Part shown: positions 1 to 64,000 of the stretch, in pieces | Position numbering within the stretch: position 1 is the first letter of the stretch | Layout of the letters: each line of letters begins with the position of its first letter | Assembly: GCA_044353095.1 (NCBI GenBank) | Contig: JBILCN010000001.1 | Span: 11,484-75,483 of the forward strand | Source: Candidatus Nanopelagicus sp. | GTDB taxonomy: Bacteria > Actinomycetota > Actinomycetes > Nanopelagicales > Nanopelagicaceae | DNA: 64,000 bases | Direction of reading: 5' to 3' | Position numbers and translations under genes: made by a program | The notes under the pieces: generated by a model | Database searches by the model: none | What the model was told of the DNA's origin: nothing | What the model saw: the letters and a program-made list of their open reading frames with translations, nothing else

Positions 1-57
1 GGCAATAAGTGCCACAGTTATCGTTAAGTATTTTTTATTTACCTGTAAATTTTTCAT
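1..57 (-). CDS. 5' end of a probable secreted/membrane protein, running off the window edge
   Basis: ATG at 57-55 overlaps the TGA of the upstream glycosyltransferase (TGATG). It reads MKNLQVNKKYLTITVALIA..., which is signal-peptide-like. Not in the ORF track. Confidence 0.55.
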   Translation of the reverse strand, partial: MKNLQVNKKYLTITVALIA

Positions 58-3000
58 CAAACTAGCTCCTCAAGCGGAACTTCTTTTCGCTTTCTTCCTG
101 CTGGCAGAGCTAGAACTATCAGAGTTAGAAGTGAGATCAACTGCAATGAAACCCAGCCACGTCTTGCAGTTCCATCATGAAGTAATGAAATCTCTCCTGG
201 CATATCAATCACAAATGCCGGTACACCAAACTCTGACTTGCCTAAGGTGATACTTCTGCCATCTAGTAATAATCGCCATGCCTTATCGTATTTCTCAGCC
301 AACAAAATAGTGCCAGGCTTTGCTGCATATACGGTGGCAGAGTTGTCATCGATTGCAAGTGAAAATCTTTGACCTTTGTCATCAACCAAAGTGATTCTGG
401 CATTTGAATTGTTTACTTTCCAAACAACACCATCTTTAGTTTCAGAAGATCTAGTAAATCCCCCGATGCCATCTATGGTTCTGATCAATGCGACATCAGC
501 CGGATTCTTAATGAAAATATATTGAACGCCATATTGGCCAAGAACCGCACTGCTATTTGCTCCAGTTCCGCTAACTAGATCTGAGATTGCCTGCTGAATT
601 GGTGCTGGTGTACTAGAAGACATATCTGGATCACCAAGTTGAAGATCCCCACCCCTAGTAATGAAGTACTGCAACTGTTCAACATTTTTGCGCATCACCA
701 AAGTTTTTGGCTTCTCACCTGTTCCTGCTAAATCGGTAATAAAAGCTGGAATAACTAACTCTTGATTTGATCTTGCTAAGGAGTTAGCTCCTATTGTTGC
801 AGCCCAGATTGGGAAAACAATTAATGAGAGCGCAGTAATGATCGCAGTTACTGCGCTTAAAAAGTGTTGATATCCAATATTCTTATTACGCAATATTGGC
901 AATAACCTTTCAAATAATGAGAAGGCGGCGAGTAATGCTAATAATTGAGCAAAGATTATTAGTGGACCGGTCCAGATTTGCTGAGCTGCGCTTCCATTTC
1001 CTACGACATAGTAAGTAGATAAGGTCGCCGCAACGAAAATACTTATTATTCCAAGTATTCCAAAATCTCGATGGTTAGGTGTTATCAGTGAGATTAAAAG
1101 AAACAGTGCAAATGGTGAAATCAAATACCATGCTGGTGATGAAACTCCGCCTGGATTAAAGCTTAGAACCGAAAAGAAGCCAGAGCTAGCAAGAGATAAA
1201 CCAGGTTCAACTAAACCTCGAATTGGGTGAAATAAAAAGGAGAATGCCCATGGAACATTCATCGCAAAAGGTGCAATCACCAGTACTGCCTGATTTTTAA
1301 TCTTCTTATTTCCTAAATTTTTTAATATCTCCGAACCATTTATACTCTTCCAATTTGGTGAGTCAAAGTAATAATTCTTTAAAATAAAATATAAATTCAA
1401 TACGAGCCAGCTAATGGCAAATAATGGTGAGAAGGCGACAGCGATTCCTGCAACTAAACAGATGCTGGCTAATCTGCGAAGAGATAACTCTGAAAGTGAT
1501 GAGTTTTTAATAAACAGGTTGAAGAGAATTGGCAGAATAAAGGCGATTGCTAAGGTGCCAACTCTTCCTTGGTTAATCGAGGTTAAAACTACGGGTGAAA
1601 ATGCATAAAGAAGAGCGGCGGTAAATGCAGAGTAGCGTTGTAATTTAAAATTAATCGCGACTCGATAGAAAATTATGAAGCACAGGGTTGGTGCCAGGAA
1701 GAAGATTAAGGATAGGAAAGTTTGCGGATTTCCTAGAGTAATAATTGAGGAGATTGCAACTAATGGCAACCAAGTAGGAACCGCCGTTGAGCTTCCCAAA
1801 CCTACTAAATGCCATGAATCTACATACCGCTTGATTAACTCCATTGCTGAATCTGGCGCAACAGGCAGTGCACCACCAGCCAGAGAGCCAAATCTATTTC
1901 TTGCATAAAAAATTGAAATGGTAATTGTGATCAAGATTCCAAAGAGCATCGGCTGCTTTGCTAATGATCTCAATTTTGAGAAGCTCTTAGTTGGTGCAAA
2001 TTGCAACTCATCAAAGCTCTCATCAATTAAACCAATATCGGAGTAGCTCTTGGTCACTATTGCTTGGTCTTGATTTTTGCCAAATTTAAATGCATTAAAA
2101 ATTGATGATGAGATTCGCTCAAGGGTCAATCGATATCTAACACTTCTTGAGGGAATAAAAGGTTTGATTACTCGGGCACTTAAATACTTGCCCTCTTTGC
2201 GATACCTTCTAGATTTAATTAAATCAGCGGGCTTAAAGATTAATAGCGCGATCGCAGCAATTTCATCTGCGGCATATCCTGGCAATTTTGCTAGTAAGTA
2301 AATTATGGAGCGCCCGATTGCAGTAAAGAGCAGTTGCACTGCAACCCATGGCAAAATCCATCGACTTGAATTTGCTAATAAAACAAAGGCTGCATTTCGG
2401 CGATCTAATAGCAATGGCCGGTGAAGTAGCGCATCCCGTACATCAACACTTCTGCGTTCAGATGCGGCGGCTTCTGCGTGATACAAAATCGCCTCTCCTA
2501 CGCAAATTACAGAGTAGCCAGCGATATGAGCCCGCCAACCTAAATCCACATCATCTCTAAATAATTCAAGGCTTGGATCAAAACCACCAAGCTCCTCATA
2601 TAGCGAGCGCTTAATCAACATTCCGGCTGTACTTACAGCCAGCACCATTTTGGTTTCATCATGTTGACCTTGATCATGTTCGCGCTCTTCTAAACCTGTC
2701 CAGCGAGAACCATTTTCAGTAATGCTGATGCCAGTTTCTAAAATATGTTTACGGTCATACCAACCTAGAATTTTCGGACCGGCAATTCCAACTTGTGGTC
2801 GTTCTAGGACAGCAGTTAATAATTGTTTTAACGCTTGTCGATCTGGTGCACAATCATCATGCAAAATCCACAGCCACTCATTGCTCTCCCCTTGTGCATT
2901 AATTTGTAATTTTGGAAGGGTTGCAACCGCCGCGGCAATCGCTGAACCAAAGCCAGCTTCACGATCTTGTTCAATTACCTTAATGCCGGCATTTCGCAAT

Positions 3001-3161
3001 AATTTTGGCGAACCATCAATTGAGCCATTATCAACTGCGATTATCTGATCGATCTTTAATTTTTGTGAAGAGAGTGAGGCGACTACCTCGCTCAGCCAGG
3101 TAACTCCATCATGGGAAACAATGATGGCGGTGACATTTTGCTCAGTTAATTCGGCGCTCAC
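57..3161 (-). CDS. Large GT2 glycosyltransferase fused to a multi-pass membrane domain and a C-terminal extracellular region
   Basis: N-terminal GT-A motifs (IIVSHDG, VDNGSID, WLWILHDD, GGFD..L..F.DDVDLGWR) are followed by many hydrophobic helices. It lies just downstream of whiB, as in other actinobacteria. Start moved from 3179 to GTG 3161 because TACGGT-N6-GTG fits a leaderless promoter. Confidence 0.85.
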   Translation of the reverse strand: MSAELTEQNVTAIIVSHDGVTWLSEVVASLSSQKLKIDQIIAVDNGSIDGSPKLLRNAGIKVIEQDREAGFGSAIAAAVATLPKLQINAQGESNEWLWILHDDCAPDRQALKQLLTAVLERPQVGIAGPKILGWYDRKHILETGISITENGSRWTGLEEREHDQGQHDETKMVLAVSTAGMLIKRSLYEELGGFDPSLELFRDDVDLGWRAHIAGYSVICVGEAILYHAEAAASERRSVDVRDALLHRPLLLDRRNAAFVLLANSSRWILPWVAVQLLFTAIGRSIIYLLAKLPGYAADEIAAIALLIFKPADLIKSRRYRKEGKYLSARVIKPFIPSRSVRYRLTLERISSSIFNAFKFGKNQDQAIVTKSYSDIGLIDESFDELQFAPTKSFSKLRSLAKQPMLFGILITITISIFYARNRFGSLAGGALPVAPDSAMELIKRYVDSWHLVGLGSSTAVPTWLPLVAISSIITLGNPQTFLSLIFFLAPTLCFIIFYRVAINFKLQRYSAFTAALLYAFSPVVLTSINQGRVGTLAIAFILPILFNLFIKNSSLSELSLRRLASICLVAGIAVAFSPLFAISWLVLNLYFILKNYYFDSPNWKSINGSEILKNLGNKKIKNQAVLVIAPFAMNVPWAFSFLFHPIRGLVEPGLSLASSGFFSVLSFNPGGVSSPAWYLISPFALFLLISLITPNHRDFGILGIISIFVAATLSTYYVVGNGSAAQQIWTGPLIIFAQLLALLAAFSLFERLLPILRNKNIGYQHFLSAVTAIITALSLIVFPIWAATIGANSLARSNQELVIPAFITDLAGTGEKPKTLVMRKNVEQLQYFITRGGDLQLGDPDMSSSTPAPIQQAISDLVSGTGANSSAVLGQYGVQYIFIKNPADVALIRTIDGIGGFTRSSETKDGVVWKVNNSNARITLVDDKGQRFSLAIDDNSATVYAAKPGTILLAEKYDKAWRLLLDGRSITLGKSEFGVPAFVIDMPGEISLLHDGTARRGWVSLQLISLLTLIVLALPAGRKRKEVPLEELV

Positions 3162-3237
3162 TGAAACACCGTATTGCATCTATACATAACGTGAGAAGTT
3201 AGGTGTTTAACTGTATTGAAAAAACTTTTACGCAGCT

Positions 3238-3504
3238 TTACGCTGGACGACGCTTTAATCTGCGACGCTCGCGCTCAGATAAGCCGCCCCAAATACCGAA
3301 TCGCTCATCATGGGCCAATGCGTACTCGAGGCACTCAGATCGAACATCACAGGAAAGGCAGACTCGCTTAGCCTCACGGGTGGAACCACCCTTTTCTGGG
3401 AAAAATGCTTCTGGATCGGTCTGCGCACATAAGGCGCGCTCCTGCCAAGAAAGGCCTTCCGAGGAGATGACTAGGGCTGGTAACTCTGCGCGTGCTTCGG
3501 ACAT
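3238..3504 (-). CDS. whiB: WhiB-family Fe-S transcription regulator, WhiB/WhiB2 (WhmD) type
   Basis: WQERALCAQTDPEAFFPEKGGSTREAKRVC..C.VRSECLEYAL..DERFGIWGGLSERERR: four Cys plus the G[IV]WGG turn. SD GAAGGAG upstream. Confidence 0.95.
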   Translation of the reverse strand: MSEARAELPALVISSEGLSWQERALCAQTDPEAFFPEKGGSTREAKRVCLSCDVRSECLEYALAHDERFGIWGGLSERERRRLKRRPA

Positions 3505-3556
3505 AACGCTCCTTCTAATCTTTGTGGCCCCATTAATGGGTAACCGCTATAGGAGA

Positions 3557-3585
3557 ATTACACGCATGTAAGTACTTTAAGTCAA
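3557..3585 (-). promoter_or_regulatory. Candidate sigma-A type promoter of whiB
   Basis: Minus strand reads TTGACT-N17-TGTAAT (3585-3580, 3562-3557). Confidence 0.45.
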
Positions 3586-3621
3586 GTTGGGAGGGGGTGG
3601 ATTCTGAGCCTAATTTAAGAG

Positions 3622-4593
3622 TTAAAACCCCAAATAATTATTTACTACGACAGTTCCGGCTGGAATTTTACAATTTGGAGCAATAAAAGAATCAATTACT
3701 TTGCACCCCGCGCCAATTACTGCGCCCTCGCCAATAATTGAACCAGCGATCTCACTTTCACTCTCAACTACTACTTTAGGCTGAACAAATGAGCCATCAG
3801 AAATTATGCAGCCATCTGCCACTGTTGCATCTGCGCTAATTATTGAGTCACCGGCATGAGATGGAGTAGCTGGTGAAAAAACATTTCCGGTAATTAAATC
3901 CTTTGAGGCCTTAATCAAAGCGGCAGGAGTACCAATATCTAGCCAGTATGAAGAGTCAACAAAACCAAAAACTTTTTTGTCGGCAGCTAATAATTGCGGA
4001 AAGCTTTCGCGTTCAACTGAGACAACTCGCTCGGATGGAATCTCATCAATCACTGCACGATTAAACACATAGCAGCCAGCGTTAATTAAATTACTTGGTG
4101 GCGTATCTGATTTCTCGAGGAAGGATTTAACCCGATCACCTGGCAGTAATTCTACGCAACCATAAGCCCGAGCATCTGCAACCTGGGTTAAGTAAAGTGT
4201 TACATCTGCCTGCATCTGTTCGTGAAATCTGATTTGCGCACTTAGATCATGTGCACTTAGTACATCGCCATTAAAGATTACTACCTGATCCGCTGGTGAT
4301 AACAGGCTAGCTGCATTTCGAATCGCACCACCTGTACCCAAAGCGACCTCTTCAACTGCATATTTAATTTTGATGCCAAATGCTGATCCATCACCAAAGT
4401 AAGGTTTGAATACCTCAGCCAAATATGAGGTAGCTAAAACAATTTCTGAAATACCTGCTGCTCGGGCTTTTGCTATTTGATGCTCGGTAAATGGAACACC
4501 CCCTACTGGCAGCATTGGTTTAGGTGTTTTATTTGTAATTGGTTGTAGTCGAGTTCCCATTCCCCCAACCAGTAAAATTGCAGCAGTTTTCAT
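3622..4593 (-). CDS. NDP-sugar pyrophosphorylase, probable mannose-1-phosphate guanylyltransferase
   Basis: LLVGGMGTRLQPIT..TPKPMLPV motif, GTGGAI, YWLDIGTP, and C-terminal hexapeptide repeats. ATGA overlap with the dapC stop. Confidence 0.85.
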   Translation of the reverse strand: MKTAAILLVGGMGTRLQPITNKTPKPMLPVGGVPFTEHQIAKARAAGISEIVLATSYLAEVFKPYFGDGSAFGIKIKYAVEEVALGTGGAIRNAASLLSPADQVVIFNGDVLSAHDLSAQIRFHEQMQADVTLYLTQVADARAYGCVELLPGDRVKSFLEKSDTPPSNLINAGCYVFNRAVIDEIPSERVVSVERESFPQLLAADKKVFGFVDSSYWLDIGTPAALIKASKDLITGNVFSPATPSHAGDSIISADATVADGCIISDGSFVQPKVVVESESEIAGSIIGEGAVIGAGCKVIDSFIAPNCKIPAGTVVVNNYLGF

Positions 4594-5636
4594 GCGCTGA
4601 TCCGCTCTGCAACTGATTTGATGTTCTCATCACTTGCCGTCAATGCAATTCGAATAAAGCTCTTGTCCCCATAAAAACTTCCTGGTGTGACTAAAACACC
4701 AAGTGAGGCAAACCAATCAACACTTTGCCAACAATCCTCATTACGAGTGCACCAGATGTATAAACCAGCTTCACTGTATTTAATTGTGAAACCACTCTTT
4801 TCTAGCGCCGGCTTTAAAACCTTGCGACGATTTTGGTATCGAGCTGATTGCTCCTGAATATGGATCTCATCAGATAGGGCAGCTACCATCGCATTTTGAA
4901 CTGGTAGCGGCACCATCATTCCTGCGTGCTTGCGAATCTGGCGGATTTCATCAATTAACAATGGATCTCCAACAATAAATGCTGCACGATAGCCGGCTAG
5001 GTTTGAACGTTTAGAGAGTGAGTGCACCGCAATCAAATTTTTGTTATCTCCATCAGCGAATGCCAAAATTGATTTGGCATCATTGCTGAAACTTAAATAG
5101 CACTCATCACTTGCAACCACTGCGTTATTGCGCCGAGCCCAGGCAATTACCGCTCTAAGTTGGTCCTCACTTTGTACCTGCCCCGTTGGATTAGATGGTG
5201 AGTTGATCCAAGCTAAATCTGCTGTGGGCCAAGTGCTGGCATCAATATCTACCGCCTGTGAATTACTTTTCGAAATTTTGCTGCCGACTAGGTATGTTGG
5301 ATAGGCAACTGCTGGATACAAAACCATTTTACTTTCAAGAAAGGTTGGCAACCAGGCAACTAACTCCTTTGAACCAATTACTGGTAGAACATCAAACTCA
5401 CCACTAACTCCTAAATTTGCTTTTGCCCACTTTGAAATCACTTCGCGAAGTTGCGGAGTGCCGGCGGTTAATGGATAACTTGGTGAGTTGGCTGATTTTA
5501 TAAACGCATCTTGAATAAATTTTGGCGTGGCATCAACTGGTGTTCCTTGAGATAAATCAATAAATCCCGAGGGATGCTGTTTAGCTTTTTCACCGTAGGG
5601 TGCAAGTAGATCCCAGGGAAAATCTGGAAGATTCAG
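4590..5636 (-). CDS. dapC: Succinyldiaminopimelate transaminase (PLP, class I/II)
   Basis: WINSPSNPTG, SDECY, HSLSKRSNLAGYRAAF. The frame extends 65 codons upstream of the ORF-track start and includes the conserved LPDFPWD...DLSQGTPVD N-terminus. The only possible start in that stretch is CTG 5636. Adjacent to fdxA. Confidence 0.85.
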   Translation of the reverse strand: MNLPDFPWDLLAPYGEKAKQHPSGFIDLSQGTPVDATPKFIQDAFIKSANSPSYPLTAGTPQLREVISKWAKANLGVSGEFDVLPVIGSKELVAWLPTFLESKMVLYPAVAYPTYLVGSKISKSNSQAVDIDASTWPTADLAWINSPSNPTGQVQSEDQLRAVIAWARRNNAVVASDECYLSFSNDAKSILAFADGDNKNLIAVHSLSKRSNLAGYRAAFIVGDPLLIDEIRQIRKHAGMMVPLPVQNAMVAALSDEIHIQEQSARYQNRRKVLKPALEKSGFTIKYSEAGLYIWCTRNEDCWQSVDWFASLGVLVTPGSFYGDKSFIRIALTASDENIKSVAERISA

Positions 5637-5642
5637 GGAGTT

Positions 5643-5963
5643 CTACTTTTCTTGTGGAGGAAGTGCGGTAACTGTTGGATGATCTTTTCCAACTGCGCCC
5701 ATCTTTGCAGCTCCACCAGGTGAGCCGATTTCAACAAAAAATTTACTATTTACTTCACTGAAATCTTTCCATTGTGATGGCACATCATCTTCATAATAAA
5801 TTGCTTCGACCGGACATACTGGTTCGCACGCACCGCAATCTACGCACTCATCAGGTTGGATATAAAGCATGCGATCGCCCTCATAAATACAATCTACGGG
5901 ACACTCTTCAATGCAAGATTTATCCTTCACATCAACACATGGTTGAGCGATTATGTAAGTCAT
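5643..5963 (-). CDS. fdxA: 7Fe ferredoxin (3Fe-4S/4Fe-4S)
   Basis: MTYIIAQPCVDVKDKSCIEECPVDCIYEG...CVDCGACEPVCPVEAI. SD-like GAAAGG upstream. Confidence 0.95.
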   Translation of the reverse strand: MTYIIAQPCVDVKDKSCIEECPVDCIYEGDRMLYIQPDECVDCGACEPVCPVEAIYYEDDVPSQWKDFSEVNSKFFVEIGSPGGAAKMGAVGKDHPTVTALPPQEK

Positions 5964-6052
5964 GTGCGCCTTTCACTCATAAACTCAGTTTTTAGTACCA
6001 GTAAGATACACAATACCGCCACTAAGCCTCATACTTTAGTTGAAGGAGCAGC

Positions 6053-6235
6053 ATGCAGCCATCAGCGGCTCAAATCGGCCAGCGAGTAAGTATCCGCTTG
6101 CATGATCCAGAGGGTGGTTACCGTGATTTATTGGGCACCTTAGAAAGTGCCACACAGGTAAGAAAGAAAGATGGCTCTTTGGTTACCTTCGACCCAGCAA
6201 AGATCGCAATGTGGAAGGTCGTTCCACCAAAATGA
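6053..6235 (+). CDS. Small protein resembling the SH3-like N-terminal domain of actinobacterial GNAT acetyltransferases
   Basis: IGQRVSIRL...YRDLLGTLE...VRKKDG.LVTF. Strong SD GAAGGAG; stop overlaps the cysS start (ATGA). Confidence 0.6.
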   Translation: MQPSAAQIGQRVSIRLHDPEGGYRDLLGTLESATQVRKKDGSLVTFDPAKIAMWKVVPPK

Positions 6236-7632
6236 TTGAGACCAAAATTCAAGTATTTGATACTAAATCTCGAATGAATCAAAGCTTAAAAATCAGCAAT
6301 GACAAATTCATTCGAATATATGGATGTGGACCTACCGTTTATCGAGATGCTCATGTTGGAAATATGCGCACCTTTTTGCTGGCTGATAACATAATTAGAT
6401 TAAGTGATTTTTTAGGTTATGAAGTTAAGTTCATCCAAAACATTACAGATGTTGGACATATGTCCGAAGATTTCGCTGAGGACAAAATACTGGCACAGGC
6501 AAAGCTAGAGGCAAAAGATCCATTTGAAGTAGCAAAGATATATGAGGCTAGATTTCATCAAGATTTAAAAAATTTAAATATATTGCAAGCAGCCATGTAT
6601 CCAAAGGCCAGTGAGTCGATTGATTTAATGATTGATTTGATTACCGTGTTAATTGATAAAGGCCATGCGTACTTAGCTGAAGATGATTGTGTGTATTTCT
6701 CTGCAGAATCTTTTCCATCTTATGGCGCAATAAGTGGAAATCGATTGACAGCGCTAAAGCCAGGTCATAAACATGATCACACCGAAGATGGAGCAAAGAG
6801 ATTTCATGCAGATTGGGCCTTATGGAAAGCCGCTGCAGGAAGAACAGAGATGATTTGGCCTTCACCTTGGGGTCCAGGCTTTCCTGGTTGGCATATCGAG
6901 TGCTCGGCAATGTCACTTAAGTATTTAGAAAACTTTGTTGACCTACATCTAGGTGGAATTGATCTGCGTTTTCCACATCATGAAAATGAACGAGCCCAAT
7001 CAAATGCTGCAATTAATGATGAAGCGGTGGCACTTTGGGTTCATGGTGAGCATCTGCTCTTTGAAGGACGCAAGATGTCAAAAAGTTCTCAAAATGTTGT
7101 TCTGGTAAAGGATTTAATTGAGAAAAATCTAGATCCGCTCGCGCTGCGCCTATGTTTTCTAGAAAATAGATATCGAAGCCAAATGGATCTAACCTGGCAA
7201 TCAATTATTGCAGCCAATACATTATTAGAGCGTTGGCGAAATAAAATCATGCAATGGAGTACTGCTGCAGATGCTAACTCTGAAAATGTAAAATCCTACG
7301 TTGATGCGATCGTGCAGGATTTCACTTTAGATTTAGATACACCGCGCGCGTTGCAAAAATTACGAGAGCTCGAGAAATCAACGCAATTCTCCGATGGCAG
7401 TAAGTATGAAATTTTTATTCAGGTAGATCAATTATTTGGTTTAGATTTAAAACGCGCGCCTAAAGCGGTAGCGCAATTAACAGTTGAACAGGCAGGATTA
7501 TTGGCAGATCGAGCTGCTGCTAGGGCCAGCGGGAATTTTGCAGAGAGTGATCGATTACGAGAAATGTTAAAGCTTGAGGGTATTGAGGTTAGAGATAATC
7601 CCGACGGGCAAAGCTGGACTTGGGCACTCTAG
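6232..7632 (+). CDS. cysS: Cysteine--tRNA ligase
   Basis: CGPTVY, HVGN (HIGH), PGWHIECSAM, DLRFPHHENE, KMSKS, and a C-terminal anticodon-binding region. Start ATG 6232 chosen for the ATGA coupling. Confidence 0.9.
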   Translation: MIETKIQVFDTKSRMNQSLKISNDKFIRIYGCGPTVYRDAHVGNMRTFLLADNIIRLSDFLGYEVKFIQNITDVGHMSEDFAEDKILAQAKLEAKDPFEVAKIYEARFHQDLKNLNILQAAMYPKASESIDLMIDLITVLIDKGHAYLAEDDCVYFSAESFPSYGAISGNRLTALKPGHKHDHTEDGAKRFHADWALWKAAAGRTEMIWPSPWGPGFPGWHIECSAMSLKYLENFVDLHLGGIDLRFPHHENERAQSNAAINDEAVALWVHGEHLLFEGRKMSKSSQNVVLVKDLIEKNLDPLALRLCFLENRYRSQMDLTWQSIIAANTLLERWRNKIMQWSTAADANSENVKSYVDAIVQDFTLDLDTPRALQKLRELEKSTQFSDGSKYEIFIQVDQLFGLDLKRAPKAVAQLTVEQAGLLADRAAARASGNFAESDRLREMLKLEGIEVRDNPDGQSWTWAL

Positions 7633-7936
7633 GAAGTAGAACCGCCAAAACAAGAGTTATAAAGCCTAGAAGTAAAAATAGGTTCCCATAAGTATTTCCA
7701 TAAATTAACAATTCATCTCCTAGGCCAACTGTTGAGCCACGCAGAACAACTGCTAACCAAGAGATAGCGCAAAGCAATTTAAATCTTTTATAGTAATACT
7801 TAATTCCAAGCAGTTTAATTCCTAAATAAGTTACAACCAGAGATGCGATTAAACCTGCTGGTTGCCAAGCGTTATGTAAAAGTGTGGCGGTAAAGCCTAA
7901 GAATGCGCCAAATAATATTGAGTTTAAGTACCTCAT
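7589..7936 (-). CDS. Small membrane protein (DUF6113-like, a typical mshB neighbour)
   Basis: Three to four hydrophobic helices; TAATG overlap with the mshB stop. The family call rests on synteny. Confidence 0.6.
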   Translation of the reverse strand: MRYLNSILFGAFLGFTATLLHNAWQPAGLIASLVVTYLGIKLLGIKYYYKRFKLLCAISWLAVVLRGSTVGLGDELLIYGNTYGNLFLLLGFITLVLAVLLPRVPKSSFARRDYL

Positions 7937-8799
7937 TAATTTACCCCAGCAAATAAATCTAATTCGCGGCCATCTGAATCAAATGGCGCAGCGATTGTGC
8001 CCTTAACCAGGGTGTAATACTCATCAGCCCAAACTGAAAGTCCTAAGTTATCGGAGAGGGCAAAAAATGGACCATCTACTGAGATCTGAGTGGCGTGCGC
8101 CTTCATCGCCATCATTTTTTGTTCTACAAATTCTGGTGCGCTAACTAATGAGGTAACAAATTCATCTGCTTTGGCAAAAGGTAGATCATCAGCACTTTCT
8201 GCGCCAAAGAAATCTGAACCAACCTCTTTCATTTTATCTATGCCGCTTTGAATGACCGATCTTGGCATCGTGTTCCAATAAATTTTTGATATCTCCCAGC
8301 CACTTGCTTTCGCAAGCTCAGCAGCATGCATTGCAACCTGATGTGCTTTTATATGATCGGGATGGCCATAGCCACCAAAATCATCATAAGTAATCATTAC
8401 CTGAGGTTCGATCTCTAAGATAATTTTTACCAACTCATTGGCTGCATCATCTAAATCAGCTTGCCAAAAAACTTGAGCGCCATTGTTTTGTTCAGCACCC
8501 ATCATTCCACTATCGCGCCATTGTTTATTTGGAGCTCCTAAAAATCTAAAATCTGCAACTCCTAGCTCTGCCATCGCATTCTTTAATTCAGTTTCGCGAT
8601 GCTGCCCTAACTTGTCATCTTTATTACTTGCTAAATCAGCTAGCGCAGGAATCAAAACTTCTCCCTCTTCACCTCTTGTACATGTCACAAGAGTTACCGA
8701 TACACCTTCGGCTGCATACTTTGCCATTGTTGCACCATTATTAATCGTCTCATCATCTGGATGCGCATGAACTAATAGGAGGCGTTTTTCTGAACTCAT
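7936..8799 (-). CDS. mshB: N-acetyl-glucosaminyl-inositol deacetylase (mycothiol biosynthesis)
   Basis: LLLVHAHPDDE, VTCTRGEEGE, WRDSGMMG, GGYGHPDHI, AHATQI. Start ATG 8799 supported by TATATT-N6-ATG. Confidence 0.9.
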   Translation of the reverse strand: MSSEKRLLLVHAHPDDETINNGATMAKYAAEGVSVTLVTCTRGEEGEVLIPALADLASNKDDKLGQHRETELKNAMAELGVADFRFLGAPNKQWRDSGMMGAEQNNGAQVFWQADLDDAANELVKIILEIEPQVMITYDDFGGYGHPDHIKAHQVAMHAAELAKASGWEISKIYWNTMPRSVIQSGIDKMKEVGSDFFGAESADDLPFAKADEFVTSLVSAPEFVEQKMMAMKAHATQISVDGPFFALSDNLGLSVWADEYYTLVKGTIAAPFDSDGRELDLFAGVN

Positions 8800-8865
8800 G
8801 CGCTGAATATAACCTGAGATCATGGCAAATTCCCGTTAGATAAATCTGTCTATTAAGATAAGCAA

Positions 8866-9474
8866 ATGAGTGAAGACAAGGTAAATCGGCTGCCTCGCGA
8901 TGAGCGTCGAGCGCAATTACTTAGTGCTGCATTGGAAGTATTCACGGCTGCGGGATACCACTCAGCAGCGATGGATGAAATCGCAGATCGTGCAAAGGTA
9001 AGTAAGCCTGTTCTTTACCAACACTTTCCATCTAAATTAGAGTTGTACTTAGCAGTTCTAGATCTGCACATTGATTCATTGGTATTTGCAATTCAAAAAG
9101 CGATTGCAGAGCATCGCAGTAATGCTGATCGAGTTAAGGCAACAGTTGAGGCGTACTTTGGCTTTATTGATTCCGAAGGTGAAGCATTTCGACTTTTATT
9201 TGAAAGCGATATGAGTTTAGAGCCACAGGTACGCGAGCGATTAAATCGAATGACTTACGATTGTGCAGCAGCGGTCAGTGCAGTTATCTCTATTGATACC
9301 GGATTGGCAAAAGAGGAGTCAATGATGCTGGCGGTTGGTTTGATTGGAATTGTGCAAACAACTGCTCGCCACTGGTTAGATCGTGATGGCAAAATTGATC
9401 GCACTCGTGCAACTGAGTTAGTTATGAACTTAATCTGGCGCGGAATTTCTGGTTTCCCAAAATCTCAACAGTAA
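8866..9474 (+). CDS. TetR-family regulator (Rv3208-like)
   Basis: RLPRDERRAQLL..A..VF...GYH...MDEIA.RA.VSKPVLYQHFPSK HTH; precedes DUF3107. Confidence 0.9.
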   Translation: MSEDKVNRLPRDERRAQLLSAALEVFTAAGYHSAAMDEIADRAKVSKPVLYQHFPSKLELYLAVLDLHIDSLVFAIQKAIAEHRSNADRVKATVEAYFGFIDSEGEAFRLLFESDMSLEPQVRERLNRMTYDCAAAVSAVISIDTGLAKEESMMLAVGLIGIVQTTARHWLDRDGKIDRTRATELVMNLIWRGISGFPKSQQ

Positions 9475-9516
9475 TTTCAATTGGCAAGTAAGCCAGGAAG
9501 TAGATAAGGTTTAAGG

Positions 9517-9771
9517 ATGGCAACAAGTAAAAAGAGCTCGGCTCACACCGAAGTAAAAATTGGAATCTCTGATAGCACCCACGAATTAACCTTCGAGTGT
9601 GCCAGCAGCCAGGCCGAGGTAATTGCAGCGGTTAACGCAGCGATTAAGGCCAATGCTGTGCTCTCACTAAGTGATACAAAAGGGCGTGAACTTTTAGTTC
9701 CTTACAACAAAATTAATTACGTCGAGGTTGGTGAATCCTCAGAGCGACGCGTTGGATTCGCTTCCGAGTAA
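9517..9771 (+). CDS. DUF3107-family small protein
   Basis: EVKIGI....EL.FE...LSLSDTKGR.LLVP..KI.YVE.G....RRVGF. Confidence 0.85.
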   Translation: MATSKKSSAHTEVKIGISDSTHELTFECASSQAEVIAAVNAAIKANAVLSLSDTKGRELLVPYNKINYVEVGESSERRVGFASE

Positions 9772-10452
9772 CTCCTCTAACAAAAAATAGGTCACATCGC
9801 GGTAGGCATCTGCTGTATCGCTAAGCTTTGCAAAACTCATTACAGATTTATTAGCAATCTGCGCTAGCAGCACATCTTCATTCTCCGGGATCACTGGATC
9901 AAGTACTTTAAAATCTGCACTGAGCGTTGAGATGGTTGAATTTTGCGTAAGAATTTTTTTAATTGGTAAAACTCCTACCTGGATTAGATTTCGGTAGAAA
10001 TCACTCGCCTGCAGGACTCCTCTAACCGATGAAATTGAATCTGTTGTTGGATACAGAACCGCATCGCTGATCTCAGCAACTAGATTGTTGCGTTGATTTA
10101 ATCCAGATGATGTATCAATTACAACTAGATCATAATTTGTTAATTTTGCCTTAATTGATACGGGATCTAATTGCAGATTATCCAGTGCAGTAACTCTTGG
10201 CGCAGATGCTAGAAAATCAATCCGCTCTGAGGTTCGAGTAATTGCTAGATCTAAACTGGCGTTATCTCTTGCTACCTCAAGCATAGTAAATCTTGGATTT
10301 TCAATCATAAATTGAAAGCTCAGGCCGGCACGTTCATCAAGATCAATTAATAAAACTTTTCGACCATACTCTGCAGCAGCAATGGCAATGCACATAGCGG
10401 TAGTTGATTTACCGGTACCACCACTTGAGTTAGCAATTGCTAATACTTTCAT
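9739..10452 (-). CDS. ParA/Soj-family ATPase with atypical Walker A
   Basis: ANSSGGTGKSTT, LLIDLD, YDLVVIDT, and a C-terminal A.AYR motif. Confidence 0.8.
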   Translation of the reverse strand: MKVLAIANSSGGTGKSTTAMCIAIAAAEYGRKVLLIDLDERAGLSFQFMIENPRFTMLEVARDNASLDLAITRTSERIDFLASAPRVTALDNLQLDPVSIKAKLTNYDLVVIDTSSGLNQRNNLVAEISDAVLYPTTDSISSVRGVLQASDFYRNLIQVGVLPIKKILTQNSTISTLSADFKVLDPVIPENEDVLLAQIANKSVMSFAKLSDTADAYRDVTYFLLEELLGSESNASL

Positions 10453-11213
10453 CTACTTCTTGCCTCTTTTAATTGAGGAGGTGATCGAAACGCCTCTGGT
10501 AATAATAAAAGTGAGGAGCGAAAAGCTTTTAATGCAATATCAGTTGCTAACTCTTGTCCCGGAAGTGTTGGTGCACCATAAAGATCTCTTGCCCATTTTG
10601 GAAGCGCCGCACCAGCCAGAGTTGAGATAGCGCCCCAGGTTGGTGCAAATGGAGTTGCAAATCTTATAATTTTTGGAAGTGGTGGAACGGTAATAAAGAG
10701 TGCGGCTCGTTTTGCATCATCACTTGCACGAAGTTCTGGCTTGATATCGGCAAAGTATTGTTGAGTCTGAGATAGTGAGTTAGGTACATCTGCTGGTGCA
10801 ACACCAACTAACTCAGCAAACTTAACCATCTCTAGAAAATACTGATCTTGTTCTGCAACCGTTAACTTCAAACCAGATCGAACTGCAACATCTAAGAAAG
10901 CATCCACCATCGCCATATGAACCCACAGCAGTAGATGTGGATCATCTAGAGATAACTTTGCATGCACATTCCTTACTCTGGCTGCTAATTTATCTGCATC
11001 TGCTTTAGGTGAAAATGTAAGAATTCCAACGTAATCACCAGTTCTTTGTAATCTGCCCCAAGTGTCATCTCGAAAATTAGAGTGCGCACTTACTCCAGCC
11101 ATCGCATCTGGTTGCAATGCTTGTTCCAAAAGCGCACGAAGTCCACCCACGACCATCGATGGATCAGAGTGAACCCGCCAAGTAATTGTTTCTGGTGAAA
11201 AGTATGAACTCAT
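10449..11213 (-). CDS. Oxygenase MpaB/DUF2236-family protein
   Basis: FSPETITWRVH.D..M.VGGLRALL.QAL.P..MAGV..HS.FR.D.WGRL.RT. ATG 11213 overlaps the PHP gene stop. Confidence 0.8.
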   Translation of the reverse strand: MSSYFSPETITWRVHSDPSMVVGGLRALLEQALQPDAMAGVSAHSNFRDDTWGRLQRTGDYVGILTFSPKADADKLAARVRNVHAKLSLDDPHLLLWVHMAMVDAFLDVAVRSGLKLTVAEQDQYFLEMVKFAELVGVAPADVPNSLSQTQQYFADIKPELRASDDAKRAALFITVPPLPKIIRFATPFAPTWGAISTLAGAALPKWARDLYGAPTLPGQELATDIALKAFRSSLLLLPEAFRSPPQLKEARSR

Positions 11214-12055
11214 AAAGTTATAACTCGTCGCTGTGTTGCTAGCGCCTCTAATTTTTCCCACTGTTCTGGATTAGTTGTGTACTCAGCAAGTTGATTAAGT
11301 TTTCCATTGCCGTGGTAATCACTAGCTCCTGTCATCACTAGATTATTCTCTCGTGCTAATTCAATTAATGCATTTTTTTCATCCGGTGAATGATCTCTGT
11401 GATCAACCTCAACACCATCTAAACCAGCAGTAATCAAATCGCCAAAGCTCTCAAAAGAGATAGTTCTTCCTCTATGAGAAGCCATTGGATGCGCAATAAC
11501 TGCAACACCGCCAGCTGCCTTTATTAATTTAATTGCCTCGACCGGCGTTGGTGAGTAGTGAGCCACATAAAACTTAGATTTATTGTGGAGCATTTGTGAA
11601 AATGCTTCATCGCGTGATTTAACTACCCCTTTTTTCACTAGCGCATCGGCTAAATGAGGTCTGCCCAATGTTGCGCCATCTGCTAACTCTGCTAAAACAT
11701 CGTCGATTGAAATCTCAATGCCAGCCTCATTTATTTTCTCGATAATTCGCTGCATTCGACCGTGGCGATTCTCGCGCGTCTTCTCCATGGTTGAAATTAA
11801 ATCTTGATTTGCTGTGTCAAAAAGTAAGCCCAACACATGAACGCTTACACCATCTTCACTTTGGCAGGAGATTTCAGCCCCTGGCACCAAAGAAATCCCA
11901 GGGCGAAGTGCTGCACTTGCCTGGGCGATACCTGCAACACTGTCATGATCAGTTAAAGCAATTATCTTTACGCCCGCAGCTAACGCCTTATTAATTAACT
12001 CAGCAGGTGAATCTGTGCCATCACTAAAGTTTGAGTGGGTATGTAAATCAATCAT
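11210..12055 (-). CDS. PHP-domain metallohydrolase (TrpH/YciV-like)
   Basis: DLHTHS..SDG, LTDHD, GAEIS, HVLG, GRPHLA, AHP, GASDYHG. Confidence 0.9.
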   Translation of the reverse strand: MIDLHTHSNFSDGTDSPAELINKALAAGVKIIALTDHDSVAGIAQASAALRPGISLVPGAEISCQSEDGVSVHVLGLLFDTANQDLISTMEKTRENRHGRMQRIIEKINEAGIEISIDDVLAELADGATLGRPHLADALVKKGVVKSRDEAFSQMLHNKSKFYVAHYSPTPVEAIKLIKAAGGVAVIAHPMASHRGRTISFESFGDLITAGLDGVEVDHRDHSPDEKNALIELARENNLVMTGASDYHGNGKLNQLAEYTTNPEQWEKLEALATQRRVITL

Positions 12056-12936
12056 TGTTTAGACCTTACAACAAAAAAGCCACAACCGATTAACAAGCCA
12101 ATAATTCCTGGAATTGTTCCTGCTGGCGGTGTTTGATCTAGCCAAAAATATGCAAGTATCGCACTTACTGGTACTTCAAAAAATACAACTAAGCCAACTA
12201 TTGCCGGAGAGACTCGTTTTAAAGTTAGGTTAAACATTGTATGACCCATAATTTGAGCGGTAAGCACCAGTGCAATCAATAAAAACCATTCATAATTTGA
12301 AAATCCAATTAGATCATAGCCACCAATTACTGCAACTGGCAGGGCGGTTAATGCACATGAAAGATAACAAACAGTTGTAAAAGTAGATGTCGAGATTTCA
12401 CGTTGCACATTTGATCCAATAATTATGTACAGCGCTGCAAGTGCTCCACCAATTACAGCAAGTAGATCACCTTGAAATGAGCGAAGCGACATACTTAGAT
12501 CTACGCCGGTAATCAGCAGTACTGAAGCAAAAGCAATAAACATGCCGCTCCAAGCTCTGCGCGGAATATGCCCGCCACTGAACTTTATAAATAGGGCTGC
12601 AAAAATTGGTTGGGTAGCGGTTAGAGCGGTTCCAGTAGCAACACTGGTCATGCGCATTGCAAGAAAGAAACAGATGAAGTGCAATGCAAGTAAAGCTCCA
12701 GATATTGCTGACCACTTGATTGCATTTCGTTGAGCAGGTGTTTGCCACTCTCTGCGTTTTAATGCAAATGGCAGCATCACTAAACCACCAAGCAAATTAC
12801 GCCACATAATCATGGTCGGCACAGGCATCAAGCTCTTTGCAATTATTGGACCGGATGCACCGATACCTAAAACTCCAGAAATCAAAAATGGGATATCGCG
12901 ACCAGTTGGTAATTTGGTGTGATCCTGATCTTTCAT
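12052..12936 (-). CDS. DMT/EamA-family transporter
   Basis: About ten TM helices in two EamA-like repeats. TAGGTT-N7-ATG upstream. Confidence 0.85.
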   Translation of the reverse strand: MKDQDHTKLPTGRDIPFLISGVLGIGASGPIIAKSLMPVPTMIMWRNLLGGLVMLPFALKRREWQTPAQRNAIKWSAISGALLALHFICFFLAMRMTSVATGTALTATQPIFAALFIKFSGGHIPRRAWSGMFIAFASVLLITGVDLSMSLRSFQGDLLAVIGGALAALYIIIGSNVQREISTSTFTTVCYLSCALTALPVAVIGGYDLIGFSNYEWFLLIALVLTAQIMGHTMFNLTLKRVSPAIVGLVVFFEVPVSAILAYFWLDQTPPAGTIPGIIGLLIGCGFFVVRSKQ

Positions 12937-13026
12937 GAAGCAAAACCTACCTGCATTTAAATATTCTGCTTAATTGCATTCCATACCAGTCCCTTGAATT
13001 TACGATTATGGGCGAATTAAAGGGTA

Positions 13027-14142
13027 TTAAGTAGAAACTCCAAGTCGCACGCCAACCAATGATTTGGGGCGAATTATTACCTTATCCAAAATACTATTAA
13101 ATGTGGCAAAGACTGATTCATCTGAAAGTACTAATGGATTGCCAGCATCTCCGCCTTCACGAAGTTGAGCATTAAATGCCACCTTTGCAAGTAATGGCAC
13201 ATTTGCGCCAACCAGCTCACTTAAACGCTTTGATGTTTCTTCACCGCCGCCGCTTCCAAAGATTGAAATAACCTCCCCACACTTGCCGCAAGTGGTGTCA
13301 GACATATTTTCAATTACACCAATTACTGGCTGTTTCATTTGGTGCGCAATTCTGCCAGCACGTTCGGCAACTTCAGCCGCTGCAATTTGTGGAGTAGTAA
13401 CAACAACAATTTCACTAGTAGGAATTAGCTGACCTAATGAGATCGCAATGTCACCGGTGCCAGGTGGAAGATCAAGAAGAAGTAGATCTAAATCGCCCCA
13501 GTAGGCATCACTTAACAATTGCTCTAAAACTCGGTGCAGTAATGGTCCGCGGTATGCAACCGGATCTGATCGCTCTGGCTTAAACATCTCCATCGATACA
13601 ACCTTCACGCCATATTTTTCAACTGGTATAAATGTTTGATCAATTGCAGTTGGTCTTTGACCAAGAATTCCCATTAATCTAGGAACCGAATGACCGTAGA
13701 CATCGGCATCTAAAATACCGACCTTTAATCCACGTTTTGCTGCTGCCACAGCTAAATTAACGGTGACAGATGATTTTCCAACTCCACCTTTACCAGAGGC
13801 AATACCTAGAACTCTGGTCAATGAATCTGGTTGAGCAAATGGAATAAATTTTTCTCGACCACCTCGAATTAGCTTCTTTACATTATTTCGCTGTTCCTCA
13901 CTCATTACACCAAAGATAATTTCAACTGATTTAACTTCAGAAATATCAGCCAGCGCACCAGAGATATCTGCTTGTAGTCGATCCTTCATTGGGCAGCCAA
14001 CAATTGTTAGCAAAATTCCTAATTTAGCCACACCATCTTTAAACTCTACGCTTTCAACCATCCCAAGTTCAGTTAATGGTTTGTGCAGCTCTGGATCATT
14101 AACCTTTGATAATGCTTGATTTATATCCTCTATTATCTTCAT
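13027..14142 (-). CDS. mrp: Mrp/NBP35 (ApbC) Fe-S cluster carrier ATPase
   Basis: VNDPEL N-domain, IASGKGGVGKSSV, DADVYG.S, DLPPGTGD, VIENMS, C..C. Confidence 0.92.
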   Translation of the reverse strand: MKIIEDINQALSKVNDPELHKPLTELGMVESVEFKDGVAKLGILLTIVGCPMKDRLQADISGALADISEVKSVEIIFGVMSEEQRNNVKKLIRGGREKFIPFAQPDSLTRVLGIASGKGGVGKSSVTVNLAVAAAKRGLKVGILDADVYGHSVPRLMGILGQRPTAIDQTFIPVEKYGVKVVSMEMFKPERSDPVAYRGPLLHRVLEQLLSDAYWGDLDLLLLDLPPGTGDIAISLGQLIPTSEIVVVTTPQIAAAEVAERAGRIAHQMKQPVIGVIENMSDTTCGKCGEVISIFGSGGGEETSKRLSELVGANVPLLAKVAFNAQLREGGDAGNPLVLSDESVFATFNSILDKVIIRPKSLVGVRLGVST

Positions 14143-14429
14143 AAGATATCTGGATCAATCTTGGGAGCTGGCTTCTCTTCTGTCTTATCCATTACATCCC
14201 CAATTGTTTTTTTGAGAAAAGTTCGTGGATTTAGATCCTTTACCTGTAAATCTTCATAACCTGGCCCTAGATTGCTCTTTAACTCATTGGTTGCATTTTG
14301 TGCCAAGTTTTTTAATTTATGTAAGTATCTTGCGGCATCTGCAGCGATTGATGGCAGGCGATCTGGGCCCATTAAAATTAAGCCAATTACTGCCAAGCCA
14401 AGAATTTCACCACCACCGATATTAAACAT
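14139..14429 (-). CDS. tatB: Sec-independent translocase subunit TatB
   Basis: MFNIGGGEILGLAVIGLILMGPDRLP...DLNPRTF. Conserved htrA-tatB-mrp order. Confidence 0.85.
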   Translation of the reverse strand: MFNIGGGEILGLAVIGLILMGPDRLPSIAADAARYLHKLKNLAQNATNELKSNLGPGYEDLQVKDLNPRTFLKKTIGDVMDKTEEKPAPKIDPDIL

Positions 14430-14432
14430 TTT

Positions 14433-15584
14433 CTACCTCTTCGATGCTATCAATGTAACAGTTACTTCACGGGTTACTGCATTACGTTTAAACTTTATTG
14501 TAACTTTATCGCCCACATTTTTAGAGCGGATTGCAACAATTAACTCATCTGAGCTTTGAACCTCTTTGCCATTGATCGCTATTATCAAATCGCCGGCCTT
14601 TAATCCTGCTTTATCGGCTGGACCATTTGGTGTAACGCCATTGCCTTCTGATGAAATTAAAGCTCCGACGCCGGTATATCTAGAATCAACAGAAATTCCC
14701 ATAATTGGATAGGTAGCAGAACCAGTAGTAATTAATTGTTCAGCAGTTTTCTTTGCTTGATTAATTGGTATCGCAAAACCAAGACCGATTGATCCAGATT
14801 GTGTGCCAGTTGATCTTCCTAAAGTAGCGATCGCAGAGTTCACGCCAATTACCGCACCTGTTGCATCAACTAATGGTCCGCCCGAGTTTCCTGGATTGAT
14901 TGCAGCATCAGTTTGTAATGCGTTAATAAATGAGCTATCTCCAAATCCAGAGCCAGTTGTTACAGCTCGATTCTTTGCGCTGAGAATTCCTGATGTCACA
15001 GTTCCGGCCAAGCCAAGTGGTGAGCCAATTGCAATTACCGCATCTCCAACCTGTGCTTTATCGCTATCACCTAACTGCAAGGTTGGCGCACCGGTTACCT
15101 CAATTTTTAATACCGCTAAATCATAAGAGCTATCACGACCAACAATTGTTGCGGTGTATTTAGCACCAGTTGAAATGGCAACTGTAATTTTGCCTCGATT
15201 AGCAGCTGCTTCCACCACATGGTTGTTGGTTAGCACAAAGCCATCATTGCTTAAGAAAAATCCAGAGCCAGTGCCAGAGTCTCCGCCAGCATCAACAGAG
15301 ATTGAAACCACGCCAGGAATAACTCGAGATGCTAAATCAGCGATTGAACCAGGTGCTCGTTCTACAACATTTTCAGTACTGACAAAATTTCCAGAGATGT
15401 TTGATGAGGTTGTTCGACCAATTGTGGCGCCAACTCCGCCTGCGATTAAGGCAATAACAACAGAGGTGACAATAAAAAAAGAGTTGGTCTGATTTTTAAC
15501 AGAGCGCTTTACAACAGAGGTAGTACCTGGCTGCCACCAAGGAACATCAGGTAGATCAGCAGGTGATGGTAGTTGAGAGCTCAT
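14433..15584 (-). CDS. htrA: HtrA-family membrane serine protease with PDZ domain
   Basis: TM helix, TNNHV, DLAV, TDAAINPGNSGG, and a C-terminal PDZ. Confidence 0.92.
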   Translation of the reverse strand: MSSQLPSPADLPDVPWWQPGTTSVVKRSVKNQTNSFFIVTSVVIALIAGGVGATIGRTTSSNISGNFVSTENVVERAPGSIADLASRVIPGVVSISVDAGGDSGTGSGFFLSNDGFVLTNNHVVEAAANRGKITVAISTGAKYTATIVGRDSSYDLAVLKIEVTGAPTLQLGDSDKAQVGDAVIAIGSPLGLAGTVTSGILSAKNRAVTTGSGFGDSSFINALQTDAAINPGNSGGPLVDATGAVIGVNSAIATLGRSTGTQSGSIGLGFAIPINQAKKTAEQLITTGSATYPIMGISVDSRYTGVGALISSEGNGVTPNGPADKAGLKAGDLIIAINGKEVQSSDELIVAIRSKNVGDKVTIKFKRNAVTREVTVTLIASKR

Positions 15585-16196
15585 TTAGGTAAGTTTATTG
15601 GCAAGTAATATACCGGCGCCAATTGGAATTACAGTTGAACTCCATCTGGCATCCTCTTTAATAACTTTGATTGCATCTCGGCGAGAAATACTCTCTGGAT
15701 CGCGTTGCGTAGAGTCGGCAACTTTGCCAGCACTTAATGCATGATCAATTACTAGCAAGCCACCAGGTCTAAGTAAACGATGTGACTCTTGAACTACTTC
15801 AAATAGATCCATGCCATCTCTTGTGATAACTACTTCATAAGAGTTATCAGCCAACTTTCCAATAACATCAATTAGGTTCCCAGTTATAATTCGATACTTA
15901 GTTGATGGGATATCTGCCTCTTCAAAAACATTTCGTGCAATTTTTGAGTGCTCACGTTCAGCATCGATTGTTGTTAAAACTCCATCACTTGGTAAACCCT
16001 GCAGCACCCAAAGACCACTAACGCCAGAGCTAGTTCCTATTTCTACAACTGATTTAGCCCCCGTTAATTGGGTAAGAAATTTTAAAAAATTACCTACTGC
16101 TGCGGTTGGTTCAGCTGCGCCAACCTCTTCGCCATTCTTGCGCGCAAGTTGCATGAAGTAATCCTCATGAATAAAGTTCTCTGCGAAAGCACTCAT
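15585..16196 (-). CDS. O-methyltransferase (Rv1220c-like)
   Basis: VVEIGTSSG.SG, LTTIDAE, GGLLVID. Start ATG 16196 has GGTGA upstream; the ORF-track start overlaps pepA. Confidence 0.85.
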   Translation of the reverse strand: MSAFAENFIHEDYFMQLARKNGEEVGAAEPTAAVGNFLKFLTQLTGAKSVVEIGTSSGVSGLWVLQGLPSDGVLTTIDAEREHSKIARNVFEEADIPSTKYRIITGNLIDVIGKLADNSYEVVITRDGMDLFEVVQESHRLLRPGGLLVIDHALSAGKVADSTQRDPESISRRDAIKVIKEDARWSSTVIPIGAGILLANKLT

Positions 16197-16222
16197 GTCA
16201 CCACGAGCTGGAATAAAGTTGT

Positions 16223-17719
16223 TCAAATTGAGACCAGCCAACCAATTAAGAGTCGAGTTGCAAATCCAGTGCCGCCTTTAATGTTCTCGCCTGCATCAAC
16301 CTCGGATCTACCAGTACCTGCAATATCAAAGTGAACCCACTTACGTTTGCCAACAAACTTTTCTAAAAATAAAGCTGCAGTAACAGAGCCGGCTGAAAAT
16401 GCATGTTTATCTGCAGTGTGGTTTAGATCTGCAACATCACTCGCAAGTGCTGGTTCGTAATCATCAATTAATGGCATGTGCCAAACCTTCTCGCCCACAT
16501 CATTTCCAATCAAGTGCATCTTCCTAGCTAATGCGTTATCTCTGGTGTACATCGCTGCATATTGTCGTCCTAAACCTAGAGTTGCAGCCCCAGTTAATGT
16601 TGCGACATCTAATAAATAATCTGGATCTAACTTCTCGTCTGCATACGCCAGGCCATCAGCTAGCACCAGTCGCCCTTCGGCATCAGTATTGATCACTTCC
16701 ACCGTTGTTCCACCGTAATGTTTAATAACATCCGATGGTCGTTGCGCGGTTGCACTCAAAGCATTTTCAGCACACATCAACAATGCTGTTACTTTAACTC
16801 TTGGTTTTAATTGCGCCACTGCGATTGTGGCAGAAAGAATGGCAGCAGCACCAGCCATGTCACTCTTCATACCAATCATTAAATCGTACGGACGTTTCAA
16901 TGAAACACCGCCAGTATCAAAAGTAACGCCTTTACCCACCATAACAATGTGCGGCCAGTTACTGGAGCCTTTAGGTGCATAAGTTATTTCAACTAATCTT
17001 GGTCCAGGTTTTGGCGCTGAGTTTCCAACAGCTAACAATCCACCAAACTCTCGTAGCTCTCTGCCAGATTTAACCTTGATTGTTAATGCCGAGTTCTTCG
17101 TGGCAGCAACCATGGATTTGGCTTGTTCTGCAAACCATGATGGGTTTTTAATGTTGGATGGCGTATGAATTAAATCGCGAGTACGCCAAGTAGCTTTTGC
17201 ATAAACAAGAGCAGCTTCAACCTCTTCTTTAAAATCTCCGTAGACCACAAAGCTTGGCTTCTTAGATTTTTTCTCAGATTTCATGCTGAATTGATAATTT
17301 GCTAACACCAAAGCAATTACCATGGTTTCAACAGTTTTTTTATCCTCAACAAGAGCTGATAAAACTTTTGCATCGGTGCCTTTAACTTTTCGGCTTAAGG
17401 CTGCGCTGGCTTTGCGAATATCATCTTGATTGGATTCGCCTATGCCTACTAAATAAATTCTGGTTAACTTCCCAACAGATAATGGGATTTCAATAATCTC
17501 ACCGGCCTTGGCGGCGAATTCTGGCCAATTACTTAACTCAATATTTAAATCAATCTTGGTATAAATTGTCAGATTACTTGCAACTGCAGATTTAGTAATA
17601 CTGGGTTTTTCATTTGCACTTACAGGAATAGCTACTGCAGTTACATCTTCAAATAATTTCTCATTTTTTAAATTGACACAGGTAATAGTGGGCTGGAAAT
17701 CAATTAATTTGCTACTCAA
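16223..17719 (-). CDS. pepA: Leucyl aminopeptidase (M17)
   Basis: GKGVTFDTGG, MKSDMAGAA, NTDAEGRLVLADG, ATLTGA, HFDIAG. The start is uncertain (see findings). Confidence 0.92.
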   Translation of the reverse strand: MSSKLIDFQPTITCVNLKNEKLFEDVTAVAIPVSANEKPSITKSAVASNLTIYTKIDLNIELSNWPEFAAKAGEIIEIPLSVGKLTRIYLVGIGESNQDDIRKASAALSRKVKGTDAKVLSALVEDKKTVETMVIALVLANYQFSMKSEKKSKKPSFVVYGDFKEEVEAALVYAKATWRTRDLIHTPSNIKNPSWFAEQAKSMVAATKNSALTIKVKSGRELREFGGLLAVGNSAPKPGPRLVEITYAPKGSSNWPHIVMVGKGVTFDTGGVSLKRPYDLMIGMKSDMAGAAAILSATIAVAQLKPRVKVTALLMCAENALSATAQRPSDVIKHYGGTTVEVINTDAEGRLVLADGLAYADEKLDPDYLLDVATLTGAATLGLGRQYAAMYTRDNALARKMHLIGNDVGEKVWHMPLIDDYEPALASDVADLNHTADKHAFSAGSVTAALFLEKFVGKRKWVHFDIAGTGRSEVDAGENIKGGTGFATRLLIGWLVSI

Positions 17720-17756
17720 TTTGAACTCATTTATTAAAGATTACTTCAGAATTTAG

Positions 17757-17936
17757 TTATTTTTTAACTAATGCAACCGCTGCTTGAAGCACATTTCCTA
17801 AATTTGTTGCCTCTTCTACATTTAACTCAACTACCAAACGTCCGCCACCTTCAAGTGGGATTCGCATGACCATTGATCTTGCCTCTTTAGTAACCTCCAT
17901 AGGCCCATCACCAGTGCGTGGTTTCATAGCAGCCAT
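17757..17936 (-). CDS. DUF3117-family small protein (59 aa), missed by the ORF track
   Basis: Translated by hand: MAAMKPRTGDGPMEVTKEARSMVMRIPLEGGGRLVVELNVEEATNLGNVLQAAVALVKK. SD GGGGAG upstream. Confidence 0.92.
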   Translation of the reverse strand: MAAMKPRTGDGPMEVTKEARSMVMRIPLEGGGRLVVELNVEEATNLGNVLQAAVALVKK

Positions 17937-18024
17937 TTATGCGTCTCCCCTACTGAAAAGTCCTTAACTTAGAGGAGCAATTATCCCTCATCTAGGGGGT
18001 TGTGGGAAATTGGGTAAGAAAAAC

Positions 18025-18225
18025 TTAAAAAATTGATGAAATCAAGCGGGATCTTCCACTTGCAATCACAGTTAATACTGCGCGTTCTGGCACACCAAGT
18101 TTTCCGGCAATTTCGGCAGCGCTAACTTGATAAACATAATGCATCGTCAAAATTAATCGCTCCTCTTCCGGCAAGCTTTCCAGAATTTCAGCGATACTTT
18201 TTTTCGGCGATTGATCTTCAGACAC
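18025..18225 (-). CDS. Stand-alone sigma-70 region 4-like HTH protein (66 aa)
   Basis: LESLPEEERLILTMHY...S..EIA.KLGVP...V......GRSRL. Its own TAATCT-N7-GTG start at 18225. Confidence 0.7.
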   Translation of the reverse strand: MSEDQSPKKSIAEILESLPEEERLILTMHYVYQVSAAEIAGKLGVPERAVLTVIASGRSRLISSIF

Positions 18226-18241
18226 AGGATAAAGATTACTG

Positions 18242-18724
18242 CTAGCGAGCACTTCTCTCGACTAAGCGAGCAAATCTCCGTAAGGAGATACGCACGCCCA
18301 AGAGTATAAAAGGCTTAAGAATTGCTATGAATACTGCGGGAGCGATGATCTCCTCGCTCCAGTAAAAAGTTGTGCCACCTTTTTTGCTATCTGAATTACT
18401 TACTAATTCAAAACTGCCAGTGCCTCTAATTATTCGACCAATATGAAGCACATCGCACTTATATGGCGGATGCCAATTCACTACCTCCATGGTGTCTAAA
18501 ACACCCAACTTTAATTTTGGATAAAGTTTTGGAAACAACCCAGTGAAGGCAAAAATTAAAACTCCCTTACCGTTTTTTACAGTTCGATCTTGGTCTAACT
18601 CTGACCAAACCTTAGTTTGCAACATCCAATCACTTTGCGAACGCCAATCAACTAAATGCTGCCAAACAATTTTGATCGGCTGGTTAATCTCAACTGTTAA
18701 AGCCAATTTGTTTTGATTTCTCAT
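18242..18724 (-). CDS. SRPBCC-family protein
   Basis: VW..L.DW..Q..WML.TKV...D.M.V..W.PP..C.V.H.G..IRG.G.F pattern. Confidence 0.75.
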   Translation of the reverse strand: MRNQNKLALTVEINQPIKIVWQHLVDWRSQSDWMLQTKVWSELDQDRTVKNGKGVLIFAFTGLFPKLYPKLKLGVLDTMEVVNWHPPYKCDVLHIGRIIRGTGSFELVSNSDSKKGGTTFYWSEEIIAPAVFIAILKPFILLGVRISLRRFARLVERSAR

Positions 18725-18726
18725 TT

Positions 18727-19269
18727 TTACCTTTTCCCAGGTGAGATTGCGCGAATTGCACTAGGTACATCTTCACACCAAGTCACGAGCTCTGCCTGTC
18801 CGGCTTTCATAAAATTCTGTTGTGCTAAATGATCAAGTGCGGTTTGCAGAGGTTTATAAACTCCCATGGGATCACATACCGCGATTGGCTTGTTATGAAA
18901 TTTTAAGTACCTGCCGACCCAAATTTCAAAAAACTCTTCTAATGTGCCAAGTCCGCCAGGTAATGCAATAAAGGCATCAGATAACTCTTCTAACTTCGCC
19001 TTTCTTGTTCTCATGTTTTCAACAACATGCATTTCATGGGCTGCTTCATCTTCAAACTCAACATTTCGTAATGCTTGCGGAATAACTCCAATAGTTCTGC
19101 CACCAACTGATCTGGCACCCTGTGCAACCTTGCCCATCATTGATGCTTTACCGCCACCCCAAACTAACTCCCAACCCGCTTTACCGATCGCAACACCAAC
19201 TTCAAAGGCAAGATCCAATGAATGTTGCGGAATATCTTTCGCAGATGAGCAATAAACACTTACACGCAT
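18727..19269 (-). CDS. LOG-family (TIGR00730) nucleotide phosphoribohydrolase
   Basis: VYCSS, VWGGG..MMG, RKAKL, LPGGLGTLEE. TAGACT-N6-ATG upstream. Confidence 0.9.
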   Translation of the reverse strand: MRVSVYCSSAKDIPQHSLDLAFEVGVAIGKAGWELVWGGGKASMMGKVAQGARSVGGRTIGVIPQALRNVEFEDEAAHEMHVVENMRTRKAKLEELSDAFIALPGGLGTLEEFFEIWVGRYLKFHNKPIAVCDPMGVYKPLQTALDHLAQQNFMKAGQAELVTWCEDVPSAIRAISPGKR

Positions 19270-19313
19270 TTAATTAGTCTATAACCTATGTTGAATTTTG
19301 ATACCTTTGTCCT

Positions 19314-20246
19314 ATGAGCACAGCCAATTCAGCACAACAAACTGCATTTGGAATTGGTATCGCGACCCAAAATCAGGCTGGTGAAATACTCGAGTGTTGG
19401 TTTCATACCTTAGGTATTGGTAGCAAAACTGGCGTCGATAAATTCCCAGAGCTTTTAACCACAGATGAAATTCGAAAGGTTAAGCGGGTTAACTTATCTC
19501 TTGAAATAGATTTAACTAAACCAGCTAAAGATGTGGCTGATGTTTATCTACGATTACAGTTACTCTCACATCGCATCGTAAAACCACATGGTCTAAATCT
19601 TGATGGCATCTTTGGAATTTTGCCCAATTTGGTCTGGAGTTCAGTTGGTCCATGCGAGGTAAGTACATTTAATGAAGTGCAGCCATTGCTACGGGCTAAG
19701 CATCAAAGTTTAGTTATCTACGGAGTAGATAAGTTTCCACGAATGATTGATTATGTGGTTCCCGAAGGTGTGCGCATCGCAGATGGAGATCGAGTTCGCC
19801 TTGGGGCTTACTTATCAAGTGGCACAACAGTTATGCATGAAGGTTTCATTAATTTTAATGCCGGAACATTAGGCAAATCGATGGTCGAAGGAAGAATTAG
19901 CGCAGGCGTTGTAGTTGGCGATGGAAGTGATATTGGTGGTGGCGCATCCATTATGGGAACTCTAAGTGGTGGTGGTAAAGAGATTGTTTCAATCGGAAAA
20001 CGTACATTGCTGGGTGCCAACTCTGGAATTGGTATTTCACTAGGTGATGATTGCGTAGTTGAAGCTGGTGCTTACATTACGGCTGGCTCAAAAATCTCAC
20101 TACCAGATGGAACAACTGTGAAAGCTAAAGAGTTAAGTGGTGCAAACAACCTACTGTTTCGTCGAAACTCCCAGAGTGGCGCCCTTGAAGCATTACCAAA
20201 AACTGGCGGATGGAATGGCTTGAACTCAGTTTTACACTCAAATTAA
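19314..20246 (+). CDS. dapD: Tetrahydrodipicolinate N-succinyltransferase
   Basis: YLRLQLLSHR.V.PH, VDKFPRM.DYVVP.GVRIAD..RVRLGAYL, EGRISAGV. Confidence 0.95.
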   Translation: MSTANSAQQTAFGIGIATQNQAGEILECWFHTLGIGSKTGVDKFPELLTTDEIRKVKRVNLSLEIDLTKPAKDVADVYLRLQLLSHRIVKPHGLNLDGIFGILPNLVWSSVGPCEVSTFNEVQPLLRAKHQSLVIYGVDKFPRMIDYVVPEGVRIADGDRVRLGAYLSSGTTVMHEGFINFNAGTLGKSMVEGRISAGVVVGDGSDIGGGASIMGTLSGGGKEIVSIGKRTLLGANSGIGISLGDDCVVEAGAYITAGSKISLPDGTTVKAKELSGANNLLFRRNSQSGALEALPKTGGWNGLNSVLHSN

Positions 20247-21217
20247 TCTTGCAATAAATCTTTAGGGCTACTTAAGAAGCCTAATCCCCACGACATATGC
20301 ATAGTTAGAAATACTGAAGGAAGCCGTAATTTTTCAAGCAAAGATTTGCCTTCGATTAATCCACCAATAATTAACAGCAACAGGTATGCCATTAAAATTG
20401 TGAAAAATATTGGATTAACTATTACTCCAAGAATTAGTGAGATCAAATTCAAAGTTAATGCAACAGGTGGTGCTAGGTAGCGAAAATTGACTGTGCCTGG
20501 ATGCGCTCTTGAAACTGCACGGCGCCATCGACCATACTCAAAGTACTGCTTGGCTAATTTAATAAATGTTTCGCGAGGTCTGTAAGTAACAATTAACCTT
20601 GGATCAAACCAAATCACACCGCCCTTTAAACGTAGGCGATGATTTAACTCCCAATCTTGGGCCCTAATATACTTCTCATTAAAACCACCTGCTTGCAATA
20701 CTGCACTCTTTAAAAATGTTCCTAGATACACGGTGTCGGCTGGACCTGCTTCACCACCAGTATGAAATTTAGATGCCCCTACTCCGAGTTTAGATTTCAT
20801 AGCGCGTGCAACCACAGATTGAAATCCACTAGCTGCAGCAGCATTCATAACTCCGCCAACATTTACGGCGCCGGTTTTTTGCAGGATCTTTACAGCCGTA
20901 TCAATATAAGTATCACTAATTTCAGCATGACCATCAATTCGGCAGATGATCTCATTTGCTGATGCAGCAATCGCCAGATTTAAGGCAGTCGCAGTTTTAC
21001 CCGATGGGTTTTTTACTAACTTAATTCGCTTATCTTGCGCCGCTAATTTATCTGCAATTTCATCTGTTTTATCTGATGAAGGTCCAAGCGCCAGAATAAC
21101 CTCAATCTCGCCATCGTACTTCTGCTGAAGGGTCGCTGAGATACATGCTGCTAGATCACGCTCTTCATTAAGAATTGGTAGAACAATTGATACCGAAGGA
21201 TTCATACTTTGATTCAT
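20243..21217 (-). CDS. GT2 glycosyltransferase (ExoA-like) with C-terminal TM helices
   Basis: LPILNEE, RIDGH, DTVYLG, AQDWELN.RL, YFEYGRWR. Confidence 0.88.
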   Translation of the reverse strand: MNQSMNPSVSIVLPILNEERDLAACISATLQQKYDGEIEVILALGPSSDKTDEIADKLAAQDKRIKLVKNPSGKTATALNLAIAASANEIICRIDGHAEISDTYIDTAVKILQKTGAVNVGGVMNAAAASGFQSVVARAMKSKLGVGASKFHTGGEAGPADTVYLGTFLKSAVLQAGGFNEKYIRAQDWELNHRLRLKGGVIWFDPRLIVTYRPRETFIKLAKQYFEYGRWRRAVSRAHPGTVNFRYLAPPVALTLNLISLILGVIVNPIFFTILMAYLLLLIIGGLIEGKSLLEKLRLPSVFLTMHMSWGLGFLSSPKDLLQD

Positions 21218-21276
21218 ATTAGGCTCATCATAACTTTCTACGGAGAAATTACCGAGTTTTAATCTAGAATGCAGTA

Positions 21277-22377
21277 GTGAAATCCACCCGAAGTATCAAA
21301 TTTTTGAGGATTGTTTCCTTTGCTACCTTGGGAGTTTCAGCAATAAGCGCACTTGCCTTTAGCAGTGTCTCTGCCTCGATTGAAAAGATTGATGCCTTTA
21401 CCGGATTGAATAATCGTCCTGAAAAAGCCTCATCTGCCATTAACTATTTAATTGTTGGATCTGATACTAGAGAAGGATTGAGTAAGGCGGAGTTAAAGGC
21501 ACTTCGAGTTGGATCTGTTAAAAGCGCGGCTGGTAAGCGATCTGACACGATGATGTTAATTCATATCTCAAAGGCTCGAGATAAAGCGGTGATTGTTTCC
21601 ATACCCCGAGATTCTTTTGCATTGATTCCAGAGCATAAAAATAATCAAGGAAAATTAATTCCAGCGGCTTACTCAAAGATTAACTCCGCATACAACTGGG
21701 GTGGTGCCCCACTTTTAATTGAAGCCTTTGAAAATATGAGTGATTTAAAGATTGATCATTATGTTGAAGTAAATTTTGCCGGTTTTGCAGATGTTGTCGA
21801 CTCTCTTGGCGGAATTCAAGTTTGTACGAAGAAGGATATTAATGATTCTAAAAGCCACCTAGTTTTGCCGGCTGGCGTGCACACTTTAAATGGAATTGAC
21901 TCCTTAAAGTTTGTTCGTACTCGTGAGTTTGATGGACTTGGTGATATTGGCAGAATGCAACGTCAGCAACAATTTGTTAGTGCAGTACTTCGCAAGGCTA
22001 CAAGTGCTGGCGTTCTTTTAAATCCTGTAACAATGGTTAACTTCATTAATACATCTTTATCAGCTGTAACAACCGACTCTGGTTTGCAAAGTGCGGATTT
22101 AATAACCTTAGCTAGACAGATGAAATCACTTTCGACTTCAAAGGTAAGAACTTTAACTGTGCCGCTCTCAAATCTTTATTACAACGCAAATGGAGTTACA
22201 GCATCTGTTTTATGGGATCCAGTATTGGCACCTGAACTATGGCAAAGATTAAAAGAGGATCGGGCGGTAATAGATGAAGTAACCCCTTCTCCTGCACCAT
22301 CTGCAACCGCGGCTGCAACTCCAATAATTGTTGATAAGTTTAAAACCAAAACTGCAGCTGATGACCCTTGTAAGTAG
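21277..22377 (+). CDS. LCP (LytR-CpsA-Psr) family glycopolymer transferase
   Basis: GSDTR, RSDTMML, SIPRDS, KINSAY, VRTR, GDIGRMQRQQ. TAGAAT-N6-GTG upstream. Confidence 0.92.
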   Translation: MKSTRSIKFLRIVSFATLGVSAISALAFSSVSASIEKIDAFTGLNNRPEKASSAINYLIVGSDTREGLSKAELKALRVGSVKSAAGKRSDTMMLIHISKARDKAVIVSIPRDSFALIPEHKNNQGKLIPAAYSKINSAYNWGGAPLLIEAFENMSDLKIDHYVEVNFAGFADVVDSLGGIQVCTKKDINDSKSHLVLPAGVHTLNGIDSLKFVRTREFDGLGDIGRMQRQQQFVSAVLRKATSAGVLLNPVTMVNFINTSLSAVTTDSGLQSADLITLARQMKSLSTSKVRTLTVPLSNLYYNANGVTASVLWDPVLAPELWQRLKEDRAVIDEVTPSPAPSATAAATPIIVDKFKTKTAADDPCK

Positions 22378-22391
22378 ATAGGCTGATCTCT

Positions 22392-23717
22392 ATGAGTTTA
22401 AAGCTTTCAGTGATTGGTACCGGATACCTTGGTGCAACCCACGCCGCATGTATGGCCAGCTTAGGGTTTGAAGTTATTGGAGTTGATCTAGATCCAGCCA
22501 AGATTGATCTACTTTCGCAAGGCAAGGTTCCTTTTTATGAGCCTGATTTAGAGGATCTCCTTGCTGCACAAATTAAATCTGGCAGATTGAAATTTAGCAA
22601 AGATATATCTGATATTGCAGATTGTGATGTTCACTTTATTTGTGTTGGTACACCGCAAGTAAAAAATGGTATTGCAGCAGATTTAACATATGTAAATGGC
22701 GCAGTTGAAAGTATCGCCCCCATTATTAAATCAGGCTCCTTGGTTGTCGGAAAATCAACTGTGCCAGTTGGCACCGCCGCTAGATTGCGGGATCTATTAA
22801 TTAAAGTTAACCCAACAACTGATCTAGCTTGGAATCCAGAGTTTTTGCGCGAGGGTTTTGCAGTTGAAGATACATTGCGGCCAAATCGCTTAGTGGTTGG
22901 TACAAATAGTGATCAGGCGGAGGCAACATTAAAGATGGTTTATGCACAAAATCTAAAGGATGGAACTCCTTGGGTTCGTGCAGATCTGCCAACCTCTGAG
23001 TTAGTTAAGGTGGCAGCTAATTCATTTTTAGCTACCAAGATCTCATTTATAAATGCCATGGCGGAGATCTGTGAGGCAGCTGGCGGTGATGTAACTGTGT
23101 TGGCAAAGGCGATTGGTTATGACCCTCGAATTGGAAATAGATTTTTACAAGCTGGTATTGGTTTTGGTGGTGGCTGTCTGCCAAAGGATATCCGTGCATT
23201 TATGGCAAGGGCTGAGGAGCTTGGTGCCCAGCAAGCACTTGAATTCTTAAAAGAGATTGATTCAATCAACTTAAGGGCAAGACAGCGCATCATCGAGTTA
23301 GTGCGTAAAGATTTAGCTGATGATTTAACTGGTAAAAAAGTTGCAATTTTAGGAGCAGCATTTAAACCAGATAGTGATGATGTGCGTGATTCACCGGCAC
23401 TAGATATTGCAGCACAAATACAAGCAGCTGGCGCTGTTGTTACTGTTCATGATCCTAAAGCGATTGCAAATGCGCAAAAGCGTTTTCCAGCACTTAAATT
23501 TGCTGAAAGTATTGAGGCCACCTTCACGGATGCAGAGATTGTTTTGCATTTAACTGAGTGGAAAATTTACCGCGAGTTAGATCCGACCAAGATGAAGTCA
23601 CTAGTGAAAAATCCAATCATGATCGATGGCCGTAATGCGCTAGACCGATCAGCCTGGCGAAAAGCTGGTTGGAAGTTTCGAGCCCTTGGTGTTTCAGAAA
23701 ACGCACAAATTGCATGA
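22392..23717 (+). CDS. ugd: UDP-glucose/GDP-mannose 6-dehydrogenase
   Basis: GTGYLG, CVGTP, KSTVPVGT, NPEFLREG, GFGGGCLPKD, AFKPDSDDVRDSP. Confidence 0.93.
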   Translation: MSLKLSVIGTGYLGATHAACMASLGFEVIGVDLDPAKIDLLSQGKVPFYEPDLEDLLAAQIKSGRLKFSKDISDIADCDVHFICVGTPQVKNGIAADLTYVNGAVESIAPIIKSGSLVVGKSTVPVGTAARLRDLLIKVNPTTDLAWNPEFLREGFAVEDTLRPNRLVVGTNSDQAEATLKMVYAQNLKDGTPWVRADLPTSELVKVAANSFLATKISFINAMAEICEAAGGDVTVLAKAIGYDPRIGNRFLQAGIGFGGGCLPKDIRAFMARAEELGAQQALEFLKEIDSINLRARQRIIELVRKDLADDLTGKKVAILGAAFKPDSDDVRDSPALDIAAQIQAAGAVVTVHDPKAIANAQKRFPALKFAESIEATFTDAEIVLHLTEWKIYRELDPTKMKSLVKNPIMIDGRNALDRSAWRKAGWKFRALGVSENAQIA

Positions 23718-24106
23718 GTGATCAAATAGATCAATTACTTGCATTAAAAACATGGGCAATTGTAGGTTTAAGCAATAACCCAGATCGTGCTGCCTTTGGT
23801 GTAGCTAAGTTGTTAATTGAAAAAGGCCACACCATAATCCCTATTCACCCTAAGGCTGAACAAGTGCATGGCCAGACTGGTTATGCCAAGTTAAGTCAGG
23901 TTCCAGTAAAGATTGATGTGGTTGATATTTTTGTAAACTCTGAATTAGCTGGCGCAGTTGTAAATGAAGCGATTGAAGTTGGCGCGCAAGGCGTTTGGTT
24001 GCAATTAGATGTAATTGATGAAGGCGCAATTGCCCGGGCCAAAGATGCTGGATTGTTAGCGGTTATGAATCGTTGCCCGGCGATTGAATACAAAAAGCGA
24101 GGTTAA
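23714..24106 (+). CDS. CoA-binding protein (YccU-like)
   Basis: AIVGLSNNPDR, PIHP, VDIF, VWLQL, MNRCP. ATGA overlap with ugd. Confidence 0.88.
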   Translation: MSDQIDQLLALKTWAIVGLSNNPDRAAFGVAKLLIEKGHTIIPIHPKAEQVHGQTGYAKLSQVPVKIDVVDIFVNSELAGAVVNEAIEVGAQGVWLQLDVIDEGAIARAKDAGLLAVMNRCPAIEYKKRG

Positions 24107-24924
24107 TCCTCGATCTCACCGCTGTAATACTGCTGTGCATGAATAATCTCAGTAAGAAGTGTCTCCAGTGAATCACCTGTTACTCCAACAATCTTTAATC
24201 TTTGGTCAAATTTCAATCTTGAATTACGTGCCATCAAGTGCAGATATGGCCGGTAATCATCACTACTTGGATCAGTATGTAATAACCCGGTTACAACATA
24301 CTTATCATTTGAATTGCTCTGCCCTAATGGCAGATCTAAAACTGCACGCAGATACTGCTCGAAGTAATTGGTATTTGAATTAATCTCAGTTGCAAAAGAG
24401 GATTTTGGATTAAGCCAGTTTATGCCCTTTAATTTTTGATAATCATCGGCATCAACTATCAGTTCAATACCACCAGTTAATCCCAACTCCTCAATCAAAT
24501 TTAATGCAGAAATAGCAATTGTGACCGCTTGCTCCTCAGTAACACCTGGAGCAGGTGAGATTAGTAAATCCTTACTTTGCAATGAGATTGGCCAGATTGC
24601 ATGTTGGGCATGTGCACTTCTTGCCGCCAAAATTATTAACTGCTCTGATTTTTCTTCAGAGATTTCAATAGTTGAAATAGCGGCCAGGACCTTGCTAGAT
24701 GGATAAATTGCTGCACCACTTTGTTCAGCTACCTTGATAGCTCCTTGCGAAACCATCGAAGGTTCGACACAAATTAACTGGCAATCTTTGCCAAATTCAA
24801 TCAATTGCTCCGCTGAAAACTTCTCGTTGCTTGCCTTAATTGCAACACCTAGCCGACTTGCTGCTTCACTTAACTGTGAAATAGCCAGCGCCGGTGCAAT
24901 TACGCCAATTACTGGGAAGGCCAT
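24103..24924 (-). CDS. Degenerate PurK (N5-CAIR synthase) homolog lacking the ATP-grasp core
   Basis: Retains MAFPVIG, ARS..Q...WP, SPAPG, ELGL.G, FEQYLRAVLDLPLG, YLHLMAR and HA..Y..G.I. Lacks GGGQL, GGYDGKG, NE.A.RPHNSGH and YGK..R.GRK.GH. Confidence 0.75.
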   Translation of the reverse strand: MAFPVIGVIAPALAISQLSEAASRLGVAIKASNEKFSAEQLIEFGKDCQLICVEPSMVSQGAIKVAEQSGAAIYPSSKVLAAISTIEISEEKSEQLIILAARSAHAQHAIWPISLQSKDLLISPAPGVTEEQAVTIAISALNLIEELGLTGGIELIVDADDYQKLKGINWLNPKSSFATEINSNTNYFEQYLRAVLDLPLGQSNSNDKYVVTGLLHTDPSSDDYRPYLHLMARNSRLKFDQRLKIVGVTGDSLETLLTEIIHAQQYYSGEIED

Positions 24925-24944
24925 GTAATAAGGTTACCCGCATA

Positions 24945-25556
24945 ATGGCAAAGTTAATTCTGGCATCGTCATCACCTTCAAGGCTTCGGTTACTACAAAG
25001 CTCTGGCATCTCACCGCAAGTATTAGTCAGCGGGGTTGATGAAGAGTCTCCCGAGATAACTGCGCTCTCACCGAGTGAGATGGTCATTGCATTAGCTATT
25101 TTAAAAGCACATACCGTTAAGGAATTAGCACCAGAAAACTCATTGATACTTGGTTGTGATTCAACTTTCGAGTACAACGGTCAATCATTGGGTAAGCCAG
25201 AGAGCAAAGAGAATGCAATCACTAGATGTAAATTGCTAAGTGGTAAGTATGGCTATTTACACACTGGACATTGCCTAATTGATCTTAAGCAAGGTATTGA
25301 AGTTACGGAGCGATCAACAGCTAGAGTGCAATTTGCCCAGTTGAGTGATGCTGAGATTATTGATTATGTAGAAACGGATGAGCCACTTAACTTGGCTGGT
25401 GGTTTTTCATTAGATGGATTAAGTGCACCTTTTATTACAAGTATTGAGGGCGACCCCAGTGGAATAATTGGTTTATCACTTCCATTGCTACGAAAGATGA
25501 TTATTTCACTCGGCTATACCTGGCCACAACTTAAAATAGCCAACCCGTTAGGATAA
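24945..25556 (+). CDS. maf: Maf-family nucleoside triphosphate pyrophosphatase
   Basis: LILASSSPSR, VDE, GCDS, GKPE, AGGF.LDG, GLSL. Confidence 0.9.
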   Translation: MAKLILASSSPSRLRLLQSSGISPQVLVSGVDEESPEITALSPSEMVIALAILKAHTVKELAPENSLILGCDSTFEYNGQSLGKPESKENAITRCKLLSGKYGYLHTGHCLIDLKQGIEVTERSTARVQFAQLSDAEIIDYVETDEPLNLAGGFSLDGLSAPFITSIEGDPSGIIGLSLPLLRKMIISLGYTWPQLKIANPLG

Positions 25557-25565
25557 GTTTAAGAC

Positions 25566-26375
25566 ATGAGCGATCTTTATAAAGACCCGATTGGTACCGC
25601 CGAAGCAGCAGCAAAAGTAATCGCCAAGAAAACTGGTAAAGCAAAACATCAAGTTGCACTTGTAATGGGTTCGGGTTGGATTTCAGCAGCTGATGCACTT
25701 GGTAAGCCAACACATGAGTTTGCAGTAACAGAACTACCAGGCTTTCCTGCACCAACAGTTGTAGGGCATGGTGGAAAAGTTAGGTCTTATGAATTAGCTG
25801 GCGGCGTTAACGCACTAGTTTTTCTAGGTCGCACACATTTTTATGAGGGTTTAGGTATGGAGCCAGTAGCACACGCGGCTCGCACAGCGGTTAAAAGTGG
25901 CTGTAAGGCTGTTGTATTAACAAATGCATGTGGTGGAATAAATACTGAATACAAAGTAGGACAACCTGTCTTAATTAAAGATCACATCTCATTAACTGCT
26001 GCATCACCTTTGATTGGCGCTGATTTTGTGGACTTAACAGATTTGTATAGCAAGCGATTACGAGAGTTAGTTAAGGCAGCTGATCCTTCATTAGCTGAGG
26101 GCGTTTACGTGCATTGGCGTGGACCGTCATATGAAACACCAGCTGAGATTCGAATGATGCGAACACTTGGTGCAGATTTAGTTGGTATGTCCACTGTGCC
26201 TGAAGCAATTGCAGCACATGCATTAGGTGCTGAAATCTTAGGTATCTCACTTGTAACAAATGCTGCCGCTGGCGTAACTGGTGAAAAGTTAAATCATGAA
26301 GAGGTAATTGCAGCTGGTAAAGCAGCCGCAGATCGTATGGGTAAATTATTAGCCACCATCTTGCCTAAGTTGTGA
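25566..26375 (+). CDS. punA: Purine nucleoside phosphorylase (trimeric type)
   Basis: VMGSGW, GRTHFYEG, TNACGG, GPSYETPAE, VGMSTVPEA, TNAAAG. Confidence 0.92.
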   Translation: MSDLYKDPIGTAEAAAKVIAKKTGKAKHQVALVMGSGWISAADALGKPTHEFAVTELPGFPAPTVVGHGGKVRSYELAGGVNALVFLGRTHFYEGLGMEPVAHAARTAVKSGCKAVVLTNACGGINTEYKVGQPVLIKDHISLTAASPLIGADFVDLTDLYSKRLRELVKAADPSLAEGVYVHWRGPSYETPAEIRMMRTLGADLVGMSTVPEAIAAHALGAEILGISLVTNAAAGVTGEKLNHEEVIAAGKAAADRMGKLLATILPKL

Positions 26376-27982
26376 TCTCCGAAGATTTAAAGAAAGAGGT
26401 TACGGATTGGATTAAAAATGATCCAGATCCAAAGACTGCAGCACAGTTACAACAATGGCTAAGTGAAGGTAATGAAAATCAATTAAAACAATGCTTTAAC
26501 GGCTTTTTACAATTTGGTACCGCTGGACTTCGTGGACCAATTGGTCCTGGCCCCTCTTGCATGAACCGTGCTGTAGTAAGCAGAACCGCAACTGGTATTG
26601 CTGAATTTATGAAGGCGCACAACATGTCATCGGTAGTAATTGGCCGGGATGCAAGGCATGGATCAGCTGATTTTGAAAAAGAGTCCGCTGAAATATTTGC
26701 AGGTGCTGGCTTGAAAACTTATGTTCTGCCTCGAGAGTTACCAACGCCAGTTTTAGCATACGCAGTTAAATCATTAAAGGTTGATGTTGGAGTCATAGTA
26801 ACGGCTAGCCACAATCCAGCAACTGATAATGGCTACAAGGTTTATTTGGGTGGAAAAGTATCAGGCATAACTTTTAATGGCTCCCAATTACTCTCACCCG
26901 TTGATAATGAGATATCAGATTTCATTGCCAAGGCAGATTTAAATCCAAAACGAGATCAAAATTATCAGATCGCTTCCGAGTCGGTAATTGATGATTACAT
27001 TAAATCTGTAGTTGCGTTATGCAGTACGCCAAATCAATTAAAGATTATCTACACCCCACTGCATGGAGTCGGTGCTGAAGTATTTCTTAAAATCTTTAAA
27101 GCGGCGGGTTTGGCACAGCCAATTGTGGTCACTGAACAAGCACAACCAGATCCAGATTTCCCGACTACACCTTTTCCAAATCCAGAAGAGGCGGGAGCTA
27201 TTGATTTAGCGATTGCATACGCCAAGCGAGAAAATGCTGATTTAGTAATTGCCAATGACCCCGATGCGGATCGATGTGCAATCGCAGTTAATGATGGTGG
27301 CTGGCGCATGCTTCGCGGTGATGAGGTAGGCGCCCTGATTGGTAGGTACTTACTTGATAAGAGTGGTGCCAATAATCAAGTCTTTGCCAACTCTTTAGTT
27401 TCATCATCTTTACTTAGTGAAATTGCGAAAAGTTCTGGTATTAAATTCGCGCAAACTTTGACGGGTTTTAAGTGGATATCAAAGGTTTCAAATCTAACCT
27501 TTGGTTACGAAGAGGCGCTTGGTTACTGCATTGATCCAAAAAATGTAAATGATAAGGATGGAATAAGTGCGGCTCTATTACTTGCTCAAATCGCTGGTGA
27601 GTTGAAATCAGCTGGATCTAGTATTGCGAATTACCTAGATCAAATCGGCCAAAAGTATGGATTTCACGTTACCGAGCAGATTTCAATTCGCGTAAGTGAT
27701 TTAGCTGTGATTGATCAGTTATTAAATAAATTCAGCACAAACCCACCACAGATAATTGGTGGATCAACTTTAATTTCCAGTGAGGATTTATCTAAATCAC
27801 CAGATTTTGCAACTGCTGGGGTTCGATCTTTTTATGAGGATGGAGTTCGAGTTATTGTGCGACCAAGTGGTACTGAACCAAAACTAAAGTGCTATATCGA
27901 AGTAGTTGATAAAGTTAAAGCAACAGCGCAGCTTCGATGTGCGCAGATTAAAGAGGAGCTAACCGCTACTCTGCGGAGATAG
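26372..27982 (+). CDS. Phospho-sugar mutase (phosphomannomutase/phosphopentomutase-like)
   Basis: [37 protein letters not shown]. Confidence 0.9.
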
Positions 27983-29060
27983 TTGCGTACGCGGGCTTTA
28001 CAATTTTTTCAATGATTTCAAGGCGTTCTTCAAATGGAATAAATGAGCTCTTCAAAGCATTAACTGTAACCCGCTGTAAATCTATGAACTTCCAATCAAA
28101 TGCTTCAACACATTGATTCATCTCATGCGTCATTGAGGTATTGCTCATTAATCGATTATCGGTATTTAGGGTTACTCGAAAACGTAACTTGGCTAGAACA
28201 CCAATCGGATGCTCTTTATAGTTTTTTGCAGCCCCGGTTTGTAAATTAGAGGTTGGACAAAGTTCAAGTGGAATTCGACGATCACGAACATAAGAGGCTA
28301 ACCTGCCCAGCTTCGGCGTTGCGCCACTGAAATCAATATCATCAATAATTCGAACGCCATGACCTAATCGCTCTGCACCACAAATTTGAATTGCTTCCCA
28401 AATTGATGGCAGGCCATAAGCCTCACCTGCGTGAATCGTAAAGTGTGCATTTTCTCGACGCAGATACTCAAAAGTTTCTAATTGTTTAGTTGGTGGAAAA
28501 CCATCCTCAGGACCTGCAATATCAAAACCAACAACACCTTTATCTCTGTACTTAATTACCGCCTCTGCCGCTTCTTGTGATCTACCCGCTTGGCGCATTC
28601 CACAAAGTAAAGATTCAACCCGAATTGAGTTGCCTTCTTTGGCAGCCTCAGCCATACCTTGTTTGTAGCCCTCAATCGTTGCTTCAACAACCTGATTAAT
28701 GCTTAATCCTTGTTCGGTAAATAATTCAGGTGCACCACGCACCTCTGCATATACAACACCATCACGAGCTAAATCAATCGCACATTCGCGGGCAATCTGA
28801 GTAATTGAGTCTTGAGTTTGCATTACGGCGACTGTGTGCGAAAAGGTTTCTAGGTAACGAACTAATGAGTGGGAGTTACAGGACTCTTCAAACCATTTTC
28901 CTAGTTCAATCGGATCATGAGTGGGAAGTTTTTTATAATTAATTTTTTCGGCAATTTCAATGATGCTTTGTGGGCGTAAGCCACCATCCAAGTGATCATG
29001 CAAGAGCGCCTTTGGAACTCGCTTGACCTGATCTTTACTTGGCTTATTACTTAATGACAT
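27966..29060 (-). CDS. add: Adenosine deaminase
   Basis: [37 protein letters not shown]. Confidence 0.93.
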
Positions 29061-29075
29061 TTATTCCTAAACCCC

Positions 29076-30368
29076 TCAATTAACTCTTTCTACCACCAAT
29101 GGTAGGCGATTTATTTTTTCATCATTACCACCAATTGAAAATGAATCCATTAATGCATCTTTGGCTCGTTCAAACCTGGCACTTTCATCAGTATGTAATG
29201 TTAAAACTGGTTGGCCAGCCTTTACTAAATCTCCTGGCTTGGCGTGAATTTCAATGCCAGCACCTGCTTGAACAACCTCTCCTTGCTTGGAACGACCGGC
29301 ACCCAAGCGCCAGGCTGCAACTCCTACTTTCATTGCATCCAATGTTAAAAGCTGTCCATCTTGTTGGGCGGTGATTTCTATGCTCTCTTTTGCAACTGGA
29401 AGCGGTGCATCATTATCGCCACCTTGCGCTGCCACCATTTTGCGCCAAGCATCCATTGCCATTCCATTTTTCAAAGCGGTTGCAGGATCTACCTTGGGTT
29501 TAATTCCAACTGCATCTAGCATCTCAGTTGCAAGTAAAACAGTTAGCTCAACAACATCTGCTGGTCCACCACCAGATAAAACTTCTAATGTTTCGCGCAC
29601 TTCAAGGGCATTTCCAGCGGTTAAACCAAGCGGTACATCCATTGCAGTAACTAAGGCACGGGTGTTAACTCCTGCTCGTTTTCCTAATTCGACCATGGTT
29701 CTGGCAAGTAAGCCAGCATCCTTTGGATCACTCATGAAGGCACCGGAGCCAGTTTTAACATCGAGAATTAATGCACTAGTTCCTTCGGCAATCTTCTTGC
29801 TCATAATTGAAGATGCAATTAATGGAATTGATTCAACAGTTGCAGTTACATCACGTAGTGCGTAAAGTTTTTTATCAGCTGGTGCCAAACCTGCACCTGC
29901 TGCACAAATAACAGCGCCACAATCTTGCAAAACTTTTAACATCTCAGCATTACTTAATGAAGCTCGCCAGCCTTTAATCGACTCCATCTTGTCTAAGGTG
30001 CCGCCAGTATGGCCAAGGCCGCGACCAGAAAGTTGTGGAACTGCTGCGCCACATGCTGCAACTAATGGTGCTAATGGCAAAGTAATTTTGTCGCCAACAC
30101 CGCCAGTTGAATGTTTATCAACTGTTGGCCGATCCAACATAGACCAATTCATTTTTTCACCACTCAAGATCATGGCATCGGTCCAGCGCGAGATTTCGCG
30201 GTTGTTCATACCATTTAACAAAATAGCCATTAGCAAAGCTGACATCTGCTCATCAGCAATTACACCGCGGGTATAAGCGTTTATCGTCCAATCAATTTGC
30301 GCATCACTTAATTCAAATTTGTCTCGCTTAGCCGAAATAATTTCAACCGCTGCAAAGGGCTCTATCAC
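29076..30368 (-). CDS. deoA: Thymidine/pyrimidine nucleoside phosphorylase
   Basis: DKHSTGGVGDK, SGRGLGHTGGTLDK, LRDVTATV, SIMSKK, DVKTGSGAFM. Confidence 0.93.
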   Translation of the reverse strand: MIEPFAAVEIISAKRDKFELSDAQIDWTINAYTRGVIADEQMSALLMAILLNGMNNREISRWTDAMILSGEKMNWSMLDRPTVDKHSTGGVGDKITLPLAPLVAACGAAVPQLSGRGLGHTGGTLDKMESIKGWRASLSNAEMLKVLQDCGAVICAAGAGLAPADKKLYALRDVTATVESIPLIASSIMSKKIAEGTSALILDVKTGSGAFMSDPKDAGLLARTMVELGKRAGVNTRALVTAMDVPLGLTAGNALEVRETLEVLSGGGPADVVELTVLLATEMLDAVGIKPKVDPATALKNGMAMDAWRKMVAAQGGDNDAPLPVAKESIEITAQQDGQLLTLDAMKVGVAAWRLGAGRSKQGEVVQAGAGIEIHAKPGDLVKAGQPVLTLHTDESARFERAKDALMDSFSIGGNDEKINRLPLVVERVN

Positions 30369-30754
30369 TTATTTAAATCCTCTGGTCCAAACGCCCATGG
30401 CAAGATGTATGACATTGGCTTTGGTCCATCTGGAGTCATAAGTAGCATCTCATTTCCACCATGCTCAAATAAAAGTTGCCGGCAGCGACCACATGGCGAT
30501 AAATAATTTCCTTCACCATCTACACATACAACTGCAATTAATCTGCCACCACCAGTGGCGGTTAATGATGAGATCAAGCCACACTCTGCACATAATCCAA
30601 CACCGTAACTGGCATTCTCGCTGTTGCAACCAACAACTACTCGACCATCATCTACTAATGCTGCAACGCCAACTTTAAAGTTTGAGTAAGGGGCGTAGGC
30701 TTTTTTCATTACCTCTTTTGCGGATATGTGTAGGGAGTCCCAATTAATTTCCAT
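30365..30754 (-). CDS. cdd: Cytidine deaminase
   Basis: AYAPYS.FKVG, ENASYG..LCAE, PCGRCRQ. Confidence 0.95.
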   Translation of the reverse strand: MEINWDSLHISAKEVMKKAYAPYSNFKVGVAALVDDGRVVVGCNSENASYGVGLCAECGLISSLTATGGGRLIAVVCVDGEGNYLSPCGRCRQLLFEHGGNEMLLMTPDGPKPMSYILPWAFGPEDLNK

Positions 30755-30779
30755 GGAGCAATTCTCCTACGAAATTAAA

Positions 30780-32036
30780 TTATTTATTACCGCGAGAGTA
30801 TGGGATTCCATCAGCCGCTGGGGCGCGAACCCGTCCAACTACGCCAGAGACAGCGATAATGGTTGCTAGATAAGGAATCATCAACATGAATTCAGATGGA
30901 ATAGCGGTACCAATTATTGAGAGAGTGCCCTGCAGATTATTAGCAAAACCAAAGAATAATGCAGCCATGATCGCACCCTTTGGTGTCCACTTTCCAAATA
31001 TCAAACATGCCAAGGCAATGAAACCAGCTCCTGCAGTCATCTCCTTCGAGAATGGGCCTACTGCACCAACCGTAAAGTAAGCACCGCCAGTGCCAGCAAC
31101 TAAGCCAGCAAACATTACATTTTTAAACCGAAGTCGATTTACATCAATTCCTACGCTATCTGCCGCAATAGGTAGTTCACCGATAGCACGAGTTCGAAGG
31201 CCCCACCGGCTCTTAAACAATGCAACCTGAATAAAAATTACAAATGCGTACATCAAATAAACAATGATCGTTTGATTAAATAATGTTGGCCCAATTACTG
31301 GGATCTTTGAAAGGAGTGGAATTGGAATGGTTGAGAAGCTGCCTCCAGCATTCCAGGTTTGCTCATTTGGGATAAGAAGTTTGGTATAGAAAAATCCCGT
31401 CAATCCTAAAACTAAAACATTAATTACAAATCCTAAAATAACCTGATCTACTTGGTACTTAATTGAGAAGTAAGCCAAAATTAAAGATATTAGTGCGCCC
31501 GCTAATGGTGCAACCAATAGTCCCATAATTATATTTTGAGTCACGCTGGCAATTACAGCTGATACGAAGGCGGCAAAGAGAAGTTGGCCCTCTATTGCAA
31601 TGTTAATTACACCAGATTTTTCACACAACAAGCCTGACATAGAACCAAATATCAGTGGCACCGAAAGCATGATGGCTCCCTGTAGCAAACCAGTAAATGG
31701 AATGAATTTTCCAGCAGCCGCCCAACAAAGGAAGGCCATGATCGTGCCGAAACCAAAGAAAAATGAACCAATATTTAAGCTTTTCTCCTGACGAAAACGC
31801 AGGTAGCCAATCGCAATTCCAATTGCTGCAATTGCTAGAAACAAAATCGCACCGGATCTGGAAGCAATAGTCCACTCATTAATTAATTTCCACTCCTCAC
31901 CTAAAATGAAGCCAAAGGTTATGTTCTCCTGGCTATCAGAGTTGAGGTAGAAGAGATAGAGAAAGCCGATTAGTAAAAGAGTCATGGTGGTCAAGCCTCT
32001 TACTTGTCGGCGCTGTTGATTACTTAGATTTTTCAT
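30780..32036 (-). CDS. Nucleoside ABC transporter permease (NupC/NupQ-like)
   Basis: EKSGVINIAIEG, GLRTRAIGE, G.GFIALA..IFGKW.P. TAATG overlap gives start 32036. Confidence 0.88.
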   Translation of the reverse strand: MKNLSNQQRRQVRGLTTMTLLLIGFLYLFYLNSDSQENITFGFILGEEWKLINEWTIASRSGAILFLAIAAIGIAIGYLRFRQEKSLNIGSFFFGFGTIMAFLCWAAAGKFIPFTGLLQGAIMLSVPLIFGSMSGLLCEKSGVINIAIEGQLLFAAFVSAVIASVTQNIIMGLLVAPLAGALISLILAYFSIKYQVDQVILGFVINVLVLGLTGFFYTKLLIPNEQTWNAGGSFSTIPIPLLSKIPVIGPTLFNQTIIVYLMYAFVIFIQVALFKSRWGLRTRAIGELPIAADSVGIDVNRLRFKNVMFAGLVAGTGGAYFTVGAVGPFSKEMTAGAGFIALACLIFGKWTPKGAIMAALFFGFANNLQGTLSIIGTAIPSEFMLMIPYLATIIAVSGVVGRVRAPAADGIPYSRGNK

Positions 32037-33211
32037 TAGCCATTCCAACCTTTGGCCGCCATTGAACTTTGATTTATAGATTTTTTAATTCTAAAAATTC
32101 CTTTCATCAATGCTGGCGCAGCAATAAATAGGACAATTAATGCTTGAATAATTTGAACAATCTCAAGTGGAGTTCCTGTATTTGATTGCAATGTCCGGCC
32201 ACCTGTTTGAAGGGCGCCAAATAAAAAAGCCGCAAATACAGTACCAATTGGCGTTGCTTGACCAAGTAAGGCAACGGTTATGGCATCAAAACCGAATGAG
32301 CCAGCTACGCCAGCGGTTAATGCGTATTCAGTTCCTAAAACATGGAGTGCACCACCTAGACCAGCAAGGGCCCCGCAGATGAACATAGTTGCTGTCGTAA
32401 CAAATGCAATTGAGATACCTGCTGATTTTGCAGCATTTGCGTTTGCACCAACTGCCCGGAATTTAAATCCTAAAGTGCTTCGATTAAGCAACCACCAAAC
32501 CAGAACTACAGCAGCTAATGAGATAAAAATACCTATGTGAACCCGTTGATCAATTCCGAAGAGTTTGGGTAATCGTGCACTTGGATTTACCTCTGGGGCA
32601 ATTGGATCAAATCGTTCAGGCCGCAAAAAAGTTTTTGTCTTTAGTAACCATAAAATAAATAACGCAGCTACATAATTAAGCATAATGGTGACAATAACTT
32701 CATGTGCACCAGTTTTTGCTTTCAGCAAACCAACTACACCGCCAAATAAGCCAGCTAAAATGATTCCAGTTAGCAAAGCTATGATCACATGCAACACTGG
32801 ATTAAACTCATATCTAAATCCGACATAAGAAGCACCAATTGCACCAAATATAAATTGACCTTGTGCACCAATATTAAACAAACCTGATTTAAATGCTAAA
32901 GCTACTGATAGACCAGCCAAGATTAATGGAGTAGTTGTAACGATGGTCTCTGACATTGGGTAAAAGCCTTGTTCCCAACCGGACTCTCGAGCTAAGTTGA
33001 TATCAAATATCGAGCCTTGAAAGATTGCTAGATAGGAATTTGCAATTTTAGCTCCTGCAGCAGTTAAAAACTTACCAGGTGATTTAATTTGATTCATTAG
33101 CTCTGAATCAGTTAAGACAATTACAACACCACCTAGAAAGAAGGCAGAAATAAATGCTAAAACTGGCAGCAGTACTTTGCCTTGAATACTTGCAAAGAAT
33201 TTATTTATCAC
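32036..33211 (-). CDS. Nucleoside ABC transporter permease (NupB/NupP-like)
   Basis: GLFNIGAQGQ, HEVIVTIMLNY, GFDAITVALLG. Confidence 0.88.
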   Translation of the reverse strand: MINKFFASIQGKVLLPVLAFISAFFLGGVVIVLTDSELMNQIKSPGKFLTAAGAKIANSYLAIFQGSIFDINLARESGWEQGFYPMSETIVTTTPLILAGLSVALAFKSGLFNIGAQGQFIFGAIGASYVGFRYEFNPVLHVIIALLTGIILAGLFGGVVGLLKAKTGAHEVIVTIMLNYVAALFILWLLKTKTFLRPERFDPIAPEVNPSARLPKLFGIDQRVHIGIFISLAAVVLVWWLLNRSTLGFKFRAVGANANAAKSAGISIAFVTTATMFICGALAGLGGALHVLGTEYALTAGVAGSFGFDAITVALLGQATPIGTVFAAFLFGALQTGGRTLQSNTGTPLEIVQIIQALIVLFIAAPALMKGIFRIKKSINQSSMAAKGWNG

Positions 33212-34701
33212 TTTACACCAGCCATCATTAATCCTAATTTTTCTCTGGTTACATCTGACTTTACAATCCCAACAATCTCACCTTTGTAAACAACGGCTAT
33301 GCGATCTGCTAGTGCGATAACCTCATCGAGCTCGGTGCTAATTAACAAAATTGCTTTGTTAGCGGCGCGCTCGGCCAATAATCGGTTGTAAACAAACTCA
33401 ATTGAACCTACATCTAAACCGCGGGTTGGTTGTGAGGCTATAACTAGTTTTACTGACCTTGAAAGCTCTCTAGCTAAAACTACTTTTTGCTTGTTACCGC
33501 CGGATAAAGAGGAGGCGGTGTCATAAATGCTTTGGGTGCGAACATCAAACTCTTTAATCAACTTTTGAGCGTTATCTCTTATGTACCCCATATCCATTAC
33601 CCCTCGTGATGCAACAGGGGATAAATCATGAGTATCTAGGATCAAATTTTCAGCAATACTAAAGGAGCCAATTAAGCCATCTAGCTCTCTTGATTCGGGG
33701 ATGTAAGCGATACCAGAATGAAGTGTGTCATTTACATTTTTACCAACTATTTCAACTGAATCTAATTTGATGGAACCAGTTACATGGGCCTCTAAATTCA
33801 TGATTGCTCTGGCTATCTCAGACTGACCATTACCTTGCACACCGGCAATTGCTAATATCTCTCCCGCCATTATTTCAAAGGATAAATCCTTAACTATTTT
33901 GCGACCGGTAGTATCAAATATATTTAGGTTAGATATTGCAAGGATATTATTTCCAGCAGTTACCGCAGATTTATCTGGGACTAAATCAACATCTCGGCCA
34001 ACCATCAAGCTGGCAAGCTCTTCCTGCGAAGTTGTGGGCGCAACTGATCCAACAACTTTTCCGCGGCGAATAATTGTGATCTTATTTGCAACCTCTTTTA
34101 CCTCACGCAATTTGTGAGTGATAAATATTATGGATCTTCCCTTGGCCCGTAATGCCCTCATCATATTTAAAAGTTCATCAGTTTCTTGTGGTGTCAAAAC
34201 CGCAGTAGGTTCATCTAAAATTAAAACCTTTGCGTCATACATAAGAGCGCGAATAATTTCTACCCGTTGTTGAATTCCTACTGGAATCTCTTCGATTAAT
34301 GCATCTGGATCAATTTCAAATTTAAACTCATCGGCGATCTCTTTAATCTTTGACTTTGCTTGATCAAGCGTCAAAATTCCGCGCTTTGTTTGTTCATGCC
34401 CCAAGACAATATTTTCAGCAACTGTGAAAACTGGTACCAACATAAAGTGTTGATGCACCATGCCTATACCTAAATTAAGGGCGTCGGCTGGTTGCAAAAT
34501 TTTTACAACCTTTTGATCAATTGAAATGCTGCCTGAGTCTGGTTGCAATAAACCGTAGACGATGTTCATTAAGGTGGATTTACCAGCACCATTTTCACCA
34601 AGAATTGCGTGGATCTCACCATCTGCAACCTTTAAATCTATTGCATCATTAGCTAAAAAGGTTCCAAAAGATTTGGTAATCCCCTTTAACTCTAATGACA
34701 T
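33208..34701 (-). CDS. Nucleoside ABC transporter ATP-binding protein (two NBDs)
   Basis: GENGAGKST, LDEPT, GVQGNGQ, LSGGNKQK, QPTRGLDVG. Confidence 0.92.
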   Translation of the reverse strand: MSLELKGITKSFGTFLANDAIDLKVADGEIHAILGENGAGKSTLMNIVYGLLQPDSGSISIDQKVVKILQPADALNLGIGMVHQHFMLVPVFTVAENIVLGHEQTKRGILTLDQAKSKIKEIADEFKFEIDPDALIEEIPVGIQQRVEIIRALMYDAKVLILDEPTAVLTPQETDELLNMMRALRAKGRSIIFITHKLREVKEVANKITIIRRGKVVGSVAPTTSQEELASLMVGRDVDLVPDKSAVTAGNNILAISNLNIFDTTGRKIVKDLSFEIMAGEILAIAGVQGNGQSEIARAIMNLEAHVTGSIKLDSVEIVGKNVNDTLHSGIAYIPESRELDGLIGSFSIAENLILDTHDLSPVASRGVMDMGYIRDNAQKLIKEFDVRTQSIYDTASSLSGGNKQKVVLARELSRSVKLVIASQPTRGLDVGSIEFVYNRLLAERAANKAILLISTELDEVIALADRIAVVYKGEIVGIVKSDVTREKLGLMMAGVK

Positions 34702-34725
34702 TTCTTCTCCTATTAATTTGCAGTC

Positions 34726-34764
34726 AAATAGAAACTGGGTGAGTTAGATTTCTAACTCACCCAG
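34726..34764 (-). terminator. Strong hairpin / intrinsic terminator between the bmp gene and the ATPase
   Basis: Perfect 14-bp inverted repeat CTGGGTGAGTTAGA (34735-34748) / TCTAACTCACCCAG (34751-34764), followed by TTTCTATTT on the minus strand. Confidence 0.75.
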
Positions 34765-34799
34765 CGATACTACTGACTGATCAACTTTTAGTCGATCAA

Positions 34800-35831
34800 T
34801 TAACTGACTGGAACCCAGCCACCTGCAATATCTGTTCCTAGATCTCTTACTTCTTTTTGAAGTGATGCAGGAATCTTCTTGCTCCATGAAGGAGTAATTA
34901 GATATCCAACACCCTTATTCTTCAATGTTCCAACATACGCTGTATTTTTGAACTTGCCATCAAAGGCCTCTTTCACAGTTGCAAGTACGCCTTCATTTAG
35001 ACCCTTTAGTGCAGATACTGGTGTAACTGAAGCAAACTTAGCTCCAGTTGCCATAACGGCAGCATCAACCCAAATTACATTGGACTTCTTGCTCTTAACG
35101 CTATTACCAGCAGTTACTTCCTGCATTCCACCAGACACTGGGAAAATTACATCTGCTCCCTGTTGCTCAAATCCAATTGAAGTTGCAAGTGCCTTAGTCG
35201 AATCAACAAATGAACCAAGGAAGGTACCGGTCTTAGTTGCAGTATTCCAACCAAGAACTTGAACATTCTTACTCTTTACATCGTTGTAGTACTCAACACC
35301 TCTTGCGTAACCATCCATGAAGATTGTTACAGTTGGAAGTTGAATTCCACCGTATGTAGCAACTTTGCCTGTCTTTGACATGCCAGCTGCAAGGTAACCA
35401 ATCAAGAATGAGTTCTCATCTGTCTTGAAGGTAATTCCCTTAACATTTGCTGCACCTGAAATGTCATCAACAATTGCATACTTAATTCCTGGGTTTGCTG
35501 CTGCAGAGGTTTTAATTGCATCGGATAATGTGTATCCAACACCGATGATCAAAGTACATTTCTTATCTACAAAGTTCTTTAGATTCGGCACGTAATCTGC
35601 AGGAGATTTAGCAGGTAAGTACTCAACAGTAGATGCATATCCCTTTGCTTTAGCAGCTAATGCACCTGCATATGAGGTTTGGTTAAATGATTTGTCGTTG
35701 ATGCCGCCAGTATCTAGCGCAACACAAACTTTTTGCTTAGTTCCGGCTGCTTGTGCAGCTGGAGCAACAGCAACGCCAGCAACAAGTGTTGATGCGGCGA
35801 TGATGCTTAAAACACGTAGTTTCTTGCTCAA
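34800..35831 (-). CDS. BMP-family nucleoside-binding protein
   Basis: GGINDKSFNQ, YAIVDD, F...E.S.L.GYLAA, GADVIFPV, IWVD. TTG start with SD GGAGG. Confidence 0.9.
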   Translation of the reverse strand: MSKKLRVLSIIAASTLVAGVAVAPAAQAAGTKQKVCVALDTGGINDKSFNQTSYAGALAAKAKGYASTVEYLPAKSPADYVPNLKNFVDKKCTLIIGVGYTLSDAIKTSAAANPGIKYAIVDDISGAANVKGITFKTDENSFLIGYLAAGMSKTGKVATYGGIQLPTVTIFMDGYARGVEYYNDVKSKNVQVLGWNTATKTGTFLGSFVDSTKALATSIGFEQQGADVIFPVSGGMQEVTAGNSVKSKKSNVIWVDAAVMATGAKFASVTPVSALKGLNEGVLATVKEAFDGKFKNTAYVGTLKNKGVGYLITPSWSKKIPASLQKEVRDLGTDIAGGWVPVS

Positions 35832-35985
35832 TTGGCCCTCCTAGGTAGGGTGTGTAGGTTGTGGGCTGACCCTATATGCAAGATCGAAAACAACTGGCGC
35901 AACGCCATTGGCTGATTATTACAATTTAGATTCTCAGTAGTAAACCCTAAATTAAGAGTTTAAAGTTTTATGCGCAGGAATTCCT

Positions 35986-36987
35986 TTAGGGCTTAATTTT
36001 CCCAGACTTTATCGCAGCTGAAATTGCCTGCACTCCTGACGGAAGTCCTTTTCCTGAAACTAAGGCCACCGCAAGCCCACCCTCATTGATGCCATATCTT
36101 CGACCGTAAATTCCCTTACTGGCATCTAAAATATCTAATATATTTTTATTTGCTAGCTCGGTTGCAATTATCTGCTCGACTACAAAATCATATCTTTTCT
36201 TAACAACCAAGTACTGATTCTTTTTTCCAGCAGAAATATTTAAGAAAAACTGATCTGGCAGCACACCTGAAATCAATGCTTTTCGGCCCCTATTATTTAA
36301 ACCAGCAATCGTGGAAATAACTAAATCAGATTTACTCCAAGTTGAAAAAATTTGATCATTGCCCGCTACAACTAATGCCTGTATATCTGCACCACTTGAT
36401 TGATCAATTAACGCACTGCTTACTCTGATCTTTGAGTTAACACTCTTTGCGCCTCTGGTGAACACGGCAAGATTTACAGTTGCTACTGAGTCTGTCTTAT
36501 CAGCTATAAAGGCAATTTTGCCACTCTTTGAGGCAGCAGCAAGTGCTGCACCGGCTAGATAAAGACCCTGAGAGAGTACAAATGAGAGGTTTGAAACATT
36601 TGTAAGTGCAACTGATTCATCATCGATGATGGCAAATTGTGTGTTTGGGTACTCATTTGCAATTCGTTTCACCGTATCCGCATACGCTGCGCCAATACAA
36701 ATTATTAACTTGTAATTGTTTTTTGCTAGAAATCGGACCCTGGTGATGCGATCGCCCAATGTGCCATTAGTAATCTGCTCTCGGATATCTAGTGGATTAA
36801 GATTATTTTTCTTGATTGCTCGTGCAATTCCAAGCGCAGCAAGATCATTAACTCCGTTATCACCACGACCACCCTCTGCATAGACGATGGCAATTTTGAT
36901 TGGTGCTGCCTGCGCGGAGTTAATTGGTGAAAGTATGGAGAGTAAAAGAACCAGGCTGATGAAAACTTTTTGGGTTTGCTTAGCCAT
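35986..36987 (-). CDS. Second, divergent BMP-family solute-binding protein
   Basis: [39 protein letters not shown]. 8-nt overlap with the trpS stop. Confidence 0.75.
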
Positions 36988-37984
36988 TTGAAATCAGACC
37001 TAAAGCTGCATATGTATCAGCTAGTGTCTTACTTGCAACCGCTTCAGCTTTTTCAGCACCACTCTTTAGAATCTGAAGTAGTTGCGCTTTATCACTCATT
37101 AACTCCTCGGTCTTCTTACGGATCGGATCAAGGGCTGCGATCACAACTTCGGCCACTGAAACTTTAAAATCGCCATAACCTTTTCCAGCAAATTCTGCCT
37201 CTAAATCAGCGATTGATTTTCCAGAAAAAGCAGAGTGAATTGTTAGTAAGTTTGAGATTCCACTCTTCTCGACTGGATCAAATTTAACCTCGCGGCCCGT
37301 ATCTGTTACTGAAGATTTAAACTTTTTCAAAGTCACATCCGGAGTATCTAATAACTCAATTACCCCAGCCATTGAGTTAGCGGATTTACTCATCTTGGCA
37401 GTTGGTTCTTGCAGATCATTGATCTTCGCCATTGATTTAATTATGTGCGCTTCTGGAATTGTAAAAACTTCTTTGTACTTACTATTAAAGCGTTGTCCTA
37501 AATCTCTGGTTAATTCAATATGCTGTCTTTGGTCCTCTCCTACCGGCACATTATTTGCTTGATACAACAAGATGTCTGCTGCTTGCAAAATTGGGTAGGT
37601 AAATAAACCAACATTTGTTCGATCAGCGCCACCCTTTTGTGATTTATCTTTAAATTGCGTCATTCGGCCCGCTTCACCAAAGCCGGTTAAACATTCAAGT
37701 ACCCAAGCTAATTGGTTATGTGCTGGTACATGAGACTGAACAAATAAGGTACATAACTTTGGATCGACGCCAACTGCAATCAACTGGGCGGCAGAAAGCA
37801 GGGTTCGCTTTGCAAGTAATTTTGGATCAGTTTCAACAGTTAAGGCATGAAGATCTACAACACAATAAAAAGCATCATGGCTTTGTTGTAGATCAACCCA
37901 TTGTTTAATCGCACCTAAGTAATTGCCAAGATGAAAGGAGTCATGGGTTGGTTGAATTCCAGATAAAACACGTTTCTTAGTCAT
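36980..37984 (-). CDS. trpS: Tryptophan--tRNA ligase
   Basis: [36 protein letters not shown]. Confidence 0.95.
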
Positions 37985-37985
37985 A

Positions 37986-39272
37986 TTAAATCTCATCTCG
38001 GGCGGCTAAAACTTGACCTACACGTTTTCCACTCATGGAGATAACTGTAAATCTAGCGCCATTGACGCGAACAACATCATGCTCTACTGCGATTCGTCCC
38101 AAGAAATGCATTATGAAACCACTTAGCGTTTCATAAGGTCCCTCTGGTAGTACAACACCAATGCTTTCCTGTAACTCTTCTAGTGAAATTAAGCCATCAA
38201 GTTCTAAATCGCCAGTGCGTGGTGAAATCTCAATCTCACCTTCATGTGCGTCATATTCATCATGTATTTCACCAATTAAACATTCAACTAGATCTTCCAA
38301 TGTAACAATTCCATCTGTACCACCATACTCATCTAAAACAATTGCAATATGTTGACGTTTAGATCGCATCTCTGTCAGTGCTGGCAATACACCCTTTGTG
38401 CCAGGCAAAAACTGCACACTTCGAACTAATTCAATAATTGTGATCTCAGAATCATCTAACTTTGGATTAAGTAAATCACGCACATGCAAAAAACCAATTA
38501 CCTCATCACTAGTACCTCGAATTACCGGATAACGAGAGTGAGTCATTTCAACTGCAACTTTGCGGGCCTGTGCAATCGGCAAAGATGCATCAAGAAAATC
38601 AACCTCGGTGCGCGGCACCATCACTTCATGAATTAATCGATCACTTGCGTTAAACACCTCTTCGACAATCTCGCGCTCTTCCACCGTCAGATCTGAGTGG
38701 CCAGAAACTAAATCCATTAATTCAGCCTCTGAGATTTGGTCCTTAACGCTTTTAGCGTCAACACCAAAGAGTCGAACAATCATGTTAGTTGAATGCGAAA
38801 GTAGCCAAATGACTGGCGCAAAAAACTTTGCAACTAAATCGATTACATTTGATGAGGCGAGCGCAATTGGTTCTGCACGATGCAAAGCAAGTCGCTTTGG
38901 TACTAACTCACCAAATACCAATGAGATATAAGCAATCACTAAGGTAATACCGACTAAGGAGATAATCTCACTGGCACTTTGAGAAATACCAATCTCAACC
39001 AACTCTGGAATTACATACTTACCTAATTGTTCAGCTCCCAATGCGGCAGATAAAAATCCACAAAGAGTTACCCCAATTTGGACCGCTGCTAAAAATCGGT
39101 TTGGGTTCTTTGTTAAAAAGGCTACCTTGGCACCACGTTTGCCCCGAAGTGAGATCTGTTTGACCTGGCTATCGCGCAGTGAGATTAGGGCGATTTCAGC
39201 GGCCACGAAAAAAGCGCCCAGCCCAATTAGGCCAAGGACGATTGCAATGCTTTTCAAAAGCTCGTAAGCCAT
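37986..39272 (-). CDS. Hemolysin/CNNM (CorC-HlyC) family membrane protein with CBS pair
   Basis: [57 protein letters not shown]7-ATG supports start 39272. Confidence 0.9.
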
Positions 39273-39389
39273 ATCTCTAATGGTATCGGGGATGAACTGC
39301 CCCAGGCCCACCTGCTGAGATAGCGCTCCAGCCCCTTCACAATTTCCGGGTAAGTGTCGTAACCTTTGCCAACTCTCACAACCGTGAGA

Positions 39390-39435
39390 CCTTCATCCAA
39401 CGGATCGTCGGGCACGTACCTGCCCGGAGAAGGAG
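39390..39435 (+). ncRNA. msiK cis-regulatory RNA motif (5' UTR)
   Basis: Three-way junction: CCTTC (39390-94) pairs GAAGG (39429-33, overlapping the SD); ATCC-aac-GGAT; CGGGCA-cgtacc-TGCCCG. Directly upstream of msiK, the context known for the Rfam msiK motif. Candidate -10 TAACCT at 39360-39365. Confidence 0.8.
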
Positions 39436-39442
39436 TAAAGAA

Positions 39443-40525
39443 ATGGCATCAGTTGTCTTTGATAAGGCATCCCGTATCTACCCAGGAACTACAAAACCTG
39501 CAGTAGATAAATTAGATCTCACTGTAAATGATGGTGAGTTCTTAGTTCTAGTTGGTCCATCTGGTTGCGGTAAGTCAACATCACTTCGTATGTTGGCCGG
39601 ATTAGAAGAGATTGATACTGGATCAATTCGCATTGGCGATAAGGATGTAACAAATGTTGCACCTAAAGATCGTGATATTGCGATGGTATTCCAGTCCTAC
39701 GCACTTTATCCTCACATGTCAGTTGCCGAGAACATGGGCTTCGCACTAAAGATTGCTGGCATTGATAAGGCAGAGCGTGATCGTCGCGTAACTGAAGCGG
39801 CAAAATTATTGGATCTAGTTGATTACTTAGATCGCAAACCAAAAGCGTTATCAGGCGGACAACGTCAACGTGTTGCAATGGGTCGTGCGATTGTTCGCGA
39901 GCCACAGGTCTTCTTAATGGATGAGCCATTATCAAACCTTGATGCAAAGTTACGTGTTGCTACACGTACTCAGATTGCAGCTCTACAACGTCGTTTAGGT
40001 ATTACAACTGTTTATGTAACACATGATCAGGTTGAAGCTATGACCATGGGAGATCGCGTAGCAGTTCTTAAAGATGGTTTACTACAACAAGTAGATACGC
40101 CACGCAATCTTTACGAAAAGCCACAAAATGCTTTCGTTGCTGGCTTTATTGGTTCACCAGCTATGAATCTACTTACTGCACCAGTATCAGGTGGCAAAGC
40201 GATGCTTGGCGGACTTGGAATTGCAGTTCCAGCAAGTGCTAGCGCAGCTATCACGGTCGGTGTTCGTCCAGAAGGTTTCTCACCATCATCAACTGGTTTT
40301 GAAGTTGCAGTTGAAGTTGTTGAAGAGCTTGGCGCAGATGCATTTGTTTACGGAAAGCCAGTTGATAAGGCGTTGAAGTTTGCAAATGCTAGCGAGGAGC
40401 TTGGTCAAGTAATTGTTCGTTGGGATCCAAAGAGCCCACCTAAGGTTGGACAAACTGTAACTGTTACAGCAAACCCAGATGCAGTTCACTTATTTGATGC
40501 TAATTCAGGCAAGCGCCTAAATTAA
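39443..40525 (+). CDS. msiK: MsiK/UgpC-type shared sugar ABC ATPase
   Basis: GPSGCGKST, AMVFQSYALYPHM, LSGGQRQRVAMGRA, DEPLSNLDAK, C-terminal TOBE. No cognate permeases adjacent. Confidence 0.88.
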   Translation: MASVVFDKASRIYPGTTKPAVDKLDLTVNDGEFLVLVGPSGCGKSTSLRMLAGLEEIDTGSIRIGDKDVTNVAPKDRDIAMVFQSYALYPHMSVAENMGFALKIAGIDKAERDRRVTEAAKLLDLVDYLDRKPKALSGGQRQRVAMGRAIVREPQVFLMDEPLSNLDAKLRVATRTQIAALQRRLGITTVYVTHDQVEAMTMGDRVAVLKDGLLQQVDTPRNLYEKPQNAFVAGFIGSPAMNLLTAPVSGGKAMLGGLGIAVPASASAAITVGVRPEGFSPSSTGFEVAVEVVEELGADAFVYGKPVDKALKFANASEELGQVIVRWDPKSPPKVGQTVTVTANPDAVHLFDANSGKRLN

Positions 40526-40534
40526 GTAAAGATT

Positions 40535-40569
40535 AAAAAAGGCCCACTCAAACCGAGTGGGCCTTTTTT
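40535..40569. terminator. Bidirectional intrinsic terminator between msiK and icd
   Basis: AAAAAA-GGCCCACTC-aaacc-GAGTGGGCC-TTTTTT. Confidence 0.9.
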
Positions 40570-40595
40570 ATTTAATTAATTTAGTGTTAAAAAAA

Positions 40596-41810
40596 TTAAG
40601 CCATTGCCTTCTTTAAGTTCTCATCAATTGAAGCTAGGAACTCTTGAGTGTTTTGCCAAGGCGCATCATTGCTAATTAGAAGTGCAAGATCCTTTGTCAT
40701 CTTGCCACTTTCAACTGTTTCAATACAGATTCGCTCTAGGCTCTTTGCAAACTCTGCAACCTTTGGCGTGTTATCTAATTTGGCGCGATGTTCTAATCCT
40801 TGTGTCCATGCAAAGATGGATGCAATTGGATTTGTTGATGTGGCTTTACCAGCTTGGTGATCACGGAAGTGGCGCGTAACTGTCCCGTGTGCAGCTTCTG
40901 CTTCAACGGTACGACCATCTGGTGATAACAAAACTGAGGTCATTAAACCAAGTGAGCCATAACCTTGTGCCACCGTATCTGATTGCACATCGCCATCATA
41001 ATTTTTACAAGCCCAGATGTAGCCGCCCTCCCAACGAAGTGAGGTAGCAACCATGTCATCAATTAATCGGTGGTCGTACTCAAGATTTGCTTTTTCAAAT
41101 TGAGTTTTAAACTCCTTCTCAAATACTTCAGCAAAGATATCTTTGAAGCGACCATCGTATGCTTTAAGAATTGTGTTCTTAGTTGATAAGAAGACAGGGT
41201 AATTTCTAGCCAAACCATAATTAAATGAGGCACGCGCAAAGTCACGAATAGAATCATCTAAGTTGTACATTGCCATCGCCACACCTGATGATGGAAAATC
41301 AAAGACATTAAACTCCATTGGCTTTGAGCCATCTGTTGGTGTGAAAGTAACAGTTAACTTTCCTGGGCCAGGTACTAGAAAATCTGTTGCCTTATATTGA
41401 TCACCAAAGGCGTGACGACCAATCACAATTGGTTTAGTCCAGTGTGGAATTAACCTTGGTACATTTTTAATGATAATTGGTTCGCGGAAAATTACGCCAC
41501 CTAAAATATTGCGAATTGTGCCATTTGGAGATTTCCACATTTGCTTTAAATTGAACTCTTTCACGCGAGCTTCATCAGGGGTAATAGTTGCGCACTTAAC
41601 TCCAACACCATGCTTTTGAATAGCGCGCGCTGAATCAATAGTTACTTGATCATTTGTAGCATCACGGTGCTCGATACCAAGATCGTAATACTCAAGATTT
41701 ACATCCAGATAAGGCAGAATTAATGAGTCTTTAATAAATTTCCAGATAATTCTGGTCATTTCATCGCCATCTAACTCAACAACGGTGCCTTCGACCTTGA
41801 TCTTATTCAT
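40596..41810 (-). CDS. icd: NADP-dependent isocitrate dehydrogenase
   Basis: [54 protein letters not shown]. Confidence 0.96.
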
Positions 41811-41854
41811 CTATTCCCTTTTCTCTAATTAGCTTACTTTTTAAAGATTAACTC

Positions 41855-42811
41855 TTAAAGACTCTGTACATCCGCCTGTTTAGCGCGTACTGCTTCAGCT
41901 GCCACCTTTAGTGAAGCAAGTTCATCTGCAGTTAAGTTTGTCTCTACAACTTTGATTACACCGCTCTTACCAATTTGTGCTTCCACACCAAGGTATACGC
42001 CGCTGATTCCATACTGGCCATCAACCCAAGCACATACAGGCATTACCGCTTTTGAATCTTCAATTACCGCTTTTGCCATTCTGGCTGCGGCAGCTGATGG
42101 TGCGTAATAAGCAGAGCCAGTTTTTAATAGGCCAACAATTTCTGCGCCACCATTTCGAGTTCGATCTACAAGATCAGCAATCTCATCAGCTTTTAAAAAA
42201 TCTGAAAGTGGCTTGCCATTAACTGTGCATCGACTTGGAACTGGCACCATAGTTTCACCGTGTGAACCTAGGGTTAAAGTTTTTACCGCTGAAACTGGGA
42301 CGCCAACTTTCTCAGCTACGAAGTTAGTAAAACGAGCTGTGTCTAACATGCCAGCTTGTCCCATAACTCTATTTTGTGGAAAGTTAGTTGCAATCTGAGC
42401 TAACGCAGTCATCTCATCAAGCGGATTTGAAACCACAATGATTACTGCATTTGGTGAATGCTTTGCAATATTTTCAGCAACGCCTCGAACAATTCCTGCG
42501 TTCACGCCAATTAAATCCATTCGGCTCATGCCTGGCTTGCGTGGTAGTCCAGCTGTAATCACAACAACATCGGAGTTTGCAGTTTTCTCATAGCCGCCAC
42601 CTTCGGCGGTAGTAGTTGCACCAATAACTTTTGTTTCAAATCCTTCAACAGAACGGGATTGATTAATATCTAATGCCAAGCCTTCAGGCTTTCCTTCAAC
42701 AATGTCAGTTAAAACTACTGTTTCAAATATGTTGTACTCGGCTAATCGAAGGGCGGTAGTTGATCCGTAAAATCCAGCGCCAACAACAGTTACTTTTCCA
42801 GATCTGCTCAT
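41855..42811 (-). CDS. mdh: Malate dehydrogenase (LDH-like type)
   Basis: GAGFYG, TAGLPRKPGMSRMDL..VN, VSNPLD, LDTARF, GSHG. Confidence 0.93.
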   Translation of the reverse strand: MSRSGKVTVVGAGFYGSTTALRLAEYNIFETVVLTDIVEGKPEGLALDINQSRSVEGFETKVIGATTTAEGGGYEKTANSDVVVITAGLPRKPGMSRMDLIGVNAGIVRGVAENIAKHSPNAVIIVVSNPLDEMTALAQIATNFPQNRVMGQAGMLDTARFTNFVAEKVGVPVSAVKTLTLGSHGETMVPVPSRCTVNGKPLSDFLKADEIADLVDRTRNGGAEIVGLLKTGSAYYAPSAAAARMAKAVIEDSKAVMPVCAWVDGQYGISGVYLGVEAQIGKSGVIKVVETNLTADELASLKVAAEAVRAKQADVQSL

Positions 42812-42837
42812 TTAATCTCCTATGTTCGGGCGCAATA

Positions 42838-43083
42838 TTACCGAGCATCTGGCAGTGATAATGCCAAGATAAAAAGCAGTGCGCAGATCGTGATCGGTAA
42901 AACTAGCTCGATTCCACGCTTAACCTGAGATTGCGAGTATCTGGCCAAGATAAAAATGCTGGCACTCAGGGAAATGATGATTGATCCAGTTCGAACAGCA
43001 CCACTAATTCCAATCACAACACCAATTACAACAGCGATTAAAGCAAACCTGCGGATCTGATCTAATGTAAAACTCTCTCTCAT
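42838..43083 (-). CDS. Small membrane protein (DUF3017-like by synteny)
   Basis: Three hydrophobic helices; ATGA overlap with the folD stop. Confidence 0.55.
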   Translation of the reverse strand: MRESFTLDQIRRFALIAVVIGVVIGISGAVRTGSIIISLSASIFILARYSQSQVKRGIELVLPITICALLFILALSLPDAR

Positions 43084-43913
43084 GCCTGCGCCAACTCAAG
43101 TAAATTACTTAACAACATTGCTCTAGTCATTGGACCTACTCCACCTGGCATAGGCGCAAAGTATCCAGCTACCGATGTAATTGCTGGATCAACATCTCCT
43201 AGCAACTGTGACTCAATTCTGGTGATTCCTACATCAATAACAACAGCGCCAGCTTTAATCATTTGCGGTTTTATAAAATGTGCTTTTCCAATCGCAGCAA
43301 TTATTACATCCGCACTCTTTAATATCTCATCTAAATTTGTAGTTGCTGTGTGTGCCAATGTGACAGTTGCATTAACTGATTTTTGGGATAGCAAAATTGA
43401 AAGTGGTCTACCGACGGTAGTACCGCGACCAATAATTAATACAGATTTTCCACTTAAGTTAATTTGATACTCATTTAATAATCTAAGAATTGCTTTTGGT
43501 GTGCATGGCACAATGGTTTTCGAATCCAATACCAACTTGCCTAAATTATTAGGGTGTAAACCATCGGCATCTTTCTTTGGATCAACCGCTGCTAAAACTT
43601 TTTGTGCATCAACACCTGCTGGTAGTGGCAGTTGGACAATAAAACCAGTGCAATTGGCATCATTATTTAATTGAGCTACCGCCGCTAATATCTCATTTTC
43701 ACTGGCAGTTGCCGGCAAATCTATTCGAATTGAAGCGATTCCAACCTCTGCACAATCACGATGCTTACCAGCAACATATGAGAGTGAACCTGGATCGGTA
43801 CCTACCAAGATGGTGCCCAAGCCTGGCGGCCGCGATAATTTCTTAACCTTTGCCGCAATCTCAGATTTAATCTTAAGTGCTAAAGCTTTGCCATCTAATA
43901 TTTGCGCACTCAT
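43080..43913 (-). CDS. folD: Methylene-THF dehydrogenase/cyclohydrolase
   Basis: LDGK, YV.GKH, VQLPLP, KDADG.HP, PCTP, GRG..VGRP, PGGVGPMT. Confidence 0.95.
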   Translation of the reverse strand: MSAQILDGKALALKIKSEIAAKVKKLSRPPGLGTILVGTDPGSLSYVAGKHRDCAEVGIASIRIDLPATASENEILAAVAQLNNDANCTGFIVQLPLPAGVDAQKVLAAVDPKKDADGLHPNNLGKLVLDSKTIVPCTPKAILRLLNEYQINLSGKSVLIIGRGTTVGRPLSILLSQKSVNATVTLAHTATTNLDEILKSADVIIAAIGKAHFIKPQMIKAGAVVIDVGITRIESQLLGDVDPAITSVAGYFAPMPGGVGPMTRAMLLSNLLELAQA

Positions 43914-45004
43914 GAGGCAACTCTACCTTTACTACTAAGAGAGCTGATTAATTTTGGCAAGAGAATTTGAAGCAATAAAACAAGTATTAATTGAGCGGTG
44001 ATTATTAGGCAGGCAGCAGCAATATTTACGCCAACTGGTGACATATTTGCTGTTATTAATGATCCAGAACTGAGTACGCCCAATGCAGCGAAGCCACCGA
44101 TTGAGATTACTAGAAAGCGCAAAATGCTCTGTCGCTTAATCTTTATAAAAGCTGTTGACTTTAATAGGTACTTAAAATTTAGCCAGCCAAAAATAAAGAT
44201 CATCAAGGTTGGAGCAATCAACCATGGCATCTGACCAGTTGGTAGGGCTGCTAATACTGGAACTGCTGGAATCTCGCGGAGATTGAAACTCAATGGTGAG
44301 ATCTCAGTATTTGAGCCCAAAAAGATTCCGGCGCCAAAGATGTAACTTAAGGTTGCAATAAAGATATTTGGTAAGTACGCCAATTGCAAAAGTAATAGTA
44401 GCGCTCCACCAATTATGCCTGGTTGCAGTACAACAGTTAAATTTTTTGCAGTTTCAAAGTTAATTGCTAATGCGGTTGTAAAAATCAGTCCGGCAATACC
44501 GAGCATGATCAAGAAAAGATTAAAAGGAAGATGTAAAGCCTTAGTTGCTTTTAAGGAGAAGATGGCTAAAACAAGAATTACAACAACTGTGGCTGGTCCC
44601 CGTTTCCAATCAATACTGGCTTGTGCATTTCCGGCGACCAGTGCCAATCCGCAGTAAATAATTAAGTACCATAGTAAAAAATATGTTCTGGTGGATTTTG
44701 CATCACCAACTCTTTCAACAGATCGCCGATACCCAATTCGAATTGCAAGCACTGGCAAAAGCAGAGCGCCTAATGGCAACAATGAAAGGTAGCCAGTTAT
44801 GGCTTCACCTGAAATATTAAATGGTGTGAGATGGGCGCCAAGCCAGAGCCAGAGCGCGGCTCGAATTGGATCCGATGTACTTCCTGAAGTGCTGCCAGCA
44901 GTTGCCCAAGCAAACAAAGTAATGAAAGCGAGTGGAAATAAAATTAAAGTGATTGATCTGATTACCTGTTGTAGCGTTACCGTAATTGCACGCGCTACCA
45001 ACAT
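43910..45004 (-). CDS. DUF6350/PerM-like multi-pass membrane protein
   Basis: A.LWL.AH..P, L.PLG..L, Q..YLPN......SY..G.G..LG, P.VPVLAALP. This gene normally precedes purN. Confidence 0.7.
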   Translation of the reverse strand: MLVARAITVTLQQVIRSITLILFPLAFITLFAWATAGSTSGSTSDPIRAALWLWLGAHLTPFNISGEAITGYLSLLPLGALLLPVLAIRIGYRRSVERVGDAKSTRTYFLLWYLIIYCGLALVAGNAQASIDWKRGPATVVVILVLAIFSLKATKALHLPFNLFLIMLGIAGLIFTTALAINFETAKNLTVVLQPGIIGGALLLLLQLAYLPNIFIATLSYIFGAGIFLGSNTEISPLSFNLREIPAVPVLAALPTGQMPWLIAPTLMIFIFGWLNFKYLLKSTAFIKIKRQSILRFLVISIGGFAALGVLSSGSLITANMSPVGVNIAAACLIITAQLILVLLLQILLPKLISSLSSKGRVAS

Positions 45005-45024
45005 TGAGTTCCTATCTGCTTTAG

Positions 45025-45906
45025 CTACCCGTTCAAAATCTTGCGCATCAAGTTAGCGGTTTCACTTGGTGTTTTACCAACCGCAACACCGACCGCCTCT
45101 AAAGCTTCTTTCTTTGCCGCTGCAGTTCCAGATGATCCTGAAACAATTGCGCCAGCATGTCCCATTGTTTTGCCCTCTGGAGCGGTAAATCCAGCAACAT
45201 AACCAACTACAGGTTTTGTTACATACTCTTTAATAAATGCAGCTGCTCGCTCTTCAGCATCGCCACCGATCTCACCGATCATCACAATCGCCTCTGTCTC
45301 GGGATCATCCTGAAATGCGCGTAAGCAATCAATGTGTGTTGTTCCAATAATTGGATCGCCACCAATTCCAACCGCAGTCGTGAATCCAAAATCACGTAAT
45401 TCATACATCATCTGATAGGTCAATGTGCCAGATTTAGAAACTAATCCAATCTTGCCAGGGCCAGTGATATCAGATGGAATAATTCCAATGTTTGATTTTC
45501 CAGGACTAATAATTCCTGGACAGTTAGGACCTAAAATTCGAGTTGTGCCTTTACTCTCTGCATAGGCATAAAAAGCTGCGGCATCGTGAACCGGAATTCC
45601 CTCAGTTATTACAACTACAAATGGCATCTTTGCATCTACAGCATCAATTACCGCAGCCTTTGCAAATTTAGGTGGCACAAAAACAACAGATGCATTTGCA
45701 CCAGTTGCCGCCATTGCTTCAGCTACTGAATTAAAGACCGGGATTTGTACGCCATCCATATCAACTGATTGACCACCTTTTCCAGGTGTTACACCGCCAA
45801 CAATTTTGGTACCTGCTTTTAGCATGCGCTTAGTGTGTTTAGTACCTTCAGAGCCAGTCATGCCCTGCACAAGGACTTTGCTATTTTCGTTAATAAAAAT
45901 TGCCAT
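45025..45906 (-). CDS. sucD: Succinyl-CoA ligase alpha subunit
   Basis: [33 protein letters not shown]. Confidence 0.96.
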
Positions 45907-47066
45907 TATTTGGCCGCCAACTCTGCCGCTTTTGCAGCTGCGCCATCCATGGTGTCTAATTGTTGAACAAGTGGGTGCGCTGCATCATTAAGAATCTTGC
46001 GTCCTTCAATCACATTATTACCATCGAGTCGAACCACAATTGGTTTAGTTGCTTTGCTTCCTAAAATTTCTAATGCTGCCACGATGCCATTTGCAACTGC
46101 ATCACATGCAGTTATGCCACCAAATACATTAACAAATACGCTGCGCACATCGGGGTCACCCAAGATGATTGATAATCCATTTGCCATTACTTCAGCTGAT
46201 GCGCCGCCTCCAATATCTAGGAAGTTAGCGGGCTTTACGCCGTACTTCTCGCCAGCATAGGCAACTACATCTAGAGTGCTCATTACTAGGCCTGCACCAT
46301 TTCCAATGATGCCAACTTCACCATCTAACTTCACATAATTTAAGTTTTTCTCTTTTGCTAAAGCTTCAAGTGGATTTGTAGATGCATGATCAACTAGTGA
46401 TTCATGTTTTGGTTGTCTAAAATCCGCATTCTCATCCAATGTAACTTTGCCATCAAGGGCTACTACTTTGCCATCCTGCGTTTTAACGAGTGGATTGATC
46501 TCCATCAATGTTGCATCTTCAGCAACAAATGCTGCCCATAATTTCACCAAGACATTAGCTACTTGCTCCTGCACATCGGCTGGAAATTGGCCGCTCTTTG
46601 CAATCTCTAATGCTTTTGCTTTGCTAACTCCTTGATTTGGATCAATTCCAACTCGGGCCAACTTCTCTGGCGTCTTATGTGCAACCTCTTCAATTTCCAT
46701 TCCACCAGCAACTGATGCCATTACTAAAAAGTTTCGATTAGCACGATCTAATAAAATTGCCATGTAGTACTCAGCAGCAATCGGTGCGGCTTGAGCGATC
46801 ATCACTTGATGAACAGTGTGACCCTTAATGTCCATTCCCAAAATTGCTTTTGCTTTCTCTTTTGCATCGGCTGCATTTTCAGCAAGCTTTACACCGCCCG
46901 CTTTACCGCGGCCACCAATCTTTACTTGCGCTTTAACAACAACTTTGCCACCCATTTTTGCTGCAGCTGCTTCAGCTGCTTCTGGGGTTTCGGCAACAGC
47001 GCCGGCCAATACCGGAATTTGATGGGCTTCAAATAAATCGCGCGCTTGGTACTCAAATAAATCCAC
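45906..47066 (-). CDS. sucC: Succinyl-CoA ligase beta subunit
   Basis: [52 protein letters not shown]6-GTG upstream. Confidence 0.96.
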
Positions 47067-47096
47067 GGCGTGATCTTAATGAATAAAGTTAGATAT

Positions 47097-49343
47097 TTAT
47101 AATTTCTCGACTGGCGCATACCGAAGAAGTAAGCGTTTCTCACCGAATGAGCCAAAATCAATAGTTGCTTCGGCTCGATCACCTTCACCGGTAACAGCAA
47201 CAACTGTGCCTAAACCAAAAGTGTCATGAGACACTCGCTCACCAATTTCTAATTCCATTGTATTGCTAGAACTTTTTCCAGTTGCTCTTGGTGCTGCAAA
47301 ACTTCGATTTCTACTGATAGTACTTTTAATTGGTGAAGTTTTTTCAGCAACCTCGTTCCATTCAATAACTGAATCTGGAATCTCAGATAAAAATCTTGAG
47401 GCTGGGTTGTAATTTGGCGCACCCCATGCCGAGCGGTATTCCGCTCGAGTTATAAATAAATTCTCGCGCGCTCTTGTTAAGCCAACATAGGCAAGCCGCC
47501 GTTCCTCCTGCAGCTCCTCTGGATCACCAAGTGTTCGTGAGTGTGGAAAAACTCCTTCTTCCATGCCAGTTAAGAAAACAGTTGGAAACTCTAATCCCTT
47601 AGCAGTGTGCAGTGTCATCATTGTTACTACACCACCGTGATCCTCACCATCTGGTATTTGATCAGCATCTGCAACTAAAGAAACATCCTCGAGAAAGCCA
47701 AGCAGTGAATTCTCATCCCCTTCATCAACTTCACCCTCTTCATACTCAGTTGCAACAGCAACTAACTCTTCTAGGTTTTCTACTCGCACTTCATCTTGTG
47801 GATTAATACTTTCTGCAAGCTCTGTTAACAAACCAGATTGTTCAAGTACGGCTTGGGCAATTACAGATGGTCTTGTCTTGGCCTCTACTAATGTCTGTAA
47901 TGATTGAATCAACTTAACAAACTCAATAATTGATGCGCTAGCGCGGGCAGCAATCTCTTGATTTTTCTCAACTTCACAAAGTGATTGCCAGAAAGTTAGA
48001 TTGTGATTGATTGCATGTAGATCAATTAAATCTAAGGCACGATCTCCGATTCCCCGCTTTGGCGTATTGATAATGCGTCGCAGAGAAACTTCATCCTCAG
48101 GATTTACTAAAACTCGCAGGTAAGCTAGAAAATCCTTTACTTCGCGCCGTTCATAAAATCGAACGCCACCAACTACTTTGTACGCAAGTGAGCTGCGAAG
48201 AAATACCTCTTCAAATACTCGAGATTGTGCATTGGTTCGATAAAAAATTGCAGTATCACCCGGATTTGATCGACCGGCATCTCGCAGCTTTGCAATCTCA
48301 TTAACTACAAACTGCGCCTCATCATGTTCACTTTCTGCAACATAGCCAACAATGGTTGCACCAGCGCCTGCCTCAGACCAAAGATTCTTCTCCTTTCGAT
48401 TCTCATTATTGGAGATAACTGCATTTGCAGCGGAGAGAATATTTTGGGTGGAGCGATAATTTTGTTCAAGCAGAATAGTTTTTGCATCTGGGTAATCTGC
48501 TTCAAATTGCATGATGTTTCTAATATTCGCACCACGGAATGCATAAATAGATTGATCGGCATCTCCCACTACACAAAGTTCGGCTAGGGCAAATCCATCC
48601 CGAACATCTCCAACTAGCTCTTTAATCAATATGTACTGCGCATGGTTTGTATCCTGATACTCATCCACCAAAATATGCCGAAAGCGCGACCGGTACTTTG
48701 CTCTAGCCTCTGGATAACGTTGTAGCACCTCAACTGTTTTTGAGATTAAATCATCAAAATCCATAGAGTTGGCAGCGATTAGCCGTTTTTGATAGACGCT
48801 ATAAACATCTGCAACTATTTGATCAAATTGATTTTTACTTTGATTTAAAAAATCAGCTGGTCCCATTAACTCATTTTTGGCAGAGGAGATGATTGATTGA
48901 ACAGCGCGCGGTGCATATCGCTTTGCATCTAAATTCATATCGCGCATAACTAGAGTAATTAATCGCAATGAATCACTTTGATCATAAATAGTAAATGAGT
49001 TTGAGTAACCAAGAAGCTGCGCCTCTTTACGCAAAATCCGCACACATGCTGAGTGGAAGGTTGATACCCACATACTTCTAGCGCGATCACCAACCAGTTC
49101 TGCTACTCGCTCCTTCATCTCACCAGCTGCTTTATTAGTAAATGTAATTGCCAGAACTTCATATGGCGCCACATTGCGCTCTGCTAGTAAGTATGCAATT
49201 CGACGGGTTAGCACTCTTGTTTTTCCAGATCCAGCGCCAGCTACAACCAATAAAGCAGAGCCGATATGAGTAACCGCTGCTAATTGTTGTGGATTTAAAC
49301 CGCCAGTTAAAGGTTGGATTAGCGGATCTGATTGTGCGGACAT
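47097..49343 (-). CDS. pcrA: ATP-dependent DNA helicase PcrA/UvrD
   Basis: AGAGSGKT, TFTNKAA, VDEYQDTN, GDADQSIY.FRGA, EQNYRS, TLHTAKGLEF, EERRL.YV. TAGGAT-N7-ATG supports start 49343. Confidence 0.95.
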   Translation of the reverse strand: MSAQSDPLIQPLTGGLNPQQLAAVTHIGSALLVVAGAGSGKTRVLTRRIAYLLAERNVAPYEVLAITFTNKAAGEMKERVAELVGDRARSMWVSTFHSACVRILRKEAQLLGYSNSFTIYDQSDSLRLITLVMRDMNLDAKRYAPRAVQSIISSAKNELMGPADFLNQSKNQFDQIVADVYSVYQKRLIAANSMDFDDLISKTVEVLQRYPEARAKYRSRFRHILVDEYQDTNHAQYILIKELVGDVRDGFALAELCVVGDADQSIYAFRGANIRNIMQFEADYPDAKTILLEQNYRSTQNILSAANAVISNNENRKEKNLWSEAGAGATIVGYVAESEHDEAQFVVNEIAKLRDAGRSNPGDTAIFYRTNAQSRVFEEVFLRSSLAYKVVGGVRFYERREVKDFLAYLRVLVNPEDEVSLRRIINTPKRGIGDRALDLIDLHAINHNLTFWQSLCEVEKNQEIAARASASIIEFVKLIQSLQTLVEAKTRPSVIAQAVLEQSGLLTELAESINPQDEVRVENLEELVAVATEYEEGEVDEGDENSLLGFLEDVSLVADADQIPDGEDHGGVVTMMTLHTAKGLEFPTVFLTGMEEGVFPHSRTLGDPEELQEERRLAYVGLTRARENLFITRAEYRSAWGAPNYNPASRFLSEIPDSVIEWNEVAEKTSPIKSTISRNRSFAAPRATGKSSSNTMELEIGERVSHDTFGLGTVVAVTGEGDRAEATIDFGSFGEKRLLLRYAPVEKL

Positions 49344-49399
49344 ATCCATAATCCTATCTTCGGTTCTGACACTTCAATGAGTGCGGTAATCTTTCGCAA

Positions 49400-50125
49400 A
49401 TGGAACCAATTGCCGATAGTGAGATTGAGCGAGTTTTAGTTGTAACCGCTCACCCAGATGATTGTGATTTTGGCGCAGCAGGAACTATTGCAAAGTGGAG
49501 CGCTGCTGGAATTAAGGTCTCCTACTGTATTTGTACAAATGGCGATCAAGGCGGGGAGGATCCATCCGTACCCCGGGAAGAGATGCCAAAAATTCGCCAG
49601 CGCGAACAACGTGATGCGGGCAAGGTCGTCGGAGTTGAAGATATAACCTTTTTAAATTACCGAGATGGTTGGTTGGTACCAACAATTGAATTGCGAAAAG
49701 ATATTGTTCGCCAGATTCGAATTACCCGGCCACAACGAATGTTAATTCAATCCCCTGATCGCAATTGGGATCGCTTATTTGCATCCCATCCAGATCACAT
49801 GGCAGCTGGTGAAGCAGCAATACAGGCGGTGTATCCAGACTCTCGAAATCCATTTGCATTTGAAGATTTACTTAAGGATGAAGGACTTGAGCCTTGGCGC
49901 GTCCAAGAGGTTTGGGTTATGTCTACTCAAAATCCAGATCATTATGTAGATATCACCGATGTTTTTGATAAAAAGATGAAGGCGTTAGATGCCCATGTAA
50001 GTCAGACTGCACACAATCCAAATTTAGAAAAGATGGTTCGCGAATGGGGCGAAAAAAATGCTGCTGCGAATAATCTAGCCGAAGGAAGTATTGCTGAAGT
50101 TTTTAAGATTATAAATACAAATTAA
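49400..50125 (+). CDS. PIG-L family deacetylase
   Basis: AHPDD.DFG..GT, TNGDQG, R.REQ, HPDH.AAG. Confidence 0.88.
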   Translation: MEPIADSEIERVLVVTAHPDDCDFGAAGTIAKWSAAGIKVSYCICTNGDQGGEDPSVPREEMPKIRQREQRDAGKVVGVEDITFLNYRDGWLVPTIELRKDIVRQIRITRPQRMLIQSPDRNWDRLFASHPDHMAAGEAAIQAVYPDSRNPFAFEDLLKDEGLEPWRVQEVWVMSTQNPDHYVDITDVFDKKMKALDAHVSQTAHNPNLEKMVREWGEKNAAANNLAEGSIAEVFKIINTN

Positions 50126-50808
50126 CGAACTGTTGCTTTTTCAATTGCAATTTTAACTTTAGGCCGACCAACCTCACCACCTTCAAGAGTGCCAGTCGCA
50201 ACTACCGCTTTTACAATCTCAAGTCCTTTAGTAACTCTGCCCCATACTGTGTAATAAGGATCAAGGGTTGTGTTCTCTGCCATGATGAAAAATTGAGAGC
50301 CGTTAGTGTTTGGACCAGAGTTAGCCATTGCAACTGTGCCAGCTGGATAATTACTCATAATAGGTTTTGGTAAATTCTCATCATTAAATTGAAAAGCTGG
50401 GCCGCCATATCCAGAATCGGTTGGATCACCGCATTGCAAAAGTGCAGCAGTTGTTGAGTTGATCATACGATGACAAATTGATTGGTCATAAAACCTTGCA
50501 CTTATTAAACCAGTTAGCATTGAGATTGTTATCGGTGCTTTTTTAGCAAATGTTTCAATCACAATATCGCCACAGTTAGTGGTGAATGTAATCACTCTAT
50601 TTTTATTAAACTTCTGTAATTTTGGGATCGTCACCTTAACTTCGCGATGTGCAACCGCAGTTGTAGGCTTGCAGGTAACTTTGACCTCTTTGTTATTTGC
50701 AACTGGCTTGGGTGTCGGCTTAGGTGCGGCAGTTGCAACATTTGCCAATAAGGAGGAGGCAAGAAATACCACAACACTTATTGCGGTAATTTTTCGAGGA
50801 AAATGCAT
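50122..50808 (-). CDS. Exported cyclophilin-type peptidyl-prolyl isomerase
   Basis: Signal peptide, then FYD...CHR, QCGDP...G.GGP, GTVAMANSGPNTNGSQFFI. Confidence 0.88.
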   Translation of the reverse strand: MHFPRKITAISVVVFLASSLLANVATAAPKPTPKPVANNKEVKVTCKPTTAVAHREVKVTIPKLQKFNKNRVITFTTNCGDIVIETFAKKAPITISMLTGLISARFYDQSICHRMINSTTAALLQCGDPTDSGYGGPAFQFNDENLPKPIMSNYPAGTVAMANSGPNTNGSQFFIMAENTTLDPYYTVWGRVTKGLEIVKAVVATGTLEGGEVGRPKVKIAIEKATVR

Positions 50809-50890
50809 AGGTAAAGTTTAAGTGAAATTTTTATATAAATTACCAAACTGCCGCTATAAAGGCGTATCCAAGCAATACTTTAAGTTGGTT

Positions 50891-52000
50891 TTAAGGTTGA
50901 ACAACTATTTCTACTCGCTGGAACTCCTTTAAATCTGAATAACCAGTCGTAGCCATTGATCGTCGAAGGGCGCCAAACAAATTCATGGTGCCATCAGAGG
51001 TATGTGAAGGGCCATTTAATACTTGTTCTAATGAACCAATTGTTCCAACATGAACTCGATTTCCTCTTGGCAGTTGGGCATGGTGGGCTTCTAGTCCCCA
51101 GTGCCATCCTTTGCCAGGTGCTTGTGTTGAACGAGCAAGCGGAGATCCCATCATTACTGCATCTGCGCCACATGCAATTGCTTTAGCAATCTCACCACTG
51201 TTACCAACGGATCCATCAGCAATTACATGAACATAACGGCCACCGGACTCTTCTAAATACTCCCGGCGAGCTGATGCCACCTCTGCAACGGCAGATGCCA
51301 TTGGAACTGAAATTCCTAAAACTGTTTTTGTGGTGTGTGCTGAACCGCCACCAAAACCAACTAATACTCCGGCAGCACCAGATCGCATTAGATGCAGCGC
51401 ACCTTGAGCAGTTGCAACACCACCCACAATTACTGGTACATCAAGTTCATAAATAAATTTCTTTAAATTAAGTGGCGCAGTTGCTGCAGATACATGTTCT
51501 GCTGAAACTGTAGTTCCACGAATTACAAATATATCTACGCCCGCTTTAATTACCGCTTCATGGAATTCGGCAGTGCGTTGTGGTGATAGAGCGCCAGCAA
51601 CGCTCACACCGGCTTCACGAATCTGGGCAATCCGCTCTTTAATCAATGTTGGTTGAATTGGAGCTGCATAAATCTCCTGCATTTTTTTAATTGCTTCTGG
51701 CTCAGATAACTTTGCCATTTCAGCTAACTTCTTTTCAGCATCCTCATATCTAGTCCAAATACCTTCTAGATTTAAAACACCTAAGCCACCAGCTTTACCA
51801 ATTTCAATTGCAGTTTGTGGTGAGACAACTGAATCCATTGGCGCTGCTAAAAATGGAAGTTCAAATTTATATGCATCAATTTGCCATGTGATGGAGACCT
51901 CATGTGGGTCACGAGTACGTCTGCTTGGAACTATCGCAATTTCATCAAATGAGTATGCGGCACGAGCGCGCTTACCAGGACCGATTTCAATTTCAGACAC
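50891..52000 (-). CDS. guaB3: GuaB3-type IMP dehydrogenase-family protein
   Basis: MSEIEIG.GKRAR.AYSFDEIAIVPSRRTRDP, YELDVPVIVGG, VGFGGGSAHTT, VIADG. Confidence 0.9.
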   Translation of the reverse strand: MSEIEIGPGKRARAAYSFDEIAIVPSRRTRDPHEVSITWQIDAYKFELPFLAAPMDSVVSPQTAIEIGKAGGLGVLNLEGIWTRYEDAEKKLAEMAKLSEPEAIKKMQEIYAAPIQPTLIKERIAQIREAGVSVAGALSPQRTAEFHEAVIKAGVDIFVIRGTTVSAEHVSAATAPLNLKKFIYELDVPVIVGGVATAQGALHLMRSGAAGVLVGFGGGSAHTTKTVLGISVPMASAVAEVASARREYLEESGGRYVHVIADGSVGNSGEIAKAIACGADAVMMGSPLARSTQAPGKGWHWGLEAHHAQLPRGNRVHVGTIGSLEQVLNGPSHTSDGTMNLFGALRRSMATTGYSDLKEFQRVEIVVQP

Positions 52001-52051
52001 GTGCCTAAGAGTATCGGGAATAAAGCGTTAGCCATAAAGGTTGTTGCATGT

Positions 52052-52351
52052 ATGAGTGAGAATTCAAAAGCCTTACGCCCTATAGCCTCTTCCTGGGAGT
52101 GGCAATTCTCTGCTGCCTGTAAGAATCTGCCATCTGAAACATTTTTTCATCCAGATGGAGAGCGTGGACCATCTCGCAAAAACAGAATTAAAAGCGCTAA
52201 AACAATCTGTGGTGGCTGCCCAGTAAAAAAAGAGTGTCTTGATCATGCATTAAGTGTGCAAGAGCCATTTGGTATTTGGGGCGGTAAGAGTGAAGAGGAA
52301 CGTGCTGAACTTTTATCTACTCGTAAATATAATCCTGGTTTAGCTTCTTAA
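52052..52351 (+). CDS. WhiB-family regulator, WhiB3/WhiD type
   Basis: WEWQ..AAC...P.E.FFHPDGERG..R..R...AK.IC..CPV...C..HAL...EPFGIWGG. Start ATG 52052 preferred. Confidence 0.9.
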   Translation: MSENSKALRPIASSWEWQFSAACKNLPSETFFHPDGERGPSRKNRIKSAKTICGGCPVKKECLDHALSVQEPFGIWGGKSEEERAELLSTRKYNPGLAS

Positions 52352-53110
52352 CTCCCAGGCTTTAACCCCTCCTGAAACACCTGCACTATTTGGAATAATC
52401 GTTACCTTGTAATCAAAACTTTTTAACGCACTCTTGCTAATTCTTTGCGCATTACCGCCACCTATGTACAGCCGATCCCAGACAATCATTGGGTATAACT
52501 CTTGAATCAAACTCTTTACTCGCCTAGACCACAATTGATTTCCCATACGTTTACGAGTCTGCTCACCGATCCAGGCATCGATAGTTTTTCCAACTCTAAT
52601 TGTTGTATGTGAAATCTCTAGGTGTGGTGCTAATTGACCATTATTGAAAATGGCAGAACCAAGTCCTGTACCAAAGGTAAATACCGTTTCTAATCCTTTG
52701 CCAGAAATTACTGCTGCGCCATGAACCTCAGCATCATTTAAAACTATTACTGGCAACTTTAATTTTTTCAGTAAAGCACCTTGCATATCAAAACCAAACC
52801 ACTTATTTTTTAAACCCGGATCCACCAACGTTCTGGGACCACCAGCATTTATGTAATGTGGAATAACAACTACCTTGCCATCGCGAATCATTCCGGGCAG
52901 GCCAACCGTTACTCGATTTATCTTTGGACCAACCTTAATAAATCCTTCGATAATTGAGATCAACCGATTTGGTGAAAGCGGATAAGGAGTTTTTAAATAT
53001 GGATACTCAATTAAAACTTTTCCGGTATTAGAAAGCACTGAGGCTTTGATTCCAGTACCACCGCAATCTACTGACAACGTATTAATCGCTGTCCGAGCGG
53101 TAGCCTTCAT
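52340..53110 (-). CDS. ROK-family kinase (polyphosphate glucokinase-like)
   Basis: VDCGGTGIK, NDAEVHG, TFGTGLGSA, LEISH, IGGGN. Confidence 0.8.
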   Translation of the reverse strand: MKATARTAINTLSVDCGGTGIKASVLSNTGKVLIEYPYLKTPYPLSPNRLISIIEGFIKVGPKINRVTVGLPGMIRDGKVVVIPHYINAGGPRTLVDPGLKNKWFGFDMQGALLKKLKLPVIVLNDAEVHGAAVISGKGLETVFTFGTGLGSAIFNNGQLAPHLEISHTTIRVGKTIDAWIGEQTRKRMGNQLWSRRVKSLIQELYPMIVWDRLYIGGGNAQRISKSALKSFDYKVTIIPNSAGVSGGVKAWELRS

Positions 53111-53149
53111 AGAATCAAAGCCTAGTGTTAATTGTGTACTGCTTATTAA

Positions 53150-55083
<1,934 letters not shown>

Positions 55084-55144
55084 GGTGGTATCTCCCTTTG
55101 CTTGCATATCTCGTTGGACCGCTCTCAGCTACCTTCGAGTTGAA

Positions 55145-55171
55145 TTAGCACACGAGGCCTGAGAGTGCTAA
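55145..55171. promoter_or_regulatory. CIRCE operator (HrcA binding)
   Basis: TTAGCACaC-N9-GAGTGCTAA, one mismatch to the consensus TTAGCACTC-N9-GAGTGCTAA, upstream of groES. Confidence 0.9.
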
Positions 55172-55176
55172 AGCCA

Positions 55177-55205
55177 ACTTTAAAGGGGGATGGTGCCCCC
55201 TGCAA
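55177..55205 (-). promoter_or_regulatory. Sigma-A promoter of groES-groEL
   Basis: TTGCAG (55205-55200)-N17-TAAAGT (55182-55177); the predicted start site overlaps the CIRCE. Confidence 0.75.
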
Positions 55206-55217
55206 CTTGTAGCCCAG

Positions 55218-56246
55218 CTACCAGATCACTTGGGAGATCTGCGCTGCCGAATCGGCTGATATGCCGGTTTTAGAGGGCATAACCGCTTCACTGACCGCAA
55301 GACTTCCCAGCGCCGCCACCATCGCTCCATTGTCGGTGCAAAGTGCGGTGGGTGGAATTCGAAGCCTGATCTTGGCAACTTCACATCGCTGCTGGGCTAA
55401 CTCTCGAAGTCTGCTATTCGCAGCTACACCTCCAGCAATTACTAAATTCTCAATACCGCTCTCTTTACATGCAGCAATAGATTTTTGCAGAAGAACATCA
55501 ACTACCGCCTCTTGAAATGATGCTGCAACATCAGCTTTTTTGTAATCAGGAGTTTGTTGTAAATATCTAGATACGGCAGTTTTTAAACCAGAGAATGAGA
55601 AATCATATTGATGCGCGGCTAAATCATTTGCATGTGTTAGGCCTCTTGGAAAAGATATTGCATCTTGATTGCCAGATTTAGCTTCTCGATCAATAACTGG
55701 TCCGCCAGGAAATCCCAACCCCATAATTCTGGCTATCTTGTCGAAGGCTTCCCCTGCTGCATCATCAATTGTTGCACCCTTTACTATCACATCACTTGCT
55801 AAATTATTCACCTGCAAAATTGAACTATGCCCACCGCTTACCAAAAGGGCGATACTAGGTTGAATCTTTTCATCATTATCTAATGCATCAACTGCAATAT
55901 GTGCGGATAGGTGATTAACTCCGTATAAGGGTTTATTTAAACCAAGTGCTAAACCTGAAGCACTGCTTACACCAACTAGTAATGCGCCAATTAATCCTGG
56001 ACCAGCAGTTACTGCTAGCGCGTCAAGATCGGTTAACTTCACTTTAGCCTCTGATAATGCTTTTGCAATAACTTGTTGAATCGCTTCTAGGTGCGCACGG
56101 CTTGCAATTTCGGGAACAACACCGCCAAATCGAGCATGCAGATCAACACTTGATGAGATTACATTTGCCAGCAGTTTGCGACCATGCACAATTCCAACTG
56201 CAGTTTCATCACAGGATGTTTCAATTCCTAAAACTAATGGCTGCAT
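55218..56246 (-). CDS. tsaD: t6A tRNA threonylcarbamoyltransferase TsaD
   Basis: [57 protein letters not shown]. Confidence 0.95.
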
Positions 56247-57253
56247 CACAACTCTTTTCGCATAATGATCGCAGTTAGCCCAGGCCCGTAATAATTTTGC
56301 CGGCGGGAAATCTCTGTAAAACCATTTTCTAAGTACAGCGGTAGCGCTTCTTCATTTCCTGCCCGAACCTCAAGCATGATCGCTGCAGCTTTTTTAACTC
56401 TAGCCCAATTAATTAAACGCTTTAAAAATTCACGACCGATGCCCTTGCGGCGATGATCAGCAGCAACGGTAATCGTGTGTACATCGGCAAACTCTGATAA
56501 GTAATAAATTCCGGCGTATCCAATTAATTCACCATTAAATTCAGCCGCAATGTAATAAGCATTTTTTGGTGCCTTAGCAAACTCCTCTTTAAATTGTTCA
56601 GCTGTCCAGCCAGATTTTCCATAGACCACTTTCTCCATGGCAATTGCTGGTACTAAATCAATTGATATGAACTCGCGAAACTTCACATTCTCTGGAAGTG
56701 GATGTGCATCTGGTTTTCTAACATAAATAGGTTGGTCAACTGATGGCTGGCTTAAGGCAATTCTGGCTATTGCAATTGGATCCGGGTAGTAGTCGCCCTC
56801 ATTAAAAACCTTTACGCCAAATTTTTCAATTTCAACTGATTTACCAACTTGTGGTTCATTAACTCTTTTTCCATTTTCATACCTTGCCCAAAATCGCTCT
56901 TTACGTCTGGCATCGGTTGAAACAATAAAATCTCTCTCTTCTTTTTGCTCAGCTAGATTAAAGGCCATCGCATCAAGGGAACAAACTCCATGCCATTTTA
57001 CATTCATACCAAGTGCCAAACTTTGGGCAAAGGCAATACCTACTCGCAACCCAGTAAAGGGTCCTGGCCCCATTCCAACTGCGATTAAATCAATTCCTAC
57101 ATTTAACTTTAAAGCCTTTTCTACCAATACTGGAAGTACTTCACCATGGGCTAGTGGATCTTCATGAAACTCATTAAACAAAACTTTATCGCCAGCCATT
57201 AAGGCAACTGATGTTCGTGCGGTTGATGTATCAATTGCTAATACAGTGGTCAT
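56246..57253 (-). CDS. TsaB-RimI fusion protein
   Basis: aa 1-~185: [30 protein letters not shown] (TsaB). aa ~190-335: W....F..E, TI.V....RRKGIG, LEVR..N..A..LY...GF....RR..YY (RimI/GNAT). Confidence 0.88.
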
Positions 57254-57708
57254 AACTTAAAACCACTCCAACGCTGGCCTACGCCAGTAATTTCTACACT
57301 TCTTTCGCCCTCGTTATCGGTTAAGGATATTTTGACATCAAGATACTGATCACTTAATGCAGAGATAAAATCTTTGCCCCATTCAATTACAAACACGCTA
57401 TTAGGCAAGTAGCTTTCAAAATCTAAATCTGCAAATGCATTCACGCCGCTGTCCAATAATCGATATGCGTCGATATGAATAAAGTTTGGATCTCCTTTGT
57501 GGACTCGACTAATTGCAAAGGTTGGTGAAGTAACATTTTCAACGCCAAGGGCAGTTGCAATTCCTTGAGTCAAGACAGTCTTGCCGGCACCGAGTTCGCC
57601 AGTTAAAACAACTAGATCACCACTTTTTAATTGCTTGCCAATTTGATTGCCTAATTGCTGCATCGAATCAACGCCGTCAGTAATCAGTTTCATTAGAGGC
57701 CTAGTCAT
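57250..57708 (-). CDS. tsaE: t6A biosynthesis ATPase TsaE
   Basis: L.GELGAGKT, VTSPTF, HIDAYRL, IEWG. The start may be 57693. Confidence 0.93.
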   Translation of the reverse strand: MTRPLMKLITDGVDSMQQLGNQIGKQLKSGDLVVLTGELGAGKTVLTQGIATALGVENVTSPTFAISRVHKGDPNFIHIDAYRLLDSGVNAFADLDFESYLPNSVFVIEWGKDFISALSDQYLDVKISLTDNEGERSVEITGVGQRWSGFKL

Positions 57709-57732
57709 TAGAGGCTAAGTTTATCGAGAAAG

Positions 57733-57763
57733 AAAAAGGGCCCCGATTTCTCGAGGCCCTTTT
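57733..57763 (-). terminator. Intrinsic terminator closing the ABC-hydrolase operon
   Basis: Minus strand reads GGGCCTCGA-GAAA-TCGGGGCCC-TTTTT (one U-G pair), 15 nt after the hydrolase stop. Confidence 0.85.
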
Positions 57764-57777
57764 AACTTAACTATTGA

Positions 57778-59364
57778 TTATTGACGGAACTTGAGCAATG
57801 GTGGCTCAAAGTTTGGATCAATAAATAGGTTGTCATCATTCTTGATAGCAGTCTTAGCTGTTGTCATTGAAGGAAGCTTTCCTGTTCTAGCAGCTGTTGC
57901 AGCCAATCTAGCCACAGCAAGAACCTGTGAGGCTGTGTAGTTACAGTGCCCAACTCCATTTGGAGCAAAAGCTGGTGTAACTGCGCCAGCAGCATCAAAT
58001 GTTGTGTAGGTATCTGCTGGCTTGTTCCAGACATTTAGCAACATATTAGCTTTTGCAGTACCAGCGGATAATGCTGCTGCGTACTGATTGTTTAGATATG
58101 TTACTGCGCCACCCGGTGTGATGTGATCAGCTGCGGCCGCAAGAGTAATTGTTGGAACCTCAATCTTGCCTTGCAATTGATACATGGTATTTAACTTAGC
58201 AACAGCTGCAGGGTTTGCAGTTACCTTTGGTGCTAAGAATTGCAAATAACCAATCATGCCAGTTGTTGCAGTTCCACCTGAAAGTGCTGCTGCATAAATC
58301 TGTGCATCATCACCTAGGCGGGCTGAGAAGTTGGTTTTGCTATTGTCATAGACAACTCCACCTGCACGAACCTCCATGTCGTAATTTGCAAGAACAGCTA
58401 GCGCTGCAGCCTCTGCACCGTTTTCAAGAACAGCAAGTGCTGGGCTGATTGCCAGACCAAATGTTGTCTCGAGTGCTCCAGCTGGACCAGATGATGCATC
58501 GTAAGTCTTGGACTGAGTTGAGATTCCAGAAACTAAGCCAAGAAGCAAAATTGCACTTCGTACTGGAATAGCTTTCAAGGAATCTGGAACTGTTGAGGTT
58601 GCTGGCCAAGCAGGTTGAACTGGATTGGCTTTAATAGCCGCCTGAAGTGCAAGCAATGTTGTTAACACTGTTCCTAGATCAGTAAGCATTTCTACGTAAC
58701 CCGTTTGACCGGCAGAGTAACCAGTTCCCTTAATTGCTGGGTTGAAGAATGTTTTCATTCCCCAAAGGAAATCACCAGCCATTGTGATCTGTGATTGTGC
58801 AGAGTCAGCAATACACATTGGAAGGACTGCATCAATTGCACCTGAGTATTGCTCAGCAAATGCTTGTGCAGTTAAGCCACCAAGTGAGTTACCCCAGGCA
58901 ACAACTTTGCTTACCTTTGAGTACTTATCTTTAGCTGCTTGTAGAACTTGGAATGCTCCGTCTACACCCTCTTCTAGGCTCCAACCTTGTGCGCTTGCAC
59001 CAGAACCAGCAAGAGCATAGCCCTGCTTAAGTAGTGCATTTGCAACTGTTAAGGATGGTGCAACCTCTGGTGAGTAATCAATACGTGATCCTGCTGGTGC
59101 AACTACTGGAATTGGAGGCAGGTTTACGTTGTTACGGATACCGTGAGAGTAGATATAGAGAGTGCCGTTAAAGTTTGCTGGCATTCTGATTTCAAACTTT
59201 GCGCCATTGTCATCAGTACCTGTGCAAGTCTCAACCTTAGTTGCCGCCTTGGTACAAGTAAGTGTTGCAGCTTGCGCTGCAGATGGTGCAGTAACAGCGA
59301 GTGCAGTTGCTAGTGCAGATGAAATAAGAGCGACTAAGCCCTTCTTAACAAATGTGTTTTTCAT
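57778..59364 (-). CDS. Secreted alpha/beta-hydrolase (putative esterase, tannase-like layout)
   Basis: Sec signal ending AQA, WGNSLGG nucleophile elbow, candidate Asp (ADHIT) and His (GVGHC). TAATG-coupled to the SBP gene. Confidence 0.7.
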   Translation of the reverse strand: MKNTFVKKGLVALISSALATALAVTAPSAAQAATLTCTKAATKVETCTGTDDNGAKFEIRMPANFNGTLYIYSHGIRNNVNLPPIPVVAPAGSRIDYSPEVAPSLTVANALLKQGYALAGSGASAQGWSLEEGVDGAFQVLQAAKDKYSKVSKVVAWGNSLGGLTAQAFAEQYSGAIDAVLPMCIADSAQSQITMAGDFLWGMKTFFNPAIKGTGYSAGQTGYVEMLTDLGTVLTTLLALQAAIKANPVQPAWPATSTVPDSLKAIPVRSAILLLGLVSGISTQSKTYDASSGPAGALETTFGLAISPALAVLENGAEAAALAVLANYDMEVRAGGVVYDNSKTNFSARLGDDAQIYAAALSGGTATTGMIGYLQFLAPKVTANPAAVAKLNTMYQLQGKIEVPTITLAAAADHITPGGAVTYLNNQYAAALSAGTAKANMLLNVWNKPADTYTTFDAAGAVTPAFAPNGVGHCNYTASQVLAVARLAATAARTGKLPSMTTAKTAIKNDDNLFIDPNFEPPLLKFRQ

Positions 59365-60680
59365 TAGTTATTTGGTATCCCGTTCTTTGGAATTGATTTA
59401 CGGACAAAGGTTGACGCTGTAACAACACCTGCTGTTGAATCAGTTGTGTAAAGCGTTAACTTTCCGCCAAATGGCTTTAGCTCACCTTTGGCATTTAATT
59501 GACCAAGCCAGTAGCCGTTGTAACCAACACGACTAGTTGCTGAGTAATTAAGTGGCACAAGTCCTGCACTGGCAAAGGTTGAACCCTTTGTGTCGATAGC
59601 TCTCATTAATCCAGTACGAGTTAAGTTCTTTCCTGCTGCACGAAGTGCTTGAACTGTAAGCATCGCTGAGTTCATACCTTGTAGAACGGTGTTATCAAAT
59701 GTAACACCCTTGTTGTACTGGGTATTGATCTCTGTAAACTGCTTTACATATGGATCAGTTACATCTTTAGCATCTGGGAAGAATGATGCTGAGATAACTC
59801 CATCAACAGTCGTGGCTTTAACACCAAGAGCTAATAATGTATTGGCATCGGCGCCAACTGAGCCTCCCATAAATGTGAACTTAGTAGTCAAAGATAACTT
59901 CTCGGCAGCTTTCAAGATTGTTGCTGTCGTATCAGTTGTACCAAAGAGAATTAAAATTGGCTTTCCTGGAACAGCGCTTAATCTAGTTAGCGCACCTTCA
60001 GCAAGTGCTGCAGTTAATCCACCTTGTGGGTACAAGGTTGGAGCAGCAGAGAATGTGTGGCCAGCAGATTTAAATCCACCAACGCCATCAATACCAAACT
60101 CATCATCTTGAGCGATTAGGAATGAGGCTTGTGGTGCAAGTGCTGGAGTGTCCTTGATGAACTTAGCCATGATCTTTGCTTCCATGGCATAGCTAGGAAG
60201 AACCATAAATGCAGTTGGGTACTTAGCCTTATTTGCAAAGCCGCTAAATCCGGTATTAACAAATAGTGAAGGAACATTGTTCTTGGCTAATTTTGCAGCG
60301 TTATATGCATTTGAGTGTGTTGCGGTACCAAGTGCACCAACGATTGCGAATACTTTGTCATTCAAAACTAATTTTGTGGTCTGAGTAGCAGCAAGTCTTG
60401 GTAGGTACTTGTCATCATGAGAAATTAAGGTGATCTTTCGACCATTTACGCCACCATTTGCATTGATGTAATCAAAGTAGGCCTTCATTGCGCCCGGAAC
60501 TTTTCCGTACACAAGACCGGCAGAACCTGTCTTAGGTGATGAGATACCCAACTTAATTGAGGTAGCCGTTACACCAGTTGTTTCAGTCGCTTGTGCTGGA
60601 ACAGTGCTTAGCACCATCGCACCTGCGGCGATTAACGCTGAAGCGATAACAGCTCGCTTCGTACGTGTATTTCTGATCAT
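59364..60680 (-). CDS. Liv-type (Peripla_BP_6-like) ABC solute-binding protein
   Basis: GVT..SIKLG, INANGGVNGRKI....DD.Y.P, DKVFAIVG.LGT. Signal peptide ending AQA. Confidence 0.88.
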   Translation of the reverse strand: MIRNTRTKRAVIASALIAAGAMVLSTVPAQATETTGVTATSIKLGISSPKTGSAGLVYGKVPGAMKAYFDYINANGGVNGRKITLISHDDKYLPRLAATQTTKLVLNDKVFAIVGALGTATHSNAYNAAKLAKNNVPSLFVNTGFSGFANKAKYPTAFMVLPSYAMEAKIMAKFIKDTPALAPQASFLIAQDDEFGIDGVGGFKSAGHTFSAAPTLYPQGGLTAALAEGALTRLSAVPGKPILILFGTTDTTATILKAAEKLSLTTKFTFMGGSVGADANTLLALGVKATTVDGVISASFFPDAKDVTDPYVKQFTEINTQYNKGVTFDNTVLQGMNSAMLTVQALRAAGKNLTRTGLMRAIDTKGSTFASAGLVPLNYSATSRVGYNGYWLGQLNAKGELKPFGGKLTLYTTDSTAGVVTASTFVRKSIPKNGIPNN

Positions 60681-60692
60681 TTATTTCCTTCC

Positions 60693-61703
60693 CTAGTGTT
60701 TTCTTTTAAAAATATGTTCTGGACCATTTGGAGTAAACATCACCGCCAAAATTAGCAGTGCGCTCACCAAGAATCCAGGTAAGGAGATGGCTAAGTTCTC
60801 AGAGCCACCGATACGCGTTACTAGCGACTCGGCGATTTCTGGGATCACAACCAGGACCAACCCGCCAAGGATCACACCTTTTAGGTTATACAGTCCAGTA
60901 ACCACGGCTCCTGAGAGTAAAAGAAGTGAAAGACTGAGCGGGAATGCGCTGGGTGATACGCCTGTTATCAGCATTACCAGCAATCCCCCAGATAATCCTG
61001 CAGCTCCAGAACTAATGGCAAAAGCGATGACCTTTTGACGAGCCACATTTACGCCACAGAGTTGGGCGGCAATTGGATTATCTCTCATCGCTCTAAATGT
61101 TCTGCCAAATCTAGATGCTGCAATATTTGCAACAAACCAAATAATTATTAATGCTGCAAGAGCTGCTATCCAAAAGAACCATTTATAAGGTGAGAAGTCT
61201 TCGCCGAATCTGGCAGGGGTGGCTCCGACATCAAAGATTAAACCTTGCTGACCGCCAAGTATTGGAAATTGATTTGCAAGGGATGGCAATGAAATTGCAA
61301 GTGCCAAAGTTGTTCCAGCTAGGTATGGTCCACTAAATCTTGCAACCGCCGCACCTAGAAGCAGGCCAAATAAGCCAGAAATTAATGTTGCCATAACTAA
61401 TGCCACAACTGGATGCCATTGCAAAGAATTTATTGTGAGCGCTCCAGCATAGGCGCCGACCGCCATTAAAGCACCGTGTCCTAATGAAAGTTGTCCGCTA
61501 TAGCCAGTTAATAAAATTATTGAGGCAATTCCAACAGCGTATGTGGCAACAAAGGCGCCTTGATAAAGTGAGAACTCATCTACCTGGTTACTTAGTAATA
61601 GAAGTAACCAACCACCAAGAATAAACAAAAACAATCTCTTTCTCGGTGAATCAATTGATGAATGAACCTTTTTTGAGTGTTTGCTCTTGGAATGTTTTAG
61701 CAT
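60693..61703 (-). CDS. Liv-type ABC permease (LivM-like)
   Basis: LLTGYSGQLSLGHGA.MA.GAY, GPYLA..TL, GR..RA.RDN..AA...G. Confidence 0.88.
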   Translation of the reverse strand: MLKHSKSKHSKKVHSSIDSPRKRLFLFILGGWLLLLLSNQVDEFSLYQGAFVATYAVGIASIILLTGYSGQLSLGHGALMAVGAYAGALTINSLQWHPVVALVMATLISGLFGLLLGAAVARFSGPYLAGTTLALAISLPSLANQFPILGGQQGLIFDVGATPARFGEDFSPYKWFFWIAALAALIIIWFVANIAASRFGRTFRAMRDNPIAAQLCGVNVARQKVIAFAISSGAAGLSGGLLVMLITGVSPSAFPLSLSLLLLSGAVVTGLYNLKGVILGGLVLVVIPEIAESLVTRIGGSENLAISLPGFLVSALLILAVMFTPNGPEHIFKRKH

Positions 61704-62600
61704 TTATGCACTCCTGCCTTTCTTGCCAGCAAATAGGCCAGAAGGTCGCACCAATAAAACTAAAATTAAAACTACGAAAGCGGTTGGAAATACCAGTGTT
61801 GTACTTACATAAGTTGTTACGAAGTTAATTGCAAAGCCAAGCACCATTGCGCCTGCTACAGCGCCAACCATGCTTTCTAAGCCACCGATTACTGCAGCGA
61901 TAAAACCGAAGACTAATAAAATGTCCATTGCATTTGGGAAAAGATAAGTGCTTGGCACATAAAGCATTCCCGCTAAGCCACCAGCTGCTCCTGATATTGC
62001 CCAGCCAAGTGTTCGAACTGCATCCACTTTAATTCCAGATAGCTTTGAGATCTCCGGTGAGTATGCAGAGGCGCGAAGTGCTAATCCAATATTGGTCTTT
62101 TGAAATAGCAAAGTTAATAAGATCATAGCAATTGCAACAGATCCAAGGACAAATGCATTAAAGAGGCTGAAGGCAATAACCGTTCCATTTACATTAAAGC
62201 CAGCATTGGACACTGGTGGTTCAATTGATTGATTATTTAATCCCCAAACAACTCCGATGATTGCCTCGATAATTCCTAGTAATCCTAAGGTTGCTACAAC
62301 TGGTGCAATCAAAACAATTGGTCCAGATGTAACGCGCTTAAAGATTGGCCGCATAAAAAATCTATCAATAAAGGCGCCAATAATCGCACCGCTAATAATG
62401 GCTGCAACAAGTGCTATCCAGTACGAGCCAGTTCTTTGAATCACTTCATAACCTATGTAAGTAGTCAGAACTGCTTGACCAGCTTGAGCAAAGTTAACTA
62501 CTCGAGTAGATCGCCAAACTAAAACCAACGCTAATGCCATTAGTGCATAGATCGCACCTGATGATAATGAGGTAAGAACTGCTGTAATAAATTGTGTCAT
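61704..62600 (-). CDS. Liv-type ABC permease (LivH-like)
   Basis: GAIYAL.ALALVL.WRST.VVNFAQ, G.ALRA.A, F.AAVIGGL.S. Confidence 0.88.
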   Translation of the reverse strand: MTQFITAVLTSLSSGAIYALMALALVLVWRSTRVVNFAQAGQAVLTTYIGYEVIQRTGSYWIALVAAIISGAIIGAFIDRFFMRPIFKRVTSGPIVLIAPVVATLGLLGIIEAIIGVVWGLNNQSIEPPVSNAGFNVNGTVIAFSLFNAFVLGSVAIAMILLTLLFQKTNIGLALRASAYSPEISKLSGIKVDAVRTLGWAISGAAGGLAGMLYVPSTYLFPNAMDILLVFGFIAAVIGGLESMVGAVAGAMVLGFAINFVTTYVSTTLVFPTAFVVLILVLLVRPSGLFAGKKGRSA

Positions 62601-62615
62601 CTTAAATACCGCATC

Positions 62616-63329
62616 CTAAATTCCTAAATAAGCAGCGCGCACTGCCGGGTCATTGAGCAAAGTTTGCGCATGATCAACTGCAACAACTGTTCCTAAATTT
62701 AAAACTACGCCGATATCGGCAATCTTTAATGCACCCATTGCATTTTGTTCTACTAGAACTACCGTTAAATCCATTTTTGCAGTCAGTGTTTTTATTGTCT
62801 GAAAAATTTGTTCCACAATTAATGGCGCTAACCCCAAAGATGGCTCATCAAGTAATAGTAATTTTGGCCTGGCAATAAGTGCGCGACCAATAGCCAACAT
62901 TTGTCGCTCACCACCAGATAAAGAGCCAGCATTTTGTTTTATACGTTCACCTAAGATTGGGAAAAGTTCAATTACCTCTGCCGTTGCCGCGGCAACATCT
63001 TTTTTATCTTTTCGCCATAATCCGGCGAGCGCTAAATTATCTTTGACTGATAACTCAGTGATTACTGATTTTCCATCTGAAACATGCATGATGCCACTGC
63101 GGGCTAAATTCTCTGGCCGAGTATTTAAAATTGATTTGCCATTCCAACTAGCGCTGCCGTTTTTAACCTCTTTCAAGCCAGATAATGCACGAAGCAAAGT
63201 AGTTTTACCGGCACCATTTGAACCAATAATCGCAGTGAGCTTTCCTCTTGGAACAAGAAAAGAAAGGTTGTTGATTGCGCGGATTGCGCCATGATCAACC
63301 GTTAGATTGTTAACAATTAAGCCGTTCAA
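62616..63329 (-). CDS. Liv-type ABC ATPase (LivF-like)
   Basis: GSNGAGKTT, LSGGERQMLAIGRAL, LLDEPSLGLAP, VEQNA. Confidence 0.9.
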   Translation of the reverse strand: MNGLIVNNLTVDHGAIRAINNLSFLVPRGKLTAIIGSNGAGKTTLLRALSGLKEVKNGSASWNGKSILNTRPENLARSGIMHVSDGKSVITELSVKDNLALAGLWRKDKKDVAAATAEVIELFPILGERIKQNAGSLSGGERQMLAIGRALIARPKLLLLDEPSLGLAPLIVEQIFQTIKTLTAKMDLTVVLVEQNAMGALKIADIGVVLNLGTVVAVDHAQTLLNDPAVRAAYLGI

Positions 63330-64000
63330 TTGTTTACTCCAAGGTAGGCAGCGATAACCGCTGGATCATTACGAACGCTTGCAACCTGGCCACTTGAAAT
63401 TACCTCGCCAAAATTTAAAACATACAACCTGGAACAAACTGACATCACAACATCCATATGGTGCTCTACAAGAAGGACTGAACAGCTAGAGGCCAAGTTA
63501 TGAATCAGGCTATTCATCCACTCAATATCTTGCGCACCCAACCCACCTGCCGGCTCATCCAGTAGAAGAATCTTTGGTTCACTGACCAGAGCGCGAGCAA
63601 TTGCAACCCGCTTAGTGACTGGGTAAGGAAGGGAGTCGGCTCTGCGATCTGCAATTCCTGATGCATAAACTCGTTCAAGTGCAACCATTGCCCGCTCACG
63701 TAAGCGTTTTTCATCTCGCCCACTTAAACCAAGAGCGCTACTAATCAAGCCACCTTTTGCAAATTTTGTCGCACCAATCATTACATTCTCAAGAACTGTT
63801 AACTCTGGAAATAAACCCACACCTTGTAATGTTCTGGCAATTCCTAAATCAATTAACTCGTGGGGTTTTGGCCACTTATGGCTCTTGCCATTTATTTCTA
63901 ATTCACCAGAATCAACACCAACAACTCCACTAAGGGCATTAAACAAAGTTGTTTTGCCCGCACCGTTTGGTCCTATTAATCCGACTACCTCATTAGTGTG
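63326..64000 (-). CDS. Liv-type ABC ATPase (LivG-like), 5'-truncated by the window edge
   Basis: The frame is open to the window end and contains GLIGPNGAGKTTLFN upstream of the ORF-track start; LLDEPAGG, VEHHM, V..AYLG. Confidence 0.9.
   Translation of the reverse strand, partial: HTNEVVGLIGPNGAGKTTLFNALSGVVGVDSGELEINGKSHKWPKPHELIDLGIARTLQGVGLFPELTVLENVMIGATKFAKGGLISSALGLSGRDEKRLRERAMVALERVYASGIADRRADSLPYPVTKRVAIARALVSEPKILLLDEPAGGLGAQDIEWMNSLIHNLASSCSVLLVEHHMDVVMSVCSRLYVLNFGEVISSGQVASVRNDPAVIAAYLGVNN

Follow-up and report, generated by a model that had tools for sequence, protein, structure and literature searches.

Our analysis showed that the window, a 64,000-nucleotide stretch of a Candidatus Nanopelagicus genome (1.18 Mb in 50 contigs, 91% complete), codes for a protein of 273 residues that, with a probability that we put at roughly 0.7, is a pseudoenzyme derived from PurK. 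As judged from its sequence, the known mechanism of PurK is no longer open to this protein, whose ATP-grasp B domain (the lid) and other catalytic motifs are gone. It is nevertheless maintained by selection in this very abundant freshwater bacterium, whose genus is devoid of the de novo purine pathway, and probably has a second, non-enzymatic job that has so far not been described. Annotation pipelines label this lid-less PurK relic either as NCAIR synthetase or as a hypothetical protein, and NCBI names its close homologs Candidatus Nanopelagicus. The features of the gene and its surroundings are collected in Table 1.

Table 1. Features of the lid-less PurK relic and its neighborhood; positions are those of the window.
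Feature	Position	Strand	Evidence
Lid-less PurK relic CDS, 273 aa + stop	24103..24924	-	ORF, PurK homology, purifying selection
PurK A-domain remnant, residues 1-93	24646..24924	-	Alignments, ω 0.15, confident predicted fold
Eroded GxGQL motif, residues 5-16	24877-24912	-	Alignments
Degenerate FEHE-equivalent	24754-24774	-	Alignments
In-frame excision junction of the ATP-grasp B domain (lid, GGYDGRG), residues 81-96	24637..24684	-	Alignments, Foldseek
Conserved block ARSxHxQxxxW (R102, S103, H105, Q107, W111), common to active PurKs	24592..24624	-	Column comparison
INWLNPKSSFAT at the place of the Mg/phosphate motif NELAxRPHNSGH	24388..24423	-	Alignments
Conserved block TxxxEQxLRAxLDLPLG, common to active PurKs	24322..24372	-	Column comparison
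Conserved block DDYRPYLHLMARNxxLKF, then deletion site of EVRPGRKxGH (Lys307/Arg313/Lys314 equivalents)	24184..24261	-	Alignments
C-terminal helix LTEIIHAQQYYSGEI; includes residues fixed in the relic yet unconserved among active PurKs	24106..24168	-	Column comparison
Terminator-like short hairpin + T-run over the relic stop codon	24098..24112	-	Weak: 2 such sites in the region vs 1.1 expected by chance
CoA_binding_2 gene, convergent, its stop overlapping the relic stop	23714..24106	+	Pfam, synteny
Divergent intergenic region, 20 bp, common to the relic and maf	24925..24944	.	Near-identical across 13 genomes
Divergent maf, purine nucleoside phosphorylase (PNP/punA) and phospho-sugar mutase genes	24945..27982	+	maf and PNP by Pfam

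The sequence match of the relic to PurK is weak but significant. The NF004680 profile recovered it with an E-value of 3e-12 and 46 bits (cut-off 327), TIGR01161 scored it at 32 against a cut-off of 318, and the PurK chains in the PDB matched it at an E-value of 4e-4; a Pfam search of the relic called no domain, including no ATP-grasp domain. In most genera of the Nanopelagicaceae a PurK of 367-390 aa adjoins purE, and one such full-length family PurK (L033) features every canonical motif and matches the Thermus thermophilus PurK at an E-value of 5e-66. Alignment with full-length PurKs of the family (367-375 aa) bore out the end-to-end colinearity with actinobacterial PurK claimed in the original prediction on this DNA, with the correspondence running from the N-terminal M-x-F-P-x-x-G through the C-terminal SGEIxE. 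The frame likewise proved to be as described there, with an ATG start and without internal stops or frameshifts, and its N-terminus is fixed, as a TAA stop stands in frame four codons ahead of this ATG.

The same alignments localize what has been lost. The GxGQLARM of PurK is eroded to IAPALAIS, a 16-aa segment of the A domain is deleted, and the B domain with its GGYDGRG motif is removed whole and in frame. Further, NELAxRPHNSGH is replaced by INWLNPKSSFAT, with the upstream Glu (E154) alone being kept, and the RPGRKIGH (EVRPGRKxGH) loop is gone by way of a 9-aa deletion. The loss of GGGQL, of the B domain, of NE.A.RPHNSGH and of GRK.GH had all been noted in the original prediction and stands; its figure of roughly 90 aa for the B domain lies near the total difference in length of 97 aa, the net deletion there being ~67 aa. 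Across the 13 orthologs, the positions corresponding to GxGQL (with the AIR contact Gln11) and to FEHE (the Glu49 region) are variable. The active-site residues of the E. coli PurK are Gln11, Glu49, Arg80, Lys120, Asp127, Glu153, Lys307, Arg313 and Lys314 (PMC3261824). With these numbers mapped to motifs by the spacing of the latter, all the listed residues would fall in motifs lost from the relic: Arg80, Lys120, Asp127 and Glu153 would go with the B domain, and Lys307, Arg313 and Lys314, which serve the AIR phosphate, with the GRK.GH loop.

The relic retains FEQYLRAVLDLPLG, YLHLMAR and HAQQYYSGEI, which are invariant or near-invariant in its orthologs. Taking as reference the 157 columns that are invariant in 10 full-length PurKs of the family, we found that the relic keeps 49 and has 5 refixed to another residue, the remaining 103 being deleted or variable. 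The last group takes in every ligand-binding motif, while the kept columns make up three blocks, namely ARSxHxQxxxW, TxxxEQxLRAxLDLPLG and DxYRPYLHLxARxPxLK. Another 15 positions vary among the enzymes yet are fixed in the relic, and the C-terminal helix LTEIIHAQQYY holds many of these. An AlphaFold2 model from a 20-sequence alignment has a pLDDT of 91.3 and a pTM of 0.89 with no disordered segment, and the top 40 matches of this model in a Foldseek search against the PDB are all PurK structures (TMq 0.77-0.81, E ~1e-16). As these alignments span the whole of the ~385-residue PurK targets, the predicted structure corresponds to the A and C domains of PurK with the lid excised.

Of 13 same-genus genomes, 12 carry the relic in intact form, each time with 273 residues, and metagenomes yield ~100 clusters (90% identity) of exactly this length, some with hundreds to more than 1000 members. 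A codon alignment of 13 relic sequences with 26-45% nucleotide divergence has zero gap columns, and no indels or stops. Under the GY+F3X4 codon model its ω is 0.10, compared to 0.047 and 0.046 for the flanking genes and 0.047 for the active PurKs of the family, with ω = 1 being rejected (2ΔlnL = 1498). Pairs with unsaturated dS gave dN/dS values of 0.22 (dS 0.26) and 0.074 (dS 0.95). The relic is the fastest-evolving gene of its surroundings, with 49-55% amino-acid identity against 63-88% for its neighbors and a rate about twice theirs. It is, however, not decaying: purifying selection has kept it while the synonymous sites of the genus saturate.

Its location tells of its origin. The arrangement CoA_binding_2 - (purE) - purK - ... 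- maf is conserved between genera, and in relatives purE sits between the CoA_binding_2 gene and purK. The clean removal of purE from this conserved order in Nanopelagicus makes the relic the positional ortholog of purK. On its other side, the gap to maf reads GGTAACCTTA(T/A)TAC-ATG in 13/13 genomes despite the saturated synonymous sites. The predicted TAACCT-N6-ATG arrangement is present there, with TAACCT at 24931-24936 on the reverse strand, 6 nt before the relic ATG, and invariant in all 13 same-genus genomes. This arrangement fits a leaderless actinobacterial start, but as the element is shared with maf it is no evidence for the relic alone. A scan with an E. coli-type promoter model, which says little for Actinobacteria, found nothing. 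The last gene of the divergent group codes for what we take, from our own reading of its sequence, to be a phospho-sugar mutase. The relic is absent from an acI metatranscriptome paper and its supplements (PMC5574706). Taken together, the intact orthologs in 12 of 13 genomes, the ω of 0.10, the pLDDT of 91 and the positional orthology support the original view of a retained pseudoenzyme over one of random decay; the orthologs are neither missing, frameshifted nor neutrally evolving, and the predicted fold is that of PurK. The scaffold, sensor or regulator named in that view would be putative roles.

Alternatively, the relic might still be an enzyme: its A/C cleft could have acquired an activity that needs no ATP, with a purine nucleoside or nucleotide tied to maf-punA salvage as a conceivable substrate. 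Many invariant polar residues indeed remain (R102, H105, Q107, E154, E189, Q190, R193, D197, R225, Y227, H229, R233, K238 and H262); the gene lies head to head with the salvage operon over the invariant 20-bp control region, and the purifying selection on it is strong. However, we know of no ATP-grasp protein that catalyzes anything without its lid. Moreover, the adjacency to maf is inherited from an ancestral purK-maf synteny, and the occurrences in Nanopelagicus and in the genus g13 amount to one evolutionary event. Active PurKs conserve the retained residues as well, and none of these is among the ligand contacts listed in PMC3261824. Hence, we regard a new enzymatic activity as unlikely.

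The metabolic setting further separates the relic from its ancestral role. Searches of the 91%-complete source genome found no purE, purC, purH, purD, true purM or intact purK. Thus, purE, predicted to be missing next to the relic, was not found elsewhere in the genome either, and the search for a second full-length purK suggested along with that prediction was equally negative. The other TIGR01161 matches in the genome are weak, the best of them, on contig C6, being a D-alanine--D-alanine ligase (Ddl); a PurM-like frame beside the latter scored 24 bits against a 236-bit cut-off. A further 13 genomes of the genus, including three closed ones, likewise yielded neither purE nor purC. This agrees with a report that de novo purine synthesis is missing from all Nanopelagicus species, which does not mention purK; the purine requirement of these organisms was recognized only recently (PMC12817590). 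In a second sample of 14 genomes of the genus, the source genome included, IMP dehydrogenase was found in 14/14 and the purA-purB pair in 5/14. With no de novo pathway in the genus, the relic has neither a substrate nor a downstream enzyme.

A profile search covering 1.84 billion representative proteins showed that the relic belongs to a wider radiation within the Nanopelagicaceae. At least 25 clusters (50% identity) of 270-320 aa match the relic profile end to end without a lid, and ~15 further clusters of 216-229 aa match its C-terminal two-thirds alone. All the lid-less clusters that were aligned display the same degenerate motifs and retained blocks as the relic. Two of these forms, P0122 (292 aa) and P0135 (273 aa), share 8 bp with an intact purE in conserved synteny, and in the genus g4 short forms of purK adjoin purE in seven sampled genomes. 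Those g4 short-form genomes that were tested have purC, purM and purH, with no second intact purK found in them. In the four g4 genomes whose purE was read, PurE carries SAHRMP, which we take to be the class I signature; this rules out a class II purE as the reason for which g4 dispenses with PurK. The seven g4 short forms have an ω of 0.115, compared to 0.036 for their purE.

Other genera illustrate further stages of reduction. The genomes that code for a 218-aa form in g13 (P0133) have neither purE nor purC, and this form adjoins maf-PNP as in Nanopelagicus. In the genus g18, purE and purC are missing and so, mostly, is the relic. Phylogenetic analysis grouped the g13 and Nanopelagicus forms in one clade (support 100/98, with long-branch effects flagged) and gave no resolved placement of the g4 and g5 forms, so that the lid may have been lost once or several times. 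Given that, in genomes with a full pathway, several genes for lid-less PurKs overlap that for an intact class I PurE, the lid was lost before the pathway. The likely order is, thus, from an active PurK with PurE to a lid-less PurK with PurE, then to the lid-less form alone, followed by further truncation or loss.

The purE-coupled forms also lend themselves to the proposal that lid-less PurKs assist class I PurE without using ATP, by presenting AIR/CO2 or stabilizing the octamer, with the Nanopelagicus copy being a recent leftover that is now fading. The 8-bp overlap with purE in several complete-pathway lineages without another purK is in line with this, as is the fact that class I PurE can work without PurK at high CO2 (PMC3261824, PMC10912719). 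Yet purE is missing throughout the Nanopelagicus radiation, a period long enough for dS to saturate, and the ω of the relic is no higher than the 0.115 of the purE-coupled forms, in which the AIR-contact motifs are degenerate too. Accordingly, a fading PurE helper appears quite improbable to us.

Still less probable is that the DNA is kept for a reason other than the protein, as the promoter of the maf operon or as an antisense or structured RNA, with the reading frame being incidental. The maf promoter must indeed lie within or next to the 5' end of the relic, as the intervening gap is invariant and of only 20 bp. However, the constraint is codon-wise, with dN much less than dS, over all 273 codons; amino-acid motifs are kept while synonymous sites are saturated. 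It also peaks in the 3' third, far from maf, with ω declining from 0.15 (residues 1-93) over 0.09 (residues 94-185) to 0.065 (residues 186-273). Finally, a slowly decaying pseudogene that is still open by chance, which might be suggested by the fast evolution of the relic, the disappearance of its catalytic parts and its loss from a related auxotrophic genus, can hardly be reconciled with the rejection of ω = 1, with the complete lack of indels and stops in 13 diverged species, with neutral, substitution-only simulations to the observed divergence that left the frame open in 0/5000 cases, with the confident predicted fold, or with a streamlined 1.18 Mb genome that removed purE cleanly.

As a PurK-derived pseudoenzyme, the relic would work through binding rather than catalysis, and the most likely mechanism would be that it keeps a scaffold or hub protein interaction of the ancestral PurK. 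[quoted passage not shown] Such a hub role would account for lid-less PurKs staying coupled to purE where CO2 can replace the PurK chemistry, a replacement for which archaea with class I PurE but no PurK, and the rescue of E. coli purK mutants by overexpressed PurE, set a precedent. This interaction function may first have made a lid-less PurK worth retaining beside purE in the related genera and may then have outlived the purine pathway in Nanopelagicus; as the de novo partners are missing there, the partner of the relic would have to be something else. Binding would probably take place through the three blocks that the relic has in common with active PurKs and through the C-terminal helix with its gained constraint. 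By location or presence only, candidate partners are Maf, PunA and the phospho-sugar mutase of the salvage operon, and IMP dehydrogenase (GuaB). PurA and PurB were considered as a surviving obligate partner and rejected, as their genes were not found in two genomes that carry the relic (G048 and G074). Nor is the relic required by every purine auxotroph, given that it is mostly absent from the purine-auxotrophic g18.

More tentatively, and as a conjecture that we rate below even odds by some distance, a catalysis-independent function of PurK might have been selected in its own right, have allowed the repeated or early loss of the lid with purE being kept, and alone preserve the Nanopelagicus protein after the loss of the pathway. 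[quoted passage not shown]

Streamlined genomes of ~1.2 Mb are expected to drop whatever brings no benefit. An inactive enzyme that stays constant in length under selection in a purine auxotroph thus points to an unrecognized function of the PurK scaffold. It furnishes a natural experiment in which the catalytic role of PurK is separated from the binding role suggested by the two-hybrid work. The presence of lid-less PurKs beside class I purE further suggests that, in abundant freshwater bacteria, purine synthesis bypasses the ATP-consuming PurK step, which bears on the evolution of the purine pathway and on PurK as a drug target. On the practical side, the label NCAIR synthetase can cause errors in metabolic reconstructions and in media designed to cultivate Nanopelagicus.

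In comparison with known systems, the relic shares with PurK proper (TIGR01161/NF004680; 1B6S, 3AW8, 3AX6, 3R5H and 9ZOI) its descent, locus, A/C fold, three conserved blocks and C-terminal domain. It differs from PurK in lacking the B domain, GxGQL, FEHE, GGYDGRG, NE.A.RPHNSGH and GRK.GH, in being ~97 aa shorter, and in residing in a genome without purE and the de novo pathway. Other genera of the Nanopelagicaceae have lid-less PurKs of 275-320 aa (such as P0122, P0135, L022, L024, L029 and L031), which display the same excision, motif decay and blocks and a similar ω (0.115); unlike the relic, they are coupled to class I purE, occur with purC, purM and purH, and keep remnants of the G..GH loop. 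Methanogens and other archaea have class I PurE without PurK (PMC3261824), a precedent for the dispensability of PurK catalysis where CO2/bicarbonate forms N5-CAIR non-enzymatically. In those archaea, however, purK is plainly absent, whereas the Nanopelagicaceae keep a non-catalytic derivative, and in Nanopelagicus PurE has been lost too. The hub PurKs of E. coli and P. aeruginosa show that PurK can bind proteins, the role proposed here for the relic, but they are active enzymes whose de novo partners are missing from Nanopelagicus. The ATP-grasp homolog TTLL12 (PMC3520985) has likewise been retained without the catalysis of its family, though it is eukaryotic and multi-domain and keeps the grasp architecture. 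In the literature searched on PurK and on ATP-grasp pseudoenzymes, no description of a lid-less or inactive PurK was found. Thus, while pseudoenzymes and PurK are each known, what is new is a PurK pseudoenzyme that has outlived its whole pathway, within a family-wide radiation of lid-less forms.

A PurK lacking the ATP-grasp B domain (the lid) and bearing degenerate motifs is the only PurK in several genomes of other Nanopelagicaceae, at loci L038 (genome G004), L040 (G050), L043, L044 and L046–L048. The genomes carrying these loci possess a complete de novo purine pathway, with purC, purM, purH and a class I purE, and at L043 and L044, for which gene calls are available, the end of the lid-less purK, with its stop, and the beginning of purE share 8 bp. 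Four genomes of genus g4 were tested for an intact purK at another site, and none turned up. [quoted passage not shown]

In the window, the stop codons of the 273-aa PurK relic and the convergent CoA_binding_2 gene overlap exactly at the position that purE occupies in relatives; this junction is an example of gene removal without a scar in a streamlined genome. At the other end of the relic, the gap separating it from maf is almost unchanged across species despite saturated synonymous sites. It contains the near-palindrome GGTAACC and overlapping −10-like hexamers, one on each strand (TAACCT and TAAGGT), and looks like a compact bidirectional promoter.

Features of the relic locus and of the purA–purB pair
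Feature	Location	Length	Remark
Relic–maf intergenic gap	window 24925–24944	20 bp	near-invariant, 13 species
Overlap of relic and convergent CoA_binding_2 stops	window 24103–24106		place of purE in relatives
Adjacent purA–purB pair	contig C47:14082–16675 of the window's own genome (G000)		

The adjacent purA–purB pair was detected in only 5 of the 14 Nanopelagicus genomes searched, and was not found, for example, in one that is 92% complete. Some Nanopelagicus species may hence be unable to make AMP from IMP and may specifically need adenine or adenosine.

In public annotations the 273-aa protein is labeled hypothetical by NCBI, and as "5-(carboxyamino)imidazole ribonucleotide synthase" or "NCAIR synthetase" by JGI pipelines. 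The two enzyme labels are in all likelihood incorrect, and they could mask purine auxotrophy in automated reconstructions.

A still shorter, 218-aa form, which is missing the A domain in addition to the lid, occurs in genus g13 (loci L021, L023 and L045; protein P0133). It likewise adjoins maf and the purine nucleoside phosphorylase gene, clusters with the Nanopelagicus lid-less PurKs (support 100/98), and is found in genomes from which purE and purC are absent. Genus g18 of the same family (12 genomes) resembles Nanopelagicus in that neither purE nor purC was found in it. Unlike in Nanopelagicus, the relic is mostly missing there, with weak matches in just two of the 12; the two genera offer a natural contrast for what the relic is needed for.

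What the first reader, a model, noticed from the sequence alone, without database searches (positions are those of the whole stretch)
57778..64000. Uncharacterised foraging module: Liv-type ABC importer translationally coupled to a secreted tannase-like serine hydrolase
Seen: livG-livF-livH-livM-SBP-hydrolase on one strand; the SBP stop overlaps the hydrolase start (TAATG at 59366-59362), and a terminator follows the hydrolase. The hydrolase has a Sec signal, G-N-S-L-G-G, a candidate Asp (ADHIT), His-Cys (GVGHC), a further Cys (PMC) and a long segment between Ser and Asp that could be a lid. Established: Liv-type systems also carry aromatic and other organic acids, and tannase/feruloyl-esterase/MHETase enzymes have a lid and His-Cys, normally with Cys-Ser at the nucleophile (here Asn-Ser). 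Inference: an extracellular esterase releases a monomer that the co-encoded importer captures, such as ester-linked aromatics or lipids from dissolved organic matter. This would be a carbon-acquisition route I do not know to be described for this lineage.
Basis: partly seen in the sequence, partly recalled or inferred. Interest (0 to 1): 0.7.

Follow-up and report, generated by a model that had tools for sequence, protein, structure and literature searches.

The report
Secreted hydrolase coupled to acI importer
The most abundant freshwater bacteria (acI/Nanopelagicales) nearly all carry one tightly packed operon joining a Liv-type nutrient importer to a secreted serine hydrolase of an unnamed enzyme family; it probably frees a small nutrient outside the cell for uptake, but the substrate is unknown.

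Summary
On the minus strand, livG-livF-livH-livM-SBP-hydrolase form one packed unit (gaps -4, 15, 0, 12 and -1 nt). It ends in a strong terminator before tsaE. The SBP stop overlaps the hydrolase start (TAATG).

The hydrolase (528 aa) has a Sec signal peptide and an alpha/beta-hydrolase core. Ser160 and His473 are invariant, Asp413 nearly so, and all three sit at the canonical positions. A helical lid of about 215 residues follows strand beta6. Cys184 and Cys474 covary perfectly (30 both, 14 neither, 0 mixed), which implies a disulfide beside the catalytic His. This differs from the tannase Cys-Ser/His-Cys bond.

The protein passes no Pfam threshold. Its nearest solved folds are tannase-family esterases (FaeB, MHETase), at E about 5e-9 but TM only about 0.3.

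The gene is single-copy in 143 of 151 Nanopelagicales genomes, across all 12 genera sampled. It lies directly after the SBP in 69 of 70 loci, with overlapping stop and start in 66 of 66. Outside the order the two genes are not linked.

Functional coupling is well supported. The substrate is not resolved: an aliphatic ester is favoured and a peptide is possible. Aromatic esters are disfavoured, because no ring-cleavage genes were found while beta-oxidation genes are present.

The parts
63326..64000 (-). livG-type ATPase. It is cut by the window end; the full 270-aa gene is L002:1810-2622 and abuts or overlaps alr.
   Evidence: ABC_tran 5.8e-25, BCA_ABC_TP_C 2.9e-8, NCBIfam LivG 5.7e-54
62616..63329 (-). 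livF-type ATPase. It overlaps livG by 4 nt.
   Evidence: ABC_tran 1.5e-30; NCBIfam LivF 2.5e-63
61704..62600 (-). livH-type permease
   Evidence: BPD_transp_2 5.6e-32
60693..61703 (-). livM-type permease, with a 0-nt gap to livH
   Evidence: BPD_transp_2 7.1e-34
59364..60680 (-). Substrate-binding protein P0002 (438 aa). It is a divergent HAAT-family SBP with a Sec signal ending AQA and no lipobox Cys.
   Evidence: Peripla_BP_6 7.7e-39. Best PDB relatives by profile are 4n03, 3lop and 4kv7, with E. coli LivJ/LivK far lower. It shares 22% identity with the genome's other SBP.
59362..59366 (-). TAATG: the SBP stop overlaps the hydrolase start, which points to translational coupling
   Evidence: Conserved as TAATG (37 loci) or ATGA (29 loci) in 66 of 66 loci.
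57778..59364 (-). Secreted lid-bearing alpha/beta serine hydrolase P0001 (528 aa), from an unnamed family
   Evidence: Only sub-threshold Pfam hits. AF2 pLDDT 90. Foldseek top 26 hits are tannase-family esterases, E 5e-9 to 5e-7, TM 0.29-0.37.
59269..59364 (-). Signal peptide, residues 1-32 (K-rich n-region, hydrophobic core, AQA|A cleavage site)
   Evidence: Read directly from the sequence. Low-pLDDT N-terminal helix 7-24. No lipobox.
58885..58887 (-). Ser160 nucleophile in G-N-S-L-G-G, between strand 153-159 and helix 161-172
   Evidence: Invariant in 41 diverse relatives; topology
58813..58815 (-). Cys184 at the end of strand beta6, the inferred disulfide partner of Cys474
   Evidence: Perfect covariation: 30 both Cys, 14 neither, 0 mixed
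58159..58809 (-). Helical lid/cap domain, residues about 186-402, inserted between beta6 and beta7
   Evidence: AF2 secondary structure, helices 189-392. Many invariant polar residues, including K204, D289, N315, D329, E331 and N341.
58126..58128 (-). Asp413, the catalytic acid, after strand 405-410
   Evidence: At least 90% conserved
57943..57948 (-). His473-Cys474: the catalytic His and its adjacent disulfide Cys
   Evidence: His is invariant; Cys covaries with Cys184
57734..57763 (-). Intrinsic terminator that ends the operon, 69 nt before tsaE
   Evidence: 13-bp stem with 7 GC pairs and a T-run

Best explanation
This is a six-gene transcription and translation unit: two ATPases, two permeases, an SBP and a hydrolase. 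It was fixed in the ancestor of the Nanopelagicales (acI) between alr and tsaE. The last gene encodes a Sec-exported alpha/beta-fold serine hydrolase with a Ser160-Asp413-His473 triad. It has a helical lid of about 215 residues, and a Cys184-Cys474 disulfide pins the His loop to the end of strand beta6. The hydrolase is made in step with the SBP through the overlapping stop and start codons. It works outside the cell, cutting a dissolved or particle-bound conjugate and releasing a small product that probably bears a carboxylate. The co-produced, divergent HAAT-family SBP binds that product and delivers it to the LivHM/GF translocator. The most likely chemistry is carboxylic-ester hydrolysis. 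The product would be an aliphatic acid (fatty, hydroxy or dicarboxylic) that the cell can activate and beta-oxidise. Shown: the gene order, the coupling signals, the conservation, the triad and disulfide pattern, and the fold class. Inferred: export, catalytic activity, hand-off to the SBP, and the class of substrate.
For: The operon is tightly packed and has a terminator. SBP-hydrolase adjacency holds in 69 of 70 assessable loci spanning 40-94% identity. The stop/start overlap holds in 66 of 66 loci. By contrast, the downstream neighbour changes in 11 of 70 loci. The gene is single-copy in 143 of 151 genomes of the order at 85% completeness or better, in 12 of 12 genera and in every closed genome listed. 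Ser160 and His473 are invariant and Asp413 nearly so, at the canonical positions after beta5, beta7 and beta8, in a pLDDT-90 model. Cys184 and Cys474 covary 30/14/0. The nearest solved folds are lid-bearing esterases of the tannase family. Of 41 diverse relatives, 10 touch the tannase-like DUF6351. The SBP is not LivJ-like, whereas the genome's only other Peripla_BP_6 protein is. HAAT SBPs annotated as branched-chain binders often bind fatty, dicarboxylic or aromatic acids instead (PMC3223731; CouP in PMC8050422). The genome has a thiolase gene upstream of a 702-aa FadB-like gene on the same contig, two acyl-CoA dehydrogenases and four AMP-binding ligases.
Against: The fold match to esterases is weak (TM 0.29-0.37), and S10 and S28 peptidases follow closely at E about 1e-6. 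The SBP ligand cannot be read from sequence. Homologs of the hydrolase and of the SBP outside the order are not linked to each other, so there is no independent second origin of the pairing. Neither protein has an obvious anchor: no lipobox, sortase motif or transmembrane segment. How a monoderm cell would keep them close is therefore unexplained.
Confidence: 0.5

Rival explanations
1. The same coupled module, but the enzyme is an exo-peptidase or amidase (amino- or carboxypeptidase-like). It would free amino acids from dissolved peptides, and the HAAT system would import them.
For: Amino acids are the classical HAAT substrates. acI cells take up leucine and other amino acids and express 'branched-chain' SBPs highly (PMC5574706 and PMC5301498). 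Foldseek also finds serine carboxypeptidase 1ysc (7e-7), DPP7 (1.2e-6), cathepsin A and proline iminopeptidase F1. Weak Pfam hits include Hydrolase_4 (named S33) in 30 of 41 relatives and Peptidase_S9 in 11 of 41. In one other actinomycete the related SBP operon follows TldD/PmbA peptidase genes.
Against: The 26 best structural neighbours are all esterases. No peptidase family reaches its threshold. The SBP is far from LivJ/LivK, while the genome already has a LivJ-like system.
Confidence: 0.25
2. This is the first reader's leading example: a tannase or feruloyl-esterase-type enzyme frees aromatic acids (ferulate, gallate and the like), which a CouP-like HAAT system imports as a carbon source.
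For: The top fold hits are FaeB, FaeC, MHETase and tannase. A His-Cys and a lid are present. CouP shows that a Peripla_BP_6 SBP can bind hydroxycinnamates.
Against: PF07519 gives no hit in any of 41 relatives. The family-typical Cys-Ser is Asn-Ser here and varies widely in relatives (A, D, E, S and others). No intradiol (PF00775) or LigB (PF02900) dioxygenase is found, and FAD_binding_3 gives only Rossmann-motif hits, in a 91%-complete 1.18-Mb genome.
Confidence: 0.08
3. There is no nutrient hand-off. The hydrolase acts on the cell's own envelope or on another extracellular target and merely shares a promoter with the importer, within a housekeeping gene block (glmS, PAP2, acpS, alr ... tsaEBD, groESL).
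For: The flanking genes are cell-wall and housekeeping genes. Short homologs in other Actinomycetia lie near SLT transglycosylase and AT3-SGNH acyltransferase genes or polA, not in liv operons. The gene is core to the order, as a housekeeping function would be.
Against: The stop/start overlap with the SBP is kept in 66 of 66 loci. No insertion ever separates the two genes, although insertions occur immediately downstream. The liv genes and the hydrolase appear together as one block between alr and tsaE.
Confidence: 0.15

Closest known systems
Tannase/feruloyl-esterase family (Pfam PF07519, ESTHER Block X): A. oryzae FaeB (3WMT), esterase 6G21, F. oxysporum FaeC, I. sakaiensis MHETase
   Same: Secreted alpha/beta hydrolases of 500-560 aa. 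They have a Ser-Asp-His triad, a large helical lid inserted before the Asp strand, a G-x-S-x-G-G elbow, and a disulfide that fixes the catalytic His through a His-Cys. They are the best Foldseek matches.
   Different: There is no sequence-level membership: no PF07519 hit. TM is only 0.29-0.37. The nucleophile is preceded by Asn or another variable residue, not Cys. The His-Cys pairs with Cys184 at the end of beta6 instead. Foldseek TM and rmsd indicate that much of the structure, probably the lid, does not superpose (TM 0.29-0.37, rmsd 13-16 A). A Ca site could not be tested.
Pfam DUF6351 (PF19878), 'tannase-like family of unknown function'
   Same: It is the only specific Pfam family touched. 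P0001 scores E 0.0032 over residues 92-195, and 10 of 41 diverse relatives hit it, the best at 9.8e-9.
   Different: P0001 scores 16.6 bits against a cut-off of 22.4. The profile has 655 positions and only about 100 of them match. DUF6351 is itself uncharacterised.
HAAT-family ABC importers with non-amino-acid ligands: R. palustris CouPSTU (hydroxycinnamates) and RPA3723/3724 (fatty and dicarboxylic acids)
   Same: The same five-component architecture, with a Peripla_BP_6 SBP annotated as 'branched-chain' that actually binds organic acids.
   Different: Those systems sit beside cytoplasmic catabolic operons, not beside a secreted hydrolase. P0002's ligand is unknown.
Two-step extracellular depolymerisation plus uptake systems (for example I. 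sakaiensis PETase/MHETase with terephthalate uptake, or secreted peptidase plus Opp)
   Same: The logic is shared: a secreted hydrolase makes a monomer that a binding-protein-dependent importer captures.
   Different: Here the hydrolase is the last cistron of the importer operon and is translationally coupled to the SBP. The module is a core gene set of a genome-streamlined oligotroph.
S28 and S10 serine peptidases (DPP7/DPP2, PRCP, carboxypeptidase Y, cathepsin A)
   Same: An alpha/beta core with a large helical insertion between the Ser and Asp strands. They are second-tier Foldseek hits at E about 1e-6.
   Different: No sequence-level hit, lower structural rank, and different disulfide patterns.

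Membership tests
Tannase/feruloyl esterase family (PF07519; ESTHER Tannase, Block X) | Sequence match to the family profile | tested here: not met
   PF07519 is absent from the hits of P0001 and of all 41 diverse relatives at E <= 0.01. No tannase-family chain appears in the PDB sequence searches.
Tannase/feruloyl esterase family (PF07519; ESTHER Tannase, Block X) | Ser-Asp-His triad on an alpha/beta-hydrolase core | tested here: met
   Ser160 and His473 are invariant and Asp413 is at least 90% conserved. They sit after the strands at 153-159, 405-410 and 442-447 in a pLDDT-90 model. The geometry was not measured.
Tannase/feruloyl esterase family (PF07519; ESTHER Tannase, Block X) | Cys-Ser ... 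His-Cys disulfide joining nucleophile and His (over 80% conserved in the family, PMC6461665) | tested here: not met
   Residue 159 is Asn here and A, D, E, S, Y or Q in relatives. The His-Cys is present but covaries with Cys184, 24 residues after the Ser.
Tannase/feruloyl esterase family (PF07519; ESTHER Tannase, Block X) | Large alpha-helical lid inserted between the core strands that carry Ser and Asp | tested here: met
   Helices 189-392 lie between strands 179-183 and 405-410. However, global TM to family members is only 0.29-0.37.
Tannase/feruloyl esterase family (PF07519; ESTHER Tannase, Block X) | Structural Ca2+ site in the lid | not testable with these tools
   No model coordinates or metal prediction were available.
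DUF6351 (PF19878) | Score at or above the Pfam gathering threshold (22.4 bits) | tested here: not met
   P0001 scores 16.6 bits, E 0.0032, over about 100 of 655 profile positions.
HAAT family ABC importer (TC 3.A.1.4, Liv type) | Two BPD_transp_2 permeases, two ATPases (one with BCA_ABC_TP_C) and a Peripla_BP_6 SBP in one operon | tested here: met
   all are above the Pfam thresholds.
LivJ/LivK-type branched-chain amino-acid binding proteins | Close similarity to ligand-characterised LivJ/LivK, including the binding-loop region | tested here: inconclusive
   A single-sequence search does not reach E. coli LivJ/LivK at E <= 0.001. The profile reaches them at 1e-9 to 2e-7, far below 4n03 (1.6e-29) and 3lop (2.2e-25). 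The paralog on C40 reaches 4gnr at 5e-20 and LivJ/LivK at about 1e-10. In the pairwise alignment the segment N-T-G-F-S-G (invariant in orthologs) replaces the paralog's S-P-A-N-T. Ligand residues were not mapped on a structure.
Serine peptidase families S33, S28, S10 and S9 | Profile match above threshold | tested here: not met
   Hydrolase_4 scores 23.5 bits against 27. No S28, S10 or S9 hit for P0001. Structural hits only, at E about 1e-6.

The most novel reading that the evidence does not exclude
A previously unnamed alpha/beta-hydrolase family has a beta6-to-His-loop disulfide in place of the tannase Cys-Ser/His-Cys bond. It is the dedicated extracellular 'front end' of a specialised HAAT importer. 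The pairing arose once in the ancestor of the Nanopelagicales and was kept as a core, translationally coupled unit. It would then be a principal and so far overlooked route by which the most abundant freshwater bacterioplankton harvest ester-bound organic acids from dissolved organic matter, perhaps through direct enzyme-to-SBP hand-off.
Probability: 0.3. Interest if true: 0.75.

Novelty: new variant of a known kind. Interest (0 to 1): 0.6.

Why it matters
acI/Nanopelagicales often dominate lake bacterioplankton and have genomes of only 1.2-1.5 Mb, so every retained core gene is informative. Published reconstructions list this locus simply as a 'branched-chain amino acid transporter'. Two findings suggest a defined but unknown substrate class that these cells process outside the cell. 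First, its SBP is not LivJ-like. Second, it is always co-translated with a secreted lid-bearing hydrolase of an unnamed family. Identifying that substrate would refine models of freshwater carbon and nitrogen turnover and could help design media for these hard-to-culture organisms. The enzyme family also shows an alternative way of bracing the catalytic His with a disulfide, which is of interest for alpha/beta-hydrolase structure and engineering.

Tried and rejected
- The first AF2 model, built from 21 close sequences, was poor (pLDDT 74). It was replaced by a 40-sequence alignment that gave pLDDT 90.
- The search for related loci with the very diverse alignment A2 failed because no conserved stretch was found. 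It was repeated with A3.
- PDB sequence searches with the single protein and with the profile gave only generic nucleophile-elbow matches.
- The BFVD viral fold search gave only generic alpha/beta hydrolases.
- The Rfam scan of 54000-64000 found nothing.
- A literature search for the PDB codes 4KV7, 4N03 and 3LOP gave no ligand information. I do not rely on my uncertain memory of their ligands.
- The supplementary tables of PMC5574706 did not list the hydrolase.
- The search for Nanopelagicales plus esterase or lipase papers surfaced none among the listed hits.
- Model coordinates are not exposed, so Ser-His-Asp and Cys-Cys distances could not be measured. Covariation was used instead.
- I considered whether adjacency to alr implies a D-Ala-related function and rejected it. 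alr and tsaE are neighbours in the conserved block and the module is inserted between them. Some lineages have an 87-nt gap between alr and livG.
- I considered a lipoprotein anchor and rejected it, because neither the hydrolase nor the SBP has a lipobox.
- Earlier scan notes on this genome concern other loci, and no look-alike was found by sequence.

Full report
**1. What is at the locus**

The window is part of contig C26 of a 1.18-Mb, 91%-complete genome. Record titles of its closest relatives name Candidatus Nanopelagicus.

On the minus strand lie:
- livG, 63326 to beyond the window end (the full 270-aa gene is in L002)
- livF, 62616-63329
- livH, 61704-62600
- livM, 60693-61703
- a Peripla_BP_6 substrate-binding protein (SBP), 59364-60680
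- a 528-aa ORF, 57778-59364

The gaps between genes are -4, 15, 0, 12 and -1 nt. The last junction is the TAATG at 59366-59362. A 13-bp GC-rich hairpin with a T-run at 57763-57734 follows, and tsaE starts 69 nt after the hydrolase stop.

The wider context is a housekeeping block. Upstream are rplM-rpsI-glmM-glmS-PAP2-alr. Downstream are tsaE, a tsaB/rimI fusion, tsaD, groES and groEL. No Rfam family matches the region.

**2. The hydrolase**

The N-terminus has a lysine-rich start, a hydrophobic core and an AQA|A site, which is a standard signal-peptidase-I signal. There is no lipobox.

Pfam and NCBIfam give only sub-threshold, generic hits:
- Hydrolase_4, 23.5 bits against a cut-off of 27
- Abhydrolase_1, 22.4 bits against 25.8
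- tannase-like DUF6351, 16.6 bits against 22.4

PDB sequence searches find only the nucleophile-elbow region of assorted small esterases.

A first AlphaFold model was mediocre (pLDDT 74). With 40 sequences down to 31% identity the model reached pLDDT 90 and pTM 0.86. Its topology is canonical for an alpha/beta hydrolase:
- Ser160 lies between strand 153-159 and helix 161-172.
- A further core strand runs 179-183.
- An all-helical insertion covers helices 189-392, which is the lid.
- Asp413 follows strand 405-410.
- His473 lies in the loop after strand 442-447.

Across 41 relatives down to 25% identity, Ser160 and His473 are invariant. Asp413 and the H74-G75 motif, the usual position of an oxyanion-hole HG motif, are at least 90% conserved.

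Cys184 and Cys474 show perfect covariation in 44 representatives clustered at 50% identity: both are Cys in 30, neither in 14, and none is mixed. The sequences are not phylogenetically independent, so the nominal P of about 1e-11 overstates the case. Even so, the pattern is what a disulfide predicts. It would tie the His loop to the end of beta6.

**3. Relation to known families**

Foldseek with the good model puts 26 tannase-family chains first. These are A. oryzae 6G21 and FaeB 3WMT, MHETase, and F. oxysporum FaeC, at E from 5e-9 to 5e-7. A. niger tannase, serine carboxypeptidase, DPP7, Xanthomonas LipA and cathepsin A follow at about 1e-6.

TM-scores are only 0.29-0.37 and rmsd is 13-16 A. 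The similarity is therefore one of architecture, not of detail.

The family-typical feature, a Cys-Ser/His-Cys disulfide conserved in over 80% of members (PMC6461665), is not met. Residue 159 is Asn here and varies in relatives. No relative matches PF07519. Ten of 41 relatives touch DUF6351, the best at 9.8e-9.

I therefore treat this as an unnamed family that resembles tannases, not as a tannase-family member. IMG labels it 'pimeloyl-ACP methyl ester carboxylesterase', which is a generic COG transfer.

**4. Distribution and linkage**

Profile searches gave these counts:
- 1.84 billion representative proteins: 987 relatives, of which 56 are below 1e-30.
- 185,579 species genomes: 141 confirmed loci, of which the best 80 were kept; their record titles point to Nanopelagicaceae, apart from a few automated labels such as Bifidobacterium, Clavibacter and Streptomycetaceae.
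- 151 genomes of the order at 85% completeness or better: a match in 143, in 12 of 12 genera, nearly always one match per genome, and in every closed genome listed.

In the 80 kept loci:
- The SBP lies directly upstream in 69 of 70 assessable cases. The one exception looks like a fragmented alignment.
- tsaE lies directly downstream in 59 of 70.
- Where tsaE is displaced, the inserts are a DUF1800/DUF1501 pair, or an SDR plus another hydrolase plus a further HAAT system.
- The SBP stop overlaps the hydrolase start in 66 of 66 loci, as TAATG in 37 and ATGA in 29.

More distant members, scoring E 1e-100 to 1e-148 against the profile, keep the whole alr-livGFHM-SBP-hydrolase-tsaE order, with gaps of 11-25 nt.

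Outside the order the pairing is not seen:
- Shorter homologs (438-544 aa) in five other Actinomycetia are not in liv operons.
- Homologs of this SBP subfamily in 15 other genomes keep the livG-F-H-M-SBP order but have no such hydrolase within 1.5 kb. In the four loci examined more widely (L135-L138), two SBP genes are followed by an APH-family kinase gene (L136, L138), one operon is preceded by TldD/PmbA genes (L137), and L135 has an FAD/NAD-dependent oxidoreductase downstream.

The pairing therefore looks like a single innovation of this order that has been strictly maintained since.

**5. What the importer carries**

The genome has only two Peripla_BP_6 proteins.

The other one, on contig C40, follows an ANTAR response regulator and sits next to a polA-linked liv operon. 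It matches amino-acid-binding structures: 4gnr at 5e-20, and E. coli LivJ/LivK at about 1e-10.

P0002 shares 22% identity with it. By profile it is closest to three structural-genomics proteins, 4n03, 3lop and 4kv7. LivJ/LivK score about 20 orders of magnitude weaker. I could not establish the ligands of those three structures.

HAAT SBPs annotated as branched-chain binders frequently bind fatty, dicarboxylic or aromatic acids instead (PMC3223731; CouP).

On metabolic capacity, no intradiol or LigB-type ring-cleavage dioxygenase was found, and there is no convincing aromatic hydroxylase. The genome is 91% complete, so this is absence of evidence. In contrast, the genome has a thiolase gene, a 702-aa FadB-like gene 1.4 kb downstream on the same contig, two acyl-CoA dehydrogenases and four AMP-binding ligases.

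**6. Reading**

The strict co-translation signal and the unbroken adjacency contrast with the changeable downstream neighbourhood. The gene is also a core gene in very small genomes. Together these argue that the enzyme and the importer work together.

The fold neighbours, the divergent SBP and the metabolic capacity make an ester-to-aliphatic-acid route the single most likely chemistry. A peptidase feeding amino-acid uptake remains a serious rival. An aromatic-ester route is unlikely in this genome.

Open problems remain:
- Neither protein has a visible anchor to the cell.
- The triad and disulfide geometry could not be measured.

**7. Novelty**

The general idea of a secreted hydrolase plus a binding-protein importer is well known. 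What is new here:
- an uncharacterised hydrolase family with a different disulfide arrangement
- its placement as the translationally coupled last cistron of a HAAT operon
- its status as a near-universal core module of the dominant freshwater actinobacterial order

acI genome papers mention only branched-chain amino-acid transporters. I found no paper or earlier scan note on the hydrolase.

Noticed in passing
L016:8001-9791 (ENA ERZ27280226 k141_2546476, 139 kb); also L017: A giant-virus-like contig carries a 596-aa homolog of the acI hydrolase. Its markers are a D5/AEP primase-helicase, MORN repeats, an HMG box, a ubiquitin-conjugating enzyme and a dNK. The homolog is 31% identical over about 500 aa, lid included, but lacks the Cys184/Cys474 pair.
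   Followed up: partly
G000:C40:9100-15300 (L029:7143-13257): The genome's only other HAAT system runs: ANTAR response regulator, LivJ-like SBP, then livF-livG-livM-livH on the opposite strand, a 4HBT thioesterase and polA. Its LivH has an N-terminal extension resembling CarboxypepD_reg. The same extended permease is seen in two other Actinomycetia (near polA in L024). There a short homolog of the hydrolase lies 4-7 kb away (L023, L024).
   Followed up: partly
L038:8740-11286; L040:8740-15210: The site just downstream of the hydrolase is an insertion hot spot in Planktophila-type genomes. The inserts are a DUF1800 plus DUF1501 pair, or an SDR plus a second alpha/beta hydrolase plus a further complete HAAT system.
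   Followed up: partly
window 56246-57253 (-): tsaB and rimI are fused into one 335-aa ORF (TsaB N-terminal part plus a GNAT domain). They are separate genes in L014 and L018 and fused again in L020.
   Followed up: no
window 60570-60680 (-) and orthologs in L030-L109: The SBP and all its orthologs have A-x-A signal-peptidase-I sites and no lipobox cysteine. This is unusual for a binding protein of a monoderm bacterium, and how it stays at the cell surface is unclear.
   Followed up: partly
G161:C2:30203-31848: One genome of the order (99% complete) has the hydrolase in three pieces with an in-frame TAG. This is a possible pseudogene or an assembly error. Another 99%-complete genome (G117) shows no match.
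   Followed up: no
L136:7151-8713; L138:8016-9104; L137:2576-5454: In other Actinomycetia the same SBP subfamily keeps the livG-F-H-M-SBP order. There it is followed by an APH-family phosphotransferase gene (two loci) or preceded by TldD/PmbA genes (one locus). These may be clues to the ligand class.
   Followed up: no
L002:2567-2622 (beyond window end): The longest livG ORF overlaps the end of alr by 56 nt. In relatives the junction ranges from a 1-nt or 20-nt overlap to an 87-nt gap, so the liv operon may be read through from alr in some lineages.
   Followed up: no
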